Below, in pieces: positions 1 to 64,000 of a DNA stretch of 64,000 bases. Origin of the DNA: Dehalococcoidia bacterium (lineage in GTDB: Bacteria > Chloroflexota > Dehalococcoidia > Plut-88900); contig CBDFLQ010000007.1 of the NCBI GenBank assembly GCA_965249275.1, positions 512,001 through 576,000 on the forward strand, in the 5' to 3' direction. The notes beneath the pieces were generated by a model. It was not told where the DNA came from. It made no database searches and saw nothing but the letters and a program-made list of their open reading frames with translations. Positions within the stretch are counted from its first letter, which is position 1. Every line of letters starts with the position of its first letter. The translations under genes and the position numbers were made by a program.

Positions 1-137
1 AGGCTCTGAGCATGGACCTGGAAACGGCAATGCAAATGTCCGCCGCCCTCGAGACCATCACCCTCACCTCCGAGGACCACGTCGAGGGTGTAGCCGCCTT
101 CCGGGACAAGCGTAAGGCGAACTACAAGGGCCGCTAA
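1..137 (+). CDS. Enoyl-CoA hydratase/isomerase (crotonase) family protein, C-terminal fragment cut by the window edge
   Basis: Frame from position 3 reads ALSMDLETAMQMSAALETITLTSEDHVEGVAAFRDKRKANYKGR*, with the typical crotonase C-terminal SED..EGV.AF.EKR...F/YKG. motif. Confidence 0.85.
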   Translation, partial: ALSMDLETAMQMSAALETITLTSEDHVEGVAAFRDKRKANYKGR

Positions 138-140
138 GTC

Positions 141-623
141 TTGCGGATCATCGCCGCTGAAATCGAAATCGAGGCCCCTGTGTCCGTCATTTGGGACGTA
201 CTCTCAGACCTTGATTCATACGCTGATTGGAACCCCTTCCTCCCCCTTGCCTCCGGCAGCATAGTCGAAGGGGAGCGCATCGAGGTCTTCATCAAACCGC
301 CTCGGGCCAAGGGCACGACGATTACACCCCGTGTCGTCTTGGTCGAAGAGGGCAGAGGCTTCAGTTGGAGGAGCAATATCCTCTTCCCCGGCCTCTTCGA
401 CGTGGAGCACTATTTCATCATCGACCCCATAGACGACACCCGTTGCTGCTTCGTACAGGGCGAGGAGGTGTCCGGCTTCTTCGTCATCCCCATCATATGG
501 CTCATCGGCGGCGCCACCCGCCGCGGCTTTGAGAGAATGAACGAGGCCCTAAAAGCCCGTTGCGAAGCCCCCCTCAATCCTCCCCCCGAATTAGACGAAA
601 CGCCCCCAATGCCGAGCAAATAG
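141..623 (+). CDS. SRPBCC / polyketide cyclase-dehydrase family protein
   Basis: EIEIEAPVSVIWDVLSDLDSYADWNPF and F.RMNEALKARCE motifs typical of SRPBCC proteins. Confidence 0.85.
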   Translation: MRIIAAEIEIEAPVSVIWDVLSDLDSYADWNPFLPLASGSIVEGERIEVFIKPPRAKGTTITPRVVLVEEGRGFSWRSNILFPGLFDVEHYFIIDPIDDTRCCFVQGEEVSGFFVIPIIWLIGGATRRGFERMNEALKARCEAPLNPPPELDETPPMPSK

Positions 624-850
624 AGACCTTTCTAAAGAGGGTTATGTGCTGAATCCTCTCCCCTCTCCCTTGACGAGTCCCTTGCGTAACCCCGATGGGA
701 AGGGTAAGGGCGGTGTCCTATACCCTCTCCCTCGATGGGAGAGGGCTAGGGTGAGGGTGATCCGGGTTCCGAAAGGGAAGTTATGCAAAGTTCTCTTGAC
801 GGGAGAGGGCTAGGGCCGTAGGCTCGCCGAGGAGAGTGAAGGTGTTCCTA
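624..850. repeat. Cluster of REP-like palindromes (CCCTCTCCC-N5-GGGAGAGGGCTAGGG type) between convergent genes
   Basis: Intact hairpin ccctctccc-tcgat-gggagagggctagggtgagggtga at 723-760; a second copy is split by an insertion (661-669 / 801-815); gccgtaggctcgccgaggag recurs near 11187-11240. Confidence 0.7.
675..795. mobile_element. Putative 121-bp MITE with imperfect 16-bp terminal inverted repeats and a 5-bp target duplication
   Basis: gagtcccttgcgtaac (675-690) versus gttatgcaaagttctc (780-795), 12/16 inverted match; flanked by a direct repeat ttgac (670-674, 796-800). Confidence 0.6.
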
Positions 851-883
851 GGCCGCAAGGGGCACTAGTAACTAGCCGCCCCG

Positions 884-1555
884 CTAATCGTACCCCCGCT
901 CCCACGCCTCCAGTATCTCCGACGAGTCCGTCACCCACACCAGCCGTTCCATGAACTTCATCGCGTCATTGTGAAGCTCCCCCACCCGCGCCCCGACCAG
1001 GTCCCTGGGTATAACCGGGAAGAAGCCCAGCTGAGTCCCCGTCCATGCCGTCGGCAGTATGCCGACCTCCGTCGCCACGCCTGTCGAGATGAACGTTTTT
1101 ATCCCATGGCTTCGCAGTATGAGTTCGAAAGTAGAATGCACAAACGTGTTTGTGCGGTACTTGTTGATAACTATGTCGCCTTCCTGGGCCTTCAACTCGT
1201 CAATCGTCTGGCAGCCCCAGGTCCCGAGAATCGTAGGGTTGGCATACTGGTGCTTCGCTGGGTCACCGACAAGGTGCCACCGCTTGTTGACTAGCGGATC
1301 ATCATAGGCGCCCAGGTTGAGCAGGCTGGTAAAGTTGGTCTGCCAGACCCTCACTCCGTGGCTCCGAGCCTTCGCCACAAAGTCCACCAGATTACCCAGA
1401 AACCCCGACACGTCGATGCTCTCTCCAGCCTTCTTGAAGATGCCGTCATCGTGCAGAAAATCGTTCTGCATGTCGTGGACCATGACCACCGTGTGCTTGG
1501 GGTTCACCATCTCTGCTACTGACTCGAATATCTCCCGACCCTGAAAATCATGCAT
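884..1555 (-). CDS. Cysteine hydrolase / isochorismatase family protein
   Basis: VMVHDMQNDF, INKYR..TF, TGVATEVG motifs; the usual catalytic Cys appears to be replaced by Gly. Confidence 0.85.
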   Translation of the reverse strand: MHDFQGREIFESVAEMVNPKHTVVMVHDMQNDFLHDDGIFKKAGESIDVSGFLGNLVDFVAKARSHGVRVWQTNFTSLLNLGAYDDPLVNKRWHLVGDPAKHQYANPTILGTWGCQTIDELKAQEGDIVINKYRTNTFVHSTFELILRSHGIKTFISTGVATEVGILPTAWTGTQLGFFPVIPRDLVGARVGELHNDAMKFMERLVWVTDSSEILEAWERGYD

Positions 1556-1577
1556 GCCTAACCCTCCTGATTTAAGC

Positions 1578-2651
1578 TCACTCCCACCTGAAAACCCTGG
1601 TAGCCGCTATGAAGGCTATCACGAGCCATACCACCAGGCCCAACAACTCCCAGGGAATCTCCGTAAGACTCGCTCCCTGGATGGCCACTTCCCGCATCCC
1701 GTCTGCCAGGAAAGTCAGCGGCAGGTACTGGACTATGTCCTCCAGAAAGCCGGGCAGCGTGTCTGTAGGGAAGAAGACTCCCGAGAGGAACATCATAGGC
1801 AATGCGATGATGTTAGCCAACGGAGCCCCGACTTCCTCGTTCTTCGCAAACCCCGACACCACAAACCCGATCGCAATGAACAACGCCCCTCCGAGCACCG
1901 CCAGCACGAACAGATACCCTAAATTCCCCTCCACCTTCACGCCGAAGATCAGCACACTGACTCCCAGCAGCACTGCAACCTGGACTATGGAAACCAGGAG
2001 CCGGGTGAACACCTGGCCGATCAGGAAGTTGTGAGGCCTGATGGGCGTCGCATACAACCTGCGAAGCACGCCCTGCTGGCGGAACTGGATCAACGAGAAT
2101 ACAACGCTGAATATGCCCATCTGCATGATGGCCATGGATATGATGCCCGGTACCAGGAAGTCGACGTACTCAAGCCCCTTGCTATCGACGGCTTGGGCCT
2201 CGATGCTTAGCCCGCGCTCGACGCCCGCCCTGCGGAGGGTTATCTCATCCAGGACTCCCTGCACAATTCCCTGCCCGACCTGGGCCTGCTGGAACCGGTC
2301 CTCGGCATAGAAGGCCTGAACTGTAGGCGAGGCAGCAGAGTCCCCAAAGCCCGGCGGGATGACTATCACTATGTCCCGGTCCCCGTCTTCCAGGGCCTGC
2401 ATCTCCGCATCCCTCGCCCCGAGCGACAACTCGACAACCTCGGAGTCTTCCAGCACACCGGTTAGGATGGCCGCAGCCGGGGTCTCCGCCTCGTCAACGA
2501 CCCCCATGTCGACATTCGAAAAGGAGCCGAAATTGAGCAGCCCGAATATGACTATGAACATCAGGGGCAGGACAAGCGTCCAGAAGATGGCTTGACGATT
2601 GCGGTAATACATCTTCAGAGATGCAATCGTCAGGGCGAAGGTAGGGTGCAA
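1578..2651 (-). CDS. ABC-2 type transporter permease
   Basis: Hydrophobic TM segments; YVDFLVPGI and PMMFLSGVFFP motifs; adjacent to the ATPase. Confidence 0.92.
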   Translation of the reverse strand: MHPTFALTIASLKMYYRNRQAIFWTLVLPLMFIVIFGLLNFGSFSNVDMGVVDEAETPAAAILTGVLEDSEVVELSLGARDAEMQALEDGDRDIVIVIPPGFGDSAASPTVQAFYAEDRFQQAQVGQGIVQGVLDEITLRRAGVERGLSIEAQAVDSKGLEYVDFLVPGIISMAIMQMGIFSVVFSLIQFRQQGVLRRLYATPIRPHNFLIGQVFTRLLVSIVQVAVLLGVSVLIFGVKVEGNLGYLFVLAVLGGALFIAIGFVVSGFAKNEEVGAPLANIIALPMMFLSGVFFPTDTLPGFLEDIVQYLPLTFLADGMREVAIQGASLTEIPWELLGLVVWLVIAFIAATRVFRWE

Positions 2652-2652
2652 A

Positions 2653-3411
2653 CTAGTTCTCTCGCAGGCTCTTGCCGGTCAGGTTCAGGAAAACGTCCTC
2701 CAGGTTGGCCAACTTACTGGCCCTTTCCTTCCGGAAACCCGTGTCCAGGAGGCCGTCTATCATGGAGTCGGGGCTGTCCAGCGCCACTATTGACCCCTTG
2801 TCGATGATCGCAACCCTGTCACACAACTCCTCCGCCTCTTCCATGTAGTGGGTGGTCATCATGATGGTCTTGCCGTCATCCCGAAGCCGTTTGATGAGGG
2901 CCCACATATGACGGCGGGCCTGGGGATCGAGGCCCGTGGTCGGCTCGTCCAGGAACATCACCACCGGATCATTCACTAGGGCGGTGGCTAGGGAAAGGCG
3001 CTGTTTCTGCCCACCGGACAACTGCCTGTACTGTGCTTTGCCCTTGTCCAGCAGTTCCACCTTTTCCAAGATTTCCCTGGCATCGATTTTTCGGCCATAG
3101 AGGTGCCCGAACAGACTGACGAGCTCCAGTACTACTAGGTTGCTGAAGAACGCGGAAGATTGAAGCTGTACTCCGATTTTGGCTTTGACGCCCCTCGGGT
3201 CCTTGGTGACGTCTATGCCGTCTATCGTCGCCGTTCCCTCGTCAGGGCTCCTCATCCCTTCCAGGATCTCCACCGTGGTGGTCTTGCCCGCGCCGTTGGG
3301 CCCCAGCAGCCCGAATATCTCACCCCGCTCCACCTCGAAGCTCACGTCGTCCACAGCCGTCAAATCTCCATACCGTTTCGTCAGCCCCGAGGCCCGGATC
3401 ACACAATCCAT
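2653..3411 (-). CDS. ABC transporter ATP-binding protein (DrrA-like)
   Basis: Walker A GPNGAGKTT, signature LSGGQKQR, Walker B MFLDEPTTGLD. Confidence 0.95.
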   Translation of the reverse strand: MDCVIRASGLTKRYGDLTAVDDVSFEVERGEIFGLLGPNGAGKTTTVEILEGMRSPDEGTATIDGIDVTKDPRGVKAKIGVQLQSSAFFSNLVVLELVSLFGHLYGRKIDAREILEKVELLDKGKAQYRQLSGGQKQRLSLATALVNDPVVMFLDEPTTGLDPQARRHMWALIKRLRDDGKTIMMTTHYMEEAEELCDRVAIIDKGSIVALDSPDSMIDGLLDTGFRKERASKLANLEDVFLNLTGKSLREN

Positions 3412-3520
3412 GTGAAAATTCTAACACACCCCTACCTTCCGCCATTCTTGACGGCTAGCCGAATCCCACGTATTCGCTATTCCTTTGACACCCTTTTCAT
3501 GCGGCTTTTATACTCCTCCC
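3412..3520. promoter_or_regulatory. Divergent sigma70 promoters positioned for leaderless mRNAs
   Basis: Plus strand: TTGACA (3485-3490), 18 nt, TATACT (3509-3514), 6 nt before ATG 3521. Minus strand: TGnTAGAAT (hexamer 3418-3423), 6 nt before ATG 3411. Confidence 0.6.
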
Positions 3521-4654
3521 ATGACTATCGATAAACTCATCTCTGCCGACTCTCACGTGGTGGAACCCCCGGACCTCTGGGACTCCCGTATCGACGCGCC
3601 ATTCAGGGATCGCCGACCCAGGATGTATCTCGACGGCGACGTTCACCGCTGGATTGCGGATAAGGACATCAACGTCGGGTCTCTAGGCGCCCCCTCCCAG
3701 GCCGGGCGCCGATTCGAAGACCCCGACTCCCTCACCATCGAGGCCCCCTTCCAGGACACCCCCGAGGCAGCCTACAACCCTCATGCAAGGGTCAAGGCCA
3801 TGGCCGTCGACGGCGTTGTCGGGGAGGTCACCTACCCCACCATCGCCGTCCGCCTGGTCGAAACCGACATTGACTCCGACCTCATGTCCGCCTGCTTCCG
3901 TGCCATGAACGAATGGATGTCCGAGTTCTCCTCCGCATATCCCAACTCCATCAAGGGAAGCGGCGTCATCAACGTCGACGACATGGACGACGCCCTTGCC
4001 GAAATGGAACGCTGCGCTAAGCTCGGGCTGGCCAGCATTGCTATCCCCGCCTACCCCGGCGTGGGCCGCACCTACGACCTGCCCAGATATGACCGGTTCT
4101 GGGCCCTCGCCCAGGACTTGGGAATTCCGTTGGCAATGCACTCGGGGTCCTATCGCCCTGGGCCCGGGGTCATAGGCTCCTTCGCCAACGACATCTCCGT
4201 CGGCGGCACCTCGTCCTTCCGCGCCAGTGAAGACTACTGGCCCCGCCGCGCCATCGGCGACATGATGTTCTCGGGCGTCTTCGAACGCTTCCCCGGCCTT
4301 ACCATCGGAGCCGTTGAATTCGAGCTCGGCTGGGCGGCCTACTTTATCCAACAGATGGACCGCCATTACGAAGAGCATCGATACGTCAAGGAGATCCGGT
4401 ACAAGGGCAATTCACTGCCCAGCGACTTCTTCCGCCGCAACGTCTTCGTCACATTCCAGGAGGACGTCGCAGGCATCGCCACCCGACACATCGTCGGCGT
4501 CGACAACATCCTCTGGAGCTCAGACTACCCCCACACCGAGTCCACCTGGCCCAACTCCCTCCCCGTCCTCAGCAAACTGCTAGCGGACGTCCCCCAGGAC
4601 GAAGCAGAAAAGATGGCCTTCCGAAACGCGGCCCGGATTTACGGATTCGGCTAA
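3521..4654 (+). CDS. Amidohydrolase family protein (amidohydro_2)
   Basis: ISADSHVVEPPDLW, GVFERFPGL, NILWSSDYPHTESTWP; start moved to ATG 3521 based on the promoter and N-terminal motif. Confidence 0.9.
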   Translation: MTIDKLISADSHVVEPPDLWDSRIDAPFRDRRPRMYLDGDVHRWIADKDINVGSLGAPSQAGRRFEDPDSLTIEAPFQDTPEAAYNPHARVKAMAVDGVVGEVTYPTIAVRLVETDIDSDLMSACFRAMNEWMSEFSSAYPNSIKGSGVINVDDMDDALAEMERCAKLGLASIAIPAYPGVGRTYDLPRYDRFWALAQDLGIPLAMHSGSYRPGPGVIGSFANDISVGGTSSFRASEDYWPRRAIGDMMFSGVFERFPGLTIGAVEFELGWAAYFIQQMDRHYEEHRYVKEIRYKGNSLPSDFFRRNVFVTFQEDVAGIATRHIVGVDNILWSSDYPHTESTWPNSLPVLSKLLADVPQDEAEKMAFRNAARIYGFG

Positions 4655-4764
4655 ATCAGGTCCGCGGCCAGTCATCTAAGTACTCCCGCAAGACGGTCGC
4701 ACCATTTGGTCAGGCTCGGCAATATAGCCAATAATGACCGACCGGAAAGCGCAGTGAGGCAATA

Positions 4765-4935
4765 TTGACAGTCAAGAAAGACAACGCAGCACAGCCGAAT
4801 ACCGACTCCTCAGTGGATAAGCCGCAAGGAGCCCTTGCTCTGGTGGGCGCATGGCGAGAATTGCCCGACGAAGTAATTGACTCAATGATTGCGCACATCT
4901 ATAAGTCCCGGCAGACAGACATGGTGGGGCAATAA
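4765..4935 (+). CDS. Small protein (56 aa), probable orphan type II antitoxin-like; not in the ORF track
   Basis: TTG start after GAGG; MTVKKDNAAQPNTDSSVDKPQGALALVGAWRELPDEVIDSMIAHIYKSRQTDMVGQ*; the L.L.GAW......ID.....IY.SR pattern resembles VapB-type antitoxin C-termini. Confidence 0.45.
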   Translation: MTVKKDNAAQPNTDSSVDKPQGALALVGAWRELPDEVIDSMIAHIYKSRQTDMVGQ

Positions 4936-4984
4936 CCAGGACTACACCCTCCCCCCACCCCACCTATGATATCCTTACCCAACT

Positions 4985-7072
4985 ATGGGCCTTAGACTCG
5001 GCGTAGACATCGGCGGAACCTTTACTGACCTCGCCCTCGTCGACGAGGACTCCGGTCGGCAGACCACATTTAAAGTCTCCTCCACCCCCTCCGACTACTC
5101 TGCCGCCGTCGTCGATGCCATAAAAGCCCTTTCAACCGACCACGGCATTGCCCCATCCTCCCTCACATTTCTTTCCCACGCTACCACCGTAGTCACCAAT
5201 GCCATCCTGGAGTCCAAAGGCGCCCGAGCCGCCCTAATCACCACCGATGGCTTCCGAGACGTTCTCGAAATCCGACGCCAGTCCCGGGCCAAGCTCTACG
5301 ATATATTCCAACCCCCGCCACAGGTAATCATTCCCAGGCACCTGCGTCTCGAAGTCTCCGAACGTGTGGACGCCTACGGCGACATATACAAGCCACTCGA
5401 CGAGTCCGAGCTTGCCCCCATCGTCGCCTTTCTAAAGGCCCACGAGGTCAAGGCTATTGCCGTATCCCTGCTCTTCTCCTTCCTGAACCCGGTCCACGAG
5501 CAGGCTATCGGCAAGATTCTCCGCCGCGAGCTTCCAGAAGTCCGAACCTTCCTCTCCTCCGAAGTCCTCCCCGAAATGCGGGAATACGAGCGCACCAGCA
5601 CCGTCGCCGTATGCGCATATGTGGCGCCCGTCCTGGAAGGCTATCTAAACCGGCTCAACGACTTCCTGGCCACCGACGACTATCCTCCCCTCTACCTGAC
5701 AGGCTCCAGCGGCGGCGTATTCAACATCGACGAAGGTCTCCGAGTCCCCGCCATGCTCACCGAGTCGGGCCCCGCCGCCGGTGTCACAGCCAGCGTCGCC
5801 CTGGGCAATGTCCTCGGGCTAAATCAACTCATCTCCTTCGACATGGGAGGCACCACGGCCAAGGCCTCCTTGATTAACAACGGCGAGGTGAGTGTCACTA
5901 CGGAATACGAGGTCGGCGGCTCCGGTAACGTACGGCGCTGGCTCCAAGGCACCGGCTACCCCATCAAGGTTCCGGTCGTAGACCTCGCCGAGGTTTCCGC
6001 TGGTGGCGGCAGCATAGCTTGGCTTGACGACGCAGGCGGCCTGAGAGTCGGCCCACAGAGTGCAGGCGCAGCCCCGGGCCCCGCCTGCTACGGCCTCGGG
6101 GGCCAGGACCCGACGGTGACCGACGCCGATGCCGTTCTCGGCTATCTGGATCCCGGACACTTCCTCGGCGGGCGCATGCCCCTCTCCCTAGACAGCGCTT
6201 CCACAGCGATAAAGCGCATCGTTGGAGAGCCCCTGGGTCTCGACCTGATGCAGGCCGCCCAAGGCATCGTGGACATCGTCAACTCCAACATGGCCGATGC
6301 CATACGCATGATTTCCATCGAGCGTGGCCACGACCCTCGGGACTACTCCCTCGTCGCCTTCGGCGGTGCGGGCCCCGTTCACGCTGGCCGTATCGGTGAG
6401 GAGCTGGGCATCAAGAAGGTCATCATCCCTCCCAACCCCGGCGTCTTCTCCGCCATGGGTCTCGTGTGCACCGACCTGAAGCGAGACTACGTCCGCAGCC
6501 TGTACACCCTTCTCGATGCGGCGGGCGTTGATGACCGGATGCGCCAGGTGTATCGGGATATCACCGCCGAGGCCCGGGACATGCTCTCCCGGTCCGGCAT
6601 TCCAGAGGAAAACTGGCTTTTCCGCTATTACCTCGACATTCGCTACGGCAACCAGGCATACGAGCTCACGGTGCCCGTCGAGTCCTCGGAGATCGAAGAA
6701 GGCGCCCTGAGTGCTATCGCAGAACGTTACCATGCCCAGCACTTCACCACGTACGACTACAACGCCCCCGATGAACCAATCCAGTTAGTCAACATGCGGG
6801 CTTCGGCCATCGGCAAGTTCGGAGCGGACTTCATCGCCCCCCGGACCTCTTCCGCCAATGGCAGCAAGGACGTTAGCCCTAGATCTCACCGAGAGGTCTA
6901 TTTCAAGGAGTCGGGACAGACTTCATGCCCCGTATATGACAGGGGAGACCTGTCCGCGGGCGCCGAGATCGAAGGCCCGGCCGTCATACAGGAGTCCAGC
7001 TCCACCGTCATCGTATACCCGGGCCAATGGGCCGCGGCAACCGAGTTCGGGACTATCGAGATTACCGTCTAG
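4985..7072 (+). CDS. Hydantoinase/oxoprolinase family protein, subunit A
   Basis: GVDIGGTFTD, SGPAAG, FDMGGTTAKA, GPQSAGA.PGPACYG, FGGAGP.H. Confidence 0.95.
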   Translation: MGLRLGVDIGGTFTDLALVDEDSGRQTTFKVSSTPSDYSAAVVDAIKALSTDHGIAPSSLTFLSHATTVVTNAILESKGARAALITTDGFRDVLEIRRQSRAKLYDIFQPPPQVIIPRHLRLEVSERVDAYGDIYKPLDESELAPIVAFLKAHEVKAIAVSLLFSFLNPVHEQAIGKILRRELPEVRTFLSSEVLPEMREYERTSTVAVCAYVAPVLEGYLNRLNDFLATDDYPPLYLTGSSGGVFNIDEGLRVPAMLTESGPAAGVTASVALGNVLGLNQLISFDMGGTTAKASLINNGEVSVTTEYEVGGSGNVRRWLQGTGYPIKVPVVDLAEVSAGGGSIAWLDDAGGLRVGPQSAGAAPGPACYGLGGQDPTVTDADAVLGYLDPGHFLGGRMPLSLDSASTAIKRIVGEPLGLDLMQAAQGIVDIVNSNMADAIRMISIERGHDPRDYSLVAFGGAGPVHAGRIGEELGIKKVIIPPNPGVFSAMGLVCTDLKRDYVRSLYTLLDAAGVDDRMRQVYRDITAEARDMLSRSGIPEENWLFRYYLDIRYGNQAYELTVPVESSEIEEGALSAIAERYHAQHFTTYDYNAPDEPIQLVNMRASAIGKFGADFIAPRTSSANGSKDVSPRSHREVYFKESGQTSCPVYDRGDLSAGAEIEGPAVIQESSSTVIVYPGQWAAATEFGTIEITV

Positions 7073-7090
7073 GCACGAGGGACTGACGCC

Positions 7091-8836
7091 ATGATGCACC
7101 AGGACATTGATCCCATCACCTTCCAGGTTATCAAGAACAGCCTCCTGTCCGCCGCCGAGGAGATGAAAGTCGTCCTCGCCAAGACTGCCTATTCCCCTAT
7201 CTTGAAGTTAGCCGGAGATTACTCATGCGGGATCTTCGATGCCTCCGGCAACATGGTTGCCCAAGGCCCCGACATTCCCATCCACCTCGGTTCCATGCCC
7301 CTCTCCGTCAAGGCTATCCTTGCAAGAGCCAACGACATAGCCCCCGGTGACGTGTTCATCCACAACGACCCCTATTTCGGAGGATCCCATCTACCTGACG
7401 TCAACGTCATCACGCCCATCTACCTCAACGACGACCTGCTCCTCGGATTCACCTGCGTCCGTGCCCACTGGCCCGACATAGGGTCGGCCAGTCCCGGCTC
7501 CTACGGGGCTACCACCGAGATTTACGGGGAGGGGCTCCGGCTCCCCGGCGTTCGCCTATACACCCAGGGCGAGCTAAACCGGGACATCGACGACCTGATC
7601 TTCGCCAACGTCCGCACGCCCGAGGAGCGTCGAGGAGACCTACGCGCCCAAGTCGCCGCCAACCACCGCGGCTCAATCCGAGTCCAGGGCCTCGCCGAAA
7701 AGTACGGCGTAGACCTCATCCGCGAAATGATGCAGGGCATCCAAGACTACTCCGAGCGCATGATCCGACACCAGCTCGAACGCTTCGACGACGGCGAGTT
7801 CTACTACGAGGACTTCTGCGACGGCGACGGCATTCTCGGAATCGGGCAGACCGAGGACGAACCCATCAACATCCGCCTCCGAGTCAACAAAGTAGACGAC
7901 CATTTGACGGTAGACTTCACGGGCTCCGATGGCCAAGTGGACGGTCCCATGAACGCACCCCTCGCCGTCACTGCCTCCGGTGTCTACACCGCCGTCAAGA
8001 TGATCGCCGATCCCAATGATCTCATCCCCCCTAACTCCGGCGCCTGGCGCGCAATCGGCGTCAACGCCCCGGAGGGCTCAGTCGTCAACGTCCTGCCTCC
8101 TGCCCCGGTCGTCTTCGCCAACCACGAGATGACCCACCGAATCTGCGACATGGTTTTCGGGGCAGTGGCCCCCGGCTACCCCAACAACGTGCTGGCAGGT
8201 TCTCAGGGCACTTCCGCCATCCTGACCGTAGGCGGACTGCACCCCAGGACCAAGCGCCGCTACGTCAGCTACGAGACCGTGGCCGGTGGCATGGGCGCCC
8301 GGCCCAACCAGGATGGCATCAACAGCGTCAAGGTCGGCATCTCCAACACCATGAACTCGCCCGTAGAGCAGATCGAGATGCGCTTCCCGATAATGATCGA
8401 CCGCTACGAGCTCATCAACGACTCAGGCGGCCCGGGCAAGTACCGTGGCGGGCTGGGCGCAAGGCGCGTCACCCGTGTCATGGGGCATACCGCTATGGTC
8501 ACCACCTGCTGCGAACGAATGACCTCGGCGCCCTTCGGTCTACGGGGAGGGAAGCCTGGAGCGGTCAGCAGCATCCAGATGATCGATAAAGAGGGCAACA
8601 AGAGCAAAGTCGCAGGCAAGGGGCCGCCCTTCGCCATCGGCGACGGCAGCGAGATTTGGTACGACGTTGCGGGTTCCGGCGGCTACGGCAACCCCGATCA
8701 ACGGGACCCCGAGGCCCTGCGCAACGACGTTATCAACGAATACGTCTCCGAGGAATCAGCCTCCAAGGACTACGGTGCCAACCCCGAGGACATGCGCTGC
8801 CCCTACTGCGGCGCATCACAGGAACCCGCCAAGTAG
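7091..8836 (+). CDS. Hydantoinase B/oxoprolinase family protein
   Basis: P.HLGSM, HNDPYFGGSHLPD, RAHWPDIG, SGG.GKYRGGLG motifs. Confidence 0.95.
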   Translation: MMHQDIDPITFQVIKNSLLSAAEEMKVVLAKTAYSPILKLAGDYSCGIFDASGNMVAQGPDIPIHLGSMPLSVKAILARANDIAPGDVFIHNDPYFGGSHLPDVNVITPIYLNDDLLLGFTCVRAHWPDIGSASPGSYGATTEIYGEGLRLPGVRLYTQGELNRDIDDLIFANVRTPEERRGDLRAQVAANHRGSIRVQGLAEKYGVDLIREMMQGIQDYSERMIRHQLERFDDGEFYYEDFCDGDGILGIGQTEDEPINIRLRVNKVDDHLTVDFTGSDGQVDGPMNAPLAVTASGVYTAVKMIADPNDLIPPNSGAWRAIGVNAPEGSVVNVLPPAPVVFANHEMTHRICDMVFGAVAPGYPNNVLAGSQGTSAILTVGGLHPRTKRRYVSYETVAGGMGARPNQDGINSVKVGISNTMNSPVEQIEMRFPIMIDRYELINDSGGPGKYRGGLGARRVTRVMGHTAMVTTCCERMTSAPFGLRGGKPGAVSSIQMIDKEGNKSKVAGKGPPFAIGDGSEIWYDVAGSGGYGNPDQRDPEALRNDVINEYVSEESASKDYGANPEDMRCPYCGASQEPAK

Positions 8837-8849
8837 CCCAGCCAACAAA

Positions 8850-9097
8850 ATACCCTCTCCCTGTCCCCTCGTCTCCCATTTGTCCTGTCATTCCGAGGCT
8901 CCGCGAGAAATCTGGAGGGCGTCCCCCCATCCGTCATTCCGGCCGCCGAGAGCCGGAATACATTCCTGGAGGTGGGGCCGCTCACCCTGAGCACCGTCGA
9001 AGGGTCGAGCGAGGGGTGGCCCCGCATCGTCAAATCGTAGTGGTCGTCCCCAGACGGTCACACCACCCCCTAACCTCCGATTTGCCCCTGTCATTCC
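8850..9097. repeat. Composite REP-like palindrome cluster (BIME-like)
   Basis: cctgtcattccgaggctccgcgagaaatct (8884), ccgtcattccggc..gccggaat (8931), ccgctcaccctgagcaccgtcgaaggg (8978); related units recur at 10154 and 10930-11125. Confidence 0.7.
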
Positions 9098-10153
9098 TGT
9101 AAGTGTTAGGTAATTCGTTGACAGATTGGTATAAGAAGCCAACACCAATCTGGAGGCGAAAATGCGAGACAACAGCAAGGACCTCACCCTTGAAAGGAAC
9201 TACATTCAAAAGTGGCGGTTCCTCATCCATGAGTATCAACTGGTCAAGGCCAGGAAGCATCCCCGCTTCCGCTTTGCCCAGGACTTCTATGCCTTCCACG
9301 GCACTACATGTCAGACCTTTGCCAAGTACTACAACCGGTTCCTCCTCTCCCCCTCCGACGAAGCCTTCTTCCCCCGTAAACGGGGCCCCAATTGGAAGAG
9401 CCGCCGTACCCTGCCCTACATCGAGCAGAAGGTTCTCACCGAACGGCTCAACGGTACCAATCGCTACGAGATATATGCCATACTCAAGCCCATCCTCAAA
9501 CAGCACACTCCTAAGCCCTCTACCATCTACGCCATCACCAGACGCCACGGTGTTAATAGGCTCACTAAGCCGATGCAGCAGTCCAAGCGCAAGATCATCA
9601 AGACCCGGGCAGGGGAGCTGGGGCACCTGGACAGCCACCACCTCAGCCGGGACCTCCTGGTAGACTCCAAGCGCCGTTACTATCTGGTCGCCCTCATTGA
9701 CGCCTGCACCCGCTTGGCCTGGGCCGAAGTGGTCGGAGACATCAAGAGCCTCTCTGTGATGTTCGCAACCCTGAAATCCATCAACTTCCTTAACGCGGAG
9801 TACGGCATCCAATTCGAGGCTATCCTCACCGACAATGGCCCTGAGATGGCCTCGCCCAGGAACATCGAGGGCCACCCCATGGAACGGATGCTCAATGAGC
9901 TGGGCATCAAGCACCGCTACACACGCCCTTATAGGCCCCAGACCAACGGGAAGATAGAGCGGTTCTGGAGAACCCTGAACGAGGACCTGCTGGAGGGGAC
10001 CACCTTCGAGTCGGTGGCAGAACTGCGGGACGAACTGCAGCAATATCTGCTCTACTACAATACCCAGAGACCCCACCAGGCAATGGACGGAAAGACCCCT
10101 TTGGAGACCCTTCAATCTCTCTAATTCTGTCAACGAATCATCTGACATCTACA
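9098..10153 (+). mobile_element. IS481-family insertion sequence (1056 bp)
   Basis: Ends 5'-TGT...ACA-3'; TIRs tgtaagtgttaggtaattcgttgacaga / tgtagatgtcagatgattcgttgacaga (rc); 5-bp target duplication attcc (9093-9097, 10154-10158). Confidence 0.92.
9162..10124 (+). CDS. IS481-family DDE transposase (integrase core)
   Basis: GELGHLD, IDACTRLAW, TDNGPE, TRPYRPQTNGKIERFWRTL, YYNTQRPHQAMDGKTP. Confidence 0.95.
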   Translation: MRDNSKDLTLERNYIQKWRFLIHEYQLVKARKHPRFRFAQDFYAFHGTTCQTFAKYYNRFLLSPSDEAFFPRKRGPNWKSRRTLPYIEQKVLTERLNGTNRYEIYAILKPILKQHTPKPSTIYAITRRHGVNRLTKPMQQSKRKIIKTRAGELGHLDSHHLSRDLLVDSKRRYYLVALIDACTRLAWAEVVGDIKSLSVMFATLKSINFLNAEYGIQFEAILTDNGPEMASPRNIEGHPMERMLNELGIKHRYTRPYRPQTNGKIERFWRTLNEDLLEGTTFESVAELRDELQQYLLYYNTQRPHQAMDGKTPLETLQSL

Positions 10154-10224
10154 ATTCCGAGGCTCCGCGAGGAATCTGGGGCGGGCGTCCAGTCCCCCTC
10201 TCCCCACTTTGTGACACCAACCCC

Positions 10225-10254
10225 TTGACCAAACTGGAACGCCTGTACTATCCT
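10225..10254 (+). promoter_or_regulatory. Sigma70 promoter of ncRNA copy 1, with an overlapping LexA-like box
   Basis: TTGACC-N18-TATCCT; GAAC-gcct-GTAC lies in the spacer; the same arrangement is conserved in copy 2. Confidence 0.6.
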
Positions 10255-10259
10255 TCTCC

Positions 10260-10840
10260 ACGTCTGGCCAGTCACCCACCCTAAACCCAAGGAGGAACCA
10301 AAACCCAGGGGGAACCCCAGCCCCGGCCCCCGAGGACTCAACGTCCCAGCCTATCCCGCTAGAGCGGTCCACACCGCTCCTCGGCTCAAGCGAAAGCCGC
10401 CATCTCCTCACCTAAAGGCCCCGGCTCACCCTTCCCCCACCACCCAGGCGATGGAAGGTCCATAGACTATACCCGGCACGTCCATCAAAGGACCCCTGCC
10501 GATTCAACGCTTCCCGTCATCGGATGCGTTTACACCGGCCTATTGCATGCCGGTTTGCCGGATCGGTCAACCGACCCCCGGATTAGCAGGGCACTCGTGT
10601 CCTTGTTTGTCCCGCCGTCTCCATCATCCGTCTACCCGACTGATGCACAGAGACGCCGGTCTGAAAGTCCGCCTCAGGTGGTATCTTCCCCGTCAGCGGT
10701 CCGGTCATGTGCCGCTGCCGGAGGGATCGGCCCCACACAACCTTGACCACAGCCGACAACATGTGGGGATAAGCCAGACCGGTGCCGACAGCTCGGCCAC
10801 AACCCCCGGCCTGGATTCTAGTCTCGGACCTTCCATCGCC
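10260..10840 (+). ncRNA. Large structured non-coding RNA of unrecognised class, copy 1 (~580 nt)
   Basis: 15-bp closing helix 10447-10461/10826-10840, many internal hairpins, compensatory changes versus the copy at 44185-44767, no reading frame conserved between copies. Confidence 0.7.
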
Positions 10841-10924
10841 AACTCCCCCCCACCCACACAAACCAAAACCGAGGTTTCCCATCCACAACTGAATAATTCC
10901 CCTACCCACTGCATGAGCCCCTTG

Positions 10925-11250
10925 CGCATCCGTCATCGCCGAGAAATCGGGCGCACGAAGTACGGCCTTTCTACTCCTGGGGGTGGGGCATTCCGCTCAC
11001 CCTGTCACAGATCCGATAAGGCGGGAGCCGAGTCGAAGGGTCTCAATAGCGGAATGGGCGGGGTGTCCCGGCCCCCCGCCCCCGTTGCCCCTGTCATCCC
11101 GAGGCTCCACGAGGGATCTGGGGGGCGGCGTCCTCTCCCTTTTCCTTTCATGGGCCGTAGCTACGCTGACGTATGAGAGGCCCAGCGCCGTAGGCTCGCT
11201 GAGAAGGGTCTAAGACTCGCCGAGGAGGATGAGGGTGTTACCCCTGCCAC
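10925..11250. repeat. Composite REP-like palindrome cluster
   Basis: ccgctcaccctg...gagccgagtcgaaggg (10994-11040), cctgtcatcccgaggctccacgagggatct (11090), gccgtaggctcgc / ctcgccgaggagg units shared with 8850-9097 and 815-846. Confidence 0.65.
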
Positions 11251-11287
11251 TCAGTTTCAGACTAATCCGTCCGCTCTCGGTTAACCC

Positions 11288-11728
11288 CTACTTCCGCCAC
11301 ACCGAGGACGCGCCCACCTTCACCACCGGGACCCCGTCCTGATTGGTGAACAGAGCTTCCTTCTTCAGAAACACCATGGGCCCCGAACGCCCGGTCTTCG
11401 CGTAAACGTCGGTCACCATTATTGAGGCGTCCAGTACGTCTCCCGGCCTGACCGCGCCGATTGGCTCTACCCAGTACCCCGCAAGGTAAAGCACCCCGTC
11501 GAAGTCCAGTTGCAAATCTGGGGGTTCCCAATCGTCGATTAGCAGGACGGGAAGGGAGGGGGGAGCGGTCATTCCGTGAGAGTTGCCGTCTCCCACGAAT
11601 TTCGGGTTCGTTTCGCCCGTGGAAGTTGTGTGCAGCGCGATCATCTCTTGCGTTATGCGAAACGGCCCTGCCTTGAAGGTCGTATTCAGAATGTCCCGGT
11701 TGAATTTAAACTCGAACTCTTCAGCCAT
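11288..11728 (-). CDS. MaoC/FAS1-like hotdog-fold dehydratase domain protein
   Basis: GETNP..., APPSL, VRPGDVL....VTDVYAKTGRSGPMVF....FTNQDG. Confidence 0.85.
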   Translation of the reverse strand: MAEEFEFKFNRDILNTTFKAGPFRITQEMIALHTTSTGETNPKFVGDGNSHGMTAPPSLPVLLIDDWEPPDLQLDFDGVLYLAGYWVEPIGAVRPGDVLDASIMVTDVYAKTGRSGPMVFLKKEALFTNQDGVPVVKVGASSVWRK

Positions 11729-11733
11729 AACTG

Positions 11734-12390
11734 CTACCGGGCCGGAGACAGGTCTTCGAGCCTCACTGGCTCGAAGGCGCCCGACTTCAGCTCCTCAACC
11801 AACTCTTCTATGCTGTTGACGGGATTGCGGAACTCCGTCGCGTATTTTCCGATGGCGTTGACGAAGTGTGCATCGCTCCCTCCGACTCCCTTGAACCCCT
11901 TCTCCTCCGCCAACTCCCGAGCCCTTTCATTCTCCGCCGTGGAGCTGCCGCCGTTTAATATCTCTACGACCTCCACCTCGGGCACCGACACCCCGCTCTC
12001 CACGAACTCCCGCAGCCCGATCCTCTTCCGTCCCGGATGAGCCGGTACCGCAAAAGCTCCCGACGCCTTGGCTTCCTGCACAAGCGACACCGCATCCATC
12101 GTCACGTCCGTGAAGTCGAACTTGTTCAGCAGATAATCGTTGACGCCATAAAGAAGGATGTGGCCGCGGTTGGTGTCCAGCTCCGTGGCCTTGAATATCC
12201 TGATATCGTACTCTTCCTCAAGCTCCGAGTAGTCTCCATCTTTGTCAAAGCCCCGATGCTCGGTCAGCACTATCGCGTCCAGAGCCCCCTTCTTCTTCAC
12301 CACCTTGCTGATCCACTTGGCGTACTGCTCAACCGTGGCGCGCGAATCGTCGGAGAACACGGAGTGGGAATGCATATCAATGATCATCAA
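11734..12390 (-). CDS. PHP domain-containing metal-dependent phosphoesterase
   Basis: DMHSHS, LTEH, GHIL, AHP.R, GGSDAH motifs. Confidence 0.9.
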   Translation of the reverse strand: MMIIDMHSHSVFSDDSRATVEQYAKWISKVVKKKGALDAIVLTEHRGFDKDGDYSELEEEYDIRIFKATELDTNRGHILLYGVNDYLLNKFDFTDVTMDAVSLVQEAKASGAFAVPAHPGRKRIGLREFVESGVSVPEVEVVEILNGGSSTAENERARELAEEKGFKGVGGSDAHFVNAIGKYATEFRNPVNSIEELVEELKSGAFEPVRLEDLSPAR

Positions 12391-12500
12391 TGCCGGCCTT
12401 TGCTAGCTTAGGTTCGCTTGCCCGACATCGGCTAAGGAAGCGGGCGCACGTGCGTCGCTACTTTAGCAACCGGCCATAACCGGGTCAAGGACAACGGGGC

Positions 12501-13523
12501 TTATCGGCCGAATAGGTCGTAGACGGCGTCCAGGTACCGGACCTTGCCCTCCGGCCCGGACCCGTAGCTGTTCTGTGCAAAGAGTATGGAGTCTACGAAC
12601 TCTTCGAATTCGCCGACCCTGCGCCGCACTTCATCTACCGACCCAATGATGGTAAACGCTTCAACCATCTCGTCCGGGACCATATCTATGATCTCGCGGT
12701 CGTAGCCCTTCTCCAGGAACACCTCTCTGATCGCCTCCGCCTCCCGACCGAACCCGTGCCACGAAAATATGGTCTGGTACGGTTTGGTGACGGCAGAGAA
12801 GGCTATCGTGTCCTTGAAATCGTGGAGTGCCTGCTTCTTGTCTTCGGTGATTGCCACGCTGAGGCAGGCGGCAAAGTCGAAATCTTCCCTTTTTCGCCCC
12901 GAGCGCTCCAACCCTATGTTTACGTTGGGCAGCATCACTTCCTTGATCCATTGCGCGGAGCATATCGAGTGAGGCATTAGGCCGTCGGCCACGTCTCCCG
13001 CCATCCGACACATTCCTTCCCTCATCGCGCCGACGTAGATGGGAATGCGTTCCCTCGGCATCGAGTGAACCCTGCTCCAACCCTCTATATCGATGTCGTA
13101 ATACTTGCCCTTGAACCTGACCGGAGTCCCCTGCGACGCTTCTTCTATCACGGCCCTGGTCACCTGAATGCACTCTTTCATATGCGGCGCCGGACGGCCG
13201 TGCGGGACGCCGTACCACCTCTCGTTGATGGTGCGGAATCCCGGGGCCAGACCCAGGGAAAATCGACCGTTGGACAAGGCATCTAGGTCCAGGGCCGACA
13301 ACCCGGTCTCCATCGGGCTGCGTGTGAAGGCATAGGCGATATTACTGCCCAGTCCTATCGACTTCGTCTCTCTGGCAATTGCCGCCAGGGGTATAAATGG
13401 CGAGTTGTAGTAGTGGGTGGACCAGATCCCATCGAAGCCCGCGGCCTCGGCTCGGACTGCCGCCGCAATCTGGCCTTCCATGTCTAAGTCGAGGTCCAGC
13501 CCCAGGTAGTATTTCATCGGCAT
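12501..13523 (-). CDS. LLM-class flavin (F420/FMN)-dependent oxidoreductase
   Basis: AEAAGFDGIW, LDALSNGRFSLGL, IPIYVGA...M..MAG.VADG. Confidence 0.9.
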   Translation of the reverse strand: MPMKYYLGLDLDLDMEGQIAAAVRAEAAGFDGIWSTHYYNSPFIPLAAIARETKSIGLGSNIAYAFTRSPMETGLSALDLDALSNGRFSLGLAPGFRTINERWYGVPHGRPAPHMKECIQVTRAVIEEASQGTPVRFKGKYYDIDIEGWSRVHSMPRERIPIYVGAMREGMCRMAGDVADGLMPHSICSAQWIKEVMLPNVNIGLERSGRKREDFDFAACLSVAITEDKKQALHDFKDTIAFSAVTKPYQTIFSWHGFGREAEAIREVFLEKGYDREIIDMVPDEMVEAFTIIGSVDEVRRRVGEFEEFVDSILFAQNSYGSGPEGKVRYLDAVYDLFGR

Positions 13524-13572
13524 CTATCGTCTTATGTTCAGTTCGTATGCTTCGGTCATCCTGCCGGACCTC

Positions 13573-14598
13573 CTAGTTCCCAAACACCTCGAACAACCGC
13601 TTTTCATATTCGTCGTGCACCTCTTCCGGAATGAAGTTGTGTGGCACTTCCAGGTCTACCGCGTCGCAAATCTCCTCGAACTCCGCCACCCTTGCCCGGG
13701 CCTCGTCCGCAGTCCCTACCACCACGAAGGTGTCCACCATCTCGTCGGTGATGGGTTCCAGAACCTCATCCCCGAAGCCCTGCAACTTTACAAACGCCTC
13801 CCTGATCTTCTCAGCCTCCTCCTCGTAGCCGTGCCAGTTAACCAGGGGCTGGTAGGTGCGTATCGTCGTGTAAAAGCCGGGGGTTCCCCTGGAGTCCCGG
13901 TATCCCTGCTTCTTGTCGTTCGTTATGGCCACGGTCACCGCCGCCCGGATCTCGAAGTCCTTCCTCTCCCTCCCCGACCTGCTCAACCCTTTCTCAATGT
14001 TCGGGATCACCATTTCTTTGACCCATTGCAAAGACCACATCGGGAAGCCCAACACTCCGTCGGCGACGTCACCGGCGGCCCGGAGCATCCCGTCTCTCAC
14101 TGCAGCCATATAGATCGGAATGCTGCCATTGACCGGCTTGTGTGGCCCCTCCCAGCCCCGCATGTCTATGTCGTAGTACTCGCCCTCGAATCTCACCGGC
14201 TCCCCTGTCGATACCCCGTCCACAATCGCCCGGATGGCCCGGACACACTCCTTGAGGTGAGTAGCAGGCCTGCCGTAATCCGGGACTCCGTGCCACATCT
14301 CGTTCAGCCGCCTCACCCCCGAACCCAGACCCAGAATGAACCGCCCATTGGTCACGGCATCCAGGTCCAGGGAGGTGATAACCGTTTCCAGGGGACTGCG
14401 AGTAAAGCCGTATGCAATGCTCGAGCCCAGCTTTATGTTACTCGTGTGGGAGGCCACCGCCGCCAGCGGCACAAATGGGGATGTGAACAGCTCATTTGAC
14501 CAGGCCGCGTCGAACCCCGCATCCTCGATCTTGCGCGCCTGTGCTATCAGCGCTTGAGAGTCCATGTTGTCGCCTAGCGCGTATCCGTATCTGCCCAT
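13573..14598 (-). CDS. LLM-class flavin-dependent oxidoreductase (tandem paralogue)
   Basis: Same motifs as the neighbour (GFDAAW, GRFILGLG, IPIYMAA); start set at MGRYGY after the AGGAGG RBS. Confidence 0.9.
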   Translation of the reverse strand: MGRYGYALGDNMDSQALIAQARKIEDAGFDAAWSNELFTSPFVPLAAVASHTSNIKLGSSIAYGFTRSPLETVITSLDLDAVTNGRFILGLGSGVRRLNEMWHGVPDYGRPATHLKECVRAIRAIVDGVSTGEPVRFEGEYYDIDMRGWEGPHKPVNGSIPIYMAAVRDGMLRAAGDVADGVLGFPMWSLQWVKEMVIPNIEKGLSRSGRERKDFEIRAAVTVAITNDKKQGYRDSRGTPGFYTTIRTYQPLVNWHGYEEEAEKIREAFVKLQGFGDEVLEPITDEMVDTFVVVGTADEARARVAEFEEICDAVDLEVPHNFIPEEVHDEYEKRLFEVFGN

Positions 14599-14723
14599 GC
14601 GGTTAACCTCCTTGGGGCCCTTTCGCAAGGCCCGGCCAGACCGGTAATATACAGGCCGGTTCCCGAACGTGGCAACCGCGCTAGAATGTATGCAGGCCAA
14701 CGCTAGATTCGCCGGAGGTTATC

Positions 14724-15182
14724 ATGAAGATAAGCCCCACACGACTGGGACACGTGGTGCTCAGGGTTCGGAACATCAATCGGTCCGAGGAATTCTACAG
14801 CGGGATTCTAGGGCTTGAGGTCAAAGGACGGCATGAGGACAAGATGGTGTTCTTGAGAAGCAACCCGGACGTCGACCACGACCTCGCTTTGGTGGCTATC
14901 GGGGAAGACGCCCCGGGCCCCGACGCCAATAGCGTCGGCCTATATCACTTCGCGTACGAGCTCGGGTCTTTTGAGGATCTGAGGGATGCCTACCAGCTAG
15001 TCATGGAAAACAGTGTGCGCATAGCCGGCTACGGCAACCACGGAGACACAAAGGGTCTCTATCTTCTCGACCCGGATGGCAACGAAATTGAGCTCTACGC
15101 TCTCGCCCCGGACCACGAATCCGTGCCACTGGAGACCCTACTAAAAGACGGCATCCGTGAATCGGGTGGAGTCGCCAGCTAA
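14724..15182 (+). CDS. VOC/glyoxalase family protein
   Basis: LGHVVLRV, HDLAL, GLYHFA, LYLLDPDGNEIE. Confidence 0.9.
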   Translation: MKISPTRLGHVVLRVRNINRSEEFYSGILGLEVKGRHEDKMVFLRSNPDVDHDLALVAIGEDAPGPDANSVGLYHFAYELGSFEDLRDAYQLVMENSVRIAGYGNHGDTKGLYLLDPDGNEIELYALAPDHESVPLETLLKDGIRESGGVAS

Positions 15183-15312
15183 CCGGATTCCTCGCCGGCC
15201 TACCCCAGCGAGCTGCACCCGCTATGCTATAATCGCCCACGACTCCGCCCCCGGCAACGCGAGTCTTTTCGCATTCTCGGGGCCCGATCTGTAGCCCATC
15301 CCTGGAGGGACA

Positions 15313-16680
15313 ATGAAGACCTCGTTAGCACAAGAGCAGTTTGTCCAGGCCCACCCTAAGTCGCAGGCCCTCGCCCAACGAGCCAGGGACCTTTTCCCCG
15401 ACGGCGTCACCCACGACGGCCGCATGTTCGCACCCTTCCCTATGTACATCGACCGATTGCAGGGCGCCAAGAAGTGGTGCGTAGATGGCCACGAGTACGT
15501 CTGCTACGTCACAGGGCACGGGGCTAGCATCCTGGGTCACAGCCACCCCGAGGTCGTGGAGGCTGTACAGCGGCAGGTCGCTCTTGGGAGCCACGCCAGC
15601 GGCTCCAGCGCCCAGGAGATCGAGCTGGCGGAACTTATTCTCAAGCTATTCCCCTCTGCCGAGAAGCTCCGCTTTACCAACTCAGGCACAGAGGCCAACA
15701 TGATGGCCGTCCGCCTCGCCCGAGCCACCACTGGAAGACCCAAGCTGGTCAAGCTCCAGGGCAACTTCCACGGCTGGGCCGACGCCCTGTTCGCGGGTAT
15801 CGACCCGCCCTTCGAAATGCCGTCTGCAGGACTGCCCCCCGGTGTCCACGAAAGTGTTATCACCCTCCCAACCAATGACGTTCAGGCCCTTGAAAATGCA
15901 CTCTCCAACCGCGACGTCGCTGCCTTCATAATCGAGGGAGCAGGCGCTCACATGGGCACCATCCCCACATCCGCCGAATATGCCCGTGCTGCCCGAGAGC
16001 TCTGCACCAAGTACGGCACCATCTTCATCATCGACGAGGTAGTGAGCGGTTTCCGTTGGGCCCCAGGCGGTTGGCAGGAGACCATCGGCGTCGAGCCGGA
16101 CATCTCCACCATGGCCAAGGTACTCATGGGCGCCATGCCCGGTGGCTGTGTCGCCGGCAAGGAAGAAATTCTCAACGTCATCCAGCACACCGGGGATGCC
16201 GAGCGGGACCGGGCCAAGCGCATGCCACACCCCGGCACCTTCAACGCCAACCCCGTATCCGTTGCAGCGGGCATCGCCTGCCTCAAGATAATCGCCACGG
16301 GTGAACCCCACCGCGTCGCCAACGCCGCCGCCGAGACCCTACGCCAGCAGATGCACGCCGCCCTGCAGGAACGCGGTATATCCGGCTTCGCCTACGGCGA
16401 CGCCTCAATGTTCCACGTTTACCTCGGCGACACCGACTCCGACCCCACCGAGTACTCCAAGCTTCCCGCAGCCACCGCCGAGACCCTCTTCAAGGGCGGC
16501 AACGGCGCTGCCACCGGCAACCTCAGAAAGCAGATGCTCTACAACGGCGTCGACTGCTGGCTCCGCATAGGCATCTGCTCAATGGCCCACGACGACGAGG
16601 CCATCGAGAAGACGATGGACGCCTTTAACAAGGGCCTGGATGCCATCTTGGAAGACGGGGTAGCGCCCCTACGCTCCTAG
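15313..16680 (+). CDS. Class III PLP aminotransferase (glutamate-1-semialdehyde aminomutase-like)
   Basis: RFTNSGTEA, GNFHGW.D, IDEVVSGFR, MAK, HPGTFNANP; TGCTATAAT extended -10 upstream. Confidence 0.9.
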   Translation: MKTSLAQEQFVQAHPKSQALAQRARDLFPDGVTHDGRMFAPFPMYIDRLQGAKKWCVDGHEYVCYVTGHGASILGHSHPEVVEAVQRQVALGSHASGSSAQEIELAELILKLFPSAEKLRFTNSGTEANMMAVRLARATTGRPKLVKLQGNFHGWADALFAGIDPPFEMPSAGLPPGVHESVITLPTNDVQALENALSNRDVAAFIIEGAGAHMGTIPTSAEYARAARELCTKYGTIFIIDEVVSGFRWAPGGWQETIGVEPDISTMAKVLMGAMPGGCVAGKEEILNVIQHTGDAERDRAKRMPHPGTFNANPVSVAAGIACLKIIATGEPHRVANAAAETLRQQMHAALQERGISGFAYGDASMFHVYLGDTDSDPTEYSKLPAATAETLFKGGNGAATGNLRKQMLYNGVDCWLRIGICSMAHDDEAIEKTMDAFNKGLDAILEDGVAPLRS

Positions 16681-16767
16681 CTCCCGCTCCGTCCCCTGAT
16701 CTGAAGACATCCAAGAACATAACGTCCTTAGCGTTTTCGAGGGTCTTATATCAGCAGGGAGGGCTCA

Positions 16768-17001
16768 ATGCCGGATAAGATACGGTTCCTGTGGATCGGC
16801 CTGTTCGTTTTCTTTTGGCTTTTCGTCGGAACGCTGGTTCCGGTGATTGCACGCATGGTAGACGTCTTTCCCGGCGATAATCTGGGGATATTCATAGGAG
16901 TGATGCAGACAATGGGATTCGCCTCGATTACCATCCTGGCTGTATCCGCTCTGATCGCACTTGTTCACTACGTGAGCGTGCAGGCTAATAAGAGCAACTA
17001 G
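16768..17001 (+). CDS. Small two-TM membrane protein, unknown function
   Basis: GGAGG RBS, two hydrophobic stretches, followed by a terminator. Confidence 0.55.
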   Translation: MPDKIRFLWIGLFVFFWLFVGTLVPVIARMVDVFPGDNLGIFIGVMQTMGFASITILAVSALIALVHYVSVQANKSN

Positions 17002-17012
17002 CGTGAGTAAGT

Positions 17013-17051
17013 GAAAAGGGGCCTGGGGGGTCGACTCCCAGGCCCCTTTCC
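17013..17051. terminator. Intrinsic (possibly bidirectional) terminator
   Basis: gaaaaggggcctggg ... cccaggccccttttc perfect inverted repeat with A and T tails. Confidence 0.8.
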
Positions 17052-17081
17052 GTAAACGAGCCGCCTGCCTTGGAGTCTCAT

Positions 17082-17423
17082 ATGCCTGACATCATGACTC
17101 TGATAGCCCAAGCCCCTTGGCGCGAGGCGGTCACTTACCGCGATACGTGGCCCCACGAGTACGTTGTAATCCAGAAGGACCAACAACAGGCCCTGCTGAG
17201 CGCATTTTGCCGCCGCATCCTCCAGGGCGAGGGCGTCGAATGCCACTTCTTCCACCAGACCCGCCCATACCTGGTTTTGGGCAACTACAAGTATTGGGTA
17301 ATGGATGAGGTCAAGGATATAGACCCCAATACCTATGACAGCGTTCTGAACCGTGCCCTACTCTACCGGGACCGCCGAGACTTCATCATTCAGCCGGGCG
17401 ACTCCGGTATGAGAGGAGAGTGA
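17082..17423 (+). CDS. Conserved hypothetical protein (W..A.TY...WPHEY motif)
   Basis: Globular 113-aa ORF; GGAG upstream of ATG 17082; coupled to the downstream gene. Confidence 0.65.
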   Translation: MPDIMTLIAQAPWREAVTYRDTWPHEYVVIQKDQQQALLSAFCRRILQGEGVECHFFHQTRPYLVLGNYKYWVMDEVKDIDPNTYDSVLNRALLYRDRRDFIIQPGDSGMRGE

Positions 17424-17429
17424 CCCATC

Positions 17430-18392
17430 ATGGCTGATCCCGAAGAAGGAATCGAAATAGTGGACGTCCGCGCCAAGTGGACGAATGAGGCCCATGACTT
17501 CACGCCTTGGCTCGCAAAGAACCTGAGAATCTTGGGTGAGGCCGTCGGTCTGAAGCTGGAACCGGTGCGGGAGGAGCAGCAGGTGGGCAGCTTCTCCCTT
17601 GACATTCTAGCCAGAGAGACCAATGAAGACGTTTTGGTCGCTATTGAGAACCAACTGGAATGGACTGACCACAGTCATCTAGGACAGTTACTCACATACG
17701 CGGCGGGATGTGATGCGCGCATCGCAATATGGGTTGCGGACGAATTTCAATACGAGCACGCTGAGGCTCTGCATCAGCTAAACCAGTGGACTGGGAGAAA
17801 CATCAGGTTCTATGGCGTTAAAGTCGATGCCATGCAAACTACCGACGGCTCCCACCTAGAAGCAAAGTTTCATAATGTAGTCAGTCCCCACGGCTGGAAT
17901 AAAGACCTTACCTTGCCCCAACCACCCCCACCATCACCATATATTAAGAAGTTCCGCGACTTCTTCGAACCATTGATCTATGATTTGAGACAGGCAGGCT
18001 TCCTAGACACACCGTTCAAGCGCTTTAACAACCAGGACCGGCACTTTCCCTCTCGCCTCCAAGGCATGTGGTATGGAATGTCCTTAGAAGAGGATAGCTA
18101 CGCCTATGTCACTCTCAATATTGAAACGGGGGACAAGGAGCTGATCAATCGGATATTTGACGAGTTGAAGAGCAACCGGAAAGAGATTGAACCGATGATC
18201 GATGGCGGGCCCGGCTCGGAATGGTGCTGGTTGAGGCATAATCCACACAATTTCTGCACCATAAACATGAGGAAAAATGGGACGATAGACGATCCACCGG
18301 ACAAGCTGAAGGAGACCAGGGCCTGGATGCTGGACCTGCTCCCCAAGCTCAAGGAAGCCTTCGAACCCCGCCTCCAAAAGCTCCTCAAGTAA
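17430..18392 (+). CDS. DUF4268-domain protein with an N-terminal NucS/PD-(D/E)xK-like nuclease domain
   Basis: EAHDFTPWL, E.QVG.F.LDILA, V.IENQL..TDHSHLGQLLTYAAG; C-terminal F..LK.....IE....W.W. Confidence 0.75.
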   Translation: MADPEEGIEIVDVRAKWTNEAHDFTPWLAKNLRILGEAVGLKLEPVREEQQVGSFSLDILARETNEDVLVAIENQLEWTDHSHLGQLLTYAAGCDARIAIWVADEFQYEHAEALHQLNQWTGRNIRFYGVKVDAMQTTDGSHLEAKFHNVVSPHGWNKDLTLPQPPPPSPYIKKFRDFFEPLIYDLRQAGFLDTPFKRFNNQDRHFPSRLQGMWYGMSLEEDSYAYVTLNIETGDKELINRIFDELKSNRKEIEPMIDGGPGSEWCWLRHNPHNFCTINMRKNGTIDDPPDKLKETRAWMLDLLPKLKEAFEPRLQKLLK

Positions 18393-18398
18393 GGTCAC

Positions 18399-19616
18399 CT
18401 ACCCCTTCACCACAATCCGCTCCCCCTCCCACCCCGAGGTCAGGATTTCGCATCCCGTCTCGGTCACTGCGATACTCTCACTCGCCCCGACCACGAACCT
18501 CGCCGGTATCCGGTATGAGTGCGGAGTGTGGAACGTCATCCCTGCTTCCAAAACCCGGTGGTTGTCCTCGGCGATGTACATTGGACCGTCCGTCCAAGTC
18601 GGCGGGAACCCGAGTCCTACCGAATAGCCGAAGTGCCCCGACCTGAATATCTCTTCATCCACGTCTTTCACCCCTCGCTTGACCTCCACCGCCACTTCGT
18701 GGGCCGTGCGTCCTGCCCGGACGTTGGAATACACCAGTTCCAGGGTGGCCCGGTTTGCATCTATGATCCTCTTCGCCATATCGCTCGGCTCCCCCAGGAT
18801 CACCGTGCGCATCATCGGAGCGGTGTAGCGGTGCCAGCACCCCCCGAACTCCAGCAGAATGTGATCTCCCATCCCTATATCCGCCCGCTTGAACGTCGTG
18901 TGAAACCACCCCGACCTGTGACTCGCGCTCGTAATCGGGTCAATTGAAAAAGGCTCCGAACCCAAGTCGATCATCTCTTTGGCAGCAATGCCCGAGAGCA
19001 CGTTTTCTGTTACTCCGGGCTCCGTGGCCTCTATCGCCGCCGACATCCCCGCCGAGGTGATACTCGCGGCTTTCCTCATGTGTGCAAGCTCGGCCTCCGA
19101 CTTGGTCACCCGGATATCGAACATCAACGTCGTAGCATCGACGAACCGGGCATTGGGCAGCAGCTCTGTCAGTCGTAGATATGCACGAGCATCCAGCGGC
19201 CCGCGCAGCCCCATCTCAATACTGCCCAACTGCACTCCAATATTTCGATTCCCAAAGCCCCGGTCGGCGAGAAGCTGTGCCAGCTGCGTCGGCGCAACAT
19301 CCGCCCCGACCCAGGAAAACGTCACGATGTCCTTCACGTAGCCCTGCAGCACGGCCAGCGCACCCTCTATCTCCCCTACCTGCATGAACGGCTCGCCCTC
19401 CCATGGCACGATCAGGCACGCGTAGGCCTCGGGCCACAGGCTCTGGTAGCCGCTCAGATAACAGTTGTCCACAATGGCGTGTACCAGCAGCACGTCGATC
19501 CCCGCCTCGTCCATCGCCTCCCGAGTCTTCTCCAACCGAGCCCGGTACTCGGACTCCGGGAAGCTCCACTCCCGCGGCACGGGCTCTTTCAAGCATTCCT
19601 TCAGGTAGTCGACCAT
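18399..19616 (-). CDS. M24 (Xaa-Pro peptidase/creatinase/ectoine hydrolase-like) family protein
   Basis: FPESEYRARL, KSEAELAHMRKA, LEFGGCWHRYTAPMMRT, GYSVGLGFPPTW, GMTFH. Confidence 0.88.
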   Translation of the reverse strand: MVDYLKECLKEPVPREWSFPESEYRARLEKTREAMDEAGIDVLLVHAIVDNCYLSGYQSLWPEAYACLIVPWEGEPFMQVGEIEGALAVLQGYVKDIVTFSWVGADVAPTQLAQLLADRGFGNRNIGVQLGSIEMGLRGPLDARAYLRLTELLPNARFVDATTLMFDIRVTKSEAELAHMRKAASITSAGMSAAIEATEPGVTENVLSGIAAKEMIDLGSEPFSIDPITSASHRSGWFHTTFKRADIGMGDHILLEFGGCWHRYTAPMMRTVILGEPSDMAKRIIDANRATLELVYSNVRAGRTAHEVAVEVKRGVKDVDEEIFRSGHFGYSVGLGFPPTWTDGPMYIAEDNHRVLEAGMTFHTPHSYRIPARFVVGASESIAVTETGCEILTSGWEGERIVVKG

Positions 19617-19672
19617 AAGGACCTCCTATAAGGACACATCCGATTAGCGCATGGGAAAGCCGCGCAGCCCCC

Positions 19673-20530
19673 TCATGACCCCGACCCCAGGCCAGGCTCC
19701 CAACGACCTTGCCAATGAGGTCTCCAATCATATCGCTTTGGAAACTCCCGAGGCTCGATTCCCGTGTCCAGAATCTCGACACCCAATGGCCTGACTGTAA
19801 TCTTCTCCGGGGTTGTAGCGGCGAAGCTGCCGTCCCCCATCGGACACACCGATACCGCAACCAGCAGGTCTATCTCCGCGTAAAAGGCAACGTAATCACC
19901 TGCTCTGGCCTTGGTCGCAGTGATCTCCATTTTTCCTGTCTCAGCGTTTAACCGGGACGGCATACAAAGACAAAAGTTGTCCTGTATGTTCTCTTCGCCC
20001 AAGCCAAAGGGCTCGATGGCCTGGAGGAAGTTCAGATGGCAGGAGTTGAGCCCTTTTCGTTCTGACCTCATCTCCAGAAATTCGGAGGTGCAATGAGACC
20101 CCAATACCAGATGATTGTGCCAACCCTCCTGGTCTTCGACGGTATCCTCAATGCAGGTGGCCATAGGCCTGAAGTACGGCACGTCCGACCAAAGCCTGGT
20201 GTTTTCACGGATGAACCAGCCCTCGATGAGGAAGCTGTGCTCGGGTCTGAAGAGTTCTTTGGGGTCGTGAATGTTCCAAAGCGCGACATCGACTACCTGG
20301 GGACCGGTCTCCTGGATGATGCGGAAGAGTTGGCCTTTTTTGACTTCAAAGCCCGTACCGTTGTTTGGTGGGATGACAGATCTTTCAACCAGGGCGTAAT
20401 CGGGCTTCGCGTTTCGAACTCCATCATAAAAGGCTGGATCCAGGGTGTATTGGGGCAAGAGAGTCTTCGATGGAATGATGGTCACCTTCATTGTCAGTCC
20501 TTCCTCCAAGGCCGTTATGTTCCCACGCAC
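19673..20530 (-). CDS. DUF1989 / urea carboxylase-associated family protein
   Basis: GPQVVD, LWS..PYFRPM, HC, SCH.N, DLLVAVSVCP. Confidence 0.85.
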   Translation of the reverse strand: MRGNITALEEGLTMKVTIIPSKTLLPQYTLDPAFYDGVRNAKPDYALVERSVIPPNNGTGFEVKKGQLFRIIQETGPQVVDVALWNIHDPKELFRPEHSFLIEGWFIRENTRLWSDVPYFRPMATCIEDTVEDQEGWHNHLVLGSHCTSEFLEMRSERKGLNSCHLNFLQAIEPFGLGEENIQDNFCLCMPSRLNAETGKMEITATKARAGDYVAFYAEIDLLVAVSVCPMGDGSFAATTPEKITVRPLGVEILDTGIEPREFPKRYDWRPHWQGRWEPGLGSGS

Positions 20531-20619
20531 GGGAACTTACCCGCAAGTGCTAAAGCCGGCAGGCCGCAGATGAGGGCACATACACCCGCTCCCTCTAATT
20601 GCCCGCCTGGCTCCTGAGG

Positions 20620-20772
20620 CCGGAGACGGTTATCCGGGAAGTTGAGAAGCTCCTGGATATAGGCTTTACCCACATCATGTTCTTCTAACAGACCGCGAGT
20701 CTTGGGGGAGAGCAGGCCTTGAATTGCCTCCGTCTGCTGGGAGAGATAGTGCTTCCAGCCTTCCGACCCTAG
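20620..20772 (+). pseudogene. C-terminal remnant of an LLM-class oxidoreductase with an internal stop
   Basis: PETVIREVEKLLDIGFTHIMFF*QTASLGGEQALNCLRLLGEIVLPAFRP* resembles LLM C-termini; no N-terminal part present. Confidence 0.6.
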
Positions 20773-20794
20773 ACTCGCAGGACTCTCTGACCGC

Positions 20795-21460
20795 TCACAG
20801 CATCCCTAGCAGGCTCTTCAAGTCCCGAAACTCGTAGTCGGGCCTCGCCTTACCCCATGGCTTCTGGCCCTTGCGGTTAATCCATGCCATGTCGAACCCG
20901 AGCCCCGTGGCCGGAACAACGTCGTGATAGTAGCTCTGCGCCACGTGCAGCACGACTTCCTTCGAGACCCCAAGGGTTGCCAGCATCCGGTCCCAGTGCC
21001 CACGCGCCGGTTTGTACGACCCCACTGCCTGCGCGGTGATCACCTCATCAAACTCGACGCCTATGGTCTCTATCGACTGATGTATAAAGTTCTCGTCAGT
21101 GTTGGACAGGATCACCAGTTTGTAGCCTCGGACCTTCATCTCCGTCAGCGCCTCCGTAGTATCCGAGAACTTCGGCCAACTCCCAAGCGTGTCCCCGAAT
21201 ACCGCCGCCTCCTCCTCGCTGACTTCCACGCCATAATGTCTGAAAGTTTGCTCCACCCCCATCCGCATCACCTCGACGTACTTACCACCGATGCCCTCCT
21301 GTATAGAAGGCTCTATCTCGGCGTATTTTCTGTGAACCTCTTCCGCACTGAGGGACAGCCCTCTCTTTTCGATTACGCTCGCCAGTGCAGCCCGCATCCC
21401 CCCTTCCCAATCGATGAGCGTCCCGTAGCAGTCGAAGGTCAGGATTTCATACTTTGCCAT
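20795..21460 (-). CDS. Haloacid dehalogenase type II (HAD superfamily)
   Basis: LTFDCYGTLIDWE, ILSN.D, VGSYKP, LHVAQSYYHDVVPA. Confidence 0.92.
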   Translation of the reverse strand: MAKYEILTFDCYGTLIDWEGGMRAALASVIEKRGLSLSAEEVHRKYAEIEPSIQEGIGGKYVEVMRMGVEQTFRHYGVEVSEEEAAVFGDTLGSWPKFSDTTEALTEMKVRGYKLVILSNTDENFIHQSIETIGVEFDEVITAQAVGSYKPARGHWDRMLATLGVSKEVVLHVAQSYYHDVVPATGLGFDMAWINRKGQKPWGKARPDYEFRDLKSLLGML

Positions 21461-21592
21461 TCCGTCTCCTCTCCAAAGTGACTCCATCGATTATAGGTCA
21501 ACCCCCGCCCTCCGAGAATCCGTTGACACTCGACACTCCCAATGGTCTAATGCCACAAAAGGCCCCAGAGCGAGCAACGGAGGTGTGCGGCT

Positions 21593-22738
21593 ATGAAAAA
21601 CGGCTTTCGTGTAATAGACGGCGACGGCCACATGCAGGAACCGATGGACATTTGGGCTACCTACACCGAACCCGCCTACCGTGAACGCATACCCAAGGTC
21701 AGTGGTCACCTGGGACGCGCCATTTACAGCTACGATCCCTGCGAGGCCTTCCCCGAGGGCCATTCAGTCATCTACGAAGATTCGGTCTTCGCGGACATGG
21801 AGGAGCGCTATGGTGACGCCTACCGCTCCTGGTGGAGCCTCGACACCCGTCTCGCCCACCTGGACCAGGATGGCGTGGATAACCAGGTCTGCTTCCCCAC
21901 TAACGGAAGTGTCGCTACGTCCGCTCACATCACCGACTTCAGCCTTCAGGCAGCCCTGTGCCGTGCCTACAACCGCTGGAGCGAGGACTTTTGCCGCCCC
22001 TCCGAGGGCCGGGTCCAATACATTGCGCAGATTACCCTTAAGGACATCAATCTCGCCGTAGAAGAGATCAACCGTGTCGCCCCCACACCCGAGGTGGCCG
22101 GCATCATGCTCATGGGATTCGGGGATGACGGCGCGGGCCAGCACTGGTCTGACGACAACTTCACTCCTCTCTGGGAAGCGATCACTAAGCACGACATCAC
22201 CGCCGCATTCCACGGTGGCGGAGCCCAACAGCGCCTGTTCGGCGACTATACTGGGCAGCTTTACTCCGTGAGTCATGCCATATCCTTCCCCGTTGACTGC
22301 ATGCTATCCATTGGCGACCTGATATTCGGTGACGTGCTGGAGAAATTCCCGAACATGCGCTGTGGCTTCTACGAAGCAAATGCCGGTTGGACTCCCTTCT
22401 GGCTCTCCCGGATGGACGACCACGGCCCCGGACGCCAGGGCGTTTTCCTACAGGGTCACCACATGCCCTTGAAACCTAGTGAGTATTTCATGCGCCAGTG
22501 CTTCGTCGCCTGCGACCCTGACGAGGGCACACTGCATTCCGCTGTCGAGTGGCTAGATGGCGACAACATAGTCTTCAACACCGACTACCCCCACCCCGAC
22601 GCACCTTTCCCAGGCTCGGTGGACAAGTTCCTGGCCCAACCCCTGGAGGACCGCCACCGGCGGAAAATTCTGTGGGACAACTCCAAGGCGCTCTACGGAA
22701 GCCGGCTCCGCAACGGCGCAGCCTCTAATGGCGGATAA
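21593..22738 (+). CDS. Amidohydrolase family protein (amidohydro_2)
   Basis: VIDGDGHMQEP, EANAGW.PFWL.RMD, VFNTDYPHPD. Confidence 0.9.
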   Translation: MKNGFRVIDGDGHMQEPMDIWATYTEPAYRERIPKVSGHLGRAIYSYDPCEAFPEGHSVIYEDSVFADMEERYGDAYRSWWSLDTRLAHLDQDGVDNQVCFPTNGSVATSAHITDFSLQAALCRAYNRWSEDFCRPSEGRVQYIAQITLKDINLAVEEINRVAPTPEVAGIMLMGFGDDGAGQHWSDDNFTPLWEAITKHDITAAFHGGGAQQRLFGDYTGQLYSVSHAISFPVDCMLSIGDLIFGDVLEKFPNMRCGFYEANAGWTPFWLSRMDDHGPGRQGVFLQGHHMPLKPSEYFMRQCFVACDPDEGTLHSAVEWLDGDNIVFNTDYPHPDAPFPGSVDKFLAQPLEDRHRRKILWDNSKALYGSRLRNGAASNGG

Positions 22739-22812
22739 GGCACGGTATGTAAGGGTGACAGGGTGACCCGACTCCACAGTCGCCAGGGTCTCTCGGAGAC
22801 CCCGATCACCCT

Positions 22813-23526
22813 ATGAAAGCAATTATTCTGGCCGGGGGTCTGGGCTCAAGGCTCAGGCCCCTGACTGACTCCACCCCCAAGCCCCTCCTCCCCGTCGCCG
22901 GCAAGCCCATCATCCAGTGGCAGATGGAATGGCTCAAGAACGCCGGCGTCAAGGACTTCGTGCTTTCCATCGGTCACCTGGCCGATAAGGTACAGGCAGT
23001 CCTGGGAGACGGCGCAGGTATCGGCGTTTCCATCCGCTATGCCATGGAGCACGAGCCCCTCGGCACCGCCGGCGCCCTCAGAAATGCGATGATCGAAGGC
23101 TCCGTTGAAGGTCCTTTCTACGCAGGAAATGGGGATGTTCTCACGGATCTCGACCCCCGGCTGTGCGAAGGCCTTAGATCAGCTCAAGGTATGGTCGCCG
23201 CCCTGGCGCTCGTGCCTCTGTCCTCTCCTTACGGCATCATCGAGGCGGAGGACAACGGACTGGTGACTGCCTTCAGGGAGAAGCCCCTTCTGCCGCACTG
23301 GATAAACGCGGGCTTCTACTCCCTCTCACAGGACGTGTTCGACTACCTGCCGGAGAAGGGAAGCCTGGAGCGGGACGTCTTCCCAGCCCTTGTCGAAAAG
23401 GGCCTTCTCGGGGGCGCGAGATTACACCCCCGATTCTGGCGGTCAGTCGACACCCACAAGGACCTGGAGGAGACCGCTGCTTTCATCCGGTCCGCGGGCG
23501 ACACCTGGTACGCTGCCCGGGGCTAG
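22813..23526 (+). CDS. NDP-sugar pyrophosphorylase / nucleotidyltransferase family protein
   Basis: KAIILAGGLGSRLRPLT..TPKPLLP, EPLGTAGA, NGDVL, FREKP, INAG.Y. Confidence 0.92.
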   Translation: MKAIILAGGLGSRLRPLTDSTPKPLLPVAGKPIIQWQMEWLKNAGVKDFVLSIGHLADKVQAVLGDGAGIGVSIRYAMEHEPLGTAGALRNAMIEGSVEGPFYAGNGDVLTDLDPRLCEGLRSAQGMVAALALVPLSSPYGIIEAEDNGLVTAFREKPLLPHWINAGFYSLSQDVFDYLPEKGSLERDVFPALVEKGLLGGARLHPRFWRSVDTHKDLEETAAFIRSAGDTWYAARG

Positions 23527-24572
23527 GCCCAGGCTAGTGCGTAGATTTGCGTCGCCCCTTGCGGCAGAGGGTGTTCCTGCCATGACACACCAGCGTCCTC
23601 GCTTACGTACACCTGCCCCTGATAGGCCGCGCACGCCATCAGGTCCGGGTTAGACCGGTCGAAGGCTATGCAAAAGATTGAGCTTGGCGGCTCAATTCCC
23701 ATGTCCACACTTGCCCAGGTCTCGCCTCCATCCTCGCTTTTGAACAGTCCGCCCCGATTGCCGTCAAATCCGTTTCCCGCGCCCACCCAGATCACATTGG
23801 GGTCCTCCGGGGACTCCTGAATGGCGCGGGTGTACAGCCTCCCAGTAACGTCCAGGGGAGGCAGCGGCACATGCCCCCAATGGTCGCCCTCATCTCTACT
23901 CCTGAACAGTCCTGCGCCGGTTATGGAGAACACCAGCCCCGGGCTCACGCTGCTCGCCAGGACACCGTGAGTGTCCACCGCCTGATCGTTCTGGTACATC
24001 CCGTGGCTCAGGTTCTCCCACGTTTGGCCTCCATCCCGGGTCCGCATCACCCCTCCTACCTCGATAGCGCCGTACAGGATTTCCTGGTCGAACGGGCTGG
24101 CCCCCATCGCCAGGAGCCGTTTCGCGGGATTCGCCCCCGGCCTCATCGTAATCTCCGGGAATAGCATTTCTGTAGAAAGACAGGTCCAGGTCTCTCCGCC
24201 GTCAGCGCTGGCATGGACCTGGGCGTCTTCGCCGCCCGTATACATTGTCATCGGGTCCCGAGGATCGAACAGGATTGACCACACGGGCAAGCCGCTCTCG
24301 ACACCCGGCACCCGAGCCCATGAGTCCCCACAGTCCTCGCTGACGTACGGGCCATCCTGTGTCCCCGCATAAACCGTACGGTGTCGGGAAGGGTGGGGAA
24401 CGATAGCCCTTACTTCAGGCGCCTGAGGCAGGCCCGAAACCGCAAGGTTCCAGCCGCCTGCCCCGTGGTGCACCCTGTACAGCCCCGAGCTAATTGGCTT
24501 GCCGGGAGCCGTCTCTCCTGCCAGCCCTACAAAGAGATGTGACCCGCTGTGTTCATGCCCATTTTCAGCCAT
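23523..24572 (-). CDS. BNR/Asp-box repeat beta-propeller protein
   Basis: Repeated S.D.G.TW Asp-boxes (SEDCGDSW, SADGGETW, TRDGGQTW, SEDGGETW). Confidence 0.85.
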   Translation of the reverse strand: MAENGHEHSGSHLFVGLAGETAPGKPISSGLYRVHHGAGGWNLAVSGLPQAPEVRAIVPHPSRHRTVYAGTQDGPYVSEDCGDSWARVPGVESGLPVWSILFDPRDPMTMYTGGEDAQVHASADGGETWTCLSTEMLFPEITMRPGANPAKRLLAMGASPFDQEILYGAIEVGGVMRTRDGGQTWENLSHGMYQNDQAVDTHGVLASSVSPGLVFSITGAGLFRSRDEGDHWGHVPLPPLDVTGRLYTRAIQESPEDPNVIWVGAGNGFDGNRGGLFKSEDGGETWASVDMGIEPPSSIFCIAFDRSNPDLMACAAYQGQVYVSEDAGVSWQEHPLPQGATQIYALAWA

Positions 24573-24619
24573 ACCGACTCCTTTCCACTCTCCGACGGAT
24601 GTCGGACCTCACGGCCATC

Positions 24620-25783
24620 CTAGTTCACGACCAACTCATGGGGCACATGTGTAATCACCTCAACGCCGTCCTCATGAATTATCGACTGCTCTCCCAGGGA
24701 CATGGTCAGCCCCGATTCGCTGTCCACGAGGATCATGTGGGTGAAGAAGGTCATGTTGGGTTCCAGCACTAGCGGGTTATCGCCCACTATCATGGGTTGC
24801 TCCATCCAGGAGGGCGCCCACGTTGCACCCATAGTGTAGCCACATGCTTTCAGGAATGCGTGGCCGTATCCGTGCCTTGTGTAAGCATCAGCATGAGCCT
24901 TGAATACGTCTCTGACGGTATTACCGGGCCTCAGGGTCGCCTGGACGGAGGTCAGGGCATCAAGGCAGGCATCGTGCATGCGGCGGTGTCGGTCATCGAC
25001 TTTCGGCCCGGTGACCACGGCCGCCATGTTGGCGGCATGATAGTGGTGATATCCGCAGGCGATCTCATAGGTGACCTGGTCGTTCTCACTCACCGTGCCC
25101 CGACCCGTGGCATAGCGCACCAGGAGGGCCTTGTCGCCGGAGCCCACGGGCCAGTGGCTGGCAGGAGGATCTCCCCCCGCTTTCCATATGATGCTGTGCA
25201 TCTCGGCGAGGATATCGCCTTCATAGGTCCCGGCCCGAGTGAGCTCGATCCCCTTGGCCATCGCCTGATCTATGATCTTTCCGGCCTCTCGAATGTATTC
25301 GAGTTCCTTTGGACTCTTTACCACTCTCTTCAGCCTGATCATGTCCGAGGCGTCTACCAGCTCACAATAGTCTCCTACCGCGGCGGACAAGTCCCGGCCC
25401 ATCTTGCTGGTGAGGCCGTAGGTGTCGTGCTGGACACCGATCCGCTTGCCCTTCAGGTTGAACCTTTCCAGCACCTCCCGAACCGAATTGAATGGAGAGT
25501 TACCTAAACTGTCCACCCAGAGATGCACGTCGTCACACACCGAGGAATATTCGATGCTGGGCACATCCGCAGACCGGGTGATGTGTGTAAGCTCTCCGTT
25601 CACACCAATGTACATGGCGTGAAAAATGACGAAGCCCTGGGTGTCGAGCCCGCAGAGCCAGTACATGTCCTCAATCTTGAAAAGCAGCATCCCTTCGAGG
25701 CCCTGCTTGGACAGCGCTGCCCTGACTCGGGCCTGGCGTTCCGCGAACTCTTCCCTGGTGAAGTAAATCGTAGGTTCCGGCAT
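24620..25783 (-). CDS. M24 family protein (ectoine hydrolase DoeA/creatinase-like)
   Basis: FTREEFAERQ, VKSPKELEYIREA, EI..GY.HYHAA, CGYTMGA. Confidence 0.88.
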   Translation of the reverse strand: MPEPTIYFTREEFAERQARVRAALSKQGLEGMLLFKIEDMYWLCGLDTQGFVIFHAMYIGVNGELTHITRSADVPSIEYSSVCDDVHLWVDSLGNSPFNSVREVLERFNLKGKRIGVQHDTYGLTSKMGRDLSAAVGDYCELVDASDMIRLKRVVKSPKELEYIREAGKIIDQAMAKGIELTRAGTYEGDILAEMHSIIWKAGGDPPASHWPVGSGDKALLVRYATGRGTVSENDQVTYEIACGYHHYHAANMAAVVTGPKVDDRHRRMHDACLDALTSVQATLRPGNTVRDVFKAHADAYTRHGYGHAFLKACGYTMGATWAPSWMEQPMIVGDNPLVLEPNMTFFTHMILVDSESGLTMSLGEQSIIHEDGVEVITHVPHELVVN

Positions 25784-25881
25784 GTTCTCCCCCTATGGAA
25801 CGGCTCCCCGAATCATACGCCGCCACGCTGGACTGTCAATCGCCTTTCACGCGCCAATTAAGCTGAACAGACTTGTGCTGC

Positions 25882-27045
25882 TTAGTTCACGATCAACTCG
25901 TGAGGCACGTGTGTAATGACCTCAACTCCGTCTTCTTGGACTATGATCTGCTCTCCGAGAGACATGGTCAGCCTCGACTCCCGATCTACCAGGATCATGT
26001 GGGTAAAGAAGGTCATGTTAGGTTCGATGACGTGGGGGTTATTTCTTAGAATCAGCGGCTGCTCCATCCATGATGGAGACCAGGTAGCCCCCATGGTGTA
26101 GCCGCAGGCGTTTAGCAGCGCATGTCCATACCCATGCTCGGTGAATGCTTTTACGTGGGCTTCAAACACATCACCAACGGTGTTGCCGGGCCTCAGTGCT
26201 CCCTGCACGCCTTCCAACGCCGCCAGACAAGCTTCGTGCATCCTGCGGTGCCGATCATCGACATTCGGGCCGGTGACCACGGCAGTCATGTTGGCCGCGT
26301 GATAGTGCCGGTAGCCGCAGCCAATCTCGTATGTTACCTGGTCGTTTTCTCCAATCGTGCCCCGGCCGGTGGCGTAGCGCACCAGCATCGCCTTCTTGCC
26401 AGAACCAACGGGCCAATGGGCCGCCGGTGGGTCGCCCCCCGACCTCAATACGATGCCGTACAGCTCAGCCCAAACATCGCCCTCGTACACCCCGGCCTTG
26501 GTCATATCAATGGCCTTGGCCATCACCTGGTCCATAATCTTTCCGGCTTGCCGGATGTATTCAAGCTCCTGCGGGCTCTTCACAACCCTCATCAGGCGGA
26601 TCATGTCCGAGGCATCAACCAGCTCGCAGTAGCCGCCGACCGCCGCGGCCAATTCCTGTCCCATCCTGCTGGAGAGGCCGTAGGTGTCGTGCTGAACACC
26701 GATACGTTTGCCCTTCACGTTGAATCTCTCCAGCACCTCCATCACCGCGTTCATTGGAGAATTATCCAAACTGTCCACCCAGAGGTGCACGTCGTCACAC
26801 ACCGAGGAATATTCGATGCTGGGTACGTCGGCGGAGCGGGTGATGTGGGTCAGTTCTCCGTTTATCCCTATGTACATGGCGTGAAAGATTTTCCAGCCCT
26901 GGGTGTCGAGGCCGCTGAGCCAGTACATGTCTTCAATCTTGAACAGCAGCATCCCCTCCAGACCCTGCTTGGACAGTGCTGCCCTGACTCGGGCCTGGCG
27001 TTCGGCGAACTCTTCTAGGGTGAAGTAAATGGTTGGTCCCGGCAT
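25882..27045 (-). CDS. M24 family protein, tandem duplicate of 24620-25783
   Basis: Same 387-aa length from MPGPTIYF and near-collinear high identity with the neighbour. Confidence 0.88.
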   Translation of the reverse strand: MPGPTIYFTLEEFAERQARVRAALSKQGLEGMLLFKIEDMYWLSGLDTQGWKIFHAMYIGINGELTHITRSADVPSIEYSSVCDDVHLWVDSLDNSPMNAVMEVLERFNVKGKRIGVQHDTYGLSSRMGQELAAAVGGYCELVDASDMIRLMRVVKSPQELEYIRQAGKIMDQVMAKAIDMTKAGVYEGDVWAELYGIVLRSGGDPPAAHWPVGSGKKAMLVRYATGRGTIGENDQVTYEIGCGYRHYHAANMTAVVTGPNVDDRHRRMHEACLAALEGVQGALRPGNTVGDVFEAHVKAFTEHGYGHALLNACGYTMGATWSPSWMEQPLILRNNPHVIEPNMTFFTHMILVDRESRLTMSLGEQIIVQEDGVEVITHVPHELIVN

Positions 27046-27180
27046 TCTTTCTCCCCTTGATACTGCTGTGCGCATGATACGACGCCGGTCAGACCTGTCA
27101 ATCTCGCTTGCGAATCCGGTGTAAGCCAGTGCGATTTGTGCTACTCTGTCAGTCACAAAAGACCATCAAGGAGAAACTGC

Positions 27181-27846
27181 ATAGCCAACCTCCCCATTAT
27201 CTACACCGTTCGCATGGATGTGACCGATGAAGTCCGCGATTTCTTCGAAGAATGGGCGTCCGGCAGGCACATCGAAGACCTGATGGCGGCGGGATTCGTG
27301 AGCGCCCAGCGTTTCCGCGCCTCCAAGGGGAAGCCCGAGTTCCTGCACCTCTATGAACTGGACAACATCGATTTCCTCAGCACCGACGCCTACAGGGCGG
27401 TTGCCAAGAACGATCCCTATATCACTGACGTCAGGAAAGGTCTCCAAAATCACTCGGCGTCCCTGTACGAGCAGGTTGTCTATCTGCCTTCGGGTGGGGA
27501 CGGGGGCCGGGTGCCGGGCGTAAGTTCACGTCACCTCATAACGGTGCAACTGGAAGTGGAGGAAGGGAAGGAGGACGAGCTAATAGAGTGGCACAGGGAG
27601 GAGCACATCCCAACTCTCCTTCAGGCGGACGGAATGCTGGCCGGAAGGCTATGCCGTCGGACGGTAGCTTATCCATCCATGCCGTGCCTGGACCCGACCT
27701 GGGTATCCATCTACGAGATGTCGGGACCGGACACGTTGCGGGACCCCAAGGTGAAGGAAGCCAACGAGACCGAGTGGGCCAAGCGCATGCACGCGGCGAC
27801 GACCGAGGCCCGGCTGTGCATCCTGGAGAGGATCACCCCTCCCTAG
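27181..27846 (+). CDS. EthD-like/DUF4286-like tandem dimeric alpha-beta barrel protein; apparent ATA start
   Basis: Two repeats of F.EW....HI..L....G..A.R; AAGGAG 7 nt before ATA at 27181. Confidence 0.65.
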   Translation: MANLPIIYTVRMDVTDEVRDFFEEWASGRHIEDLMAAGFVSAQRFRASKGKPEFLHLYELDNIDFLSTDAYRAVAKNDPYITDVRKGLQNHSASLYEQVVYLPSGGDGGRVPGVSSRHLITVQLEVEEGKEDELIEWHREEHIPTLLQADGMLAGRLCRRTVAYPSMPCLDPTWVSIYEMSGPDTLRDPKVKEANETEWAKRMHAATTEARLCILERITPP

Positions 27847-28787
27847 CGCACCACCATAATCACCCCGACAAGAGTGACCACTACGCCTGCCATCGTCTTC
27901 AAAGTCAGGCGTTCCCTCAGGAACAGCGGCGACATTAACGCTATCCAGAGCAGGGAGGTGTTGCTGAGGGTGAATGCCACTGCCAACCCGGCCTTCTCCA
28001 CCGCAATCAATATGAACAGGCTCCCGACCCCTAAGCCCAGGCACCCGTTCAGGATCGGTACGACATAGCCGCGGAGTGTCTGCCTGAGGCCCTCGTGGGC
28101 TGTTGAGATTGCAAGAGGCGCTTGGGCAGCCGCTCCCCGCGGCCTTAACAACTTCCCCACTCCCAAAAAGGACAGCACGGTGAGGAATACGAATATTGAG
28201 GGGAGTCGGGCTGAATTCAGTATTATAGGGTCCACCTCTCGAAGTGCCACAGCCTGCATGGAAAAGCCGGTTATCCAGAGCGAGGCAGCCATCACCAGGA
28301 ACCCCATCCCTCTAAATCCCAACCACACCGACTGTGCCAGGTCGGTCTCTTTCCTCTGGAAAAAGCTCAGCGCATAAATCCCAATCAGGATTACGGCAAT
28401 CCCTCCCAATGTCACTGCTGACAGGTCCTCGTCCAGGAAGAATTGTCCCGAGAGTACGGAAAGAATTGCCGAGATGCCGCCCGATAGAGGAATAGCCTTG
28501 TTGGCGTCCACCGACTTAAGAAAAATGAGAAAGAGCGTAAACCCAATTCCGAAGGAGACCACCCCACCACACGCCCCCAAGACTAATGAGGGTACGTGGA
28601 TGTCCGGAATTTCCCGGTATCTCCCCAACACCGCAGCAAGAATGAAGGAGAAGAACGTCCCCCCGAGAGCGGCCAACGCCGCCTGTTTCATTGGGGGCAG
28701 CCGACGGGTCAGCGCCTTGTCGATAAGCGAGCCAAACGCGTGGCTCAAGGACGCGCCAAGTGCGAACAGTTCACCTATCGGCAGCAC
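27843..28787 (-). CDS. DMT/EamA family transporter
   Basis: About 10 TM segments in two EamA halves; FLRERLTLK..AGVVVTLVGV. Confidence 0.85.
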   Translation of the reverse strand: MLPIGELFALGASLSHAFGSLIDKALTRRLPPMKQAALAALGGTFFSFILAAVLGRYREIPDIHVPSLVLGACGGVVSFGIGFTLFLIFLKSVDANKAIPLSGGISAILSVLSGQFFLDEDLSAVTLGGIAVILIGIYALSFFQRKETDLAQSVWLGFRGMGFLVMAASLWITGFSMQAVALREVDPIILNSARLPSIFVFLTVLSFLGVGKLLRPRGAAAQAPLAISTAHEGLRQTLRGYVVPILNGCLGLGVGSLFILIAVEKAGLAVAFTLSNTSLLWIALMSPLFLRERLTLKTMAGVVVTLVGVIMVVR

Positions 28788-28887
28788 GCTTCACTCTTTC
28801 GAAGGGTGAATTTCATAGGCGCCCATCATATCACCCAGCCTGCCAGTTCATTCGACCATATTCCTAATTCGGAGTACACTCCGCTCT

Positions 28888-30234
28888 ATGTCGGTCGTCT
28901 CCAAACTCCCCCTCGCGGGTCGGCTCACCTTCTTCTACGGCTGGCGCATCGTAGCCCTCGGCTTGTTACTCAACCTGATGACCGCGGGCCTGAGCTCCTC
29001 CGCCTTCTCCGTTTTCGTCAAGCCCATGGGCGACGATCTCGGCTGGTCCCGGGCTTCCATCGTACTAGCCGTCACTATAGCAACACTGGCCGCTGCGGTA
29101 TCCGGCCATTTCCTCGGGTTGGCCCTGGACAAGAAACACGGGGCTCGGCTTCTCACCACGGGCGGCATGCTGACAATCGGGATCAGCACCGTATTCATTG
29201 GCCAGGTGTATCAGAGCTGGCATCTCTATAGTCTCTTCTTCATCGCAGGAGCCGTCGGTCTCGCCGCATACCCGGGCCTCATAACCCCCACCATAGTCTC
29301 CAAGTGGTTCGTTCGTCGGCGGGGCATGGCCATTTCCTTTGCGAGTATGGGTCTGCCTTCCAGTGGATTCATCTTGAGCCCATATGCCAACTTACTCATT
29401 GAACATCTTGGCTGGCGGGACGCCTGGATTGTCCTTGGGCTGACGGCCCTGGCCGTTACGGTCCCAGCCTGTGCCCTATTCATGCGCCGCCGCCCCGAGG
29501 ACATCGGCCTCCGGCCCGACGGCGATGACCCTGCAGCCCCACGAGGCGCCGGTGAAATGATGCCCGTAGTTCCCGACGAGCATTCCTGGACCATCCCACA
29601 GGCCATTCGCACTCGGGCATTCTGGCTCATGCTCATCTCCAGCAGCCTCGGGATGTTTTGCTTTATCGGTGTCCTGATCAACTTCTTTGCTTTTGCCTCC
29701 GACGCCTCTATCGGATTTACCTCTGGTCAAGCAGGGTGGGCGTTCGCAACTTTCTCGTTCATTTCCCTTGCTGCCAAGGTCCCGTGGGCCTACCTCGCCG
29801 ACCGCCTCGATATCCGGGCGACTACTGCCTTCACCTATGCAGTGCCCGCCATAGCAATGGCCATCCTGATAAATGCCGACTCATTCTGGATGCTCGTTTT
29901 GTGGGGTCTCATATACGGAACGGGTGCATCGGGGATATCTCTACTGCCTTCCTTCGCATGGGGGTCATACTTCGGAAGGACCTTCCTCGGCTCCATAAGG
30001 GGCATAACATCCCCCATGACCTTCTTCGGTCAGGCCACAGGCCCTCTATTTGCCGCCTTGCTCTATGACAAACTAGGAAGCTACCAGGTTTCCTTCATAG
30101 TCTTCATCGGACTATTCCTGCTCTCCGCCGTTCTAATGCTCTTCGCCCGGAAGCCCGTGCCGCCCACCCCCGCCCCAACACCCGAAAACCAGCGCCTCTT
30201 CCCCGAAGACGCAGCCCGGAACATGGCCGGTTAA
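28888..30234 (+). CDS. MFS transporter
   Basis: FFYGWRIV, SKWFVRRRG.A, RRPEDIGLRPDG, YFGR..LGSI.G; TCGACC-17-TACACT promoter 7 nt before ATG. Confidence 0.92.
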   Translation: MSVVSKLPLAGRLTFFYGWRIVALGLLLNLMTAGLSSSAFSVFVKPMGDDLGWSRASIVLAVTIATLAAAVSGHFLGLALDKKHGARLLTTGGMLTIGISTVFIGQVYQSWHLYSLFFIAGAVGLAAYPGLITPTIVSKWFVRRRGMAISFASMGLPSSGFILSPYANLLIEHLGWRDAWIVLGLTALAVTVPACALFMRRRPEDIGLRPDGDDPAAPRGAGEMMPVVPDEHSWTIPQAIRTRAFWLMLISSSLGMFCFIGVLINFFAFASDASIGFTSGQAGWAFATFSFISLAAKVPWAYLADRLDIRATTAFTYAVPAIAMAILINADSFWMLVLWGLIYGTGASGISLLPSFAWGSYFGRTFLGSIRGITSPMTFFGQATGPLFAALLYDKLGSYQVSFIVFIGLFLLSAVLMLFARKPVPPTPAPTPENQRLFPEDAARNMAG

Positions 30235-30295
30235 CCTTGGAGGATCACACTCTGCAGATTCGACCCAACCCCTGATTCGCTGTACACTGGCGCAT

Positions 30296-31642
30296 ATGCC
30301 CCTCCCCCCCAAGCTCTCTCCGGCAGGTCGGCTCACATTCTTCTACGGTTGGCGAATCGTAGCCCTCGGTTACTTACTCAACCTCATGACCGCGGGGCTG
30401 AGCTCCTCGACTTTCTCCGTCTTCGTAAAGCCCATGGGTGACGACCTAGGCTGGTCCCGGTCATCCACGATACTCGCCACGACCACCGGGACTGTGGCGG
30501 CGGCCGTATTCGGGCATTTTCTCGGCACAGTGCTGGACAAGAGGCACGGGGCCCGGCTTCTAACCACCGGCGGTATGATCACAATCGGCGTCTGCGCCAT
30601 CCTGTTCGGCTTCGTCCAGGAGACCTGGCACCTTTATGGGCTTTTCTTCATCGGCGGCGCCGTCGGACTCTACGCCTACCCCGGCCTCCTGACGCCAACC
30701 ATAGTCTCCAAGTGGTTCGTACGTCGGCGGGGCATGGCCATCTCCTTGGCCAGCATGGGTCTGCCATCTAGCGGCATTCTGCTTAGCCCTTATGCCAATT
30801 TACTCATAGCCCATCTGGGCTGGCGCGACGCCTGGATGGTCCTCGGCATAACGGCCCTGGTTGTCACGGTCCCCTTGTGCGCCCTATTTATGCGCCGACG
30901 CCCCGAGGACATAGGTCTCCGCACCGACAATGACGAACCGGCTTCACGCTTACGGTCCGGCAAGTTTGCCCCAGTACTGCCTGACGAACACTCCTGGACC
31001 ATCCGCCAGGCAATCGCCACTCGTTCGTTCTGGCTCATCCTCATCTCCAGCAGCCTGGGGATGATGTGCTTCATGGGCATACTGATCAATTTCTTTGCCT
31101 TCGCCACCGACACCGATGCCGGCTTCACAACAAACCAGGCATCCGTAGCCTTCGCCGCATTCTCCGGCTTTTCCCTCATAGGCAAGCTCCCGTGGGCCTA
31201 CCTCTCCGACCGCATAGACATTCGAATCTCCACCGTTTTCACGTATACGGTTCCCGCTGTTGGTATCGCCCTTCTCATCAACGCCGATGCATTCTGGATG
31301 CTTTTGCTCTGGGGTATCGTTTTCGGGACCGGCATCTCCGGTATTGCCCCTCTCCCAGCCTTAGCCTGGGGTTCATATTACGGTCGTACTTTCCTGGGCT
31401 CCATAAGAGGCGTGACATCTCCCATCGCTTTCCTAGCCCAGGCCTCGGGCCCCCTCTTTGCGGCCTTCCTGTACGACAATTTGGAAAGTTACCAAGCCTC
31501 CTTCTCCGTTTTCATCGGCCTGTTCCTTTTCTCAGGCTGCCTCATGCTCTTCGCCCGAAAGCCCGTGCCCCCCTCCCCCCTCCCAAAACCCGAGAGCCAA
31601 CGTCTCTTCCCTCAGGAAGTTGTCCATGACCTTGTTGGCTAG
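30296..31642 (+). CDS. MFS transporter, tandem duplicate of 28888-30234
   Basis: Same length (448 aa), collinear high identity, same promoter layout. Confidence 0.92.
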   Translation: MPLPPKLSPAGRLTFFYGWRIVALGYLLNLMTAGLSSSTFSVFVKPMGDDLGWSRSSTILATTTGTVAAAVFGHFLGTVLDKRHGARLLTTGGMITIGVCAILFGFVQETWHLYGLFFIGGAVGLYAYPGLLTPTIVSKWFVRRRGMAISLASMGLPSSGILLSPYANLLIAHLGWRDAWMVLGITALVVTVPLCALFMRRRPEDIGLRTDNDEPASRLRSGKFAPVLPDEHSWTIRQAIATRSFWLILISSSLGMMCFMGILINFFAFATDTDAGFTTNQASVAFAAFSGFSLIGKLPWAYLSDRIDIRISTVFTYTVPAVGIALLINADAFWMLLLWGIVFGTGISGIAPLPALAWGSYYGRTFLGSIRGVTSPIAFLAQASGPLFAAFLYDNLESYQASFSVFIGLFLFSGCLMLFARKPVPPSPLPKPESQRLFPQEVVHDLVG

Positions 31643-31645
31643 CCC

Positions 31646-32890
31646 ATGAAACGCCGCCCCTTCTTCGGTTGGTGGGTTGTCCTTACAGGATTCATTGACC
31701 AATTCACTGCCGCGGGATTCGGCGTCTACGCCTTCAGCGTCCTCGTCAAGCCCATGTCCGATGACCCGGACCTGGGGTGGTCTTCTACCCAACTTGTCTG
31801 GGGCATCACCATCGGCATCGTCATAGCCACCAGCACCGGGCCTCTCTTCGGCCTATTCCTGGACAAGCGGCACGGTCCCCGACTCCTCATGCTCGCGTTT
31901 GGGCTGACCGGGGCCCTGGGCCTCGCACTCACAGGCCGGGTGGAGCATCTGTGGCAATACTATCTGGTCTTCGGGGTCGTCTCTGCCTTCTTCATCCACT
32001 CCACCATCTTCCTGGTCGTCCCGACTGTCGTTTCCAAATGGTTCATCCGAAAACGAGGTCAAGCCCTGATCTTCTCTACAATGGGCAGGCCAGCGAGCGG
32101 CCTGCTGATGCTCCCTCTTACCCAGGTCCTTATGTCCGCTGTGGGCTGGCGCACTACGTGGCTGATCCTCGGCATTGCCGTCGCGGCCATAGTAATCCCG
32201 CTAAATGCGCTCTTCCTACACCGCCGCCCCGAGGACCGCGGCCTCCTCCCCGACGGTGATCCCGAGCCAATCCGCCTCCCCGACTCCTCTGAACTAATCG
32301 AGTCGAGCTGGACCCTCGGTCTCGCACTCCGCACCCGGGCCTTCTGGATGGTCCTTCTAGCCACCAACCTCAGCGGCTCGGGCATCATTGGCGTACTGGT
32401 CAACCAGGTCGCCTACCTGAAGGAGTTTTACAGCGATGGGTGGGCCGTCGGGGGAGCAACGCTGGTCACGGCATCCAGCCTGTTCGGCAGGTTTGGCTGG
32501 CTGCTCGTCGCCGACCGCCTCAACCCTCGCTACTCCGCCGCCATCAGCTTCCTTCTGTCCGCCGCTGGGATGCTATTCTTCCTCTACGCCGACAACGTGG
32601 TCATGATGGTGCTTTGGGGATTATCATTTGGTGTCGGCATCGGGGGCATGGACCCCATGACATCACTGCTGTGGGCGCGGTTCTTTGGCCGTCGATTCAT
32701 AGGTTCGATTAGGGGATTCGTGACCATGACTAACATGGTATCCATAGCAGGTTCGCCTTTGCTGGTGGCTGCCATCTTTGAAGCTACCGGCACCTATAGG
32801 CCGGCCTTTTTGATTCTCCTCGCTGCGTTTCTCGCGTCCGCAGTATTTATCCTCGTGTCCCGGCCCCCGAAGCGCCCCTCCCGAGAATAA
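31646..32890 (+). CDS. MFS transporter (more distant paralogue)
   Basis: FFGWWVV, SKWFIRKRG, RRPEDRGLLPDG, FFGRRFIGSIRG. Confidence 0.9.
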   Translation: MKRRPFFGWWVVLTGFIDQFTAAGFGVYAFSVLVKPMSDDPDLGWSSTQLVWGITIGIVIATSTGPLFGLFLDKRHGPRLLMLAFGLTGALGLALTGRVEHLWQYYLVFGVVSAFFIHSTIFLVVPTVVSKWFIRKRGQALIFSTMGRPASGLLMLPLTQVLMSAVGWRTTWLILGIAVAAIVIPLNALFLHRRPEDRGLLPDGDPEPIRLPDSSELIESSWTLGLALRTRAFWMVLLATNLSGSGIIGVLVNQVAYLKEFYSDGWAVGGATLVTASSLFGRFGWLLVADRLNPRYSAAISFLLSAAGMLFFLYADNVVMMVLWGLSFGVGIGGMDPMTSLLWARFFGRRFIGSIRGFVTMTNMVSIAGSPLLVAAIFEATGTYRPAFLILLAAFLASAVFILVSRPPKRPSRE

Positions 32891-32891
32891 A

Positions 32892-33917
32892 GTGCTCTAC
32901 ATCTTTCACGGCGAAGACGACTTCACACGGCGGGAAGCCCTTGCGCGCTTAGCCGAAAGCCTCGACGCGCCGGAGGCCCTGGCCACCAACACGTCAAAGC
33001 TGGATGGCTCGGACCTGAGCTACGAACAGCTTATGTCCATCATCAACGCGATGCCCTTCCTAGCCGAGCATCGGCTGGTTATCGTGCAGGGCCTGCTCAG
33101 CAAATCGAACCCGCCGGACCGTCGGAGGTCCGGAAGCGGCGCTGCTCCAAGACGACGTAAAGGGTCCAAGGAAGCCGCTCAATGGGACCAACTCCCAGAC
33201 GCAGTGAAAGTCATGCCCTCCACAACCGTCCTGGTTCTAGAAGACGGGCCGCTCCATAGAGACAATCCCCTGCTTAAGGCCTTCGCTCCCGACGCCCAGG
33301 TGAAAACTTTCGAGCCCCTGCGCGGGGCTAACCTACAGCGTTGGATTCGTGAACGAGTCTCAAGCACCGGAGGCCGTATATCCGAAAAGGCCGTCTCACT
33401 CCTAATGGCCTCTTTCGACGGTTCCCTCTGGAGGTTGGCTGGGAATATAGAAAAACTCAGCCTCTATGCAGCAGGCCGGGCCATTGATGAACAGGATGTC
33501 AGAAAGCTGGTCAATAGCACCCAGGACTCCAACATTTTCGCCCTGGTTGACGCAGTCATACAGGGGAATCGTACCAGGGCATTTCGTCAGCTCTCAGCTC
33601 TCATGGACGACGGAATCTCTGGCTTTCACATCCTCACGATGATCGGACGGCAGCTTCGCCTTATTGCCCTTGCCATCGACCTGCGCGCCCGCCGCGTTCC
33701 ACCCTCCGAGTTTCCGAAGCATCTTGGGATGTCATCTCGCTTTGCGCTGGACAAGGTCATGGACCAAGCCTCGACCACCACCCTACCCGCCGTCACCAAA
33801 GCCTACGAGAACGTCCTGAACACGGACCTACAGTTGAAGTCCACCGACATGCCTGAGGGAATCGCTCTGGAGATGCTTGTCGGCGACCTATCCACCACCC
33901 TCCATCCCAAGAAATAG
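32892..33917 (+). CDS. holA: DNA polymerase III subunit delta
   Basis: YIFHGEDDF, MPFLAEHRLVIV, IEKLSLY, NIFALVDAV, DLQLKS. Confidence 0.88.
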   Translation: MLYIFHGEDDFTRREALARLAESLDAPEALATNTSKLDGSDLSYEQLMSIINAMPFLAEHRLVIVQGLLSKSNPPDRRRSGSGAAPRRRKGSKEAAQWDQLPDAVKVMPSTTVLVLEDGPLHRDNPLLKAFAPDAQVKTFEPLRGANLQRWIRERVSSTGGRISEKAVSLLMASFDGSLWRLAGNIEKLSLYAAGRAIDEQDVRKLVNSTQDSNIFALVDAVIQGNRTRAFRQLSALMDDGISGFHILTMIGRQLRLIALAIDLRARRVPPSEFPKHLGMSSRFALDKVMDQASTTTLPAVTKAYENVLNTDLQLKSTDMPEGIALEMLVGDLSTTLHPKK

Positions 33918-33966
33918 GCCTATGCCCTGCGCACAATGCCAGGACGTGAATAACAGCGTTCTACCA

Positions 33967-34602
33967 TCACCTCAGCGGCTCGGGTTGAAACCTCCCCGCC
34001 TTCAACTCGGTGATCAGGTCTTCCAAACACGAGATCCGCCGCTCGAACCGCGTACCGTTCTTCGCAATGTCGTGGGTCTGGTGTGAATCGCTGGTCGCGA
34101 CTCCTTTCAGGTTCAGCCTCCGGCAAAGCTCCATCGCGAATGCGTTCTCCTGCTCAGACCCGCGCCCGTTGTTCACCTCGGCGCCCTCCACAATTGCTAA
34201 CATACTGTTGGTGCTGGCTTTCTGGAGCATACGCTCGTACTCTTCGGCGTTCTTGAACTCGGGCCTGAACCTTCTGCGGTATGGGTGCGCCGCCAGCATT
34301 GCCCCACCGCTTTTATCCACCAAGTCCTTCAGGAACCATGTCTTGTGCATCCCAAACACGTAGTGGTCCAGCCCAAAAACCAGCAGGTGCCCTTCGTCGG
34401 TGTTTATCTCGACACCCGGGATCACCAGAAAGTCCATGCTCTTGCCAATGTCCACAAGCTCATCATAGTCCCAGAAGAAATCGTGCTCCGTAACTGCTAT
34501 CCCGTCCAATCCCGCCTTCTTAGCTACTTCTATTAGGTGCTCGGGAGCCAAGAGGCTGTCATCAGAATACTTGGACGTGTGGTTGTGCAGGTCAATTAGC
34601 AT
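33967..34602 (-). CDS. PHP domain-containing protein
   Basis: DLHNHT, VTEHD, GHLL, AHPYR, SDSH; paralogue of 11734-12390. Confidence 0.9.
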   Translation of the reverse strand: MLIDLHNHTSKYSDDSLLAPEHLIEVAKKAGLDGIAVTEHDFFWDYDELVDIGKSMDFLVIPGVEINTDEGHLLVFGLDHYVFGMHKTWFLKDLVDKSGGAMLAAHPYRRRFRPEFKNAEEYERMLQKASTNSMLAIVEGAEVNNGRGSEQENAFAMELCRRLNLKGVATSDSHQTHDIAKNGTRFERRISCLEDLITELKAGRFQPEPLR

Positions 34603-34791
34603 TGCGTCAGATTAGTTCAACGATTCACAATAGTCTGTCACGACCCCCTTGCCCCGTCAACCATCACGATAAAAGCCGCAAAGAGCTTAACGAAGGGAAT
34701 TGAAGATGAATGGGGCCTTCGAATCATAGGTCATTCCGTTTCCACTCCCCTCTTATGCTAAAATCGCACTGTCGAGCTAGGTACACTACCC

Positions 34792-35025
34792 ATGTCTACT
34801 GATTACTCCGAAATCATAACCATAGACCCCCAAAAGCGGGGTGGAAAACCGTGCATCAGAAGATTGCGAATAACCGTCTATGACGTCTTGGAATACTTGG
34901 CGTCCGGAATGACCGAGGAACAAATCCTCGCCGATTTTCCAGACCTGCAGCCCCAAGACATTAGAGCATCTCTCGCCTTCGCCGCAGACCGGGAGCGTCG
35001 CCTCGTGGCATTGCCTCCCCAATGA
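34792..35025 (+). CDS. DUF433 family antitoxin
   Basis: ITIDP.KRGGKPCIR.LRITVYDVLEYLASGMT.EQILADFPDL...DIRA.LAFAA. Confidence 0.92.
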   Translation: MSTDYSEIITIDPQKRGGKPCIRRLRITVYDVLEYLASGMTEEQILADFPDLQPQDIRASLAFAADRERRLVALPPQ

Positions 35026-35075
35026 GGCTCCTCTTCGACCAATATCGGTTTCACAGACTCATGATGCTTTCGTAG
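35022..35075 (+). pseudogene. Truncated DUF5615 PIN-like toxin
   Basis: ATGA overlap with the DUF433 stop; MRLLFDQYRFHRLMMLS* matches the MRLLFDQNL start of DUF5615 PIN toxins, then terminates. Confidence 0.7.
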
Positions 35076-35145
35076 CTCAGCATTGAACCTACCCGGCTAC
35101 CTGTTCACTTCCTGCTTGCAAAAATAACCTCGCCAAATTACCTGC

Positions 35146-36474
35146 TTGGAGGCCCCCTTGGACCCGACTACCCACTCCGTCACAATGGAAAAGATCGTAT
35201 CCCTCTGCAAACGCCGTGGCATTATCTTCCAGAACTCCGAAATCTACGGTGGTCTCGGGAGCGTGTGGGACTACGGACCCCTGGGAGTCGAGCTCAAGCG
35301 CAACGTCAAGGACGCCTGGTGGCGCTCCATGGTCCAGCAGAGGGGCGACGTTGTGGGATTGGACTCCGCAATCCTGATGCACCCCAGGGTCTGGGAAGCC
35401 AGCGGCCACCTGGATAACTTTGCCGACCCCTTGGTCGAGTGCCGGGAGTGCAACCAGCGCTGGCGGGACGACGCCCTCGCCGAGGGACGCTGCCCCAACT
35501 GCAACGGCGAGGTGAGCGATCCACGAATGTTCAACCTGATGTTCAAGAGCTTCATGGGTCCCGTCGAAGAAGATGCCGCTGTCGTCTACCTTCGCCCCGA
35601 GACCGCCCAGGGCATCTTCGTAAATTTTGAAAACGTGCTCAATTCTACTCGGAAACGGCTACCCTTTGGCATCGCTCAGATAGGCAAGTCCTTCCGGAAT
35701 GAGATCACTCCTGGCAACTTCACGTTCCGTACTCGAGAGTTCGAGCAGATGGAGATGGAGTACTTCGTCATGCCGGAGGATGCGGACTCATCCCTCCAGT
35801 ACTGGGTCGAGCAGCGATTTCAGTGGTACCTGGACCTCGGTATCCGACCCGAGAACCTGCGTCTTCGCTGGCACGATACCGATGAGCTCGCCCACTACGC
35901 AAAGGCAACCGCAGACGTCGAATACCTCTTCCCAATGGGCTGGTCCGAGTTGGAAGGCATCGCAAACCGCACAGACTTCGACCTTCTTCAGCACTCCAAG
36001 ACCAGCGGTAAATCGCTCACGGTCTTTGACGAGGAGGCCAAGCAGCACGTCACTCCCTACGTCATAGAGCCATCGGGGGGCGTGGACCGAGCCACCCTCG
36101 CCTTCCTCGTCGACTCCTATCGCGAGGAAGAGGTGCGCGGCGAGACTCGAGTCCTCCTCAAGCTCCACAAGGACCTCTGCCCCGTCCAGGTAGCCGTGCT
36201 GCCCCTCAGCCGCAACCAGCGTCTCCTTCCCTTGTCACAGCAGGTATTCGATACGGTCCGAACTGATTTCCGTGCCCAGTATGACGACGCCCAGTCAATC
36301 GGGCGCAGGTACCGACGTCAGGACGAAATCGGGACCCCGCTCTGCGTCACTGTAGACTTCGAATCTCTCGACGACAACGCCGTGACCATCAGAGACCGAG
36401 ACACCATGTCCCAGTCCCGGGTCCCCATCGCCCGTCTCGTCGAATCCGTGAGAAATTCCCTCGCCTCTCTATGA
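35146..36474 (+). CDS. glyQS: Glycine--tRNA ligase (alpha2, class II); true start may be ATG 35185
   Basis: [63 protein letters not shown]. Confidence 0.95.
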
Positions 36475-36552
36475 AACCTCTCTGACTCTTGGCCTGGGCC
36501 TCGACTTGGAATCCTTTGAAGGCTTCCCATACAATGTCGGCGGGAGACCGTT

Positions 36553-36765
36553 GTGAAAATCACCTATGACGGGGATGTAGACACTCTTTACATACGCTTC
36601 GTAGAGACTACAGTCACTACCAAGCACGTGGCCGAAGGATTGGCAGCAGATTACGATGCCAACGGGAATCTGGCCGGTATAGAAGTGCTCGATGCTACCA
36701 AGAGCCTTGGGCCCGATTCATTGAGACAGATCACGTTGGAGAACATCTCCATAGCCGGCTCCTAG
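36553..36765 (+). CDS. DUF2283 family protein (putative antitoxin)
   Basis: MKITYD..VD.LYIRF, DYDA.GNL.GIEVLDA. Confidence 0.88.
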   Translation: MKITYDGDVDTLYIRFVETTVTTKHVAEGLAADYDANGNLAGIEVLDATKSLGPDSLRQITLENISIAGS

Positions 36766-36789
36766 GCCCGAGTCTCCCTCGCTAGGCCC

Positions 36790-38043
36790 ATGCGCATAGT
36801 CCACTTCTCAGACCTTCACATAGGCGTCGAGAATTATGGCCGGTTGGACCCGACAACCGGCCTATCCACCCGCATGGGCGACTTCCTGTCCGCATTCGAC
36901 GAGCTGGTTGAATATTCCCTGGCCAATAGCGTCGATCTGGTGGTCTTTGCAGGCGACGCCTTCAAGAGCCGGGAGCCCAAGCAGACCCAGCAGCGGGAGT
37001 TCGCCAAGAGAGTCGCTCGGCTTGCCAATGCGGGAATTCAGGTGTTTCTCCTGGTGGGCAACCACGACCTTCCTTATGCACTGGCACAAGCCACGTCTAT
37101 CGAGATATACGACACTCTCGCCGTCCAAAACGTCACCGTCGCCGACAGGGTGGGTACTTGGACGACAGAGACTAAATCGGGACCCGTGCAGGTCGTCGGT
37201 CTCCCCTGGCCACGACGCTCCATCCTGCTCTCCCGTGACTCCGTGAAGAACCTCACCTTCGACCAACTCAACGAACAGATCCAGGACCTCCTCACAAGGC
37301 TATTGTTCAATGAAGCCGAGGCCCTGGACCCGTCCATCCCCGCAATCCTCTCCGCCCACATTACCGTAGCTCAAGCTACGGTCGGCTCCGAGCGCAGCAT
37401 GATGATTGGAAACGACCACGTCATCCTACTGAGCAACGTCGGCCTTCCCCAGTTCGACTATGTAGCTCTCGGGCACATCCACAAGATGCAGGTCCTCACG
37501 GAGTCGCCGCCGGTAGTCTATAGCGGCAGCTTACAGCGAGTGGACTTCAGTGAGGAAAAGGACCCCAAGGGCTTTTACGTAGCTGACCTGGATCCCTCTC
37601 TGCCTCAAGGCCAGCGCGTAACCAGCTTTCGATTCCAAACGGTCAACGCTCGACCCTTCGTCACCATAGACGTCGACATCCCCTCTGATAACCTCAACCC
37701 CACCACCACCATTGTCAACCGCATCCAGCAGTCTCCCATTGCTGATGCCGTTGTCCGTCTCCGCATCAAGGTCCCAGCCGAGCTCGAGTCCATGATCCTT
37801 GACGCCGACATTCGTAAAGCCCTGGCTCCTGCCCACTTCGTCGCCGCCATAAGCCGCGAAGTGGACCGAGCCCGATCCTTCAGGCTCGACGGTCAGGCAG
37901 TCGACGGCATGACGCCCCGCGACGCCCTGAAAGCCTACTTGGACTCCTCGGCCGAGACCCGCGGCTGGTCAGAGACACAAATCCGTGAGATGCTGACCCT
38001 TGGTGAGGACCTGATCCGCGAGTCCCTGGAACCCCCAGCCTGA
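36790..38043 (+). CDS. sbcD: SbcD/Mre11 exonuclease subunit
   Basis: HFSDLHIG, FAGDAF, GNHD, YVALGHIH, YSGSL.RVDFSEE. Confidence 0.92.
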   Translation: MRIVHFSDLHIGVENYGRLDPTTGLSTRMGDFLSAFDELVEYSLANSVDLVVFAGDAFKSREPKQTQQREFAKRVARLANAGIQVFLLVGNHDLPYALAQATSIEIYDTLAVQNVTVADRVGTWTTETKSGPVQVVGLPWPRRSILLSRDSVKNLTFDQLNEQIQDLLTRLLFNEAEALDPSIPAILSAHITVAQATVGSERSMMIGNDHVILLSNVGLPQFDYVALGHIHKMQVLTESPPVVYSGSLQRVDFSEEKDPKGFYVADLDPSLPQGQRVTSFRFQTVNARPFVTIDVDIPSDNLNPTTTIVNRIQQSPIADAVVRLRIKVPAELESMILDADIRKALAPAHFVAAISREVDRARSFRLDGQAVDGMTPRDALKAYLDSSAETRGWSETQIREMLTLGEDLIRESLEPPA

Positions 38044-38100
38044 CTGACACTCGCCCCCTGGTTTGATGGCCCTTAAGCCCCGTCGATTTGGAGCGCAGCC

Positions 38101-39162
38101 ATGAAAATCTTCGATTACATGGAGCAGTACGGCTACGAGGAGCTAGCCCTCTATACTGATGAGGCAGCGGGTCTCAGGGCTCTGATTTGCATTCACGACA
38201 CCACGCTCGGGCCTGCCTGCGGGGGCACCCGCATGTGGCCCTTCGCCACCGAGGAAGAAGCGATCTTGGACGTGTTGCGCCTCGCGAGGGCCATGACCTA
38301 CAAGTCATCGCTGGCCGGTCTCGACTACGGGGGCGGCAAGGCCGTGATTATCGCCGACTCCACCACCGACAAGTCCGAGGCCCTATTCCGCGCCCACGGC
38401 CGTTTTGTCGACACCCTGGGGGGCCGTTTCATCACCACCGAGGACGTCGGCGTCGTGAACCAGGATGTTGTCCACATGCGCAAGGAGACCCGCTACGCTG
38501 CCGGTCTCCCCGAGTCCCACGGCGGACTGGGCGGGGCAGAGGTGATTACCGGGTTCGGAATCTACCAGGGGGCTCGGGCCTGCATGAAGGAGCTCACGGG
38601 CTCCGACTCCCTGGACGGGAAGACCGTCGCCATCCAAGGTTTCGGGAAGGTGGCCTACCACTACGCCCGACACCTGCGGGAAGATGGCGCCCGGATCATC
38701 GCCGCGGACATCAACGAGTCCAGAATTGCTGAGGCGGTTGCACTCGGGGCTTCCATAGTCGCGCCGGAAGAGATACATGCCGTCGAATGCGATATCTTCT
38801 CACCCTGCGCCCTGGGCGCCGCCCTAAACGACGACACCATACCTCAGATCAAGGCTCCCATAGTGGCAGGGGCCGCCAACAACCAACTTAAGGAACCTCA
38901 CCACGCAGACGCCCTCGCCGAGGCCGGCATCCTCTATGCACCCGATTACGCGATCAACGCCGGCGGTGTAATAACCGTAGCCTGTGAGGTTGAGGGTAAG
39001 AGCAGGGATGCCGCCATGTACCGGACTGCCAAGGTCTACGACACTCTTCTGGATATCTTCGCTCGGGCCAAGGCGGAGGGCATCACCACCGCCACCGCCG
39101 CAGACCGCCTCGCCGAGGACCGGATCCGCAGCGTGGCCCACATCAAGCGTACTTCCCCGTAG
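38101..39162 (+). CDS. Leucine (Glu/Leu/Phe/Val) dehydrogenase
   Basis: IHDTTLGPA.GGTR, GGGKAVI, EDVG, IQGFGKV, PCALG, GAANNQL, PDYAINAGG. Confidence 0.92.
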   Translation: MKIFDYMEQYGYEELALYTDEAAGLRALICIHDTTLGPACGGTRMWPFATEEEAILDVLRLARAMTYKSSLAGLDYGGGKAVIIADSTTDKSEALFRAHGRFVDTLGGRFITTEDVGVVNQDVVHMRKETRYAAGLPESHGGLGGAEVITGFGIYQGARACMKELTGSDSLDGKTVAIQGFGKVAYHYARHLREDGARIIAADINESRIAEAVALGASIVAPEEIHAVECDIFSPCALGAALNDDTIPQIKAPIVAGAANNQLKEPHHADALAEAGILYAPDYAINAGGVITVACEVEGKSRDAAMYRTAKVYDTLLDIFARAKAEGITTATAADRLAEDRIRSVAHIKRTSP

Positions 39163-39208
39163 CTCACGGTCAGCCCTTACGCCGTAGTCCGGTATCTGAC
39201 TCGGAGCT

Positions 39209-39961
39209 CTACTCTTCGCGTATATTGGCCCGGGCGTCGTGGGGGTAGGTGTTGGTCTCGATCATTCGAGCCTTGACGTCTGTACGGAGCAGGTGAAGCT
39301 CCTCAACCGAGATGATCGGAGTCATCGGCGCAGTCTCGCCACCGCCCTTAATCTTCAGCTCGAAGCCCGTGTTCTCTCTCACCTCTCCGAGTGTGTGCCC
39401 CTGGTGCACAGAGACCAAATCCAATATACCCGACTCCTTCGATAGCTCCATCTTTGCCAGTGGGGTTATTACCACCACTTCCTTGGTCCGGCGGGCGAAG
39501 CCCTCCGGCGAGGAGGAAGCCGCCGAGACATAGTCAACCTTCTCCACGAATGTCCGCCTATCGTGGCGGGTTCGGAACAGGACTATTCGGGGCACGGCAT
39601 AGTAGAGGAGTCCCGTTCCATATTGACCCGGCATCCTGACCTCAGGCGAATCGGGGTCTCCGATGAGGTGCAGGTTGAAGTTGGCTTCCCGGTCTATCTC
39701 GATTCCGCTCATGAAGAAAAGGTCGAGTTTTCCCCGTTGGGCGAGGTAGTGGAAGTCCTTCCCCCCGACGAACGGGTTGTAGTAGTCGCTGTCCAGGACT
39801 ATGAATTCGCCATTCGGGGCGTGGGACGCTTCGGCTAGAAGAAGTGCGGAGGCCGGTATGAAAGACAGAGCACCACAGGCCGAGGTCTCCCAGTCATGCA
39901 CCTCCCGCGACAGGAGGACGGCCATGAACTCTTCGAATGTGCAGTTAGGCGGTTGAGACAC
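39209..39961 (-). CDS. CoA-transferase beta subunit (glutaconate CoA-transferase B-like)
   Basis: RGKLDLFFMSG.EID..ANFNL, H.RRTFVEKVDY, EVRENTGFEL; GTG start overlapping the upstream stop. Confidence 0.85.
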   Translation of the reverse strand: MSQPPNCTFEEFMAVLLSREVHDWETSACGALSFIPASALLLAEASHAPNGEFIVLDSDYYNPFVGGKDFHYLAQRGKLDLFFMSGIEIDREANFNLHLIGDPDSPEVRMPGQYGTGLLYYAVPRIVLFRTRHDRRTFVEKVDYVSAASSSPEGFARRTKEVVVITPLAKMELSKESGILDLVSVHQGHTLGEVRENTGFELKIKGGGETAPMTPIISVEELHLLRTDVKARMIETNTYPHDARANIREE

Positions 39962-40830
39962 TACCCCACCGCAGCAGGCGCCCGAACCCCCAGACCTCGC
40001 GACCGGCAATAGTCCTCGTGGTCGTGCAAGGCGTATACCTCATCGGCCAGGTAACCTTCAAAGGCCTCGTCGGAAGAGGAGGCCTCGAGGTACTTCTTCA
40101 TCTCCTCCACGTCCATGCCATAGAAGCCCGGGCACGCGCTGGGGTAGGCCCCGAAAGGCGCGTGGGCCACGGCCTTGATGTGGATTGCAGGAATGAAAGT
40201 CCCCGTTGGATCGTTCGGTGAGACCGAATCAACGACCTCCTCAACCGTCACTATCACCTTGTCCGACGCCTGCGCCAGCATCAAGGCTTCCCCGCCTTTG
40301 CTGACCAATACGTTGCCCCGACTGTCGCCCTTGCTTCCGTGGAACAATGCAACGTCAGGTGTTATGGCCTTGGCCATCACCACCATCTCCGTGGGGTCGA
40401 AGGGGTTGGGAGCCATGGTGAAGTCGTCTCTTTCCCTGATAACATCACTGCCGGCGTAGCCGAGGGTCGGGACGAAGGGGACGCCCATTGATCCAGCCTG
40501 GACCATGCTATAGAGCACGCCTCAGGTGTTGTCTTTCATTTTGATGCGGCCCTGCTTCTGGAGGCGCAGGTAGTTGGGCGCCACCCTGGCGAAGGGCTGG
40601 AAGTTAAAATCGCAGGTCTCCACAGTAGCCGTCCGACCCGCCCCGACCAGGAAGTCGAGATTCAGCGAAGCGCCCACCACACCGAGAGTGTTCAGGTCAG
40701 TGGTCCCGCCCCTGACTATCTCCCTCAATAGCGCCATTGGGGTGTAGTCCAGGCCCCCCATCATTATCACTTTGTCGCCGGTGCGTACCAGCTTGGCGGC
40801 CTGTTCCAGGGTTACGAGTTTGTCTCTCAT
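39961..40830 (-). CDS. CoA-transferase alpha subunit with an in-frame UGA (probable selenocysteine at codon 103)
   Basis: The ORF-track fragments 40522-41040 and 39961-40518 are in one frame, joined by TGA-GGC: MRDKLVTL...KMKDNT-U-GVLYSMVQAGSMGVPF...PDVALFH...DSRGNV. Confidence 0.75.
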
Positions 40831-40958
40831 TTTCCCTTCCTTAGCTGTCTCTACTTGGGGGCTGCGGGCCTTCCTGTTCCCTAACGTGAGGGTATATTCA
40901 GGGGTATCCGGTGTCAAGGAAAAGATGGCGCTTGGGGCCGACGCCCAAGGGCCTGGAG

Positions 40959-43355
40959 CTAGGTCGGGGTGCGGGCTCGGGCTCCGCCGAACCGGGCCTG
41001 GACACGACGCAGTATCACCCCGAATTCCCGGTTCTCCCACATCACCAGAATCTGCGGTCCTATCAGCATGGAACTGTACGTTCCGGCAATCACGCCGATG
41101 AGCAGTACCAGGATAAACGGCAGCAGCGTACTTCCGCCAAAGAGGGCCAGGGCCATCAGCGTGAACAGCGTTGTCAGGCTGGTGTTCAGCGATCGTCCCA
41201 TCGTCTCCAGCAGGCTGTTGTTCACGGTGACTTCGAACTGCTCGCCCGTCCGCTTGAGCATGTTCTCCCTGATGCGGTCGAAGACTACGATGGTGTTGTT
41301 AATGCTGTAACCGATCACTGCCAGGATGGCGGTGATCACCATTGTATTCAGCTCAATCCCGAACACCTTCCCCATGATCGAGAAGAGGCCCAGTACAATC
41401 AGGACGTCGTGGGTCAGGGCAAATACGGCCGATAGGCTATATCGGAAGAAATGGGGCATCTTACGAAATGCCCACGCTATGTATAAGAAAACGCCGATTA
41501 TTGCGAATAGGACTGCCAGCGCTGCGTTGCGCACCATCTCAGCGGCCACTATCGGCGACACGAAGTCGACCTCGAACCGGTCTATACTCGTCCCCCCGAA
41601 GCGCTGCTCTAACGCCTGCTGAATAAGCTGGCTGTCCGAGGGGCCCACGTTCCCGCTCTGGTCTATCTCACCTTGGCCCAGCGTCTCGGTACGGATGAGG
41701 AACGCGTTTGCCTCCAGGGCCTGAACTATTGCCTCCCCGTGCCCCAGTTCCTCCAGCACCTCGCGTACCGCCTGAGACGTAACCGCACCGGTCGTGAGTC
41801 TCGACAGATCGGAGGGGTTTATGAACCGAACCTCAATGGTCGAGCCGCTTGAGAACTCGATGCCCGTGTTGAAGGCCGGAGGGAATATCAGGGACACGAT
41901 GCCCGGTAACAGGACCGCCCCAGAGATAACGAAGTACCAGACCCGCTTGTTGACCAGGTTCAGCCCACGCCGGGGGGTTGAAGCCTCGACCACCTGAGCC
42001 CCGGCCTTGCCCAGCCCGAACAACCCCGGTTTCTCTTGCACCCGGGCCCCGACGACGAACCTGAGGAAACTCCTGGTCACGAACATCGCCGAGAACATGC
42101 TCGTCACCACGCCGATGGCCAGCGTGATCGCAAATCCGGTTACCAGCGGCGTCCCCAGCTTGTTGCCGAACCACCACAAGATGGCGCAGGTAATCAGTGT
42201 CGAGACATTGCTGTCACGGATAGCCACCCAGGCCCGGTTGAACCCCGCTTCAATACCGACCCTCAGACTTCGACCGGCTCGTAATTCCTCTTTCAGTCTT
42301 TCGAATATAAGGACGTTGGCATCGACCGCCATGCCGATGGACAAGATGAATCCGGCGATGCCCGAGAGCGTAAGGGTCACGGGAAGCAGCTTGAACGTCG
42401 ACAGCACCACCATCCCGTAAATGACGAGCGCTCCCGCGGAAAGGACGCCGGGCAGCCTGTAGTAGAACATCAGGAACCCGAGGACGAGAAGCAAACCCAC
42501 CACCCCTGCTACCAGGCTCTTGCTGACCGACTCCGCGCCCAGCGTTGCGTCAACGTCCTGCTCGCGTATCGTCTGGATGGGAATGGGAAGGGCGCCCGCG
42601 TTTAGCTGAATGGCCAAGACGTCTGCTTCGTCTAGAGAGAGCCCCGTAATTACACCGTTTCTCGATATGACGGCTTGCACTGTTGGGGAAGAGATGAGGC
42701 CCCCGTCAAGATGTATCCCCAGGGGCTGGTTGAGCAGCCTGCTCGTAACTCTCTCGAACATCCTGGCGCCTTCGTCATTGAACTCGAAGGCGACTTGGGG
42801 GAGGTTGGTGCTCGGGTCAAGCAATACCTGGGAGGTAGGGAGCAGGAATTCACCCGTGACAGGCGCCAATTGGCCGGTATCGTTTGTGGTCAGGGCCGGG
42901 TCCCAGATGATACTGCCAGTGGTGGGATCGGTAACGAAAGTACCGTCTTCCTTGCGTCTCTGCTCCCGGAAATCAAGCTGGGCCGTCTTGCCAATGAGGC
43001 TCTTAGCTTGTTCCACGTCTTTGATGCCGGGTATCTGCACCATGATACGGTCGTCCCCGACCCTCTGCACGATGGGCTCCGACACCCCGAACGCGTCTAC
43101 CCGGCGCCGGATTATGCTAATGACGCCCTCCATCTGGGAGTCGGTGACGACTTCTCCCTCAGGGGGGATAGCCTCGTAGACGAGGTGGGTGCCGCCCTTG
43201 ATGTCCAGCCCTTGCCGGAATCCCTCCCTGTCAAGGCCGGGCGTCTTATTCGGGACCAGGACCACCAGGGCTGCAATGACGAGCAGGCCGATGATTATCA
43301 GGCTTAGGGTGTTGCCCTTCGGAAAGAGCTTGTATAGCCGGAGAAGTATGATCAA
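40959..43355 (-). CDS. secDF: Fused protein translocase subunit SecDF
   Basis: GLDIKGG, RRRVDAFGVSEP, AGALP, GMAVDANVLIFER; SecF half with GIEFSSG, HDV, GYSINNTIVVFDRIRE. Confidence 0.95.
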   Translation of the reverse strand: MIILLRLYKLFPKGNTLSLIIIGLLVIAALVVLVPNKTPGLDREGFRQGLDIKGGTHLVYEAIPPEGEVVTDSQMEGVISIIRRRVDAFGVSEPIVQRVGDDRIMVQIPGIKDVEQAKSLIGKTAQLDFREQRRKEDGTFVTDPTTGSIIWDPALTTNDTGQLAPVTGEFLLPTSQVLLDPSTNLPQVAFEFNDEGARMFERVTSRLLNQPLGIHLDGGLISSPTVQAVISRNGVITGLSLDEADVLAIQLNAGALPIPIQTIREQDVDATLGAESVSKSLVAGVVGLLLVLGFLMFYYRLPGVLSAGALVIYGMVVLSTFKLLPVTLTLSGIAGFILSIGMAVDANVLIFERLKEELRAGRSLRVGIEAGFNRAWVAIRDSNVSTLITCAILWWFGNKLGTPLVTGFAITLAIGVVTSMFSAMFVTRSFLRFVVGARVQEKPGLFGLGKAGAQVVEASTPRRGLNLVNKRVWYFVISGAVLLPGIVSLIFPPAFNTGIEFSSGSTIEVRFINPSDLSRLTTGAVTSQAVREVLEELGHGEAIVQALEANAFLIRTETLGQGEIDQSGNVGPSDSQLIQQALEQRFGGTSIDRFEVDFVSPIVAAEMVRNAALAVLFAIIGVFLYIAWAFRKMPHFFRYSLSAVFALTHDVLIVLGLFSIMGKVFGIELNTMVITAILAVIGYSINNTIVVFDRIRENMLKRTGEQFEVTVNNSLLETMGRSLNTSLTTLFTLMALALFGGSTLLPFILVLLIGVIAGTYSSMLIGPQILVMWENREFGVILRRVQARFGGARARTPT

Positions 43356-43481
43356 CTAAATAGTCCGCCGTTCACGAGTCGGTATAACCTATTCTACGCC
43401 TTGCGGCCCCACGAGTCATTAGTGATTCCTTGCACAATTGCGTTAATGATAACTCAAACCGCCCCCCACCCCCCAGTTCAC

Positions 43482-43967
43482 CTATTCTTCCTCTTCTTCC
43501 GGGGGCAGCTTATGCAACCTGTCCATGCTCTCCAGGAGGTCGGTATAAAGAGAGCCATGGATGTGTCCGACCTCATGCTCCAGGGCCTGGGCGAGCAGGT
43601 CCGTTGCCTTGATCCTCACCTCTTTCCCGTCAAGACCCTGCCCCTTCGCCAGGACAGTTTCCGCCCTCTTGATATCCCCCCTGTAGCCCGGAATGCTCAG
43701 GCAGCCCTCGCTTACGTCACGTTCACCGGTCTTCTTCACGATCTCCGGGTTGATAAGCGTGATAACGGGCTCATCCGGCACCTCAATGACGATGACTCTT
43801 AGGGAAACACCCACTTGTGGAGCTGCAATGCCTACGCCGTTGTACTCATGCATACTTTCAAGCATGTTCTCCGCCAGCTTCTTGATATACGCGTCTATGG
43901 CGCGGACACGTTTGGCCCTCTGGCGGAGTATCGGGTCGGGGGTGACTCTAAGCGGGAGTACGGCCAA
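43482..43967 (-). CDS. def: Peptide deformylase
   Basis: GVGIAAPQVG, EGCLSIPG, EHEVGH. Confidence 0.95.
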   Translation of the reverse strand: MAVLPLRVTPDPILRQRAKRVRAIDAYIKKLAENMLESMHEYNGVGIAAPQVGVSLRVIVIEVPDEPVITLINPEIVKKTGERDVSEGCLSIPGYRGDIKRAETVLAKGQGLDGKEVRIKATDLLAQALEHEVGHIHGSLYTDLLESMDRLHKLPPEEEEE

Positions 43968-44184
43968 TGGGAGTCTCTACGGCGTAACGAAATATCAAGT
44001 TTGATTCAGGCACCGGCCCATTCTATGAAATGGCCTTAGACCTGTAAAGGTCGTGTACTCGTTCGGTAGATTAGTGACACACCGGAGTTTCATTCAGTCC
44101 TCCTGAGGCGGACCCGCCCAAGGCGGATGTTCCATCTTCGATTGTGGGGTTTCGGTTTCCGTTCTGTCTGTTAGGTTTTGGGAA

Positions 44185-44767
44185 GGCGATGAAAGGTCCG
44201 TGACTAGGATCCAGGCCGGAGTTTGTTGCCGAGCCGTCAGCGCCGGGCTGGCTTATCCCCACATGTTCTCGGCTGTGGTCAGGGTTGTGTGGGGCCGATC
44301 CTTCCGGCAGCGGCACTTGACCGGACCGCTGACGGGGAACATGCCGCCTGAGGCGGACTTTCAGAACCGGCGTCCCGGTGCATCGGTCGTAGAGACGGAT
44401 GGCGGGGACGGCGGGACAAACAAGGCACGAGGGCCTTGCTAGACCGGGGGTCGGTTGACCTACCCGGGAAACCGGCGCGCAATGGGCCGGAGTAAACGCA
44501 TCCGGTAATGGGAAGCGTTGAATCGGCAGGGGCGTCGTAGGACGGGGCCTGCCGCGTATAGTCTGTGGACCTTCCATCGCCTGGGCGCTGGGGAAGGGAT
44601 AGCCGGGGCCTTTGTATGAGGAGATGGCGGCGTTTGCTTGAGCCGTGGGGCGGCATGGGCCGCCCTTTGGGATGGGCTTAGACGTTGAGTCCTCGGGGCC
44701 GGGGCTGGTGTTCCCCCTGGGTTGTGTGTTCCTCCTTTGGGTTTAGGGTGAGTGGCTGGCCAGCCGG
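44185..44767 (-). ncRNA. Large structured non-coding RNA of unrecognised class, copy 2 (~580 nt)
   Basis: Reverse-complement homologue of 10260-10840; closing helix 44567-44581/44185-44199 with one G-U pair on the minus strand. Confidence 0.7.
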
Positions 44768-44772
44768 GGGTG

Positions 44773-44802
44773 AATATAGTACATGTGTGCAAGTCTGGTC
44801 AA
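44773..44802 (-). promoter_or_regulatory. Sigma70 promoter of ncRNA copy 2, with an overlapping LexA-like box
   Basis: TTGACC-N18-TATATT on the minus strand; GCAC-acat-GTAC in the spacer. Confidence 0.55.
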
Positions 44803-44840
44803 GGGGTTCGTGTCACTTTTGGGAGGGCAAGAGGCTCATG

Positions 44841-47300
44841 TCACAGCAGAGTCACCGGGTCCACATCCACCGACCACCCCTCCCCCAACCCCACCCGTTC
44901 CAAAAGCCGGGCGGGCTCGTCGCATCTGATCAGGACATGCCAGCGGTACCGGCCCTTCAGCCTGGGCACAAAACACGGGACCGGACCCAGAACGTCGGTC
45001 TGAGGCAGTCCAAGCCGGTCTCGCTCCTTTCGCAGCCGGACCGCAACCTTCTGGGATTCTGCCTCGGCCTTGGCTGGATCGAATTGTGAGTGGACCAGCC
45101 TCGTTAGCCGGGCGTAGGGGGGATAGCGATTTTGCCTTCGATAGCTGGTCTCCTGCCGGTAGAATCCGCCGTAGTCGTGGTTAGCGACAGCCCGGATTGC
45201 ATAGTGATCGGGGTTGAAAGTCTGCACCACCACCCTCCCTCCCCCCGGGCCCCGGCCCGCCCGCCCCGCCACCTGGGTCAAAAGCTGGAACACCCGCTCC
45301 CCCGCCCTGAAATCGGGGAAGTTGATTCCCACGTCGGCGCTCATCACACCTACCAGTGTCACTTGCGGCAGGTGCAATCCCTGGGCCACCATCTGAGTCC
45401 CAATAAGGATGTCGATCTGACCCGTCTGCAGCTTCTCCAATACTTCCTCATGCTCTGACGGCTTGGAGATCGAGTCCCGGTCCCATCGGAATGTCCTGGC
45501 ATTGGGAAATCTCAACCGCATCTCCTCTTCAAGCCGCTGTGTGCCCGTGCCCAAGTACCCGAGGTCCGGGCTGCCGCAGCCTCGGCACATCTCGGGTTTC
45601 CTGATGTTATAGCCGCAGTGGTGGCACACAAGTTTGCCCTTGGCACCGTGATAAATGAGCGCCACCTCGCAGCGCCGACACCTGACCACCAGCCCGCACT
45701 CTCGGCAGTGCACAGACGTGGCGAATCCTCTCCTGTTTATGAAGAGGATCACCTGCTCGCCCGCGTCCAGGGCGTTGGCCATCTCATTCCGCAAAAGGCG
45801 GCTGAACATGTCGCGGTTGCCGCTTCTAAGCTCCTGTTTCATGTCCACCACGTCTACCCTCGCCATTCCTCCAGCAGCTTCCTCCCCCGCTCCCGATACC
45901 CTGGGCCCGACCGTTATGCGTCTCGGCAGCTCCAGGTATTCCAGTTCTCCTATCGACGCTTTGTACGACGTCGTGACGTCGGGCGTCGCGCTTCCGAGAA
46001 TCACCACCGCCCCCGACAGCTTCCCCAGTTCCAGGGCCGCGTCCCTGGCGTGGTAGCGGGGCGCGGGCTCCGACTGCTTGTAGGAGCTGTCGTGCTCCTC
46101 ATCAAGCACTATCAGGCCGAGGTCCGGCTGCGGCGAAAACAATGCACTTCTCGGGCCTATCACCACCCCAAATTCGCCGTCTCGAATGCGCCACCATTCG
46201 TCGAACTTCTCCCCCGCTTTCAATCGGCTGTGCAAGACGGCGACCTGTCCCGGAAATCGGCTGCTGAATCTCTGAATCGTTTGCGGGGTGAGCGATATCT
46301 CCGGCACTAGCACGATGCCCCGGCGACCCAACTCCAGGGTGCGCTCCAGCGCCCTTAGGTAAAGCTCGGTCTTGCCGCTTCCGGTAACCCCCCGCAGCAG
46401 GAACGCATTCCCCTCTCCACCCACCGCCGACTTTTCCAAAGCCTCCTTGATCGGCGCCCAGGCCCGCTGCTGGTCTTCCGTAAGCGAGGGCGCGTCCATC
46501 CGCTCGTAGTGCCTCGACGCCAGGGGGTCCCTGATGACTCGCACCTTTCGGGTTCCGACGACACCTCTCTCCTTCAAAATCTTGATGGCGCCGGGAGATA
46601 TGCTGCGCTCTCGGAGCTCCGACGCGCTAACCCCTTCCGGCATCTCGAACAGCGCATCCAGCAGTGCTCGCTGGTTGACTGCATTTTTCTTCAAACGCGC
46701 CTGTACAACCGCCTCTTCCGCGCCTACTTTCAGGAAAAACTGTGTCTCGTACTTAGGGGAAACGACGGGTCTCGGCCACTCCGACTCCCGTCTCACCACC
46801 CCCGACCTCGCCAGTTTTTCCACCCTCACCTGTGCCCTGGGCCCCAGCTTCCTCTTCAACCCGACAATTTCCGTGCGCCCCACGTCTGCCAACGCGTCCA
46901 GCACCTTCTTCTCCGATTCCGACGGGACGAAGGAGTGAGGCCAAGGCGCTGGCTTAAGCGAATAAAAAGTCCGCACCTTGCGTCGGAAGCCATGAGGCAG
47001 CATCAATGCAGCAGCCTCGAAGAGGGAACAGAGGTATCGTCGGCTTATCCATTGGGCGAGGGAGAGCTGCCGGGCGCCGAGAATCGGAACAGGGTCGACA
47101 AGCCCGATTATTTCCCTCGTTTCCTCGAAGTTGGAGGAATTGGTAAGTTGGAAGACGATGCCCTGCAGACGGCGCGGCCCGAAGGGGACCCAAACGGAAT
47201 GACCGGGTCTCAGGTCCAGGTGGGAAGGAACGGAATAGGTGAAAGTCCGGTCGGGTTCCAGGGGTGCGTCGACGGCAATCTCAGCGAATGGCATGGCCAA
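44841..47300 (-). CDS. priA: Primosomal protein N' (PriA helicase)
   Basis: GVTGSGKTE, LVPEISLTPQ, DEEHD.SYKQ, GSATP, double Zn-finger CxxC, GTQMVA.G, RAGR. Confidence 0.97.
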   Translation of the reverse strand: MAMPFAEIAVDAPLEPDRTFTYSVPSHLDLRPGHSVWVPFGPRRLQGIVFQLTNSSNFEETREIIGLVDPVPILGARQLSLAQWISRRYLCSLFEAAALMLPHGFRRKVRTFYSLKPAPWPHSFVPSESEKKVLDALADVGRTEIVGLKRKLGPRAQVRVEKLARSGVVRRESEWPRPVVSPKYETQFFLKVGAEEAVVQARLKKNAVNQRALLDALFEMPEGVSASELRERSISPGAIKILKERGVVGTRKVRVIRDPLASRHYERMDAPSLTEDQQRAWAPIKEALEKSAVGGEGNAFLLRGVTGSGKTELYLRALERTLELGRRGIVLVPEISLTPQTIQRFSSRFPGQVAVLHSRLKAGEKFDEWWRIRDGEFGVVIGPRSALFSPQPDLGLIVLDEEHDSSYKQSEPAPRYHARDAALELGKLSGAVVILGSATPDVTTSYKASIGELEYLELPRRITVGPRVSGAGEEAAGGMARVDVVDMKQELRSGNRDMFSRLLRNEMANALDAGEQVILFINRRGFATSVHCRECGLVVRCRRCEVALIYHGAKGKLVCHHCGYNIRKPEMCRGCGSPDLGYLGTGTQRLEEEMRLRFPNARTFRWDRDSISKPSEHEEVLEKLQTGQIDILIGTQMVAQGLHLPQVTLVGVMSADVGINFPDFRAGERVFQLLTQVAGRAGRGPGGGRVVVQTFNPDHYAIRAVANHDYGGFYRQETSYRRQNRYPPYARLTRLVHSQFDPAKAEAESQKVAVRLRKERDRLGLPQTDVLGPVPCFVPRLKGRYRWHVLIRCDEPARLLERVGLGEGWSVDVDPVTLL

Positions 47301-47375
47301 TACCGGCGGCGCTGCGTTCGGCCGCCCCGGAACAAGGAAGAGGTGAAGTGGACTCGGAAGCCGGGCCTCGGGCCT

Positions 47376-47738
47376 CTAGGTGTAGCGCTTCTCTTTGATG
47401 CGGGCCGCCTTGCCCGACAGGCCCCGCAGGTAGTACAGGCGGGCCCGCCTGACCCGACCCAGCTTTACGACTTCGAGCCTCTGAAGCCTTGGTGAATTGA
47501 ACAGGAATGTCCTCTCAACACCTACAGCGTGCGCTACCCTGCGCACCGTGAAGTTCCCATCGATGGCGCCGGAGTGGACCCTGATGACCGTTCCCTGGAA
47601 CACCTGGATACGCTCCCGGGTCCCTTCTATTACCCGGTAGTGCACCTTGACGGTGTCCCCGGGGTGTATCTCATCCAAATTAGGGTTAGGCTCGGCCTTG
47701 ACCACCGTATTTACATCAATTCCCGTTAGACCGCTCAT
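47376..47738 (-). CDS. rplS: 50S ribosomal protein L19
   Basis: GDTVKVH...[27 protein letters not shown]...GKAARIKE. Confidence 0.97.
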
Positions 47739-47944
47739 GATTTTTCAGCCTCGCTGCGGGGTAGAGACTCAGTTATTCTTCTTCTCCCGCCGCTCTTCAG
47801 TTTCAAATTAGTCCATATACTCTAGCACAGTATCGCGCCAACATTGAAGGGGCCTTCACGGAGCCCTATCATACAACCCGCGCCTCCGGCGCAGGCCTTT
47901 TTCGAAAATCTACCAAACCTAAGCAGGACAATCGGAGCCTACAT

Positions 47945-48907
47945 ATGCACACCAAATCAACCTTCGCAGATATCCTCTCAGCCCGCCGCGCCATAAGCCC
48001 CTACGTTAGCAGGACTCCCCTCCGACACTACCCATCCCTCTCCGACGCCATGGGCGCCGAAGTGTACCTGAAGCACGAGAACTACCAGGTCACCGGAGCC
48101 TTCAAGGTAAGGGGCGGGATCAATCTCGTTTCCCGGCTCTCCGAAGAGGACAAGGCTCGGGGGATCATCTGTGCCTCGACCGGTAATCACGGCCAATCAA
48201 TAGCCTACGCAGGTCGGCTGTTCGGGGTCCGCGCGATTATCGTCGTGCCGGAAGGCGCGAACCCGGGCAAGGTGGAAGCGATGCGAGACTTTGGCGCGGA
48301 AGTCATCTTTCATGGCGCGGACTTCGACGAGTCCCGAGGGCACGTCGAACGCCTCTGCGCCGAGTTCGGCTACCGATACATCCACAGCGGCAACGAACCC
48401 GACCTCATCGCCGGCGTTGGCACGTACGCCGTCGAAATCATCGAAGACCTCCCTGACGTGGAAGTAATTTTCGTCCCGGTGGGCGGGGGGAGCGGGGCCT
48501 GTGGCACGGCCATCGCCGCCAAGACCATCAACCCTGCCATCCAGGTCATCGCCGTCGGAGCGGCCAAGGCCCCTGCGGCCTATCTGTCGTGGAAGAGCGG
48601 CGAGCTGGTTGAGGCCTCCATGGAGACCGCCGCCGAGGGCCTCGCGACCCGGACTGCCTTCGAGATGCCCCAGTCCATCATGCGGGACATGCTCGACGAT
48701 TTCCTGCAGGTCAGCGAGGAAGAGATCCAGAATGCGATTCTCATGCTCCTCGAAAAGGCGCGCACCTTGGCCGAGGGCGCGGGCGCCGCGTCCCTTGCAG
48801 GCGCATTGCAGATCAAGGACCAAATTCGGAGCAAGAAGGTGGCGGTTGTAATCAGTGGCGGCAACCTGGCAATGCACCAGCTAAGGTCAGCGTTGACTGC
48901 TGGTTAG
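47945..48907 (+). CDS. Threonine/serine dehydratase (fold type II PLP enzyme)
   Basis: LKHEN.Q.TGAFKVRGG, ASTGNHGQ, VPVGGGSG, EGAGAA, ISGGN. Confidence 0.92.
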   Translation: MHTKSTFADILSARRAISPYVSRTPLRHYPSLSDAMGAEVYLKHENYQVTGAFKVRGGINLVSRLSEEDKARGIICASTGNHGQSIAYAGRLFGVRAIIVVPEGANPGKVEAMRDFGAEVIFHGADFDESRGHVERLCAEFGYRYIHSGNEPDLIAGVGTYAVEIIEDLPDVEVIFVPVGGGSGACGTAIAAKTINPAIQVIAVGAAKAPAAYLSWKSGELVEASMETAAEGLATRTAFEMPQSIMRDMLDDFLQVSEEEIQNAILMLLEKARTLAEGAGAASLAGALQIKDQIRSKKVAVVISGGNLAMHQLRSALTAG

Positions 48908-49002
48908 AGAGAGCCCTCGGCCCTCGAGCAGGAAGGCCAGGGCATAAGATCAGAACGGCGTAACAGGAACTCACCTCAACCGGCTCGGCCCAGCAATCGA
49001 CT

Positions 49003-50142
49003 CTAGTGTGTCTCCAGGGAAATTCCTATCGCAGAGCCTATCCCGTATGTCACACCCGCTGCGATCGTCCCGGCCAATAACATGCGTCCACCTCCCCACA
49101 GCGGGTTCTTCCCTGTGATGATCCCCAGCAGGACTCCTATCCCGACAGTTGCCACCCCGCTCACGGCTATCGTGAGCATTAGCGCAAGGAGGCCTTCGGT
49201 AAACAAGTTCGGCAACAGGGGTATTACTGCCCCCAGGCCAAAGGCCAGGAAGGAGCTTATCGCCGCCATCCACGGGTACCCGAGCTGGCTCGGGTCCAGG
49301 CCCAGCTCTTCACGGGCCAGCGTAGCCAGGGCCACTTCCGGGTTGGAGATGATCCGCTCGGCAACAGCTCGGGCCTCCTGTCTCGTGAAACCCTTTCGTT
49401 GATATATAAATGCCAGCTCCTGCATCTCCTCCTTTGGCATCTCCTCCAGCTCGGCCCTTTCCACCTCAATCTCTCTCTCGTACACGTCCCTCTGTGCCCT
49501 CACCGACACGTACTCCCCCGCCGCCATTGAGAACGCCCCAGCCAGCAGCCCCGAGATACCCGCTATCACGATGAAGTTAGGGTCCGAGGTAGCTCCGGCC
49601 ACCCCCATCACAAGGCTCAGGTTCGACAGCAGTCCGTCGTTGAATCCCAGGACTCCTGCCCGAACGTTCACCGTGCCGCTGTAGTGGCGGCGCTCCAGGG
49701 AAAGTATCTGGGTATGGTCGGGCCGACCGGCCAGCCGACCCAGCACGTTGAAATGCTCGATTTCTTCCTGGACTATGTTGGTCGCCTCCGGGTCCTCCCT
49801 GTAGGTGCTAGCGTCCGCTGCCTCAGATTTCAGAATCATAGGCATGACGGCTCGGGTGCCGAGCACTCGGGCAACAGTGCGCAGCACTATCACGCGCAGA
49901 GTCCGCCGGTAGTCGTCCGGCGATTGGTCTTCCAGCCCCAGTTTGCGCGACCAGATCCGGACGTGACGCATCTCCGCCTGCGCCAACCTTCGAAAAAGAC
50001 CGGCCCGTTCCTCGTTCCTCTCGACGCCGGACAGGTCACGGTATAGCTGTACCGCCTCTAGCTCATTCTTGAGGTATCTGCGATATCGCTGGTGGTCCGT
50101 TTCTTTGGGACCGGACCTTTTGATTTTCAGTCCTCCCAGCAT
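49003..50142 (-). CDS. VIT1/CCC1 iron/manganese transporter with an N-terminal rubrerythrin-like domain
   Basis: N-terminal E.RH / EE.EH; GVLGFNDGL.SN, AGAFSMAAGEYVSV, REELG. Confidence 0.9.
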   Translation of the reverse strand: MLGGLKIKRSGPKETDHQRYRRYLKNELEAVQLYRDLSGVERNEERAGLFRRLAQAEMRHVRIWSRKLGLEDQSPDDYRRTLRVIVLRTVARVLGTRAVMPMILKSEAADASTYREDPEATNIVQEEIEHFNVLGRLAGRPDHTQILSLERRHYSGTVNVRAGVLGFNDGLLSNLSLVMGVAGATSDPNFIVIAGISGLLAGAFSMAAGEYVSVRAQRDVYEREIEVERAELEEMPKEEMQELAFIYQRKGFTRQEARAVAERIISNPEVALATLAREELGLDPSQLGYPWMAAISSFLAFGLGAVIPLLPNLFTEGLLALMLTIAVSGVATVGIGVLLGIITGKNPLWGGGRMLLAGTIAAGVTYGIGSAIGISLETH

Positions 50143-50193
50143 TAAGTGGTCCCTCTAGTCATCAAACGTCTTCCCCATCTTATCCAACGCCTC

Positions 50194-51699
50194 TCACTCT
50201 TCCGCCTGCGACAACACGTAGTTGATCAGCGTCCTTACCGGCACCCCGGTCGCGCCCTTCACGACGTAGCCCTTCGTCTTACTCGACATGAAGGTCCCAG
50301 CGATGTCCAGGTGCACCCAAGGAGTATCCTCGCTGAATTCGGAGAGGAACTGAGCCGCGGTTATCGAACCCGCCGGCCTGCCACCCGTGTTCTTCACGTC
50401 CGCAACGTCGCTTTTGTTCTGCTCCTTGTATTCATCAAACAGAGGCAGCTGCCAAATCTTCTCCCCCGCCTCCTTCCCCGCCCCGATCACGCTCTCGACC
50501 AGGTCCTGGTCATTCCCGAATACCCCCGAGCTCACGTGCCCCAGGGCTATGACTATGGCTCCGGTAAGTGTCGCAATGTCCACCATCGAGGTGAGGCCAA
50601 TCTTCCGGCCGTAGGAGAGGGCGTCGGCGAGCAGAAGCCTGCCTTCGGCGTCGGTGTTCTCAATCTCGATGGTCTTGCCGTTCATCGCCCTTACCACGTC
50701 GCCCGGCTTCTGGGCCGCACCTCCGGGCAGGTTCTCGGATGCGGGGACGAGGCCCGTGACGTTGATCTTCGGCTTAAGCTTCCCTATAGCTCCCATCGTA
50801 GCTATAACCGACGCCCCACCCGACATGTCGCCCTTCATCTCGCCCATATTGGCCGCCGGCTTGAGAGATATTCCTCCCGAGTCGAAGGTCACTCCTTTCC
50901 CAACGAGCCCAATGTTCTTATCGGCTCCGTCTCCCGCGCCGCGATATCGCAATATGATGAACTTTGGCGGCTGGCGGGTCCCCTTGGCGACACCGGCAAT
51001 TGCCCCCATCCCCAGCCCGTCCATCTGCATCTCGTCCAGCACCTCGACTTCCAGCCCCGACTCCTCTGCGACCCGCTCAGCCGTGGCGGCCATGTCTGTC
51101 GGCGTCATGTAGTTGGCCGGTTCGTTGGCCATGTCTCGGGCCAGGTTAGCCGCCTCGGCGATCACCCTACCCTTCTCCACGCCTGCTTCCAGCACTGCCA
51201 GCTTCGAGTCGTCCACCTCCACCAAGGTCAGTGTCTCAATTTCGCCTGTCTCGGGCGCAGTGGTCCGGTGCTTGGAAAACCTATACGTCCCAAGCACGCT
51301 GCCCTCGGCTATCGCGCACGCCGACTCCCCGGCATCCATTCCACCTATCCCTGCCCCGTGCACGATCGTCGCAATCCTCCTCACGCCCTTCGCCCGGAGG
51401 TTGCGGCAGAGACCGCCCATCACCCGGCGCACGGTGTCCTCATCGAACTTCTCTTTTTTGCCCAGGCCAACCACCACTACCCGCTTTGGAGCAATTTTGC
51501 CCATCGTGTGCAGCTGGACTATCTCTCCCTCCTTGCCCGTCAACTCGCCATCGGCTATCAGGTTGCTGATAGCCCGGTCCAGCGCCATGTCCACCGCTCC
51601 CGTGCCGCCGCCCGGCTGCTTGACCCCCTCGAACAGGTTGACCACCGCAGCGTCGGTTTTCAGTTCCGTTATGTTGCCTTGGACAACGGTTATTTCCAT
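50194..51699 (-). CDS. pepA: Leucyl aminopeptidase (M17)
   Basis: GKGVTFDSGG.SLK, MKGDM.GGA, ENTDAEGRL.LAD, ATLTGA, HLDIAG. Confidence 0.96.
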   Translation of the reverse strand: MEITVVQGNITELKTDAAVVNLFEGVKQPGGGTGAVDMALDRAISNLIADGELTGKEGEIVQLHTMGKIAPKRVVVVGLGKKEKFDEDTVRRVMGGLCRNLRAKGVRRIATIVHGAGIGGMDAGESACAIAEGSVLGTYRFSKHRTTAPETGEIETLTLVEVDDSKLAVLEAGVEKGRVIAEAANLARDMANEPANYMTPTDMAATAERVAEESGLEVEVLDEMQMDGLGMGAIAGVAKGTRQPPKFIILRYRGAGDGADKNIGLVGKGVTFDSGGISLKPAANMGEMKGDMSGGASVIATMGAIGKLKPKINVTGLVPASENLPGGAAQKPGDVVRAMNGKTIEIENTDAEGRLLLADALSYGRKIGLTSMVDIATLTGAIVIALGHVSSGVFGNDQDLVESVIGAGKEAGEKIWQLPLFDEYKEQNKSDVADVKNTGGRPAGSITAAQFLSEFSEDTPWVHLDIAGTFMSSKTKGYVVKGATGVPVRTLINYVLSQAEE

Positions 51700-51712
51700 T
51701 TATGAGTCTCCT

Positions 51713-52348
51713 CTAGTCTCCGTTTATGACTTTCAGTTTATTCGATATTTTCACGATTGCCGGTGTTATGTCTTTCGAAGTATCTACGACAAAGTGAGGT
51801 CTCGCCACTGGCTCCTCGCGGGCCTTCATCTTCAAATAGACGTCCCATCCCGCATTCGACGCTCCGTCCTTCGAAAGCCCCCGCTCCCGACGCCTGAGTC
51901 TCCGGCGCACTTCGCTCTCCGGCGCCTTTACCCTTACCACTACTACCTCCGCCCCCCTTCCCTCCGCCGCCGTGTATGAATAGGCTCGGTCCCTCTCCGT
52001 AACGTTTGTAGCGTCCAACAGGACGGGTACGCCGTTGTCCAGTAGCTCATCCATCAGCCTGCGGCACGCTGCAAACACTCGAAGGTTCTCCTCGGCATTA
52101 TACGCGGGCACAACCATCAATGCCTTCCGCGCCGCGTCCGACTCTATCATCTGCACCCGCGCTTCGGCGGCCAGGCGCCGCGCGAAATGGGTCTTGCCGG
52201 CCCCCGGTAGCCCACACATCAATACCAGGTACGGATTGGCAACGGGCGGCGGGGGTGCAGGGAGGCGACTCTTCAGCAGTTCCACGTCGGCTTCCAGCCG
52301 AACGGCAGGGTCGTCTACTCTTGCAAGGTCAGGGCGATGGCAGGCCAT
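51713..52348 (-). CDS. P-loop kinase (AAA_33-like)
   Basis: GLPGAGKT, SDAARK, LLDATN. Confidence 0.8.
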   Translation of the reverse strand: MACHRPDLARVDDPAVRLEADVELLKSRLPAPPPPVANPYLVLMCGLPGAGKTHFARRLAAEARVQMIESDAARKALMVVPAYNAEENLRVFAACRRLMDELLDNGVPVLLDATNVTERDRAYSYTAAEGRGAEVVVVRVKAPESEVRRRLRRRERGLSKDGASNAGWDVYLKMKAREEPVARPHFVVDTSKDITPAIVKISNKLKVINGD

Positions 52349-52372
52349 TCAATCGCACCGCGGCTCGAGCCG

Positions 52373-53062
52373 CTACCTCGTCACCCGGTCATAAAGGGCC
52401 CTGTTCCGCACAACCTGTTTCAGGTCCTTTCCCTCTGCGATGTCGTCCGACAACCCACCCGTTATACGGCGCACCACGATTGCGATAGCCATAGCCAGCA
52501 AGGCCCGAACAACGGGCTTGGGCTCATTCATTAGCCATGCAAACAGCGGCATGCCCACCCAGCCCGCAAGCATCCCCAGGGGAACTTCATCGGTGCTTTT
52601 GCTGGGGAACTTCATACGCTGCTTCCACGTCAGGTCGTTCCGCATCATGATTGGGAGAGACCTTATCGCTCCTCCGGCAAGCATCGGAATGAGCGCCATT
52701 AGGAACGACTTCGGACTTAGCGTCAATGCCAAGCCGATCGCCGAGGAGTTTCCCCTGCCGCCGTCGAATTTCTTGAAGACGGGCCACATCTGCGCAATCA
52801 GGCCGGCCACCGACCCCGCACACCCCACCCCCTTGCCCAACCCCAGTACACCGGCCACCATCGCCGGCAGCGCACCCTTCCCGACATCGAATGCTCCACC
52901 AATCATCCCGCTCATCGCACCCGACGTCTGCCACAGATTGCCCGCGCCCACGTTGCCTGTGCCGACTTTTCGGAGGTTCGTGCCCTTCTTCTTAGCCAAT
53001 ACCTCGGTGACGGGCAACGATCCGTACAGATAGCAGACCAATATGTAAAGTGCCTTAAACAA
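52373..53062 (-). CDS. plsY: Glycerol-3-phosphate acyltransferase PlsY-like
   Basis: YLYGSLP, LRKVGTGNVGA.N, DVGKG, WPVF..FDGGRG. Confidence 0.8.
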   Translation of the reverse strand: MFKALYILVCYLYGSLPVTEVLAKKKGTNLRKVGTGNVGAGNLWQTSGAMSGMIGGAFDVGKGALPAMVAGVLGLGKGVGCAGSVAGLIAQMWPVFKKFDGGRGNSSAIGLALTLSPKSFLMALIPMLAGGAIRSLPIMMRNDLTWKQRMKFPSKSTDEVPLGMLAGWVGMPLFAWLMNEPKPVVRALLAMAIAIVVRRITGGLSDDIAEGKDLKQVVRNRALYDRVTR

Positions 53063-53080
53063 ACCGCTCTTCCCCGTTAC

Positions 53081-53938
53081 TTATCCGGTGTAATAAGTGA
53101 GACCCAGGACCCCGGGGCCCGTGTAGATGCCCATAACCGGTGTCAGGTGGGACATCAGCAGCTCGGCGCAGTCTACCGTCTCTCCGACAATACGGGCAAA
53201 CGCCTCGGCTTCCTCCGGAACGTTGGCATGCAGGACTGCCACCCGCACCGTCTCCTTCCCTTCCGTGTCCCTCTTCAGCATTCTCAAGATTTTGCCTTCG
53301 GCGGCCTGACGACTTCTCGCTACCGTTACGGGTTTCACCTGTCCCGTCTTCAACGAGAGTATCGGCTTCAACCCGATGAGCGATGCTCCCCACGTGGCGA
53401 TTCTCGGGAACCGGCCGCTGCGGCCCAGGTACTTAAACGTGTCGATCACGGCCACCAAACGCACCCGGGACCTGACCGATTCGGCTACGCGCGTGACCTC
53501 CTCCAATGATGCTCCCTCCGCCGCCGCCCGAGCCGCCGCCAGCACCACGAACCCCTGTAGCATTGCCGCTCCACCCGAGTCCATGATTTCGACTTGTGTA
53601 GGCGAGGAGTCTGTAACCACCATTCCCTTAGCCACAGTCGCCGCTCGGTGCATACCACTGAACCTCGACGATACGGTGATGCAAAGTATCGCCTCGAAGT
53701 TCCCAATGAGGTCCTCGAACGTCTCCACGTACGCTCCCGGCGATGCGGGGGATGTAGTCGGCGGCTTCTCGGAGGTTTCCAGGCGTCGGTAGAAGTCGGC
53801 CATGTCTAGCGTAGGATCGTCGGACACCACGGTGTCGCCAAAAACATAGGTAAGGGGTACGACGCGAATGCCAAGCTCCTGAGAGAGCTCATGAGGTATG
53901 CAGGAGGTGCTGTCGGTTACTATGGCTACCTTAGGCAT
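53081..53938 (-). CDS. DegV family fatty-acid-binding protein
   Basis: IVTDSTS, PTTSPASPG, SSRFSG, YLGRSGR, LKPIL, PVMGIYTGPG. Confidence 0.92.
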   Translation of the reverse strand: MPKVAIVTDSTSCIPHELSQELGIRVVPLTYVFGDTVVSDDPTLDMADFYRRLETSEKPPTTSPASPGAYVETFEDLIGNFEAILCITVSSRFSGMHRAATVAKGMVVTDSSPTQVEIMDSGGAAMLQGFVVLAAARAAAEGASLEEVTRVAESVRSRVRLVAVIDTFKYLGRSGRFPRIATWGASLIGLKPILSLKTGQVKPVTVARSRQAAEGKILRMLKRDTEGKETVRVAVLHANVPEEAEAFARIVGETVDCAELLMSHLTPVMGIYTGPGVLGLTYYTG

Positions 53939-54016
53939 CGCTTGATAACAGGGAAGAAGCCGGGCGTCGTTCCGCCCCCGAGTCCAACGATGATATAGGG
54001 TATCAGGCTAACTACG

Positions 54017-54280
54017 CTAGCCCAGTCTTCCGGAGACGAGGGAGACTACCCATAGGAGCAGCACCGCAACCATCGGGCTGAAATCCAGTGTGCCGCCCCG
54101 GTACACCAGCTTCCTGATCGGGGCCAGGATTGGCTCCGTCACCCTGTAAAGGACGTGCATCAGAGAGGCGACCCACTGCCGGTCCGTCCCCATTGGGAAG
54201 ACCATGCTCAGGATCATGCGGGCAATTATCATCCAGGAGAGGACTTGAGTCAGCGCTGCGATAAAGGTGAATATCACCAA
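54017..54280 (-). CDS. YggT family membrane protein
   Basis: LYRVTEPILAPIRKL....GTLDFSPMVA. Confidence 0.9.
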   Translation of the reverse strand: MVIFTFIAALTQVLSWMIIARMILSMVFPMGTDRQWVASLMHVLYRVTEPILAPIRKLVYRGGTLDFSPMVAVLLLWVVSLVSGRLG

Positions 54281-54281
54281 A

Positions 54282-55079
54282 TCAACCCACCCTCTGAGCT
54301 TTGTGGTATGCCTCGACTACGGCCCTGATAAACAGGCCCCTGAGTCCGCCCTCTTCCAGGACCAGCAGCGCCTCGGCAGTCGTGCCTCCGGGGGAGGTCA
54401 CCATGTTCTTCAACGCCGCCGCGTGCACCCCCGACTCCTTGTACAGCATCGCCGACCCCAGCACCGTTTCCAGCACCAGTTTCTCCGACACGTCCCTGGA
54501 CAGCCCCACGTGCACCCCCGCATCTATCAACGATTCGATGATCAAGAAGGTGTAGGCCGGGCCGCCGCCGCTCAGGGCCGTCGCCATGTCCAGGTACTTC
54601 TCGTCCTCTACGTAGATCTCCTCACCCAAGGCCTGAAGTATCTGGGATCCCGCTTCCCTGGCCTCGGGGCCCGCGCCGTCCGCAGTGGTCCACATCGTTA
54701 TCCCGCGGCCTATCTGGGCCGGGGTGTTGGGCATTGCTCTCACCAGAACGTCGTGGCCCAGCCCCGAATGCAGGGTGTCGAGCTTCACGCCGGCCGCTAT
54801 GGACACGACCACCTGGTTCGGACCAACTCGGCCCTGCAGTTCCTTCAGTACGTAGGGCATGACCTGGGGCTTTACCGCCAATACCACAGCCTCACGGTCT
54901 TCCAGGGCCGAAAGATTGTCTTCCGCGGCACCCACCCCATAGGTCTTCACCAAGGCCATGCGTCGGGGCTCGAGGGGCTCGCTGACAAGGATGTCGGGAG
55001 CCTTGGCGACTCCCCGTTCGATGACGCCGCGGACTATGGCCTCGGCCATAACTCCGCCGCCGATAAAAGACAGTTTTAT
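54282..55079 (-). CDS. proC: Pyrroline-5-carboxylate reductase; apparent ATA start
   Basis: LAVKPQ, SIAAG, RAMPNTP, SGGGPAY, VTSPGGTT; the N-terminal (I)KLSFIGGGVMA Rossmann motif lies upstream of the first ATG. Confidence 0.93.
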   Translation of the reverse strand: MKLSFIGGGVMAEAIVRGVIERGVAKAPDILVSEPLEPRRMALVKTYGVGAAEDNLSALEDREAVVLAVKPQVMPYVLKELQGRVGPNQVVVSIAAGVKLDTLHSGLGHDVLVRAMPNTPAQIGRGITMWTTADGAGPEAREAGSQILQALGEEIYVEDEKYLDMATALSGGGPAYTFLIIESLIDAGVHVGLSRDVSEKLVLETVLGSAMLYKESGVHAAALKNMVTSPGGTTAEALLVLEEGGLRGLFIRAVVEAYHKAQRVG

Positions 55080-55179
55080 GCTGGGCCTCCTTAAGACGAC
55101 GTTGCAGCTACTGGCCTTGCACGGCCGGAAGCTGCATAGTAGATTATATCACTCACGCCCGGATCGAACGTGTTTTTGG

Positions 55180-55335
55180 GTAAAAGAGTGGGCACCCTGG
55201 GGGGAGGTGGCGCCCAAGGGTGCCCGAGGTCGTGTGCGCTGGGAGGAACAGCGCACCGGGGTACAGGCAGAGGGGAGATTAGCCCGATGGCTCGGGCCAC
55301 GTTCTGGGGGAGCGTTCTCCCCGACTGCCCTCAGT
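55180..55335 (-). ncRNA. Candidate multi-hairpin sRNA or structured 3' UTR with CU-rich loops, ending in a terminator
   Basis: Minus-strand hairpins ggggag-aacg-ctcccc, gcccga-gcca-tcgggc, gtgcgctg-ttcctcc-cagcgcac, gggcaccct..cctcccc..agggtgccc followed by actctttt. Confidence 0.4.
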
Positions 55336-55348
55336 TGATATTAAGAAT

Positions 55349-57736
55349 TTATCCGCATTTGTTGTATCCACATCCGTAGCACGTCACGCAGCCTTCCTGG
55401 TAGACCAGGTTTCCGTTGCACTCCGCGCATCGGCCCGAATAGGTCGTCTTTCCATTACCGTTTCCGTTGCCGTTCTTTTCCATCTGCGGCAGTGGGATCT
55501 GCGCACTGACCACCGCCGAATCGGCCGTTTCTACCCAATCCTTATGCTCCATCAGGTGCCGCGACAGCACGAGCGCCACCGCGTCCGGCCCCGACTTCAC
55601 CAACTCTCCTTCGTTCCAGGCCGGGCAGCAGGTTATGCCCCTTAGCTGGTCGATCACGTCCTCAGGCTCGATACCCGAGCGCAGCGCCAGAGACGTCAGC
55701 CGCGATATCGCTTCCAGCTGCGCCGAGTCGCAACCCCCGGCCTTGCCCAGGTTGGAGAAGACTTCAAAGGGACTCTTCTCCTCATCGAAATTGACGGTCA
55801 CGTACATGTTCCCGTGACCCGTGTGTACTTTTTCGGTAATGCCCTGCACCTTGGACGGCCTGCGTCTTGGCGTCGGGCTCGCCGCCACGGGCTGCTCGCC
55901 ACTGCGGGCTTTTTCAGTCTGGCCGATGTTCAATACCTGCTTGCTCTTGCTGCCGTCCCGGTAGATGGTCACACCTTTGCAACCTTCTTGGTAGGCAAGC
56001 ATGTACACCTTGCGCACGTCTTCTATGGTGGCGTTGTTTGCGAAGTTCACGGTCTTGGAAACCGCGTTGTCCGTGTATTTCTGGAACGCCGCCTGCATCT
56101 TCACATGCCACTCGGGGCTTATGTCGTGGGAGGTTACGAAGACATCCTGCACCCACTGGGGCACTTCATCCATGCCCTGCGCGCTCCCGTGGTCCGCCAG
56201 CTTTTCCATCAGTTCGGGGCTGTAGAACCCCTCCCGACGGGCCACCGCCTCGAAATACGGGTTCACTTCCACCAGGCGGGCATTGTCCATCACGTGCCTG
56301 ACATAGCTCAGCGCAAACAGCGGCTCTATGCCACTGGAGCAGTTGGCGATAATGCTGATTGTGCCGGTAGGAGCAATGGTAGTCCTGGTGGAGTTCCGCA
56401 TCGGCCTCGGGCCCAGTTTCCCGTCCGGACCGTACTCCGAGTCATCCCAGTCCAGGAAGTTCCCTCTCTCCGCCGCAAGCTGCTCCGACGCTCCCGACGC
56501 CTTTTCGTCGATGAACCTCATGATCTGTTCGCCCAGGTCCAGCGCACTCTGTGAGTCGTACGGAATGCCCAGAAGGATGAGCGTATCCGCCCAACCCATG
56601 ACGCCGAGACCTATCCGCCGGATACTCGTCGACGTTTCGGCGATCTCCGGGATCGGGTATTTGTTCATGGTGACCACGTTGTCCAGGAACCGGACAGAGG
56701 TCTCGACCACGGTTCCCAGCCCGTCCCAGTTCACACCGGGCCCACCCTCTGCTTCCACCACGAACTTGGCGAGGTTAATCGACCCCAGGTTGCAGGAGTC
56801 GTATGAGTACAACGGCTGCTCGCCGCACGGGTTGGTGGCCTGGATCGGGCCTCTCTTCGGTACGGGGTTGGAGCGCGCGTCGTTCATCCGGTCGATAAAG
56901 ATGATTCCCGGGTCACCCGTCTTCCAGGCGCTTTCCACCATCTCGTCGAACATGGGCTTGGCGTCTACCGACTTAACCTTCTCATTGTTGTGGGGATTTA
57001 CCAAGTCGTGTCTGCCGCCGGTCTCCACCAGTTGCATGAACCGCTCGGTAACAGCCACCGAGATATTGAAGTTCTGCAGTGATGTGTCGTCATCCTTCGA
57101 GTGGATGAACTTGATAACGTCGGGGTGGCCCACGTCGAGAATGCCCATGTTGGCCCCGCGCCGAGTCCCGCCCTGCTTCACCACGTCTGTTGCCGTGTCG
57201 AAGATTCGGATGAAGGAGACCGGCCCGCTGGCCACGCCACCCGTAGACCCGACTCTGTCGCTCTCGGGCCTCAGGTTGGAGAAGGCAAACCCAGTGCCGC
57301 CACCGCTCTTATGTATAACGGCAGTGTGCTTCGCCGCTTCAAATATTCCGTCTATCGAGTCCGGCACCGCCAGCACGAAGCACGCCGAAAGCTGCTGCAA
57401 TTCTCGGCCTGCGTTCATCAGGGTCGGAGAGTTCGGCATGAACTGGTTGCGGGCCATCATCTGGTAGAACCGCTCTGCCAGCTCCTCCATCTCCAACGCG
57501 TTAGCGCCATACTCCTTGTCACCTTGAGCTATGTTCCGCGCCACGCGGCGGTAAAGGTTCTCCGGCACTTCAACCGGCTTGCCTTTCGCGTCTTTGACCA
57601 AGTACCGCCGATTGAGAACGGCAATGCCGTTCTCAGACACCAGTGGCAACTTATTGCCTTGGCTATCGGAGATTTCTTTGGTCAGGCCTCGCACCATCTG
57701 CGAGTGAACGGTTGTCTTGGTCTCTACCTTCTTCAT
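55349..57736 (-). CDS. nrdJ: Vitamin B12-dependent (class II) ribonucleotide reductase with TSCPD/Zn-ribbon C-terminus
   Basis: FMPNSPTLMNAG, LSACFV, QGGTRRGANM, TNPCGEQPL, SCNLGS, TIAPTGTIS, C-terminal CxxC..CxxC. Confidence 0.95.
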   Translation of the reverse strand: MKKVETKTTVHSQMVRGLTKEISDSQGNKLPLVSENGIAVLNRRYLVKDAKGKPVEVPENLYRRVARNIAQGDKEYGANALEMEELAERFYQMMARNQFMPNSPTLMNAGRELQQLSACFVLAVPDSIDGIFEAAKHTAVIHKSGGGTGFAFSNLRPESDRVGSTGGVASGPVSFIRIFDTATDVVKQGGTRRGANMGILDVGHPDVIKFIHSKDDDTSLQNFNISVAVTERFMQLVETGGRHDLVNPHNNEKVKSVDAKPMFDEMVESAWKTGDPGIIFIDRMNDARSNPVPKRGPIQATNPCGEQPLYSYDSCNLGSINLAKFVVEAEGGPGVNWDGLGTVVETSVRFLDNVVTMNKYPIPEIAETSTSIRRIGLGVMGWADTLILLGIPYDSQSALDLGEQIMRFIDEKASGASEQLAAERGNFLDWDDSEYGPDGKLGPRPMRNSTRTTIAPTGTISIIANCSSGIEPLFALSYVRHVMDNARLVEVNPYFEAVARREGFYSPELMEKLADHGSAQGMDEVPQWVQDVFVTSHDISPEWHVKMQAAFQKYTDNAVSKTVNFANNATIEDVRKVYMLAYQEGCKGVTIYRDGSKSKQVLNIGQTEKARSGEQPVAASPTPRRRPSKVQGITEKVHTGHGNMYVTVNFDEEKSPFEVFSNLGKAGGCDSAQLEAISRLTSLALRSGIEPEDVIDQLRGITCCPAWNEGELVKSGPDAVALVLSRHLMEHKDWVETADSAVVSAQIPLPQMEKNGNGNGNGKTTYSGRCAECNGNLVYQEGCVTCYGCGYNKCG

Positions 57737-58056
57737 TGCGCCGAGTCTTCTTTCCCAAGTCCACCTCACTAGAGGCGGGCGATACTTAAATGCTTCGAAC
57801 CATTACGAAATATCTTCTGTTGTGCGTAGTCCCCCTCAGCCGGACCCAGCTCCGTGACTGGATGCCAGCGACTCCGTTAAGACATCTGTCATTTCCGACT
57901 CCTCAAAATATCCCTCAGCACTCGCATCTTCGGCGTCCACTTCGTCGGTGCCCTGTTTAGGATTAGTAAGCCGGACTCCGTTCCTGCTCGCCACCACATA
58001 TGTGTCAAGGGGCGTTTTTGCCTTCATCAATTTCATCGCCTATCTCCCTATCGCCT

Positions 58057-58596
58057 CTATGACTGCGAGCGTCCTTCTCTACGCCGCGCTTCCTGACGCC
58101 CCTGCTCGATGAACATCGGCAGCTGCGCCGATGGAGACACGGCAACGGCTGAAGAGCTTAGTAAAGAGTCCACTTCTTCCTTGAACGTTTCCACGTCCTC
58201 AAAATCGCGGTAGACGCTTGCGAACCTGATGTAGGCCACGCGGTCCAGGTCTCTCAGCCGAGTCATCACCATTTCGCCTATGATACCCGTCGGCACCTCG
58301 GCTTTACCGAGCTTCTGCAACTCTTCTTCGATCTCGTCGACCATCTTCTCGATGGATCCCAAGGGCAGGGGTCTTTTGGCACAGGCCTTGTGAATCCCCG
58401 AGGCCAGCTTGGAGCGGTTAAAGAGCTCTCGGCGTCCATCCCCTTTGATCAGGGTGAGCACTGCTCCCTGCACTCGTTCCAAGGTCGTGTAACGGAGCCC
58501 GCAACGGAGGCACTGCCGCCGACGCCGCACCGCACTGTCTACGGTCCTGGAGTCGATGACTTTCGAATCTTCGAAGTCACAAAAGGGACATCTCAA
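58057..58596 (-). CDS. nrdR: Transcriptional repressor NrdR
   Basis: MRCPFC....SKVIDSR....RRRRQC..CG.RYTT.E, ATP-cone, VAYIRFASVYR.F. Confidence 0.97.
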   Translation of the reverse strand: MRCPFCDFEDSKVIDSRTVDSAVRRRRQCLRCGLRYTTLERVQGAVLTLIKGDGRRELFNRSKLASGIHKACAKRPLPLGSIEKMVDEIEEELQKLGKAEVPTGIIGEMVMTRLRDLDRVAYIRFASVYRDFEDVETFKEEVDSLLSSSAVAVSPSAQLPMFIEQGRQEARRREGRSQS

Positions 58597-58640
58597 GGTT
58601 TATAGACTCCGTCGGTAAGGGAGGCGTAAAATCCGTAGCA

Positions 58641-58687
58641 CCACAAGATGTAGTGCTAGTTGCTTAAGCTACTACTACATGTTAGCG
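58641..58687. promoter_or_regulatory. Tandem NrdR boxes upstream of nrdR-nrdJ
   Basis: ccacaagatgtagtgc (58641-58656) and ctactacatgttagcg (58672-58687), 31 bp apart, resembling acaCwAtATaTwGtg. Confidence 0.7.
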
Positions 58688-58757
58688 GTGTCAAGCTATG
58701 ACAGCCGCAATTTTTGGGCAAAATCTTTGACTGAGTTCGAATTCAGTTAAAGATTGG

Positions 58758-59879
58758 CTAGCGGAATGACCTGGACGTCCTGGCGCCCGACCCCCGCTTG
58801 AAAAGCCCACCGAACCGAGACCCATTCTTACCGTTCCGCAGCCCGTTCACCCGTCCCTTTAATCTTTCCGGCGCTTCCCGGCCTTGGGACGTGATCACCC
58901 GTCCTTTTGGCAGCTCCTCACCGGTGCTGCCCATCTCCAGTCCCGTGGCTATCAGCGTTATCCGCACCTTCCCCTCCAGCTCCTTGTCCCGCACTACGCC
59001 GAATATCACCAGGGCATCGGGGTTGGACGCCCTGCTCAGCAGCTCTGCCGCCCTGTTGGTCTCGCCCAATGTTAAGTCGTCTCCGCCCGATATGTTCAGC
59101 AGCACGCCGGTCGCGCCATGGAAAGACGATTCCAGCAACGGCGACGCCAGTGCCTGAGTCGTTGCCTTAATCATCCTGTCTTCACCCTCCCCCACCCCAA
59201 TCGCCATGAGTGCATGGCCGCCGTCCTGCATCACGTTGCGAACATCTGCGAAGTCCACGTTGATCTCGCCCGGAACGTTGATTATGTCGGATATAGCCTG
59301 CACTCCCTGGGCAAGGACGTCGTCCACCATGCCAAAGGCTTCCGACATCGGCAAATCGTACTCGCAGGCATCCAGAAGCCGGTTGTTGTCGATAGTGATG
59401 AGGGTGTCGACGTGCTCCACCAACATGTTTATGCCTTCTTCGGCAACGCTCATGCGGGCCCGGCCTTCAAACGAGAACGGCTTGGTGACGACCCCTACGG
59501 TCAAGGCTCCCAATTCCCGCGCCAGTTCCGCGACTATGGGGGCCGCTCCTGTACCGGTGCCCCCACCCATCCCCGCCGCCACGAACACCATGTCGGCGTC
59601 CCCGATCATCTCTTCTATCTCTTCCTTGCTCTCCTCGGCGGCCTTCCAGCCCATGCTGGGATCGCCGCCGCTGCCGAGCCCGTTGGTAGTTGACGGCCCG
59701 ATGCACAGCCGGTTGGGCACCTGCATCAGGTCCAGGGCCTGGGCGTCGGTGTTAATACAGGCAAGGTCCAGGTTCTTGGCCTTGCCGACGGCCATCCGGG
59801 TGACCGCATTGCTTCCCCCACCCCCGACTCCTATGATCTTTACCTTCGCCAGATTGAGCTGCTTTGGCCTTCTTATCAT
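58758..59879 (-). CDS. ftsZ: Cell division protein FtsZ
   Basis: GVGGGGSNAV, NTDAQAL, GMGGGTGTGAAP, PFSFEG, INVDFADV. Confidence 0.97.
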   Translation of the reverse strand: MIRRPKQLNLAKVKIIGVGGGGSNAVTRMAVGKAKNLDLACINTDAQALDLMQVPNRLCIGPSTTNGLGSGGDPSMGWKAAEESKEEIEEMIGDADMVFVAAGMGGGTGTGAAPIVAELARELGALTVGVVTKPFSFEGRARMSVAEEGINMLVEHVDTLITIDNNRLLDACEYDLPMSEAFGMVDDVLAQGVQAISDIINVPGEINVDFADVRNVMQDGGHALMAIGVGEGEDRMIKATTQALASPLLESSFHGATGVLLNISGGDDLTLGETNRAAELLSRASNPDALVIFGVVRDKELEGKVRITLIATGLEMGSTGEELPKGRVITSQGREAPERLKGRVNGLRNGKNGSRFGGLFKRGSGARTSRSFR

Positions 59880-59955
59880 TTCTCATTCCCTTTCGCGCTC
59901 TGACAAAAGAGCGCCGACATGGGTACCGGGCTTGTCCGCCAGCCGGACCTGCTTG

Positions 59956-60879
59956 CTAGACCCTTTCTCCCACCCTCAGCCTTGCGCTTCGGGCCCTGGG
60001 GTTGCTGGACACTTCCTCTTTGCTCGGAGCTATGGCTTTACGAGTGATCCGCTTCATGCGGCGCACCCTTCCACACGTGCATACGGGCAGCTCGGGAGGG
60101 CATACGCATATCCCTGACTCCCCGCGCAGGAACGACTTTACGAGAGCCGCTTCCAGGGAGTGGTAGGTGATGACCACCAGCCTCCCTCCTACCGCTAGCA
60201 GGTCTATAGCGCCTTCCAGCCCGCCTTGCAGATTTTCAAGCTCCCTGTTTACCTGTATACGGAGCGCCTGGAAAGTCCGGGTTGCGGGATGGATTTTCCG
60301 CCGCCCCCCACCCGACACCCTCGAAATAATCGCCGCCAGGCTGCCCGTTGATTTCACGGGGCGTGCGTTAACAATCGCCTCCGCTATTCTCCGGGCCCGT
60401 GGCTCTTCCCCGAATTCCCGGATCGTCTGGGCCAGTTCTGCCTGCGGCCACGTGTTGACAATTTCGCCCGCCGTCAGACCCTGATCCGTATCGAACCTCA
60501 TGTCCAGGGGCCCGTCCCCCTGGAAGCTGAATCCCCGACCCGGATCGTCAATCTGCCGAGACGAAAACCCGAGATCGAATAGCACGCCGTTCAGTTCCCG
60601 GAATCCAGCCTCCGTCGCAATAGACTTCATATCCGCATAGTTCGCTGCCCTCGCCTCGAACGCACCTTGGAAATGCGACAGCCGCTGCGAGGCTATCGAC
60701 ACAACAGACGGATCGGCGTCCAGGCCCAGAACCCGGCCCCCGGGCAGACACGACTCCATGATCGGGCTGGAGTGACCTCCCTCGCCCATCGTCGCGTCGA
60801 GGTATGTGCCTCCGGGCCTGACATTTAGGCCCTCCAACACTTCCGCCGTCATAACCGGTTGGTGCCTGTATTCACTCAT
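59956..60879 (-). CDS. rsmH: 16S rRNA m4C1402 methyltransferase
   Basis: HQPVM..E, DAT.G.GGH, DLG.SS.Q.D...RGFSF...GPLDMR, HPATRTFQALRI.VN.EL, NPRARSARLR. Confidence 0.97.
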   Translation of the reverse strand: MSEYRHQPVMTAEVLEGLNVRPGGTYLDATMGEGGHSSPIMESCLPGGRVLGLDADPSVVSIASQRLSHFQGAFEARAANYADMKSIATEAGFRELNGVLFDLGFSSRQIDDPGRGFSFQGDGPLDMRFDTDQGLTAGEIVNTWPQAELAQTIREFGEEPRARRIAEAIVNARPVKSTGSLAAIISRVSGGGRRKIHPATRTFQALRIQVNRELENLQGGLEGAIDLLAVGGRLVVITYHSLEAALVKSFLRGESGICVCPPELPVCTCGRVRRMKRITRKAIAPSKEEVSSNPRARSARLRVGERV

Positions 60880-60907
60880 TGTCAGAAAGACGTGCTGCTT
60901 GGTTCCC

Positions 60908-61342
60908 CTAAGGCCGGTCGCTCAGTCCCTGGGCTATCTCGGAGGCCTTCTCTTCCATCAACTCCCGTTCCCGGGCCCAAAGCTCCTTGCCCCATATCTC
61001 CAGGTGACTCCCCACCCCCGCCACCACCACTTCTTCATCGATCTGAGCGTATTCCCGTAGTGGAGTCGGCAGACCCAGTCTGCCCAGTCGGTCCAGCGTC
61101 AATCGGAAAGCGCTGGAGAACACCAGCCGGTTCACGAGCCTCGCCCCGCGGTCGGTAGCCGGCAGCGAGGCGTATTCCTCGGCCAGCCGGTCCCAGGTCG
61201 TAGTGGTATACGCAACTATGCAGTTATCATAGCCACGAGTTACGACTATGCCGTCACTGAAATCGCCTCGAGCCTTGGGCGGAATCGCCACCCGCCCCTT
61301 TTGGTCCAGGCGATATTCATACTCCCCGAGAAACATAGGCAT
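60908..61342 (-). CDS. mraZ: Division/cell wall cluster repressor MraZ (start 61342 or 61336)
   Basis: MFLGEY...LD.KGRV.IP, RG.D.C, D..GR..LP..LR.YA, EIW. Confidence 0.95.
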   Translation of the reverse strand: MPMFLGEYEYRLDQKGRVAIPPKARGDFSDGIVVTRGYDNCIVAYTTTTWDRLAEEYASLPATDRGARLVNRLVFSSAFRLTLDRLGRLGLPTPLREYAQIDEEVVVAGVGSHLEIWGKELWARERELMEEKASEIAQGLSDRP

Positions 61343-61344
61343 CG

Positions 61345-61397
61345 CCCACCTGTCCCCACTAGTCCCCACATTCTACCACTCAGGGTGCCACTGTCAA
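61345..61397 (-). promoter_or_regulatory. mraZ promoter with MraZ-binding direct repeats
   Basis: TTGACA-16-TAGAAT; GTGGT-N5-GTGGG-N5-GTGGG-N5-GTGGG with 10-bp periodicity. Confidence 0.85.
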
Positions 61398-61453
61398 CGC
61401 AAAACAGCGCCGATTTCCTACCGTGCTATCATGGATTGCGGATACCAAAAGAC

Positions 61454-61939
61454 ATGTCCCCATTCAACGTAGGCATACTCACCAGCAGCGATCTCGGGGC
61501 CCAGGGCAAGCGCGAGGACGCGAGCGGGCCTCTCATCAAGGAAATGGTTGCCGCACTAGGCATGAATCCCGCCAAATATGTCGTAGTGCCGGATGATCAG
61601 CACCAGATAGCTGACACCCTCCGCGAATGGGCTGACAGCGGCGCAGTCGACCTAGTACTCACCACCGGAGGCACGGGTCTCGGGCCCCGGGACGTCACCC
61701 CCGAGGCTACCCTGTCCGTCATAGAACGCCAGGTCCCCGGCATCCCCGAAGCCATGCGCCTCGCCAGCATGCAAAAGACGCCGATGGGCATGATCAGCCG
61801 ACAGGTGGCGGGCGCCAGGGGCTCATGTCTGATAGTCAACCTCCCCGGCAGCCCGAAGGCCGTCCGGGAATGCCTGGACGCCATCTCTCCGGTCTTGTCC
61901 CACGCCCTCACCCTGCTCAAGGGCGACACCGCTCACTAG
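61454..61939 (+). CDS. mog: Molybdopterin adenylyltransferase (MogA/MoaB family)
   Basis: ILTSSD, REDASG, VVPDD, TTGGTGLGPRDVTPEAT, NLPGSPKAVRECL. Confidence 0.9.
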   Translation: MSPFNVGILTSSDLGAQGKREDASGPLIKEMVAALGMNPAKYVVVPDDQHQIADTLREWADSGAVDLVLTTGGTGLGPRDVTPEATLSVIERQVPGIPEAMRLASMQKTPMGMISRQVAGARGSCLIVNLPGSPKAVRECLDAISPVLSHALTLLKGDTAH

Positions 61940-61957
61940 CAGGCTCCGGCCCTCGCC

Positions 61958-62677
61958 ATGAACTTTCACATCTTTACATTATTCCCCGGCATGTTTCACG
62001 GCCCGATCAGCGAAAGCATCATAAAGCGCGCCCGGGACAGGGGTTTGATCAACGTCCACCTCCACGACATCCGTGACTACGCCGAGGACAAGCACAGGAT
62101 CGTCGATGACTACGCGTACGGTGGAGGCCCCGGTATGGTCATGAAGCCCGAGCCCGTCTTCAAGGCAGTCGAGACCCAGCTTGCCCTCATCCGCGAAACA
62201 CAACCCACACCCGACCCAATTCCCGTGATATTGCTCAGCCCCAAGGGTCGGGTCCTTACTCAGAAGGTCGCTGGGGAATTGGCCCAACACCCCGACATCG
62301 TTCTTCTCTGCGGCCACTACGAAGGCGTGGACCAGCGAATTGTCGATCATCTCGCTACTGACGAAATTAGCATCGGAGACTACGTGCTCACCGGCGGAGA
62401 GCTTGCGGCCATGGTCGTCATCGACTGCGTAGCCCGTTTTATGCCTGAGGTCCTGGGTTCCGAGGAATCAACCGCCCGCGAGTCACACACCGACGGCCTA
62501 CTCCAGTACCCCCAGTACACCCGTCCCCCCGAGTTTCGGGGCTGGTCGGTGCCGGAAATCCTGCTCTCGGGTCACCACGCGCGCATCGATTCCTGGCGGA
62601 AGGAGCAGTCGCTCCTCGAGACTCAGCGCCGCCGCCCCGACCTCCTAAAACAACCGGAAAACAACCCAGAACACTAA
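61958..62677 (+). CDS. trmD: tRNA (guanine37-N1)-methyltransferase
   Basis: [55 protein letters not shown]. Confidence 0.97.
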
Positions 62678-62741
62678 TCCGCTCACTCACCATTCAGGCT
62701 TCCGAAAGCAATGCGTTCCCTCTGCCCATCACCTTTTTTCC

Positions 62742-62770
62742 TTGACCCCCCCAATGCCCGATGCTAGAAT
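62742..62770 (+). promoter_or_regulatory. Sigma70 promoter for the tRNA pair
   Basis: TTGACC-17-TAGAAT with extended TG. Confidence 0.7.
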
Positions 62771-62791
62771 CCGCCACACGTCTCTACTCAT

Positions 62792-62868
62792 GGTGGGCGT
62801 AGCCTAGCGGTTAAGGCACCAGGTTGTGGCCCTGGAGATCGAGGGTTCGAATCCCTTCGCTCACCCCA
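62792..62868 (+). tRNA. tRNA-His(GTG)
   Basis: Cloverleaf with G-1, anticodon loop TT-GTG-GC, GTTCGAATC T-loop, encoded CCA. Confidence 0.95.
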
Positions 62869-62902
62869 TGTCCTTTTAAAACTTCACCCGGCGGAACACT
62901 TT

Positions 62903-62978
62903 GCGCCTGTAGCTCAGCGGATAGAGCATCGGTCTTCGGAACCGAGGGTCGGGGGTTCGAATCCCTTCAGGCGCACCA
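62903..62978 (+). tRNA. tRNA-Arg(TCG)
   Basis: gcgcctg/caggcgc acceptor stem, anticodon stem tcggt/accga with loop CT-TCG-GA, CCA end. Confidence 0.93.
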
Positions 62979-63017
62979 TTTAGACCATTATCACCATCCC
63001 GTTTCTGGAGGTGGCTT

Positions 63018-63857
63018 GTGAAATTCGGAGATATCGATGTTCACGTCATTAGTGACGGCACTTTCAAACTCGACGCGGGCGCGATCTTCGGCGTCGTTCC
63101 TAAGACCCTCTGGCAGCGCAAAGTCAAAGCCGACCGCAGGAACAGGCTTCAAATGGGCCTCAACTGCATGCTCATCCACTCCAACGGCCACAACATCCTC
63201 GTCGACACGGGCATCGGCAAAAAAGAGTCCGATCGCGACAAGGACATTTACGGACTCTCGGCAGGCAAGATCCTCCGGCGTCTCAAGGAGCACGGGCTCG
63301 GCCCCCGGGACATAGACCTCGTGATCCTGTCCCACCTCCACTTCGACCACGTGGGCGGCTGCACCCGCTTCAACTCAAAGGGCGAAGCGGTTCCGACCTT
63401 CCCAAAGGCAAAATACCTGGTCCAGCGCGCCGACTGGGAAGAGGCCACACACCCCAACGAACGCAACAAGGCCGCCTACCACCCCGACGATTTCGAGCCG
63501 CTCCTCTTCAACAAACAGCTTGAGCTGCTCGATGGTGACACTGAGATTGAAAAGGGCGTCGATACCGTCCTGACAGGGGGACACTCGGCGGGGCACCAGC
63601 TAGTCATGGCCGGCACGGGCCAGCGCAAAGCCGTGATCCTGGGAGACCTGGTCGCTACTTCCCATCACCTGCCCTTGCCCTACATCCCCGCCTTCGACCA
63701 ATACCCGATGGAAAGCATGGAGCGCAAGCGCAAGTTGCTGGAAGACGCCGAGAAACACGGCTGGCTCCTGATCTTCGCCCACGACCCTGAGACCATCTCC
63801 GGCTACGTGGAAAGCCGCAATGGGCGCGTACTCCTCAAACCCGCCAAAGTCTGTTAG
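63018..63857 (+). CDS. MBL-fold metallo-hydrolase (YtnP-like)
   Basis: DG.FKLD.GA.FGVVPK.LW, SHLHFDHVGG, GGHS.GH, GDL, F.HDP. Confidence 0.92.
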   Translation: MKFGDIDVHVISDGTFKLDAGAIFGVVPKTLWQRKVKADRRNRLQMGLNCMLIHSNGHNILVDTGIGKKESDRDKDIYGLSAGKILRRLKEHGLGPRDIDLVILSHLHFDHVGGCTRFNSKGEAVPTFPKAKYLVQRADWEEATHPNERNKAAYHPDDFEPLLFNKQLELLDGDTEIEKGVDTVLTGGHSAGHQLVMAGTGQRKAVILGDLVATSHHLPLPYIPAFDQYPMESMERKRKLLEDAEKHGWLLIFAHDPETISGYVESRNGRVLLKPAKVC

Positions 63858-63876
63858 TCACCCTTCTCCACCAGGG

Positions 63877-64000
63877 CTAAGCCCTTTCCACTAGCAACCC
63901 CTTGCCAACTTCACTCGTGGCTACCCCACGGGTGATTTCATTTTCGGCAGCTCCACTGTCCGAAGCGTAGGCGCGGATGTAGTTGTCCGAAAGCCCAGAC
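63877..64000 (-). CDS. Probable tRNA methylthiotransferase (MtaB-like), C-terminal fragment cut by the window edge
   Basis: Minus frame SGLSDNYIRAYASDSGAAENEITRGVATSEVGKGLLVERA*; G.(T/S)DNYIR is typical of the MtaB TRAM region. Confidence 0.55.
   Translation of the reverse strand, partial: SGLSDNYIRAYASDSGAAENEITRGVATSEVGKGLLVERA

Follow-up and report, generated by a model that had tools for sequence, protein, structure and literature searches.

The analysed window, a stretch of 64,000 nt from a Dehalococcoidia genome (Chloroflexota), contains two members of a family of large repeated elements. Copy 1 (10211-10896, plus strand) belongs to sequence class 1 and lies just downstream of an insertion sequence (9098..10153, plus strand, whose inverted ends measure 28 nt and whose ORF at 9162-10124 encodes a transposase of 320 aa) that is not part of the element. 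It begins with a promoter (10211..10254, plus strand) made up of GTGACAC (10211-10217), a -35 box TTGACC (10225-10230), and a -10-like TACTAT/TATCCT (10246-10254), and a promoter scan of the copy chose 10225-10254. An AAGGAGG motif (10289..10295), complementary to the 3' end of the 16S rRNA and without a start codon after it, opens a 5' domain of ~165 nt (10289..10446) that includes the long-range pairings GGGGAA/UUCCCC and GAGGA/UCCUC and a hypervariable hairpin (10362-10379). The two strands of a long closing stem, located by folding and by comparison across copies (GGCGATGGAAGGTCC, 10447..10461, and GGACCTTCCATCGCC, 10826..10840), enclose the class-1 variable domain (10462..10825), which has a multi-branched fold and covaries across classes 1, 1b, 4 and the type B relatives. 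The A/C-rich tail (10841..10896), recognised in a motif census, ends in ACAACTGAATAA (10885-10896); copy 1 has a short 3' end. All of these parts are on the plus strand.

Copy 2 lies on the minus strand at 44054..44816, with borders taken from comparison with its relatives. Its GTGACAC (44816-44810), -35 box (44802-44797), AAGGAGG (44737-44731), and closing stem (44581-44567 and 44199-44185) follow the order seen in copy 1, and its 3' part consists of the tail, two 22-nt hairpin modules, and a long 3' module ending in GAGTACA at 44054. A co-oriented gene of 161 aa (43482..43967, minus strand), presumably peptide-deformylase-like given its N-terminal sequence, lies 87 nt downstream.

The preliminary description had spoken of two homologous genomic copies. 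The homology holds, with ~630 nt aligned at 85% identity (query 1-626; 86% mean column identity including the flanks); the count of two gives way instead to 54 type A copies in the 2.9-Mb genome, detected by nhmmer and in the same number by covariance model R1 (which matches the window at 10289-10461), and to 13 type B relatives, for a family total of ~67. The 5' module is present in 54 copies and full-length class 1 in 13, and the sigma-70-like promoter block of copy 1 is conserved ahead of all 54 type A copies. The modules follow one another in a set order: promoter, short 5' segment, AAGGAGG, conserved 5' domain, long stem, an exchangeable domain, and the A/C-rich tail. The conserved stem GCGATGGAAG/CTTCCATCGC, found in nearly all copies, closes an inner domain of 350-530 nt, and its inner extension varies on both sides according to class (GTCC/GGAC, ACGC/GCGT, A(A)GCCC/GGGCCT). 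The inner domains themselves fall into at least seven unrelated sequence classes (clusters of 17, 11, 9, 4, 3, 3, and 2 plus four singletons across 53 loci). The feature is best seen as a class-1 representative of a superfamily specific to the genus, whose RNA elements (0.6-0.9 kb) carry a promoter, fold strongly, and are non-coding.

That the element is non-coding and structured as an RNA on one strand, as proposed earlier, was borne out by folding energy and by covariation. The region 10258-10850 folds with z = -6.6 on the plus strand versus -3.9 for its complement. In a survey of 17 of the 66 elements (12 shuffles each), the mean z was -3.6 in sense and -0.8 in antisense, with the sense value lower in 16 of the 17. 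The hairpin after CCCATCCC occurs in 56 distinct versions with about ten stem sequences, 39 of which (of the 56) have z < -1.5. Several pairings reported from the two window copies were found again: the hairpin change from GAGCGGT/ACCGCTC to GGGCGGC/GCCGCCC (alignment columns 226-246), the 15-bp closing helix (10447-10461/10826-10840), and the GGGGAA/TTCCCC and GAGGA/TCCTC helices of the 5' domain. The difference between CGTCTC/GAGACG and CGTCCC/GGGACG is also real, a U-A to C-G change that is private to copy 1 among 24 class-1 copies.

Compensatory changes lie above the controls in both domains. For the 5' domain we aligned 80 of 91 distinct sequences, the 11 dropped ones carrying long insertions of the 22-nt module or being the most divergent. 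AAGGAGG is conserved without a start codon in all 80, each position invariant or at least 90% conserved, in agreement with what had been noted at 10289-10295. In this alignment 89.7% of the cells are paired and 69 are double-change cells, versus 37.6 +/- 8.4 after shuffling (0 of 500 shuffles reach 69); the covariation score is 0.085, versus 0.062 in shuffles and 0.026-0.043 in slid registers. Of the 85 pairs in the inner domain (30 sequences, 53% identity), 25 have changed on both sides; the double-change cells number 147 versus 68.3 +/- 6.8 shuffled (0 of 500), with a covariation score of 0.190 versus 0.116 shuffled and 0.045-0.070 slid. Counted as pairs with double changes, neither domain exceeds the shuffles (4 vs 4.4 in the 5' domain; 25 vs 22.0 in the inner domain, where 62 of 500 shuffles reach the observed number). 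Within class 1 alone, double changes occur in only 5 of 130 predicted pairs; this alignment (A2) has 24 copies and leaves out C7:235825, C6:787293, and C5:287077, which are included in alignment A7. A fold predicted from class 1 only pairs AAGGAGG with CCUUC, so that it is not certain that the motif is single-stranded in the element.

The expectation of no match in Rfam also held, with nothing at the gathering score and only chance-level or weak hits at relaxed E-values. In Rfam 15, only two tRNAs pass the gathering score across the whole window; positions 10100-11000, scanned at E up to 10, gave only two chance-level hits, the 13 type B loci nothing except two weak hits at E up to 1, and the 16S locus and two tail-motif loci 16S rRNA only. 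OLE, ROOL, GOLLD, RNase P, tmRNA, SRP, 6S, group I and II introns, T-box, riboswitches, and HEARO were each discarded as identities, no Rfam 15 model of theirs matching.

Type A has no conserved reading frame. Its 53 copies contain 171, 183, and 190 stops in the three frames, no codon periodicity was seen between orthologues, and the earlier statement that the copies share no ORF is thereby confirmed. A protein-coding family, in which type B elements would be intact genes and type A elements, including copy 1, decayed pseudogenes, finds its evidence in type B, where AAGGAG is followed after 5 nt by ATG and a frame stays open for 216-409 codons in all 13 elements. Ten similar type B copies have 0 stops in this frame versus 41 and 28 in the other two, the ATG-GAA frame of 13 class-1 copies has 15 stops versus 43 and 36, and 503 predicted proteins in public catalogues match type B at E up to 0.001. 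However, type B substitutions are spread evenly over codon positions (3387/3461/3325), dN/dS is 0.6-1.0 (8 pairs), and the codon-usage score is below the gene threshold in all 13. The ORF has no Pfam match, and none of the 120 homologues listed has a name or a Pfam assignment. AlphaFold2, run on a 59-sequence alignment, returned a mean pLDDT of 50.4, a pTM of 0.13, and no secondary structure. The open frames of type B and class 1 differ in the homologous region, and in the remaining type A classes every frame is interrupted by stops. Type B thus shows no codon-position bias, its dN/dS is not well below 1, and its product neither folds nor belongs to a known family. We regard the protein reading as very improbable; type A rules it out, and type B weakens it. 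The conserved protein frame in homologues that would have spoken against an RNA thus exists in part: one frame is open in type B, without conservation at the amino-acid level and not the same frame as in class 1. This open frame, and to a lesser degree that of class 1, is left unexplained by the leader model discussed below.

The family is narrowly distributed. The covariance model gave 23-69 matches in each of 8 genomes of the same genus (8/8) and none in three genomes from other genera of the family (0/3); across the class, 5 of 141 genomes match, all of this genus, and none of the 136 others. A pattern scan of 185,579 species genomes, with a chance expectation of ~17 or more, produced matches that lie mostly in unrelated phyla; these have no extension of the stem and were dismissed as chance. 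The real holders are all 'Dehalococcoidia bacterium' MAG chromosomes, in keeping with the Chloroflexota lineage first suggested. At the priA-element-def locus, the element is 89.1, 90.7, and 86.3% identical to that of three species, and in the same three the genes on either side are 82-89, 78-85, and 56-67% identical at third-codon positions. At this one orthologous locus the element is under purifying selection, more conserved than its neighbours' synonymous sites. Species also differ in the presence or absence of elements at orthologous sites: 17 loci of relatives map with both flanks to a single place here, 12 with an element and 5 (4 places) without one in this genome. At the priA locus of one species (G003), ~270 nt of other sequence stand instead of the element.

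These presence/absence differences, which include the priA locus, are shared with MITEs and bear on a selfish reading of the family, as a repeat, MITE-like but very large or else IS-derived, that is mobile without being autonomous, carries a promoter, is merely tolerated ahead of genes, and has a fold that is a by-product or serves mobility. The 54+13 copies, the 23-69 per related genome, and the confinement to one genus all point the same way. So do the resemblance of the long 3' module to the 28-nt inverted end of the insertion sequence in the window (18/28 by eye), the other small repeats crowding the intergenic regions concerned, and a gene for the 320-aa transposase that directly adjoins five elements despite having only 14 paralogues. 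Terminal inverted repeats and target-site duplications, the other marks of a MITE, were not found, however. Beyond a 7-8-nt GTGACAC/GTGTCAC match, the 5' end carries no inverted counterpart of the 3' module, and neither of the two cases compared is a clean empty site with target duplication, both showing replaced sequence rather than clean excision. The paralogues are old (70-90% identity), orthologues resemble each other more than paralogues do and are more conserved than synonymous sites, the structure is specific to the promoter-driven strand, and the next gene is co-oriented in 53 of 66 cases. We consider the selfish reading unlikely, though with enough in its favour to be taken seriously. 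Retro-mobility is itself unlikely, since a reverse transcriptase is missing from six of nine genomes of the genus (RVT_1 was not found in this genome or in five relatives). An invertible DNA segment, with GCGATGGAAG/CTTCCATCGC as invertase recombination sites at many loci, is barely conceivable. Perfect inverted repeats of 10-15 bp do flank a 350-530-bp segment at ~62 loci, but in the assembled genome no inner class occurs in both orientations relative to the 5' module and the cluster sets are disjoint, for which we rejected it. The C-rich strand is moreover always the promoter-driven one, and G-U pairs and the sense-specific folding energy point to RNA.

The position of the elements relative to genes is strongly biased. 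By the crude codon-usage gene calls made in this analysis, 53 of 66 elements have a downstream gene in their own orientation and 43 of 66 an upstream gene in the opposite one, while 13 of 66, copy 1 among them, face an opposite-oriented gene. A terminator-like site lies between stem and gene in 2 of 53 cases, versus 61 of 186 convergent control regions. The downstream genes are diverse and comprise housekeeping and metabolic functions; from their N-terminal motifs we take them to include aminoacyl-tRNA synthetases, UvrA, GyrB, Def, Lgt, and oxidoreductases. The only family that recurs is an amidohydrolase (6 of 53). A cis leader of the riboswitch or T-box type does not fit, the RNA class not being tied to one functional class of downstream genes. 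In ~24 elements the -35 box of a second promoter directly follows the long 3' module, and a strict promoter pattern is present in 11 of 53, so the downstream gene may not need the promoter of the element. One RNA run, examined as contigs without strand information, gave depth in 11 of 30 bins, ten of them contiguous inside copy 2 (44156-44695) and one at 43670-43723. Because the family is multicopy, this cover is indistinguishable from DNA carry-over or paralogues, and its absence from the tail, from the initial ~120 nt, and from the sequence on either side carries no weight; for the same reason, DNA-run depth is 20-50x higher over the element.

The 16S rRNA of this organism provides two points of comparison. 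Its 3' end reads GGATCACCTCCTTTCT, complementary to AAGGAGG, and the gene is enclosed by a ~29-bp stem containing UGGAAGG and ACAACUGAAUA, both of which also occur in the elements. In both settings a long stem surrounds a folded RNA of large size. Of the two motifs in the 16S stem strand ACAACUGAAUAGUGGAAGGAAGCC, UGGAAGG recurs in the closing stem of the elements and ACAACUGAAUA in their tails. In the elements, by contrast, the two motifs flank the folded domain on opposite sides, the tail motif is without an identified partner, and the enclosed RNA is not rRNA. A boxA antitermination role for ACAACTGAATA was dropped because the 16S flanks show this motif to be a strand of the 16S processing stem. 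The genome encodes RNase J (571 bits) and, at C7:427888-428274, RNase III, and RNase E/G was not found in it.

In Bacillus, STAB-SD sequences are 5' stabilisers of mRNA, as in the cry3A leader. AAGGAGG resembles them as a perfect Shine-Dalgarno-like sequence near the 5' end of a long putative leader and far from a start codon, in a host with RNase J and no detectable RNase E. It differs in being followed by >500 nt of conserved structure and in being repeated at 54 loci. By its sequence (Shine-Dalgarno-like, 16S-complementary, no start codon at translational distance) it is a candidate STAB-SD, and a stabilising effect would be by analogy.

Together, the observed copy number, modular architecture, conserved structure, non-coding nature, gene position and orientation, scarcity of terminators, and genus restriction are best read as a lineage-specific, once-mobile RNA cassette made of a promoter and a structured leader, a reading that we hold at about even odds. 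In earlier times its copies would have come to lie ahead of many genes without relation to each other, and selection would now hold them there. From its own promoter, each element would be transcribed as a long untranslated leader that probably continues into the downstream gene. The exposed AAGGAGG and the 5' fold may shield this transcript, as a STAB-SD does, against RNase J, the 5'-exonuclease, and the long closing stem may be an RNase III-type processing site, like the 16S stem of this organism. A cut at that site would separate the folded domain and the mRNA.

The preliminary description had interpreted the locus as a structured, covarying ncRNA without an Rfam match, which stands, and as a large RNA in its own right, in the size class of OLE/ROOL/GOLLD and with two copies, which is not supported; it is instead one class of a modular family of ~67 copies. 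A family of stand-alone, trans-acting large ncRNA genes (ribozymes, scaffolds, or RNP components), each copy making its own stable RNA unrelated to the neighbouring gene, would still fit the consensus promoter of every copy, the conserved, large, multi-branched fold, and a closing stem that could delimit a discrete mature RNA. The RNA-library contigs on the inner domain lend it weak support, and Rho, not found in this 87%-complete genome and present in 8 of 8 relatives, could end transcription at the C-rich tail without a hairpin. Against it, 67 copies with at least seven unrelated inner domains are hard to reconcile with a single function as catalyst or scaffold, matches to ribozymes or to known families of large RNAs are lacking, and the elements show a strong bias to a co-oriented position 40-200 nt upstream of a gene, with intrinsic terminators nearly absent (2/53). 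We judge such a gene family rather improbable. The upstream co-oriented position, the 2/53 terminators, and the presence/absence differences make a cis-acting or processed leader cassette of mobile origin a better fit than a ribozyme or scaffold gene. A more speculative extension we rate as doubtful: 60-100 transcription units per genome with a common promoter, 5' module, and processing stem would present at least seven different folded domains of ~400 nt, each cut from a housekeeping mRNA leader and acting in trans as a stable RNA, and translation of type B through the fold would switch between mRNA use and RNA release. Such a system would be a bacterial counterpart of the host-gene-embedded small RNAs of eukaryotes.

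Among known systems, OLE, ROOL, and GOLLD occur in one or few copies per genome, each with one conserved architecture. The elements share with them the 0.6-0.8 kb size class, a conserved multi-branched fold, the lack of a protein, and a function not known from sequence, and differ in their 54+13 copies, at least seven interchangeable inner domains, and position upstream of genes. HEARO and the IscB omega-RNA are multicopy structured RNAs of mobile elements, alike in being large, in reaching tens of copies in some genomes, and in occurring with and without an adjoining ORF. In contrast to these, the elements have no attached nuclease, transposase, or reverse-transcriptase gene, the type B ORF has no fold or family, and the copies are old, positionally conserved, and without an Rfam match. 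Correia, ERIC, and REP/BIME repeats measure 30-300 nt and are mostly simple hairpins with inverted ends. The elements measure 600-900 nt, consist of two domains in which tens of pairs covary, have no inverted ends that match each other, and evolve under purifying selection. Near-identical promoter-bearing upstream regions also occur before unrelated genes as 'mobile promoters', an instance of promoter reuse (PMC3575422). The Correia-type repeats are structured, co-transcribed with genes, lineage-restricted, and possible RNase III substrates; the elements resemble them in structure and lineage restriction and, as predicted, in co-transcription and RNase III processing. A literature search, covering one preprint by terms only, returned no description of the element family.

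Large structured RNAs are generally regarded as few in any bacterial genome, each normally a single gene. Here, ~48 kb, or ~1.7% of a 2.9-Mb genome (summed element lengths), consists of 67 paralogous folded RNA elements, and these precede core genes, presumably including those for tRNA synthetases, gyrase, and deformylase. If the elements are leaders, they would add to gene-expression control a layer that is both new and pervasive in this uncultured lineage of Dehalococcoidia; if the inner domains are released, they would be a whole new family of stable RNAs. In either case the family offers large RNA folds in many natural variants whose covariation is built in, suited to structure determination, and it is a clear example in which to study the spread and fixation of cassettes of promoter and leader. 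The elements also matter for annotation, since public catalogues contain at least 503 'hypothetical proteins' that gene callers have made of type B copies.

The region singled out in the preliminary description is homologous to a second region on the opposite strand (10215-10845 (+) and 44185-44812 (-), 85% identity over query positions 1-626). With their flanks, the two copies (copy 1, 10211-10896 (+); copy 2, 44816-44054 (-)) have a mean column identity of 86%, and their homology starts at a promoter (GTGACAC, followed by TTGACC and TACTAT). All helices named in that description are present in the sequence, and its choice of the plus strand as the structured one agrees with the folding energy (z = -6.6 for 10258-10850 vs -3.9 for the complement). 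The copy 1 region matches no family in Rfam 15, either at the gathering score or at E up to 10, as had been proposed; two tRNA genes (62793-62975) are the sole Rfam matches within the window. The claim of a non-coding RNA with covariation stands, but its restriction to two copies does not, as the genome contains 54 copies of the type found in the window (type A) and 13 copies of a related type (type B).

Copies were searched for in the window's own assembly (G000, 2.9 Mb, 7 contigs, 87% complete). We found 13 full-length copies of the class to which both window copies belong (class 1, 80-86% identity), and ~40 further loci that have only the first ~245 nt of the element in common. A profile search for the 5' module identified 54 strong copies, and the covariance model returns the same 54. 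In every type A copy the promoter leads into a 5' segment of ~30 nt containing a short palindrome, after which come AAGGAGG, a domain of ~165 nt, GCGATGGAAG, the inner domain (350-530 nt), CTTCCATCGC and, finally, an A/C-rich tail that frequently ends in ACAACTGAATAA. The inner domains of 53 loci form classes unrelated in sequence (17, 11, 9, 4, 3, 3 and 2 members, and four singletons), copy 1 belonging to the largest. The closing stem, the long inverted pair that encloses the inner domain, is lengthened inward by class-specific complements (GTCC/GGAC, ACGC/GCGT and A(A)GCCC/GGGCCT). Two components are optional. A 22-nt unit, GGAACATCCGCCTCTGGAGGA, in which UCCGCC pairs with GGAGGA to form a small hairpin, occurs in 1-3 tandem copies in the tails of ~20 elements, inside the 5' domain (C6:42019, C6:148170 and C7:805226; C5, C6 and C7 are contigs of G000) or in a type B leader (C5:477198). 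A 3' module (GGTGTGTCACTAAyCTACCGAACGAGTACA) is present in ~24 elements, where the -35 box of a second promoter lies 5 nt past it.

The consensus fold of the 5' domain was derived from an alignment of 80 distinct copies from nine genomes, and 89.7% of its cells are paired. Pair 24-173 occurs as G-C (37), A-U (28) and G-U (9), and pair 35-147 as C-G (31) and G-C (23). There are 69 double-change cells vs 37.6 +/- 8.4 after shuffling (none of 500 shuffles was as high), and the covariation score is 0.085 vs 0.062 for shuffled alignments and 0.026-0.043 for slid registers; the count of pairs with double changes (four) shows no excess over shuffles. For the hairpin downstream of CCCATCCC we counted 56 distinct versions, whose stems represent about ten different sequences; the folding z is below -1.5 in 39 of these versions. 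Within the class-1 inner domain (24 copies, 82% identity), double changes are found in just 5 of 130 predicted pairs. The cross-class alignment of inner domains (classes 1, 1b and 4 with type B; 30 copies, 53% identity) has 85 consensus pairs with 85.5% pairing, including pair 305-337 (G-C 17, C-G 12) and pair 483-557 (G-C 15, C-G 12). Its 147 double-change cells compare with 68.3 +/- 6.8 after shuffling (0 of 500 as high) and its covariation score of 0.190 with 0.116 shuffled and 0.045-0.070 slid, and double changes fall in 25 pairs, a count equalled or exceeded in 62 of 500 shuffles. The folding energy of the elements is strand-specific: among 17 elements folded, the mean z is -3.6 for the sense and -0.8 for the antisense strand, with the sense strand lower in 16.

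When one genome per species was scanned for the stem-pair pattern, real matches came solely from closed 'Dehalococcoidia bacterium' MAG chromosomes; the other matches, which have no stem extension, are consistent with chance. The covariance model of the 5' domain detects 23-69 copies in all eight genomes of the genus, and none in sampled genomes of three other genera of the family or in 136 further genomes of the class (105 other genera), a sampling that leaves absence unproven. Contigs of the element family are also present in a public library labelled sponge metatranscriptome.

Gene context was taken from crude, codon-usage based gene calls around 66 elements. The downstream gene is co-oriented with the element in 53 cases, typically at a distance of 40-200 nt, and the upstream gene has the opposite orientation in 43. 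Among the 53 downstream genes, most are unrelated (42 singletons; one amidohydrolase family occurs six times); judging from N-terminal motifs, the set includes what we take to be tRNA synthetases, UvrA, GyrB, deformylase and Lgt. Copy 1 is among the 13 elements that lack a co-oriented next gene, its own being opposite, and copy 2 is located 87 nt upstream of a deformylase-like gene. AAGGAGG is complementary to the 16S 3' end. RNase J and RNase III were found in the genome, and RNase E/G was not detectable in the 87%-complete assembly; in Bacillus, SD-like '5' stabilisers' act in such an RNase setting. A processing stem of ~29 bp surrounds the 16S rRNA gene, which is a separate unit with no 23S within 1.5 kb (C7:727250-729110; L214:1400-3270) and has a strong terminator behind it. 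The 5' strand of this stem, ACAACUGAAUAGUGGAAGGAAGCC, has UGGAAGG in common with the element stem and ACAACUGAAUA in common with element tails; of the 51 genomic occurrences of ACAACUGAAUA, 34 are at elements, and a scrambled control is found five times. These common motifs suggest that the closing stem is the same kind of processing site as the 16S stem. We infer that the element is a promoter-plus-leader cassette that would stabilise the downstream mRNA and perhaps be cleaved off it, a mechanism whose chances of being right or wrong we consider even.

A family of stand-alone RNA genes is one alternative, against which stands the scarcity of terminator-like sites between closing stem and gene (2 of 53 cases vs 61 of 186 convergent intergenic controls). 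An inverton would fit the inverted pair around the inner domain, but every inner-domain class of the assembled genome keeps a single orientation with respect to the 5' module. Another alternative, a largely selfish mobile repeat, would agree with the turnover of copies. Both flanks of 17 of 39 loci fetched from relatives map to one place in the window's genome, which holds the element in 12 cases and is without it in five (four places), and the priA locus of one species has ~270 nt of other sequence instead. These places without the element indicate that copies have been gained or lost within the genus; neither a clean empty site nor a target duplication was found. Conservation counts against this alternative. 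Three other species also have the element at the priA-element-def locus (89.1, 90.7 and 86.3% identity); at third-codon positions, the two genes next to it are 82-89, 78-85 and 56-67% identical in these species, respectively, and the orthologue comparison shows no codon periodicity within the element. On the basis of this one locus, orthologues resemble each other more than paralogues do, and purifying selection acts on the element as non-coding sequence.

A protein family is the alternative raised by type B. Its 13 loci (L023-L035 in G000, for example C6:946440-947700) were matched by the promoter profile and have a 5' region unlike that of type A, in which a true 5' stem-loop is followed by AAGGAG, 5 nt and ATG. 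Closing stem and tail are common to both types, and the inner domain is homologous to that of class 1. Behind this good ribosome-binding site, all 13 loci keep the ATG frame open over 216-409 codons. Over 720 nt, ten similar copies have 0 stops in this frame vs 41 and 28 in the remaining two (14 and 8 of them private), so that its openness is selected. At least 503 predicted 'proteins', all hypothetical, derive from type B-like frames in public catalogues; among the 120 listed, no entry carries a name or Pfam domain. Against a protein family stand flat substitutions across codon positions (3387/3461/3325), a dN/dS of 0.6-1.0, no Pfam match for the frame and no predicted fold (AlphaFold2 with 59 homologues: pLDDT 50.4, pTM 0.13, no secondary structure). 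The codon-usage gene caller also rejected all 13 frames. In our reading, type B copies are leaders that are translated or could be translated rather than genes for proteins.

The open frame of type B differs from a stop-poor frame in the homologous region of class 1. The latter, read from the ATG in GCGATGG, has 15 stops vs 43 and 36 in the other two frames (summed over 13 copies, including 44577-44071 (-) of the window) and is fully open from AAGGAGG on in six of the 13; no fitting start codon or protein conservation was found for it in these copies. In the type B copy of locus L027 (C5:168400-168560), ~7 hairpin units of 18 nt each (GGGCCATCGTGCCC-like) stand in tandem where other type B copies have a single hairpin, in register with the open frame.

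Literature searches, including a search of one preprint by terms, found no description of the element family. Among known kinds, the element comes closest to large single-copy ncRNAs, to small transcribed intergenic repeats and reused promoters, to SD-type stabilisers and to rRNA processing stems. The literature searched describes no element that combines such size and copy number with modular inner domains and purifying selection.

The Rho RNA-binding domain, present in all eight genomes of the genus, was not found in the 87%-complete assembly of the window, probably owing to an assembly gap. Next to copy 1, an insertion sequence (9098-10153) has 28-nt inverted ends (82% complementarity) and an ORF (9162-10124) for a 320-aa transposase with 14 paralogues; the transposase adjoins five elements directly. 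The flanks of the insertion sequence (cATTCC before, ATTCCg after) look like a 5-bp duplication within a copy of a small repeat. A small repeat that forms a hairpin (ATTCC...GGAAT), GTCATTCCGAGGCTCCGCGAGGAATCTGGGGCGG, is found at 8886-8930, at 10150-10200 and in many element flanks and recurs in intergenic DNA. A REP-like palindrome (GTAGGGGCGACCGGCCGGTCGCCC..GGGGTGGGGC) is present in many intergenic regions (C7:461500-461560 and C6:415600-415660, among others). Arrays of CAATCAAA-type motifs occur in L027 (C5:168000-168200), at L070:2500-2560 and, in minus-strand reading, at C5:498200-498310. A further element type may exist, because one of these array regions ends, as the elements do, in ACAACTGAATAA and the 3' module.

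Follow-up and report, generated by a model that had tools for sequence, protein, structure and literature searches.

The window, defined here as the whole 64,000-nucleotide stretch of DNA that was analysed, contains two copies of a cassette composed of a promoter and a predicted structured RNA. Copy 2 lies between priA and def and reads toward def. Copy 1 lies beside an IS481-like element in a block of REP-like repeats. The parts of both copies and their surroundings are listed in Table 1. The ends of copy 2 were placed using the terminal-repeat consensus of the family, partly by eye; the genome of one congener (G003) differs across 44052-44838.

Table 1. Features of the two RNA cassettes and their surroundings, in window positions.
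Feature	Position	Strand	Evidence or remark
Copy 2, whole element	44054-44838	-	Extends from the left to the right terminal repeat and includes promoter, RNA gene, tail, and REP-like hairpins
Copy 2, diverged 5' terminal inverted repeat (TGAGCC...AAAAGTGACAC), GTGACAC box at its end	44810-44838	-	By-eye alignment with family consensus TGATCCCGTTCACATAGAGGGGTGACAT
Copy 2, element promoter P1, TTGACC-18 nt-TATATT	44773-44802	-	Promoter scan, 10/12
Copy 2, RNA 5' domain	44582-44766	-	Consensus fold of 34 members and single-sequence fold, same helices
Copy 2, AAGGAGG, invariant, single-stranded	44731-44737	-	Within RNA 5' domain, consensus fold
Copy 2, closing helix 5' strand (GGCGAUGGAAGGUCC)	44567-44581	-	Pairs with 44185-44199
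Copy 2, central domain, subfamily A, variable, heavily paired	44200-44566	-	Clustering, pair counts, orthologue identity
Copy 2, closing helix 3' strand (GGACCUUUCAUCGCC)	44185-44199	-	3' strand present in 55/55 members
Copy 2, C/A-rich tail, then two REP-like CCGCC-N3-GGCGG hairpins	44083-44184	-	Tail comparison across members
Copy 2, 3' terminal inverted repeat (GGTGTGTCACTAATCTACCGAACGAGTACA)	44054-44082	-	Exact match to CTACCGAACGAGTACA; family consensus
Host def promoter, TTTACA-17 nt-TAGAAT	44020-44048	-	Promoter scan, 10/12; starts 5 nt past element end
def	43482-43967	-	Pfam
priA	44841-47300	-	Pfam
Copy 1: GTGACAC box, promoter, RNA to closing helix	10207-10840	+	Alignment, promoter scan
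Copy 1 promoter, TTGACC-18-TATCCT	10225-10254	+	
Copy 1 closing helix (3' limit of RNA)	10826-10840	+	
Lineage-specific block: REP-like repeats, IS481-like element, copy 1	8863-11225	.	2.36 kb
IS481-like insertion sequence, 1056 bp	9098-10153	+	Terminal repeat TGTAAGTGTTAGGTAATTCGTTGACAGA; duplication ATTCC
IS481-like transposase, rve/rve_3 domains	9162-10124	+	

The two copies form an inverted pair. A repeat search matched 44185-44816 (minus strand) with 10211-10840 (plus strand) in seven collinear segments of 75-91% complementarity, and the second, inverted RNA cassette that the original prediction placed between def and priA is real. In the pairwise alignment the homology starts at GTGACAC(C/G)AACCCCTTGACC, which puts the promoter inside the homologous region, and stops right past CTTCCATCGCC, the 3' strand of the closing helix. 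Both limits are as predicted. The span of 44185-44816 first given for copy 2 is also real, and it is too short, the tail, the REP-like hairpins, and the 3' terminal repeat having been left out. Similarly, the 8-bp repeat agtgacac (44073-44080)/gtgtcact (44810-44817) said to bracket copy 2 is present and is the inner GTGACAY box of an imperfect terminal inverted repeat of about 28 bp. The copy 2 region contains 2 promoter-like sites, compared with 0.3 expected from shuffled sequence. Transcription is predicted, from the position of the -10 box, to start near 44766.

The source genome (G000, 87% complete) was compared with eight congeners, for nine genomes of the genus in all. The copy 2 site is occupied in G000, G001, G002, and G005, with a short variant in G004. 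G003 has no element there and keeps the def promoter. Its counterpart of 44052-44838 consists of 267 unrelated bases, in which a similar promoter and a 3' hairpin, though diverged, can be recognised. The empty site and target duplication that had been proposed for inspection in relatives were not seen at this locus, G003 lacking the element without offering a clean empty site. Judged by this occupancy, copy 2 is an old, syntenic insertion kept in most congeners examined, not a recent one.

Copy 1 has no recognisable terminal repeats. It is followed by REP clusters and terminator-like sites. The flanks of the block that contains it are 22-93 nt apart in 8 of 8 congeners, so that the block is absent from all of them. 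The junctions were read in G002, G005, and G003, and the absence concerns the composite block.

The RNA family has 55 members in the 2.9-Mb genome (nhmmer), and a sister family with the same promoter type contributes 11 further RNAs. Together these 66 cassettes, each roughly 0.65-0.8 kb, make up about 1.5% of the genome. Thirteen copies are full-length, with 83-100% identity, and stand beside dozens of partial relatives, which excludes a chance origin of the copy pair. The suspicion, raised by two copies in 64 kb, that there would be more genome-wide is therefore borne out, and the opposite case, in which only two copies exist at conserved syntenic positions, does not hold.

Dozens of copies per genome are present in all eight congeners. 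A BLAST search with the 5' domain matched 8 of 8 genomes of the same genus, 0 of 3 from the family's other genera, and 0 of 29 from the class's other families. With stricter filters, a covariance model (R1) matched 4 of 4 sampled genomes of the genus and none of 146 from elsewhere in the class. A pattern scan of genome contigs gave at least 75 loci, all of those listed being in six chromosomes named 'MAG: Dehalococcoidia bacterium'; the scan is uninformative on taxa beyond that name. The exact 17-nt left end of the element occurs in 83 metagenome stretches. None of the 80 examined continues with GTGACAY and TTGAC, none has a 5'-domain match, and these occurrences are most likely chance. Among the genomes searched, the RNA family was found in one genus only.

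The predicted RNA is about 590 nt long (range 490-727) and has about 28 helices. All members possess a sigma70-type promoter, a conserved 5' domain in which AAGGAGG is invariant, and an extended closing helix around a central domain. The TTGAC/T of P1 is present in 53 of 54 members. The 5' domain is composed of a start hairpin and the nested helices GGGG/CCCC, GGCC/GGCC, and GAGGA/UCCUC. Its consensus fold, built from 34 members, has 23 pairs, and compensatory changes occur in five of these. A pairing of UCUCCUC, or of CCUCC in the tail, with AAGGAGG was considered and rejected, as the consensus fold pairs UCCUC with GAGGA of CGAGGACUC and leaves AAGGAGG mostly single-stranded. The closing helix is 15-17 bp long and reads GGTCC/GGACC or GACGC/GCGTC according to subfamily, which is a compensatory switch. 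The central domain is 280-510 nt in length across the family and can be sorted into 11 clusters among 54 members of the genome, or 16 among 110 pooled members. The first 50 nucleotides of the tails average 42% A, 40.5% C, 9% G, and 8.6% T over all members. Rho-dependent termination at this C-rich, G-poor tail was considered and dropped because no Rho RNA-binding domain was found in the 87%-complete G000.

Subfamily A, to which copy 2 belongs, has 168 pairs. Of the alignment cells at these positions, 95.8% are paired, compared with 31-44% when the partners are slid. Seventeen pairs have changed on both sides, compared with 5.7 +/- 1.7 in shuffles (0 of 500 reaching the observed number) and 3-6 when slid; this covariation is modest, and kin sequences can outdo shuffles even without structure. 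The single-sequence fold has a z of -4.05, with 0 of 100 shuffles folding equally well. These comparisons argue for a common RNA fold in which a 5' domain with exposed AAGGAGG is followed by a closing helix around a variable central domain.

Selection on the RNA was assessed in 11 orthologous pairs from G000 and G002. Identity is 95.6% in the central domain, 96.4% in the closing strand, 85.2% in the tail, and 85.0% in the upstream 60 nt. In the flanking ORFs it is 96.2, 98.6, and 89.1% at codon positions 1, 2, and 3. These values indicate purifying selection on the orthologous central domains, and conservation of each variant between species suggests that the RNAs do something that matters.

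The elements end in imperfect terminal inverted repeats of about 28 bp, with TGATCCCGTTCACATAG-N4-GTGACAY on either side. The left-end (n = 16) and right-end (n = 24) consensus sequences match at 19 of 30 positions. Both ends are present in 16 of 54 members; the 3' end is unrecognisable in 30 of 54 and the 5' end in 38 of 54. Members with both ends are 739-902 bp long. The end motifs occur in G000 almost exclusively at RNA members. Target duplications of 5 bp were scored in 15 two-ended members, two entries of which are one locus on duplicate contigs. Ten are perfect (5/5) and 12 match at 4/5 or better, compared with a mean of 1.4 members at 4/5 or better and a maximum of 7 in 10,000 shuffled pairings. 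One of the 39 G002 elements checked against G000 has a clean empty site there; the others are shared, swapped, or complex. In G000 the two flanks of this 874-nt element (L091) join directly at CCCCCAAAA|TTGAGCC, with no element between them.

Two explanations had been proposed for the repeated cassette, a multi-copy ncRNA family maintained by selection and a non-autonomous mobile RNA cassette, and both apply. Selection is indicated by the covariation of the closing helix, the paired changes, and the greater identity of orthologous central domains than of flanking third codon positions. Mobility is supported, at the level of sequence, by the terminal-repeat architecture, the 5-bp duplications, the empty site, and the lineage-specific block of copy 1.

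Taken jointly, we think it rather probable that these are non-autonomous cut-or-copy elements of 0.74-0.9 kb without a protein gene, whose cargo is a sigma70-promoted structured RNA, and that the host retains this RNA as what would be a trans-acting scaffold. A DDE transposase acting in trans would move the elements. An IS481-family enzyme would be the best candidate, given the likeness of the ends and a duplication of equal length (5 bp). Once inserted, many copies would be stripped of their ends and stay on as resident RNA genes. Copy 2 would be an old resident of this kind, between priA and the def promoter. The constant 5' domain may be the platform on which a common partner binds, and a function specific to each variant may come from the central domain.

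The landing site of the elements lies at host promoters. The TTG of a -35 hexamer is found exactly 5 nt past the 3' end in 16 of the 24 members having that end, and other offsets occur at most once each. Members with a 3' end are followed by a gene or tRNA whose start lies about 60-120 nt farther downstream. The def promoter stands likewise, 5 nt beyond the end of copy 2. As read from these positions, insertion is in a single orientation, exactly 5 bp upstream of the host -35 hexamer. This is a natural example of promoter-targeted DNA insertion, and it bears on how transposases read promoter architecture.

This placement is also a point in favor of a rather unlikely alternative, that the element is a mobile promoter with a structured leader acting in cis. 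P1 transcripts would read through into the downstream gene (def at copy 2), and the fold would act on the same transcript, for example in processing, stabilisation, or antitermination. The 16 of 24 elements stand co-oriented upstream of a promoter that serves a real gene or tRNA, the interval from P1 to def contains 0 terminator-like sites where 1.4 are expected, and the closing helix may be likened to a processing stalk. However, 30 of 54 members lack the 3' end and the adjacent promoter, and copy 1, for example, leads into terminator-like sites and REP clusters. The insertion is younger than the host promoters, which are intact. A leader of this type would have no need for 16 or more central domains of 280-510 nt, each of them as conserved between species as first codon positions.

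The IS481-like element beside copy 1 is the nearest candidate source of a transposase for the RNA element. Both have TG... termini and a subterminal TGACA box, the left repeat of the IS481-like element matches the 3' repeat of the RNA element at 21 of 30 positions, and both generate 5-bp duplications. The genome contains 11 full IS481-like copies, 10 of which have matching duplications. The two differ in that the IS481-like element encodes an rve transposase and targets a REP motif (GTCATTCC|GAGG, 10 of 11 copies), whereas the RNA element has no transposase gene and inserts at promoters. The original prediction took this insertion sequence to be unrelated; with such ends and duplications, it may be related. 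An autonomous element with ends identical to these was looked for and not found, the IS481-like element coming nearest, with ends that are only similar. As far as its ends could be placed, a second rve insertion sequence (C7:247981-249211), with a transposase about 29% identical, showed no likeness to the ends of the RNA element.

The RNA element was not placed in the IS481 family, as it has no ORF between its repeats and shares only the end similarity and the length of the duplication. It is also not a MITE in the narrow sense. It is neither miniature in size nor an internal deletion of an insertion sequence, and the RNA gene in its interior is unrelated to the IS481-like element. The IS481-like transposase is present at 82% identity or more only in G000, G002, G003, and G008. 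G001 has it as a pseudogene, the query had no match in G004 at E <= 1e-10, and the relatives in G005, G006, and G007 reach only 28-39% identity. The RNA family is present in all eight congeners, including those in which the IS481-like element is missing or dead.

Other partner genes were searched for in the 87%-complete G000. There were 0 matches to the reverse transcriptase RVT_1 (PF00078) and, with control genomes positive, 0 each to the TnpB zinc ribbon (PF07282), the Y1 transposase (PF01797), and the IS110 DEDD domain (PF01548). The lack of such genes near the two copies, as first noted, extends to this assembly, and the suggestion that a copy might be found linked to a reverse transcriptase, IS110, or TnpB gene is not borne out by it. 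An RNA carried by a retroelement (retron, group II intron, or DGR) was rejected on the RVT_1 result in this 87%-complete assembly and because the homology takes in the promoter upstream of the transcript.

A second alternative, quite unlikely in our judgement, is an RNA that works for the element. It would take part in transposition as a cofactor or regulator, for example by titrating or binding the transposase, by marking the donor, or by helping to locate promoters, and the covariation would reflect selection of master copies for spreading. RNA-guided transposons exist in other families. P1 lies 7 nt inside the left repeat, the usual place of the transposase promoter in insertion sequences, and insertion is unusually precise, with a target unlike that of the only similar insertion sequence of the genome. 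The common target feature is only TTG(AC), however, which is too short to demand a 590-nt RNA, and no RT, TnpB, IS110, or Y1 gene turned up in the 87%-complete G000. Old copies without ends keep a central domain under purifying selection at fixed loci, which a cofactor would not need.

Very improbable is a set of static paralogous RNA genes produced by ordinary duplication and recombination. The terminal repeats would then be protein-binding sites associated with the promoter (a GTGWCAC palindrome), and the matches between flanks would be a by-product of promoter context. GTGACAC and GTGTCAC are indeed one near-palindrome, the same promoter module drives other genes (with a solo copy upstream of groES), the copy 2 site is syntenic in most congeners examined, and recombination swaps modules at fixed loci. 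None of this accounts for perfect 5-bp direct repeats of unrelated sequence at 10 of 15 two-ended members, for an 874-nt insertion with contiguous flanks in a sister genome, or for ends that match over about 28 bp, beyond the 7-bp box.

No conserved reading frame or transposase gene was found inside the element. Gap runs of 1, 2, and 3 nt in the alignment number 50, 33, and 12. Variable columns per codon phase number 68, 79, and 65, with no three-base periodicity. ORFs from the invariant ATG range from 4 to 353 codons, and their frame differs between copies. A protein-coding family with a long structured 5' UTR, read from the ATG inside GGCGATGGAAG through the central domain (ORF 44071-44577, 168 aa), is scarcely credible: the AAGGAGG upstream is invariant and 8 of 13 subfamily-A copies have stop-free frames of 198-218 codons, but long open frames are likely anyway because the strand is T-poor (14.8%), the frame is only 4-24 codons in most subfamilies and shifts between close copies, one- and two-nucleotide indels prevail, substitutions are aperiodic, and AAGGAGG is followed by no start codon.

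A mobile cassette with a host-retained RNA, the reading preferred above, was compared with known systems. Mobile insertion cassettes (MICs, for example MIC231 of Bacillus cereus) have IS-like terminal repeats, a target duplication, and a passenger protein gene, with no transposase of their own. The RNA element resembles them in terminal repeats like those of a resident insertion sequence, target duplication, a passenger gene, and presumed mobilisation in trans. It differs in that its passenger is a promoter-driven structured RNA of about 590 nt and its insertion is orientation-specific, 5 bp upstream of -35 hexamers. Unlike MICs, many of its copies are without ends and yet persist under selection, and the mover is a candidate only.

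Correia elements of Neisseria, ERIC, and RUP are about 100-250 bp long with simple hairpin folds. They are likewise multi-copy, protein-less, and intergenic, with terminal repeats and duplications, and they too can carry promoters and be transcribed into structured RNA. The element described here is larger (0.74-0.9 kb) and, in contrast to these, has about 28 helices, constant-plus-variable modules, compensatory changes, and purifying selection at each locus.

HEARO/omega-RNA (of IscB and TnpB transposons, including ORF-less copies) and IS110 bridge RNAs are structured, multi-copy ncRNAs borne by a transposon beside its end, and in this the RNA described here is alike. It differs in having no Rfam match and no TnpB, IS110, or Y1 gene found in its genome, in ends and a 5-bp duplication that point to a DDE (rve) enzyme, and in being two to three times longer. 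OLE, GOLLD, ROOL, and raiA share the 500-800 nt class, an ornate multi-helix fold, and a promoter of their own. In contrast to these, the RNA has no covariance-model match to them, occurs in 55 + 11 copies per genome instead of one or few, has a transposon-like carrier, and is found in one genus alone among the genomes searched.

The known bacterial non-autonomous transposons carry promoters or protein genes, and the large ornate RNAs known are single-copy orphans. The RNA element unites both, as a cassette that carries only an RNA of about 590 nt under a strong promoter and that lands with base-pair precision before housekeeping promoters. A bolder reading, which we put forward as speculation and do not expect to hold in full, is that of an undescribed RNA system. 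It would be made of modular RNAs of about 0.6 kb, with a constant 5' platform bearing the Shine-Dalgarno-like AAGGAGG and with interchangeable central domains, spread through the genus on promoter-seeking, transposase-less cassettes and then domesticated copy by copy. The RNA might choose promoters or act on the ribosome or RNA polymerase. Such a system would fit neither the usual MITEs nor the usual sRNA families. In bacteria it would correspond to the SINE-like RNA genes that carry a promoter, except that it moves as DNA. The family illustrates how new RNA genes can be scattered over a genome and become fixed. With dozens of paralogues per genome, 16 or more variants, and nine genomes, it also provides a comparative set for the fold and the partner.

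An Rfam scan of the window at gathering thresholds returned two tRNAs only, with no match at either copy. With permissive settings the lowest E at either copy was 2.2, which is chance level, and scans of nine loci of other subfamilies returned only a neighbouring SRP RNA gene. As far as its sources go, a full-text literature search gave nothing on such an element, which is no proof of its being unpublished.

Sequencing runs were examined at copy 2. In DNA runs, 44029-44189 and 44677-44838 are as deep as the RNA body, and there too the element repeat is 20-50 times above its flanks. For a 20-50-fold repeat, DNA carry-over and transcription cannot be told apart by the depth of RNA runs, and only contigs were used. 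Contigs of the RNA libraries are absent from 44029-44189 (tail and right end) and 44677-44838 (first ~90 nt and promoter), although gaps in contig data prove nothing. The RNA body (44189-44649) is covered by contigs of two RNA libraries from one study, sixteen from X19 and four from X20, which is a hint of expression.

The flagged element encodes RNA and is not a protein gene. In the best-supported reading, it belongs to a non-autonomous, MIC-like DNA element that carries a promoter and a large structured RNA gene as cargo. The element would insert 5 bp ahead of the -35 hexamers of host promoters and would often be kept afterwards as a resident RNA gene. The original prediction had left a choice between an ncRNA gene family under selection and a non-autonomous mobile cassette, and this reading holds both, as a mobile cassette with retained RNA genes. 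Copy 2 (44185-44816, minus strand) is best read as a resident of this kind in front of def, and copy 1 (10211-10840, plus strand) as a lineage-specific arrival without recognisable ends.

The two copies align as seven collinear inverted segments of 60-181 nucleotides with 75-91% complementarity. The alignment opens at GTGACAC(C/G)AACCCCTTGACC and closes just past CTTCCATCGCC, and thus spans the promoter. The copy 2 promoter is TTGACC-18-TATATT at 44802-44773 (10 of 12 positions matching in the promoter scan). Promoter-like sites number two in its region, where 0.3 are expected, and terminator-like sites are absent. Pfam confirms the housekeeping genes def and priA on either side. On the Pfam, promoter-scan, and alignment results, the features first described are present in the sequence. 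Elsewhere in the window, direct repeats at 24621-26182 and 28850-32260 (spacing 1262 and 1408/1320-1326 nucleotides, 69-87% identity) suggest tandem paralogous genes in two and three copies.

Coordinates of features in the window and of the second RNA family in the source genome (G000; C5-C7 are contigs)
Feature	Position	Strand	Remark
Insertion sequence adjoining copy 1	9098-10153		1056 bp; IS481-like; rve-domain transposase by Pfam
def	43482-43967	-	Pfam
Copy 2 right end	44054-44082		exact
Copy 2 left end	44810-44838		diverged, TGAGCCTCTTGCC...AAAAGTGACAC
priA	44841-47300	-	Pfam
Second RNA family (outside window)	C6:141653, C5:272102, C6:946490, C5:735584, C7:724387, C7:453333		
Second RNA family, further loci (outside window)	C5:156941, C6:841641, C6:128781, C6:57501, C5:477197		

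The tails of all members follow one order past the closing helix: a C/A-rich stretch (A 42%, C 40.5%, G 9%, T 8.6%), optional REP-like hairpins, and in some an end block. The right-end block, GTGTCACTAA(T/C)CTACCGAACGAGTACA, is present in 24 of 54 members, 16 of which also carry the left end TGATCCCGTTCACATAG about 21 nucleotides upstream of the GTGACAY box. The two end consensuses agree at 19 of 30 positions and have a common layout of TG..C.CGTTC, about 9 nucleotides, then GTGACA. The 8-bp repeat first seen to bracket copy 2 is present, although it is only the inner box of these longer ends. With its exact right end and diverged left end, the copy 2 element is 44054-44838, wider than the homologous 44185-44816 originally delimited. 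This extent agrees with the segment 44052-44838 that is replaced by 267 other bases in G003, one of eight congeners (G001-G008).

More copies had been suspected genome-wide, and the superfamily has 66 members in the G000 assembly (2.9 Mb, 59% G+C, 87% complete), where the window occupies C7:512001-576000. BLAST identified 13 full-length copies at 83-100% identity and many further matches limited to the first ~246 nucleotides. A profile of the 5' part found 71 sites, 55 over most of the profile and 16 over the promoter only. The 3' strand of the closing helix is present in all 55 members, 540-777 nucleotides from the promoter start. The central domains between the helix strands form 11 clusters in G000, and 16 among 110 distinct members pooled over several genomes.

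The closing-helix strands covary among subfamilies, which are groups with different central domains (GGCGATGGAAGGTCC with GGACCTTCCATCGCC, GGCGATGGAAGACGC with GCGTCTTCCATCGCC). The consensus fold of the 5' domain, from 34 sequences, has 23 nested pairs with compensatory changes in five, and leaves the invariant AAGGAGGAA unpaired. In subfamily A (24 RNAs, 168-pair structure), 95.8% of cells form a standard pair, against 31-44% with partners slid and 94.9% in shuffles. Both sides changed in 17 pairs, against 3-6 with partners slid and 5.7 ± 1.7 in shuffles (0 of 500 reached 17), a count that is supportive and not decisive, as related sequences can beat shuffles. Four subfamilies have a common architecture of 164-175 pairs each. 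The fold of copy 2 by itself has an energy of -234.7 kcal/mol (shuffles, -208.0 ± 6.6; z = -4.05), and the closing helix reappears in this fold. No Rfam model matched any member tested.

A protein-coding reading was rejected. Gaps of one, two, and three nucleotides number 50, 33, and 12, and variable columns by phase number 68, 79, and 65, with no three-base periodicity. Read from the invariant ATG in GGCGATGGAAG, the frame stays open for 4-353 codons and shifts among close copies. The RNA strand contains 14.8% T, and the long open frames of some copies are consistent with such a T-poor strand.

Mobility is supported by the insertion sites. Among 15 members with both ends under a strict pattern (two being one locus on duplicate contigs), the 5 nucleotides before the left end and after the right end are identical in 10 and match at four or more positions in 12. 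Random re-pairing of flanks gives a mean of 1.4 cases of the latter kind and a maximum of 7 in 10,000 trials. When 40 loci of the congener G002 were compared with G000, one 874-nucleotide element was absent from G000, where its flanks are contiguous (CCCCCAAAA joined to TTGAGCC). About 95 nucleotides from this site is a gene for a bacterial large SRP RNA (G002 L091 2496-2762, minus strand). For 11 of 39 G002 elements, a single alignment with G000 runs across the element with at least 300 nucleotides on both sides, and these sites are therefore shared. At several other loci the site and the 5' or 3' modules are the same and the central domain differs, or the reverse, which points to exchange of modules through recombination at fixed loci.

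Insertion favours promoters. TTG lies exactly 5 nucleotides past the right end in 16 of the 24 right-ended members, and TT in 19; any other offset has at most one. The hexamers are TTGACA, TTGACC, TTGATA, and similar, with a same-strand gene or tRNA start ~60-120 nucleotides beyond. The TTGAGC at the empty site is part of the target. The def promoter (TTTACA-17-TAGAAT, 44048-44020) begins 5 nucleotides past the copy 2 end and is kept in G003. Copy 1 lies in a 2.36-kb block (8863-11225) of REP-like repeats, an IS481-like element, and the RNA gene. The flanks of this block are only 22-93 nucleotides apart in all eight congeners. Copy 1 differs by 14% or more from all other listed copies, so its source is outside these assemblies.

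The def-priA site was compared in G001-G005. It is occupied in G002 (93% identity over 3.5 kb), G005 (90%), and G001 (5' domain partly missing), and G004 has a short variant with a ~290-nucleotide central domain. The empty site sought among relatives is not a clean one here: G003 lacks the element, but the 267 other bases stand there. These (L041, about 474-742) include a similar promoter (GTGACAT-N7-TTGCTC..TATAAT), an AT-rich stretch of ~180 nucleotides, and, directly before the def -35, a diverged 3' hairpin. A motif within the AT-rich stretch, AACAATCAAAC..GGCACGA..TTTTTAATTGATT, recurs near several G000 elements, and the slot seems to have been reused by another small repeat.

Over 11 orthologous G000-G002 pairs, identity is 95.6% in the central domain, 96.4% in the closing strand, 88.8% in the 5' domain (where swaps at three loci reduce the figure), 87.1% in the promoter, 85.2% in the tail, and 85.0% in the 60 nucleotides upstream. 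Codon positions 1, 2, and 3 of flanking long ORFs are at 96.2%, 98.6%, and 89.1%. In each resident copy, conservation of the central domain is therefore close to that of first codon positions. Selection persists on copies without ends at fixed loci, and at least 16 variants coexist; for these reasons the RNA is favoured as a candidate scaffold acting in trans, in which the 5' platform is constant and the central domains are specific to each variant. Alternatively, it may act in cis on the downstream gene or help the element itself to spread.

Searches for the 5' domain by BLAST and with a covariance model detected the family in all genomes of the genus that were searched, and in none of those searched from elsewhere in the class. 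Part of the element occurs in 20 public sequencing runs. Two of these are metatranscriptome libraries from a single sponge study, whose contigs lie on the RNA body at 44189-44649 (X19, 16 contigs; X20, 4). Transcription is only hinted at, because these are contig data and DNA runs also show a 20-50-fold excess of depth on the element over its flanks.

An IS481-family DDE enzyme is the best candidate mover, given its 5-bp duplications and a left repeat that shares 21 of 30 positions with the right repeat of the RNA element. The case is weak, because the targets differ, the RNA element's end motifs occur almost only at RNA members, and the transposase is patchily distributed. At 82% identity or more it is limited to G000, G002, G003, and G008; G001 has a pseudogene, G004 has no match at E ≤ 1e-10, and G005-G007 have relatives of 28-39% identity instead. 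G000 contains 11 full copies and one partial copy of the IS481-like element. Ten of the 11 have the matching duplication ATTCC inside the REP motif GTCATTCC/GAGG. RT, TnpB, IS110, and Y1 genes were not found in the 87%-complete G000, and the envisaged RNA copy linked to an RT, TnpB, or IS110 gene was not seen there. A metagenome scan with the left end returned nothing related.

Nearly all insertions of the IS481-like element (10 of 11 full G000 copies) are in a single REP-like motif, GTCATTCC/GAGGCTCCGCGAGGAAT, often with an RNA-family promoter a few hundred bases or less downstream. The flanks of the copy at C7:510012 are inverted, as recombination between two copies would leave them. REP-like hairpins of ~22-25 nucleotides (GAAAGTCCGCC-N3-GGCGG..) occur at varying places (for example, window 44090-44136). 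Some lie inside RNA genes, for instance in two 5' domains and in the central domain of subfamily A, and at a hairpin position one copy is short by exactly 22 nucleotides. No Y1/RAYT transposase for these hairpins was found in G000. A solo left end, TGATCCCGTTCACATAGAGGGGTGACATCAACCCC, upstream of groES-groEL (C6:928830, minus strand) is joined directly to the groESL -35 (TTGCGA), and a CIRCE-like inverted repeat, TTAGCACTC-N9-GAGTGCTAA, follows downstream.

The 16 promoter-only sites comprise a second RNA family (11), small phage-like proteins (3), a 60-nucleotide tandem array (1), and one other. The second family (620-845 nucleotides) has the same promoter type and its own closing helix (ATGGAAGGTCC/GGACCTTCCAT), a 5' hairpin (GGCCCGAC..GTCGGCC), and an invariant GGAGTCCCATGAGTCGCA; it is distantly related to the flagged family and looks like a distant sister. 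The array (C7:349002, minus strand) has units of ~60 nucleotides (GGATGCCTGCGGCAATGCGCCGCGGAAGAA..) and no obvious ORF. The three small proteins (C5:2113, minus; C7:110676, plus; C6:411194, plus) are paralogous, with 117-146 amino acids; at one locus the next reading frame resembles a phage terminase large subunit by eye, a hint of prophage-like regions. Contig C4 (9.1 kb) nearly duplicates C7:583-589 kb, with an RNA element whose central domain differs (subfamily D versus C); it represents a genuine duplication or else a strain variant that was co-assembled in the MAG.
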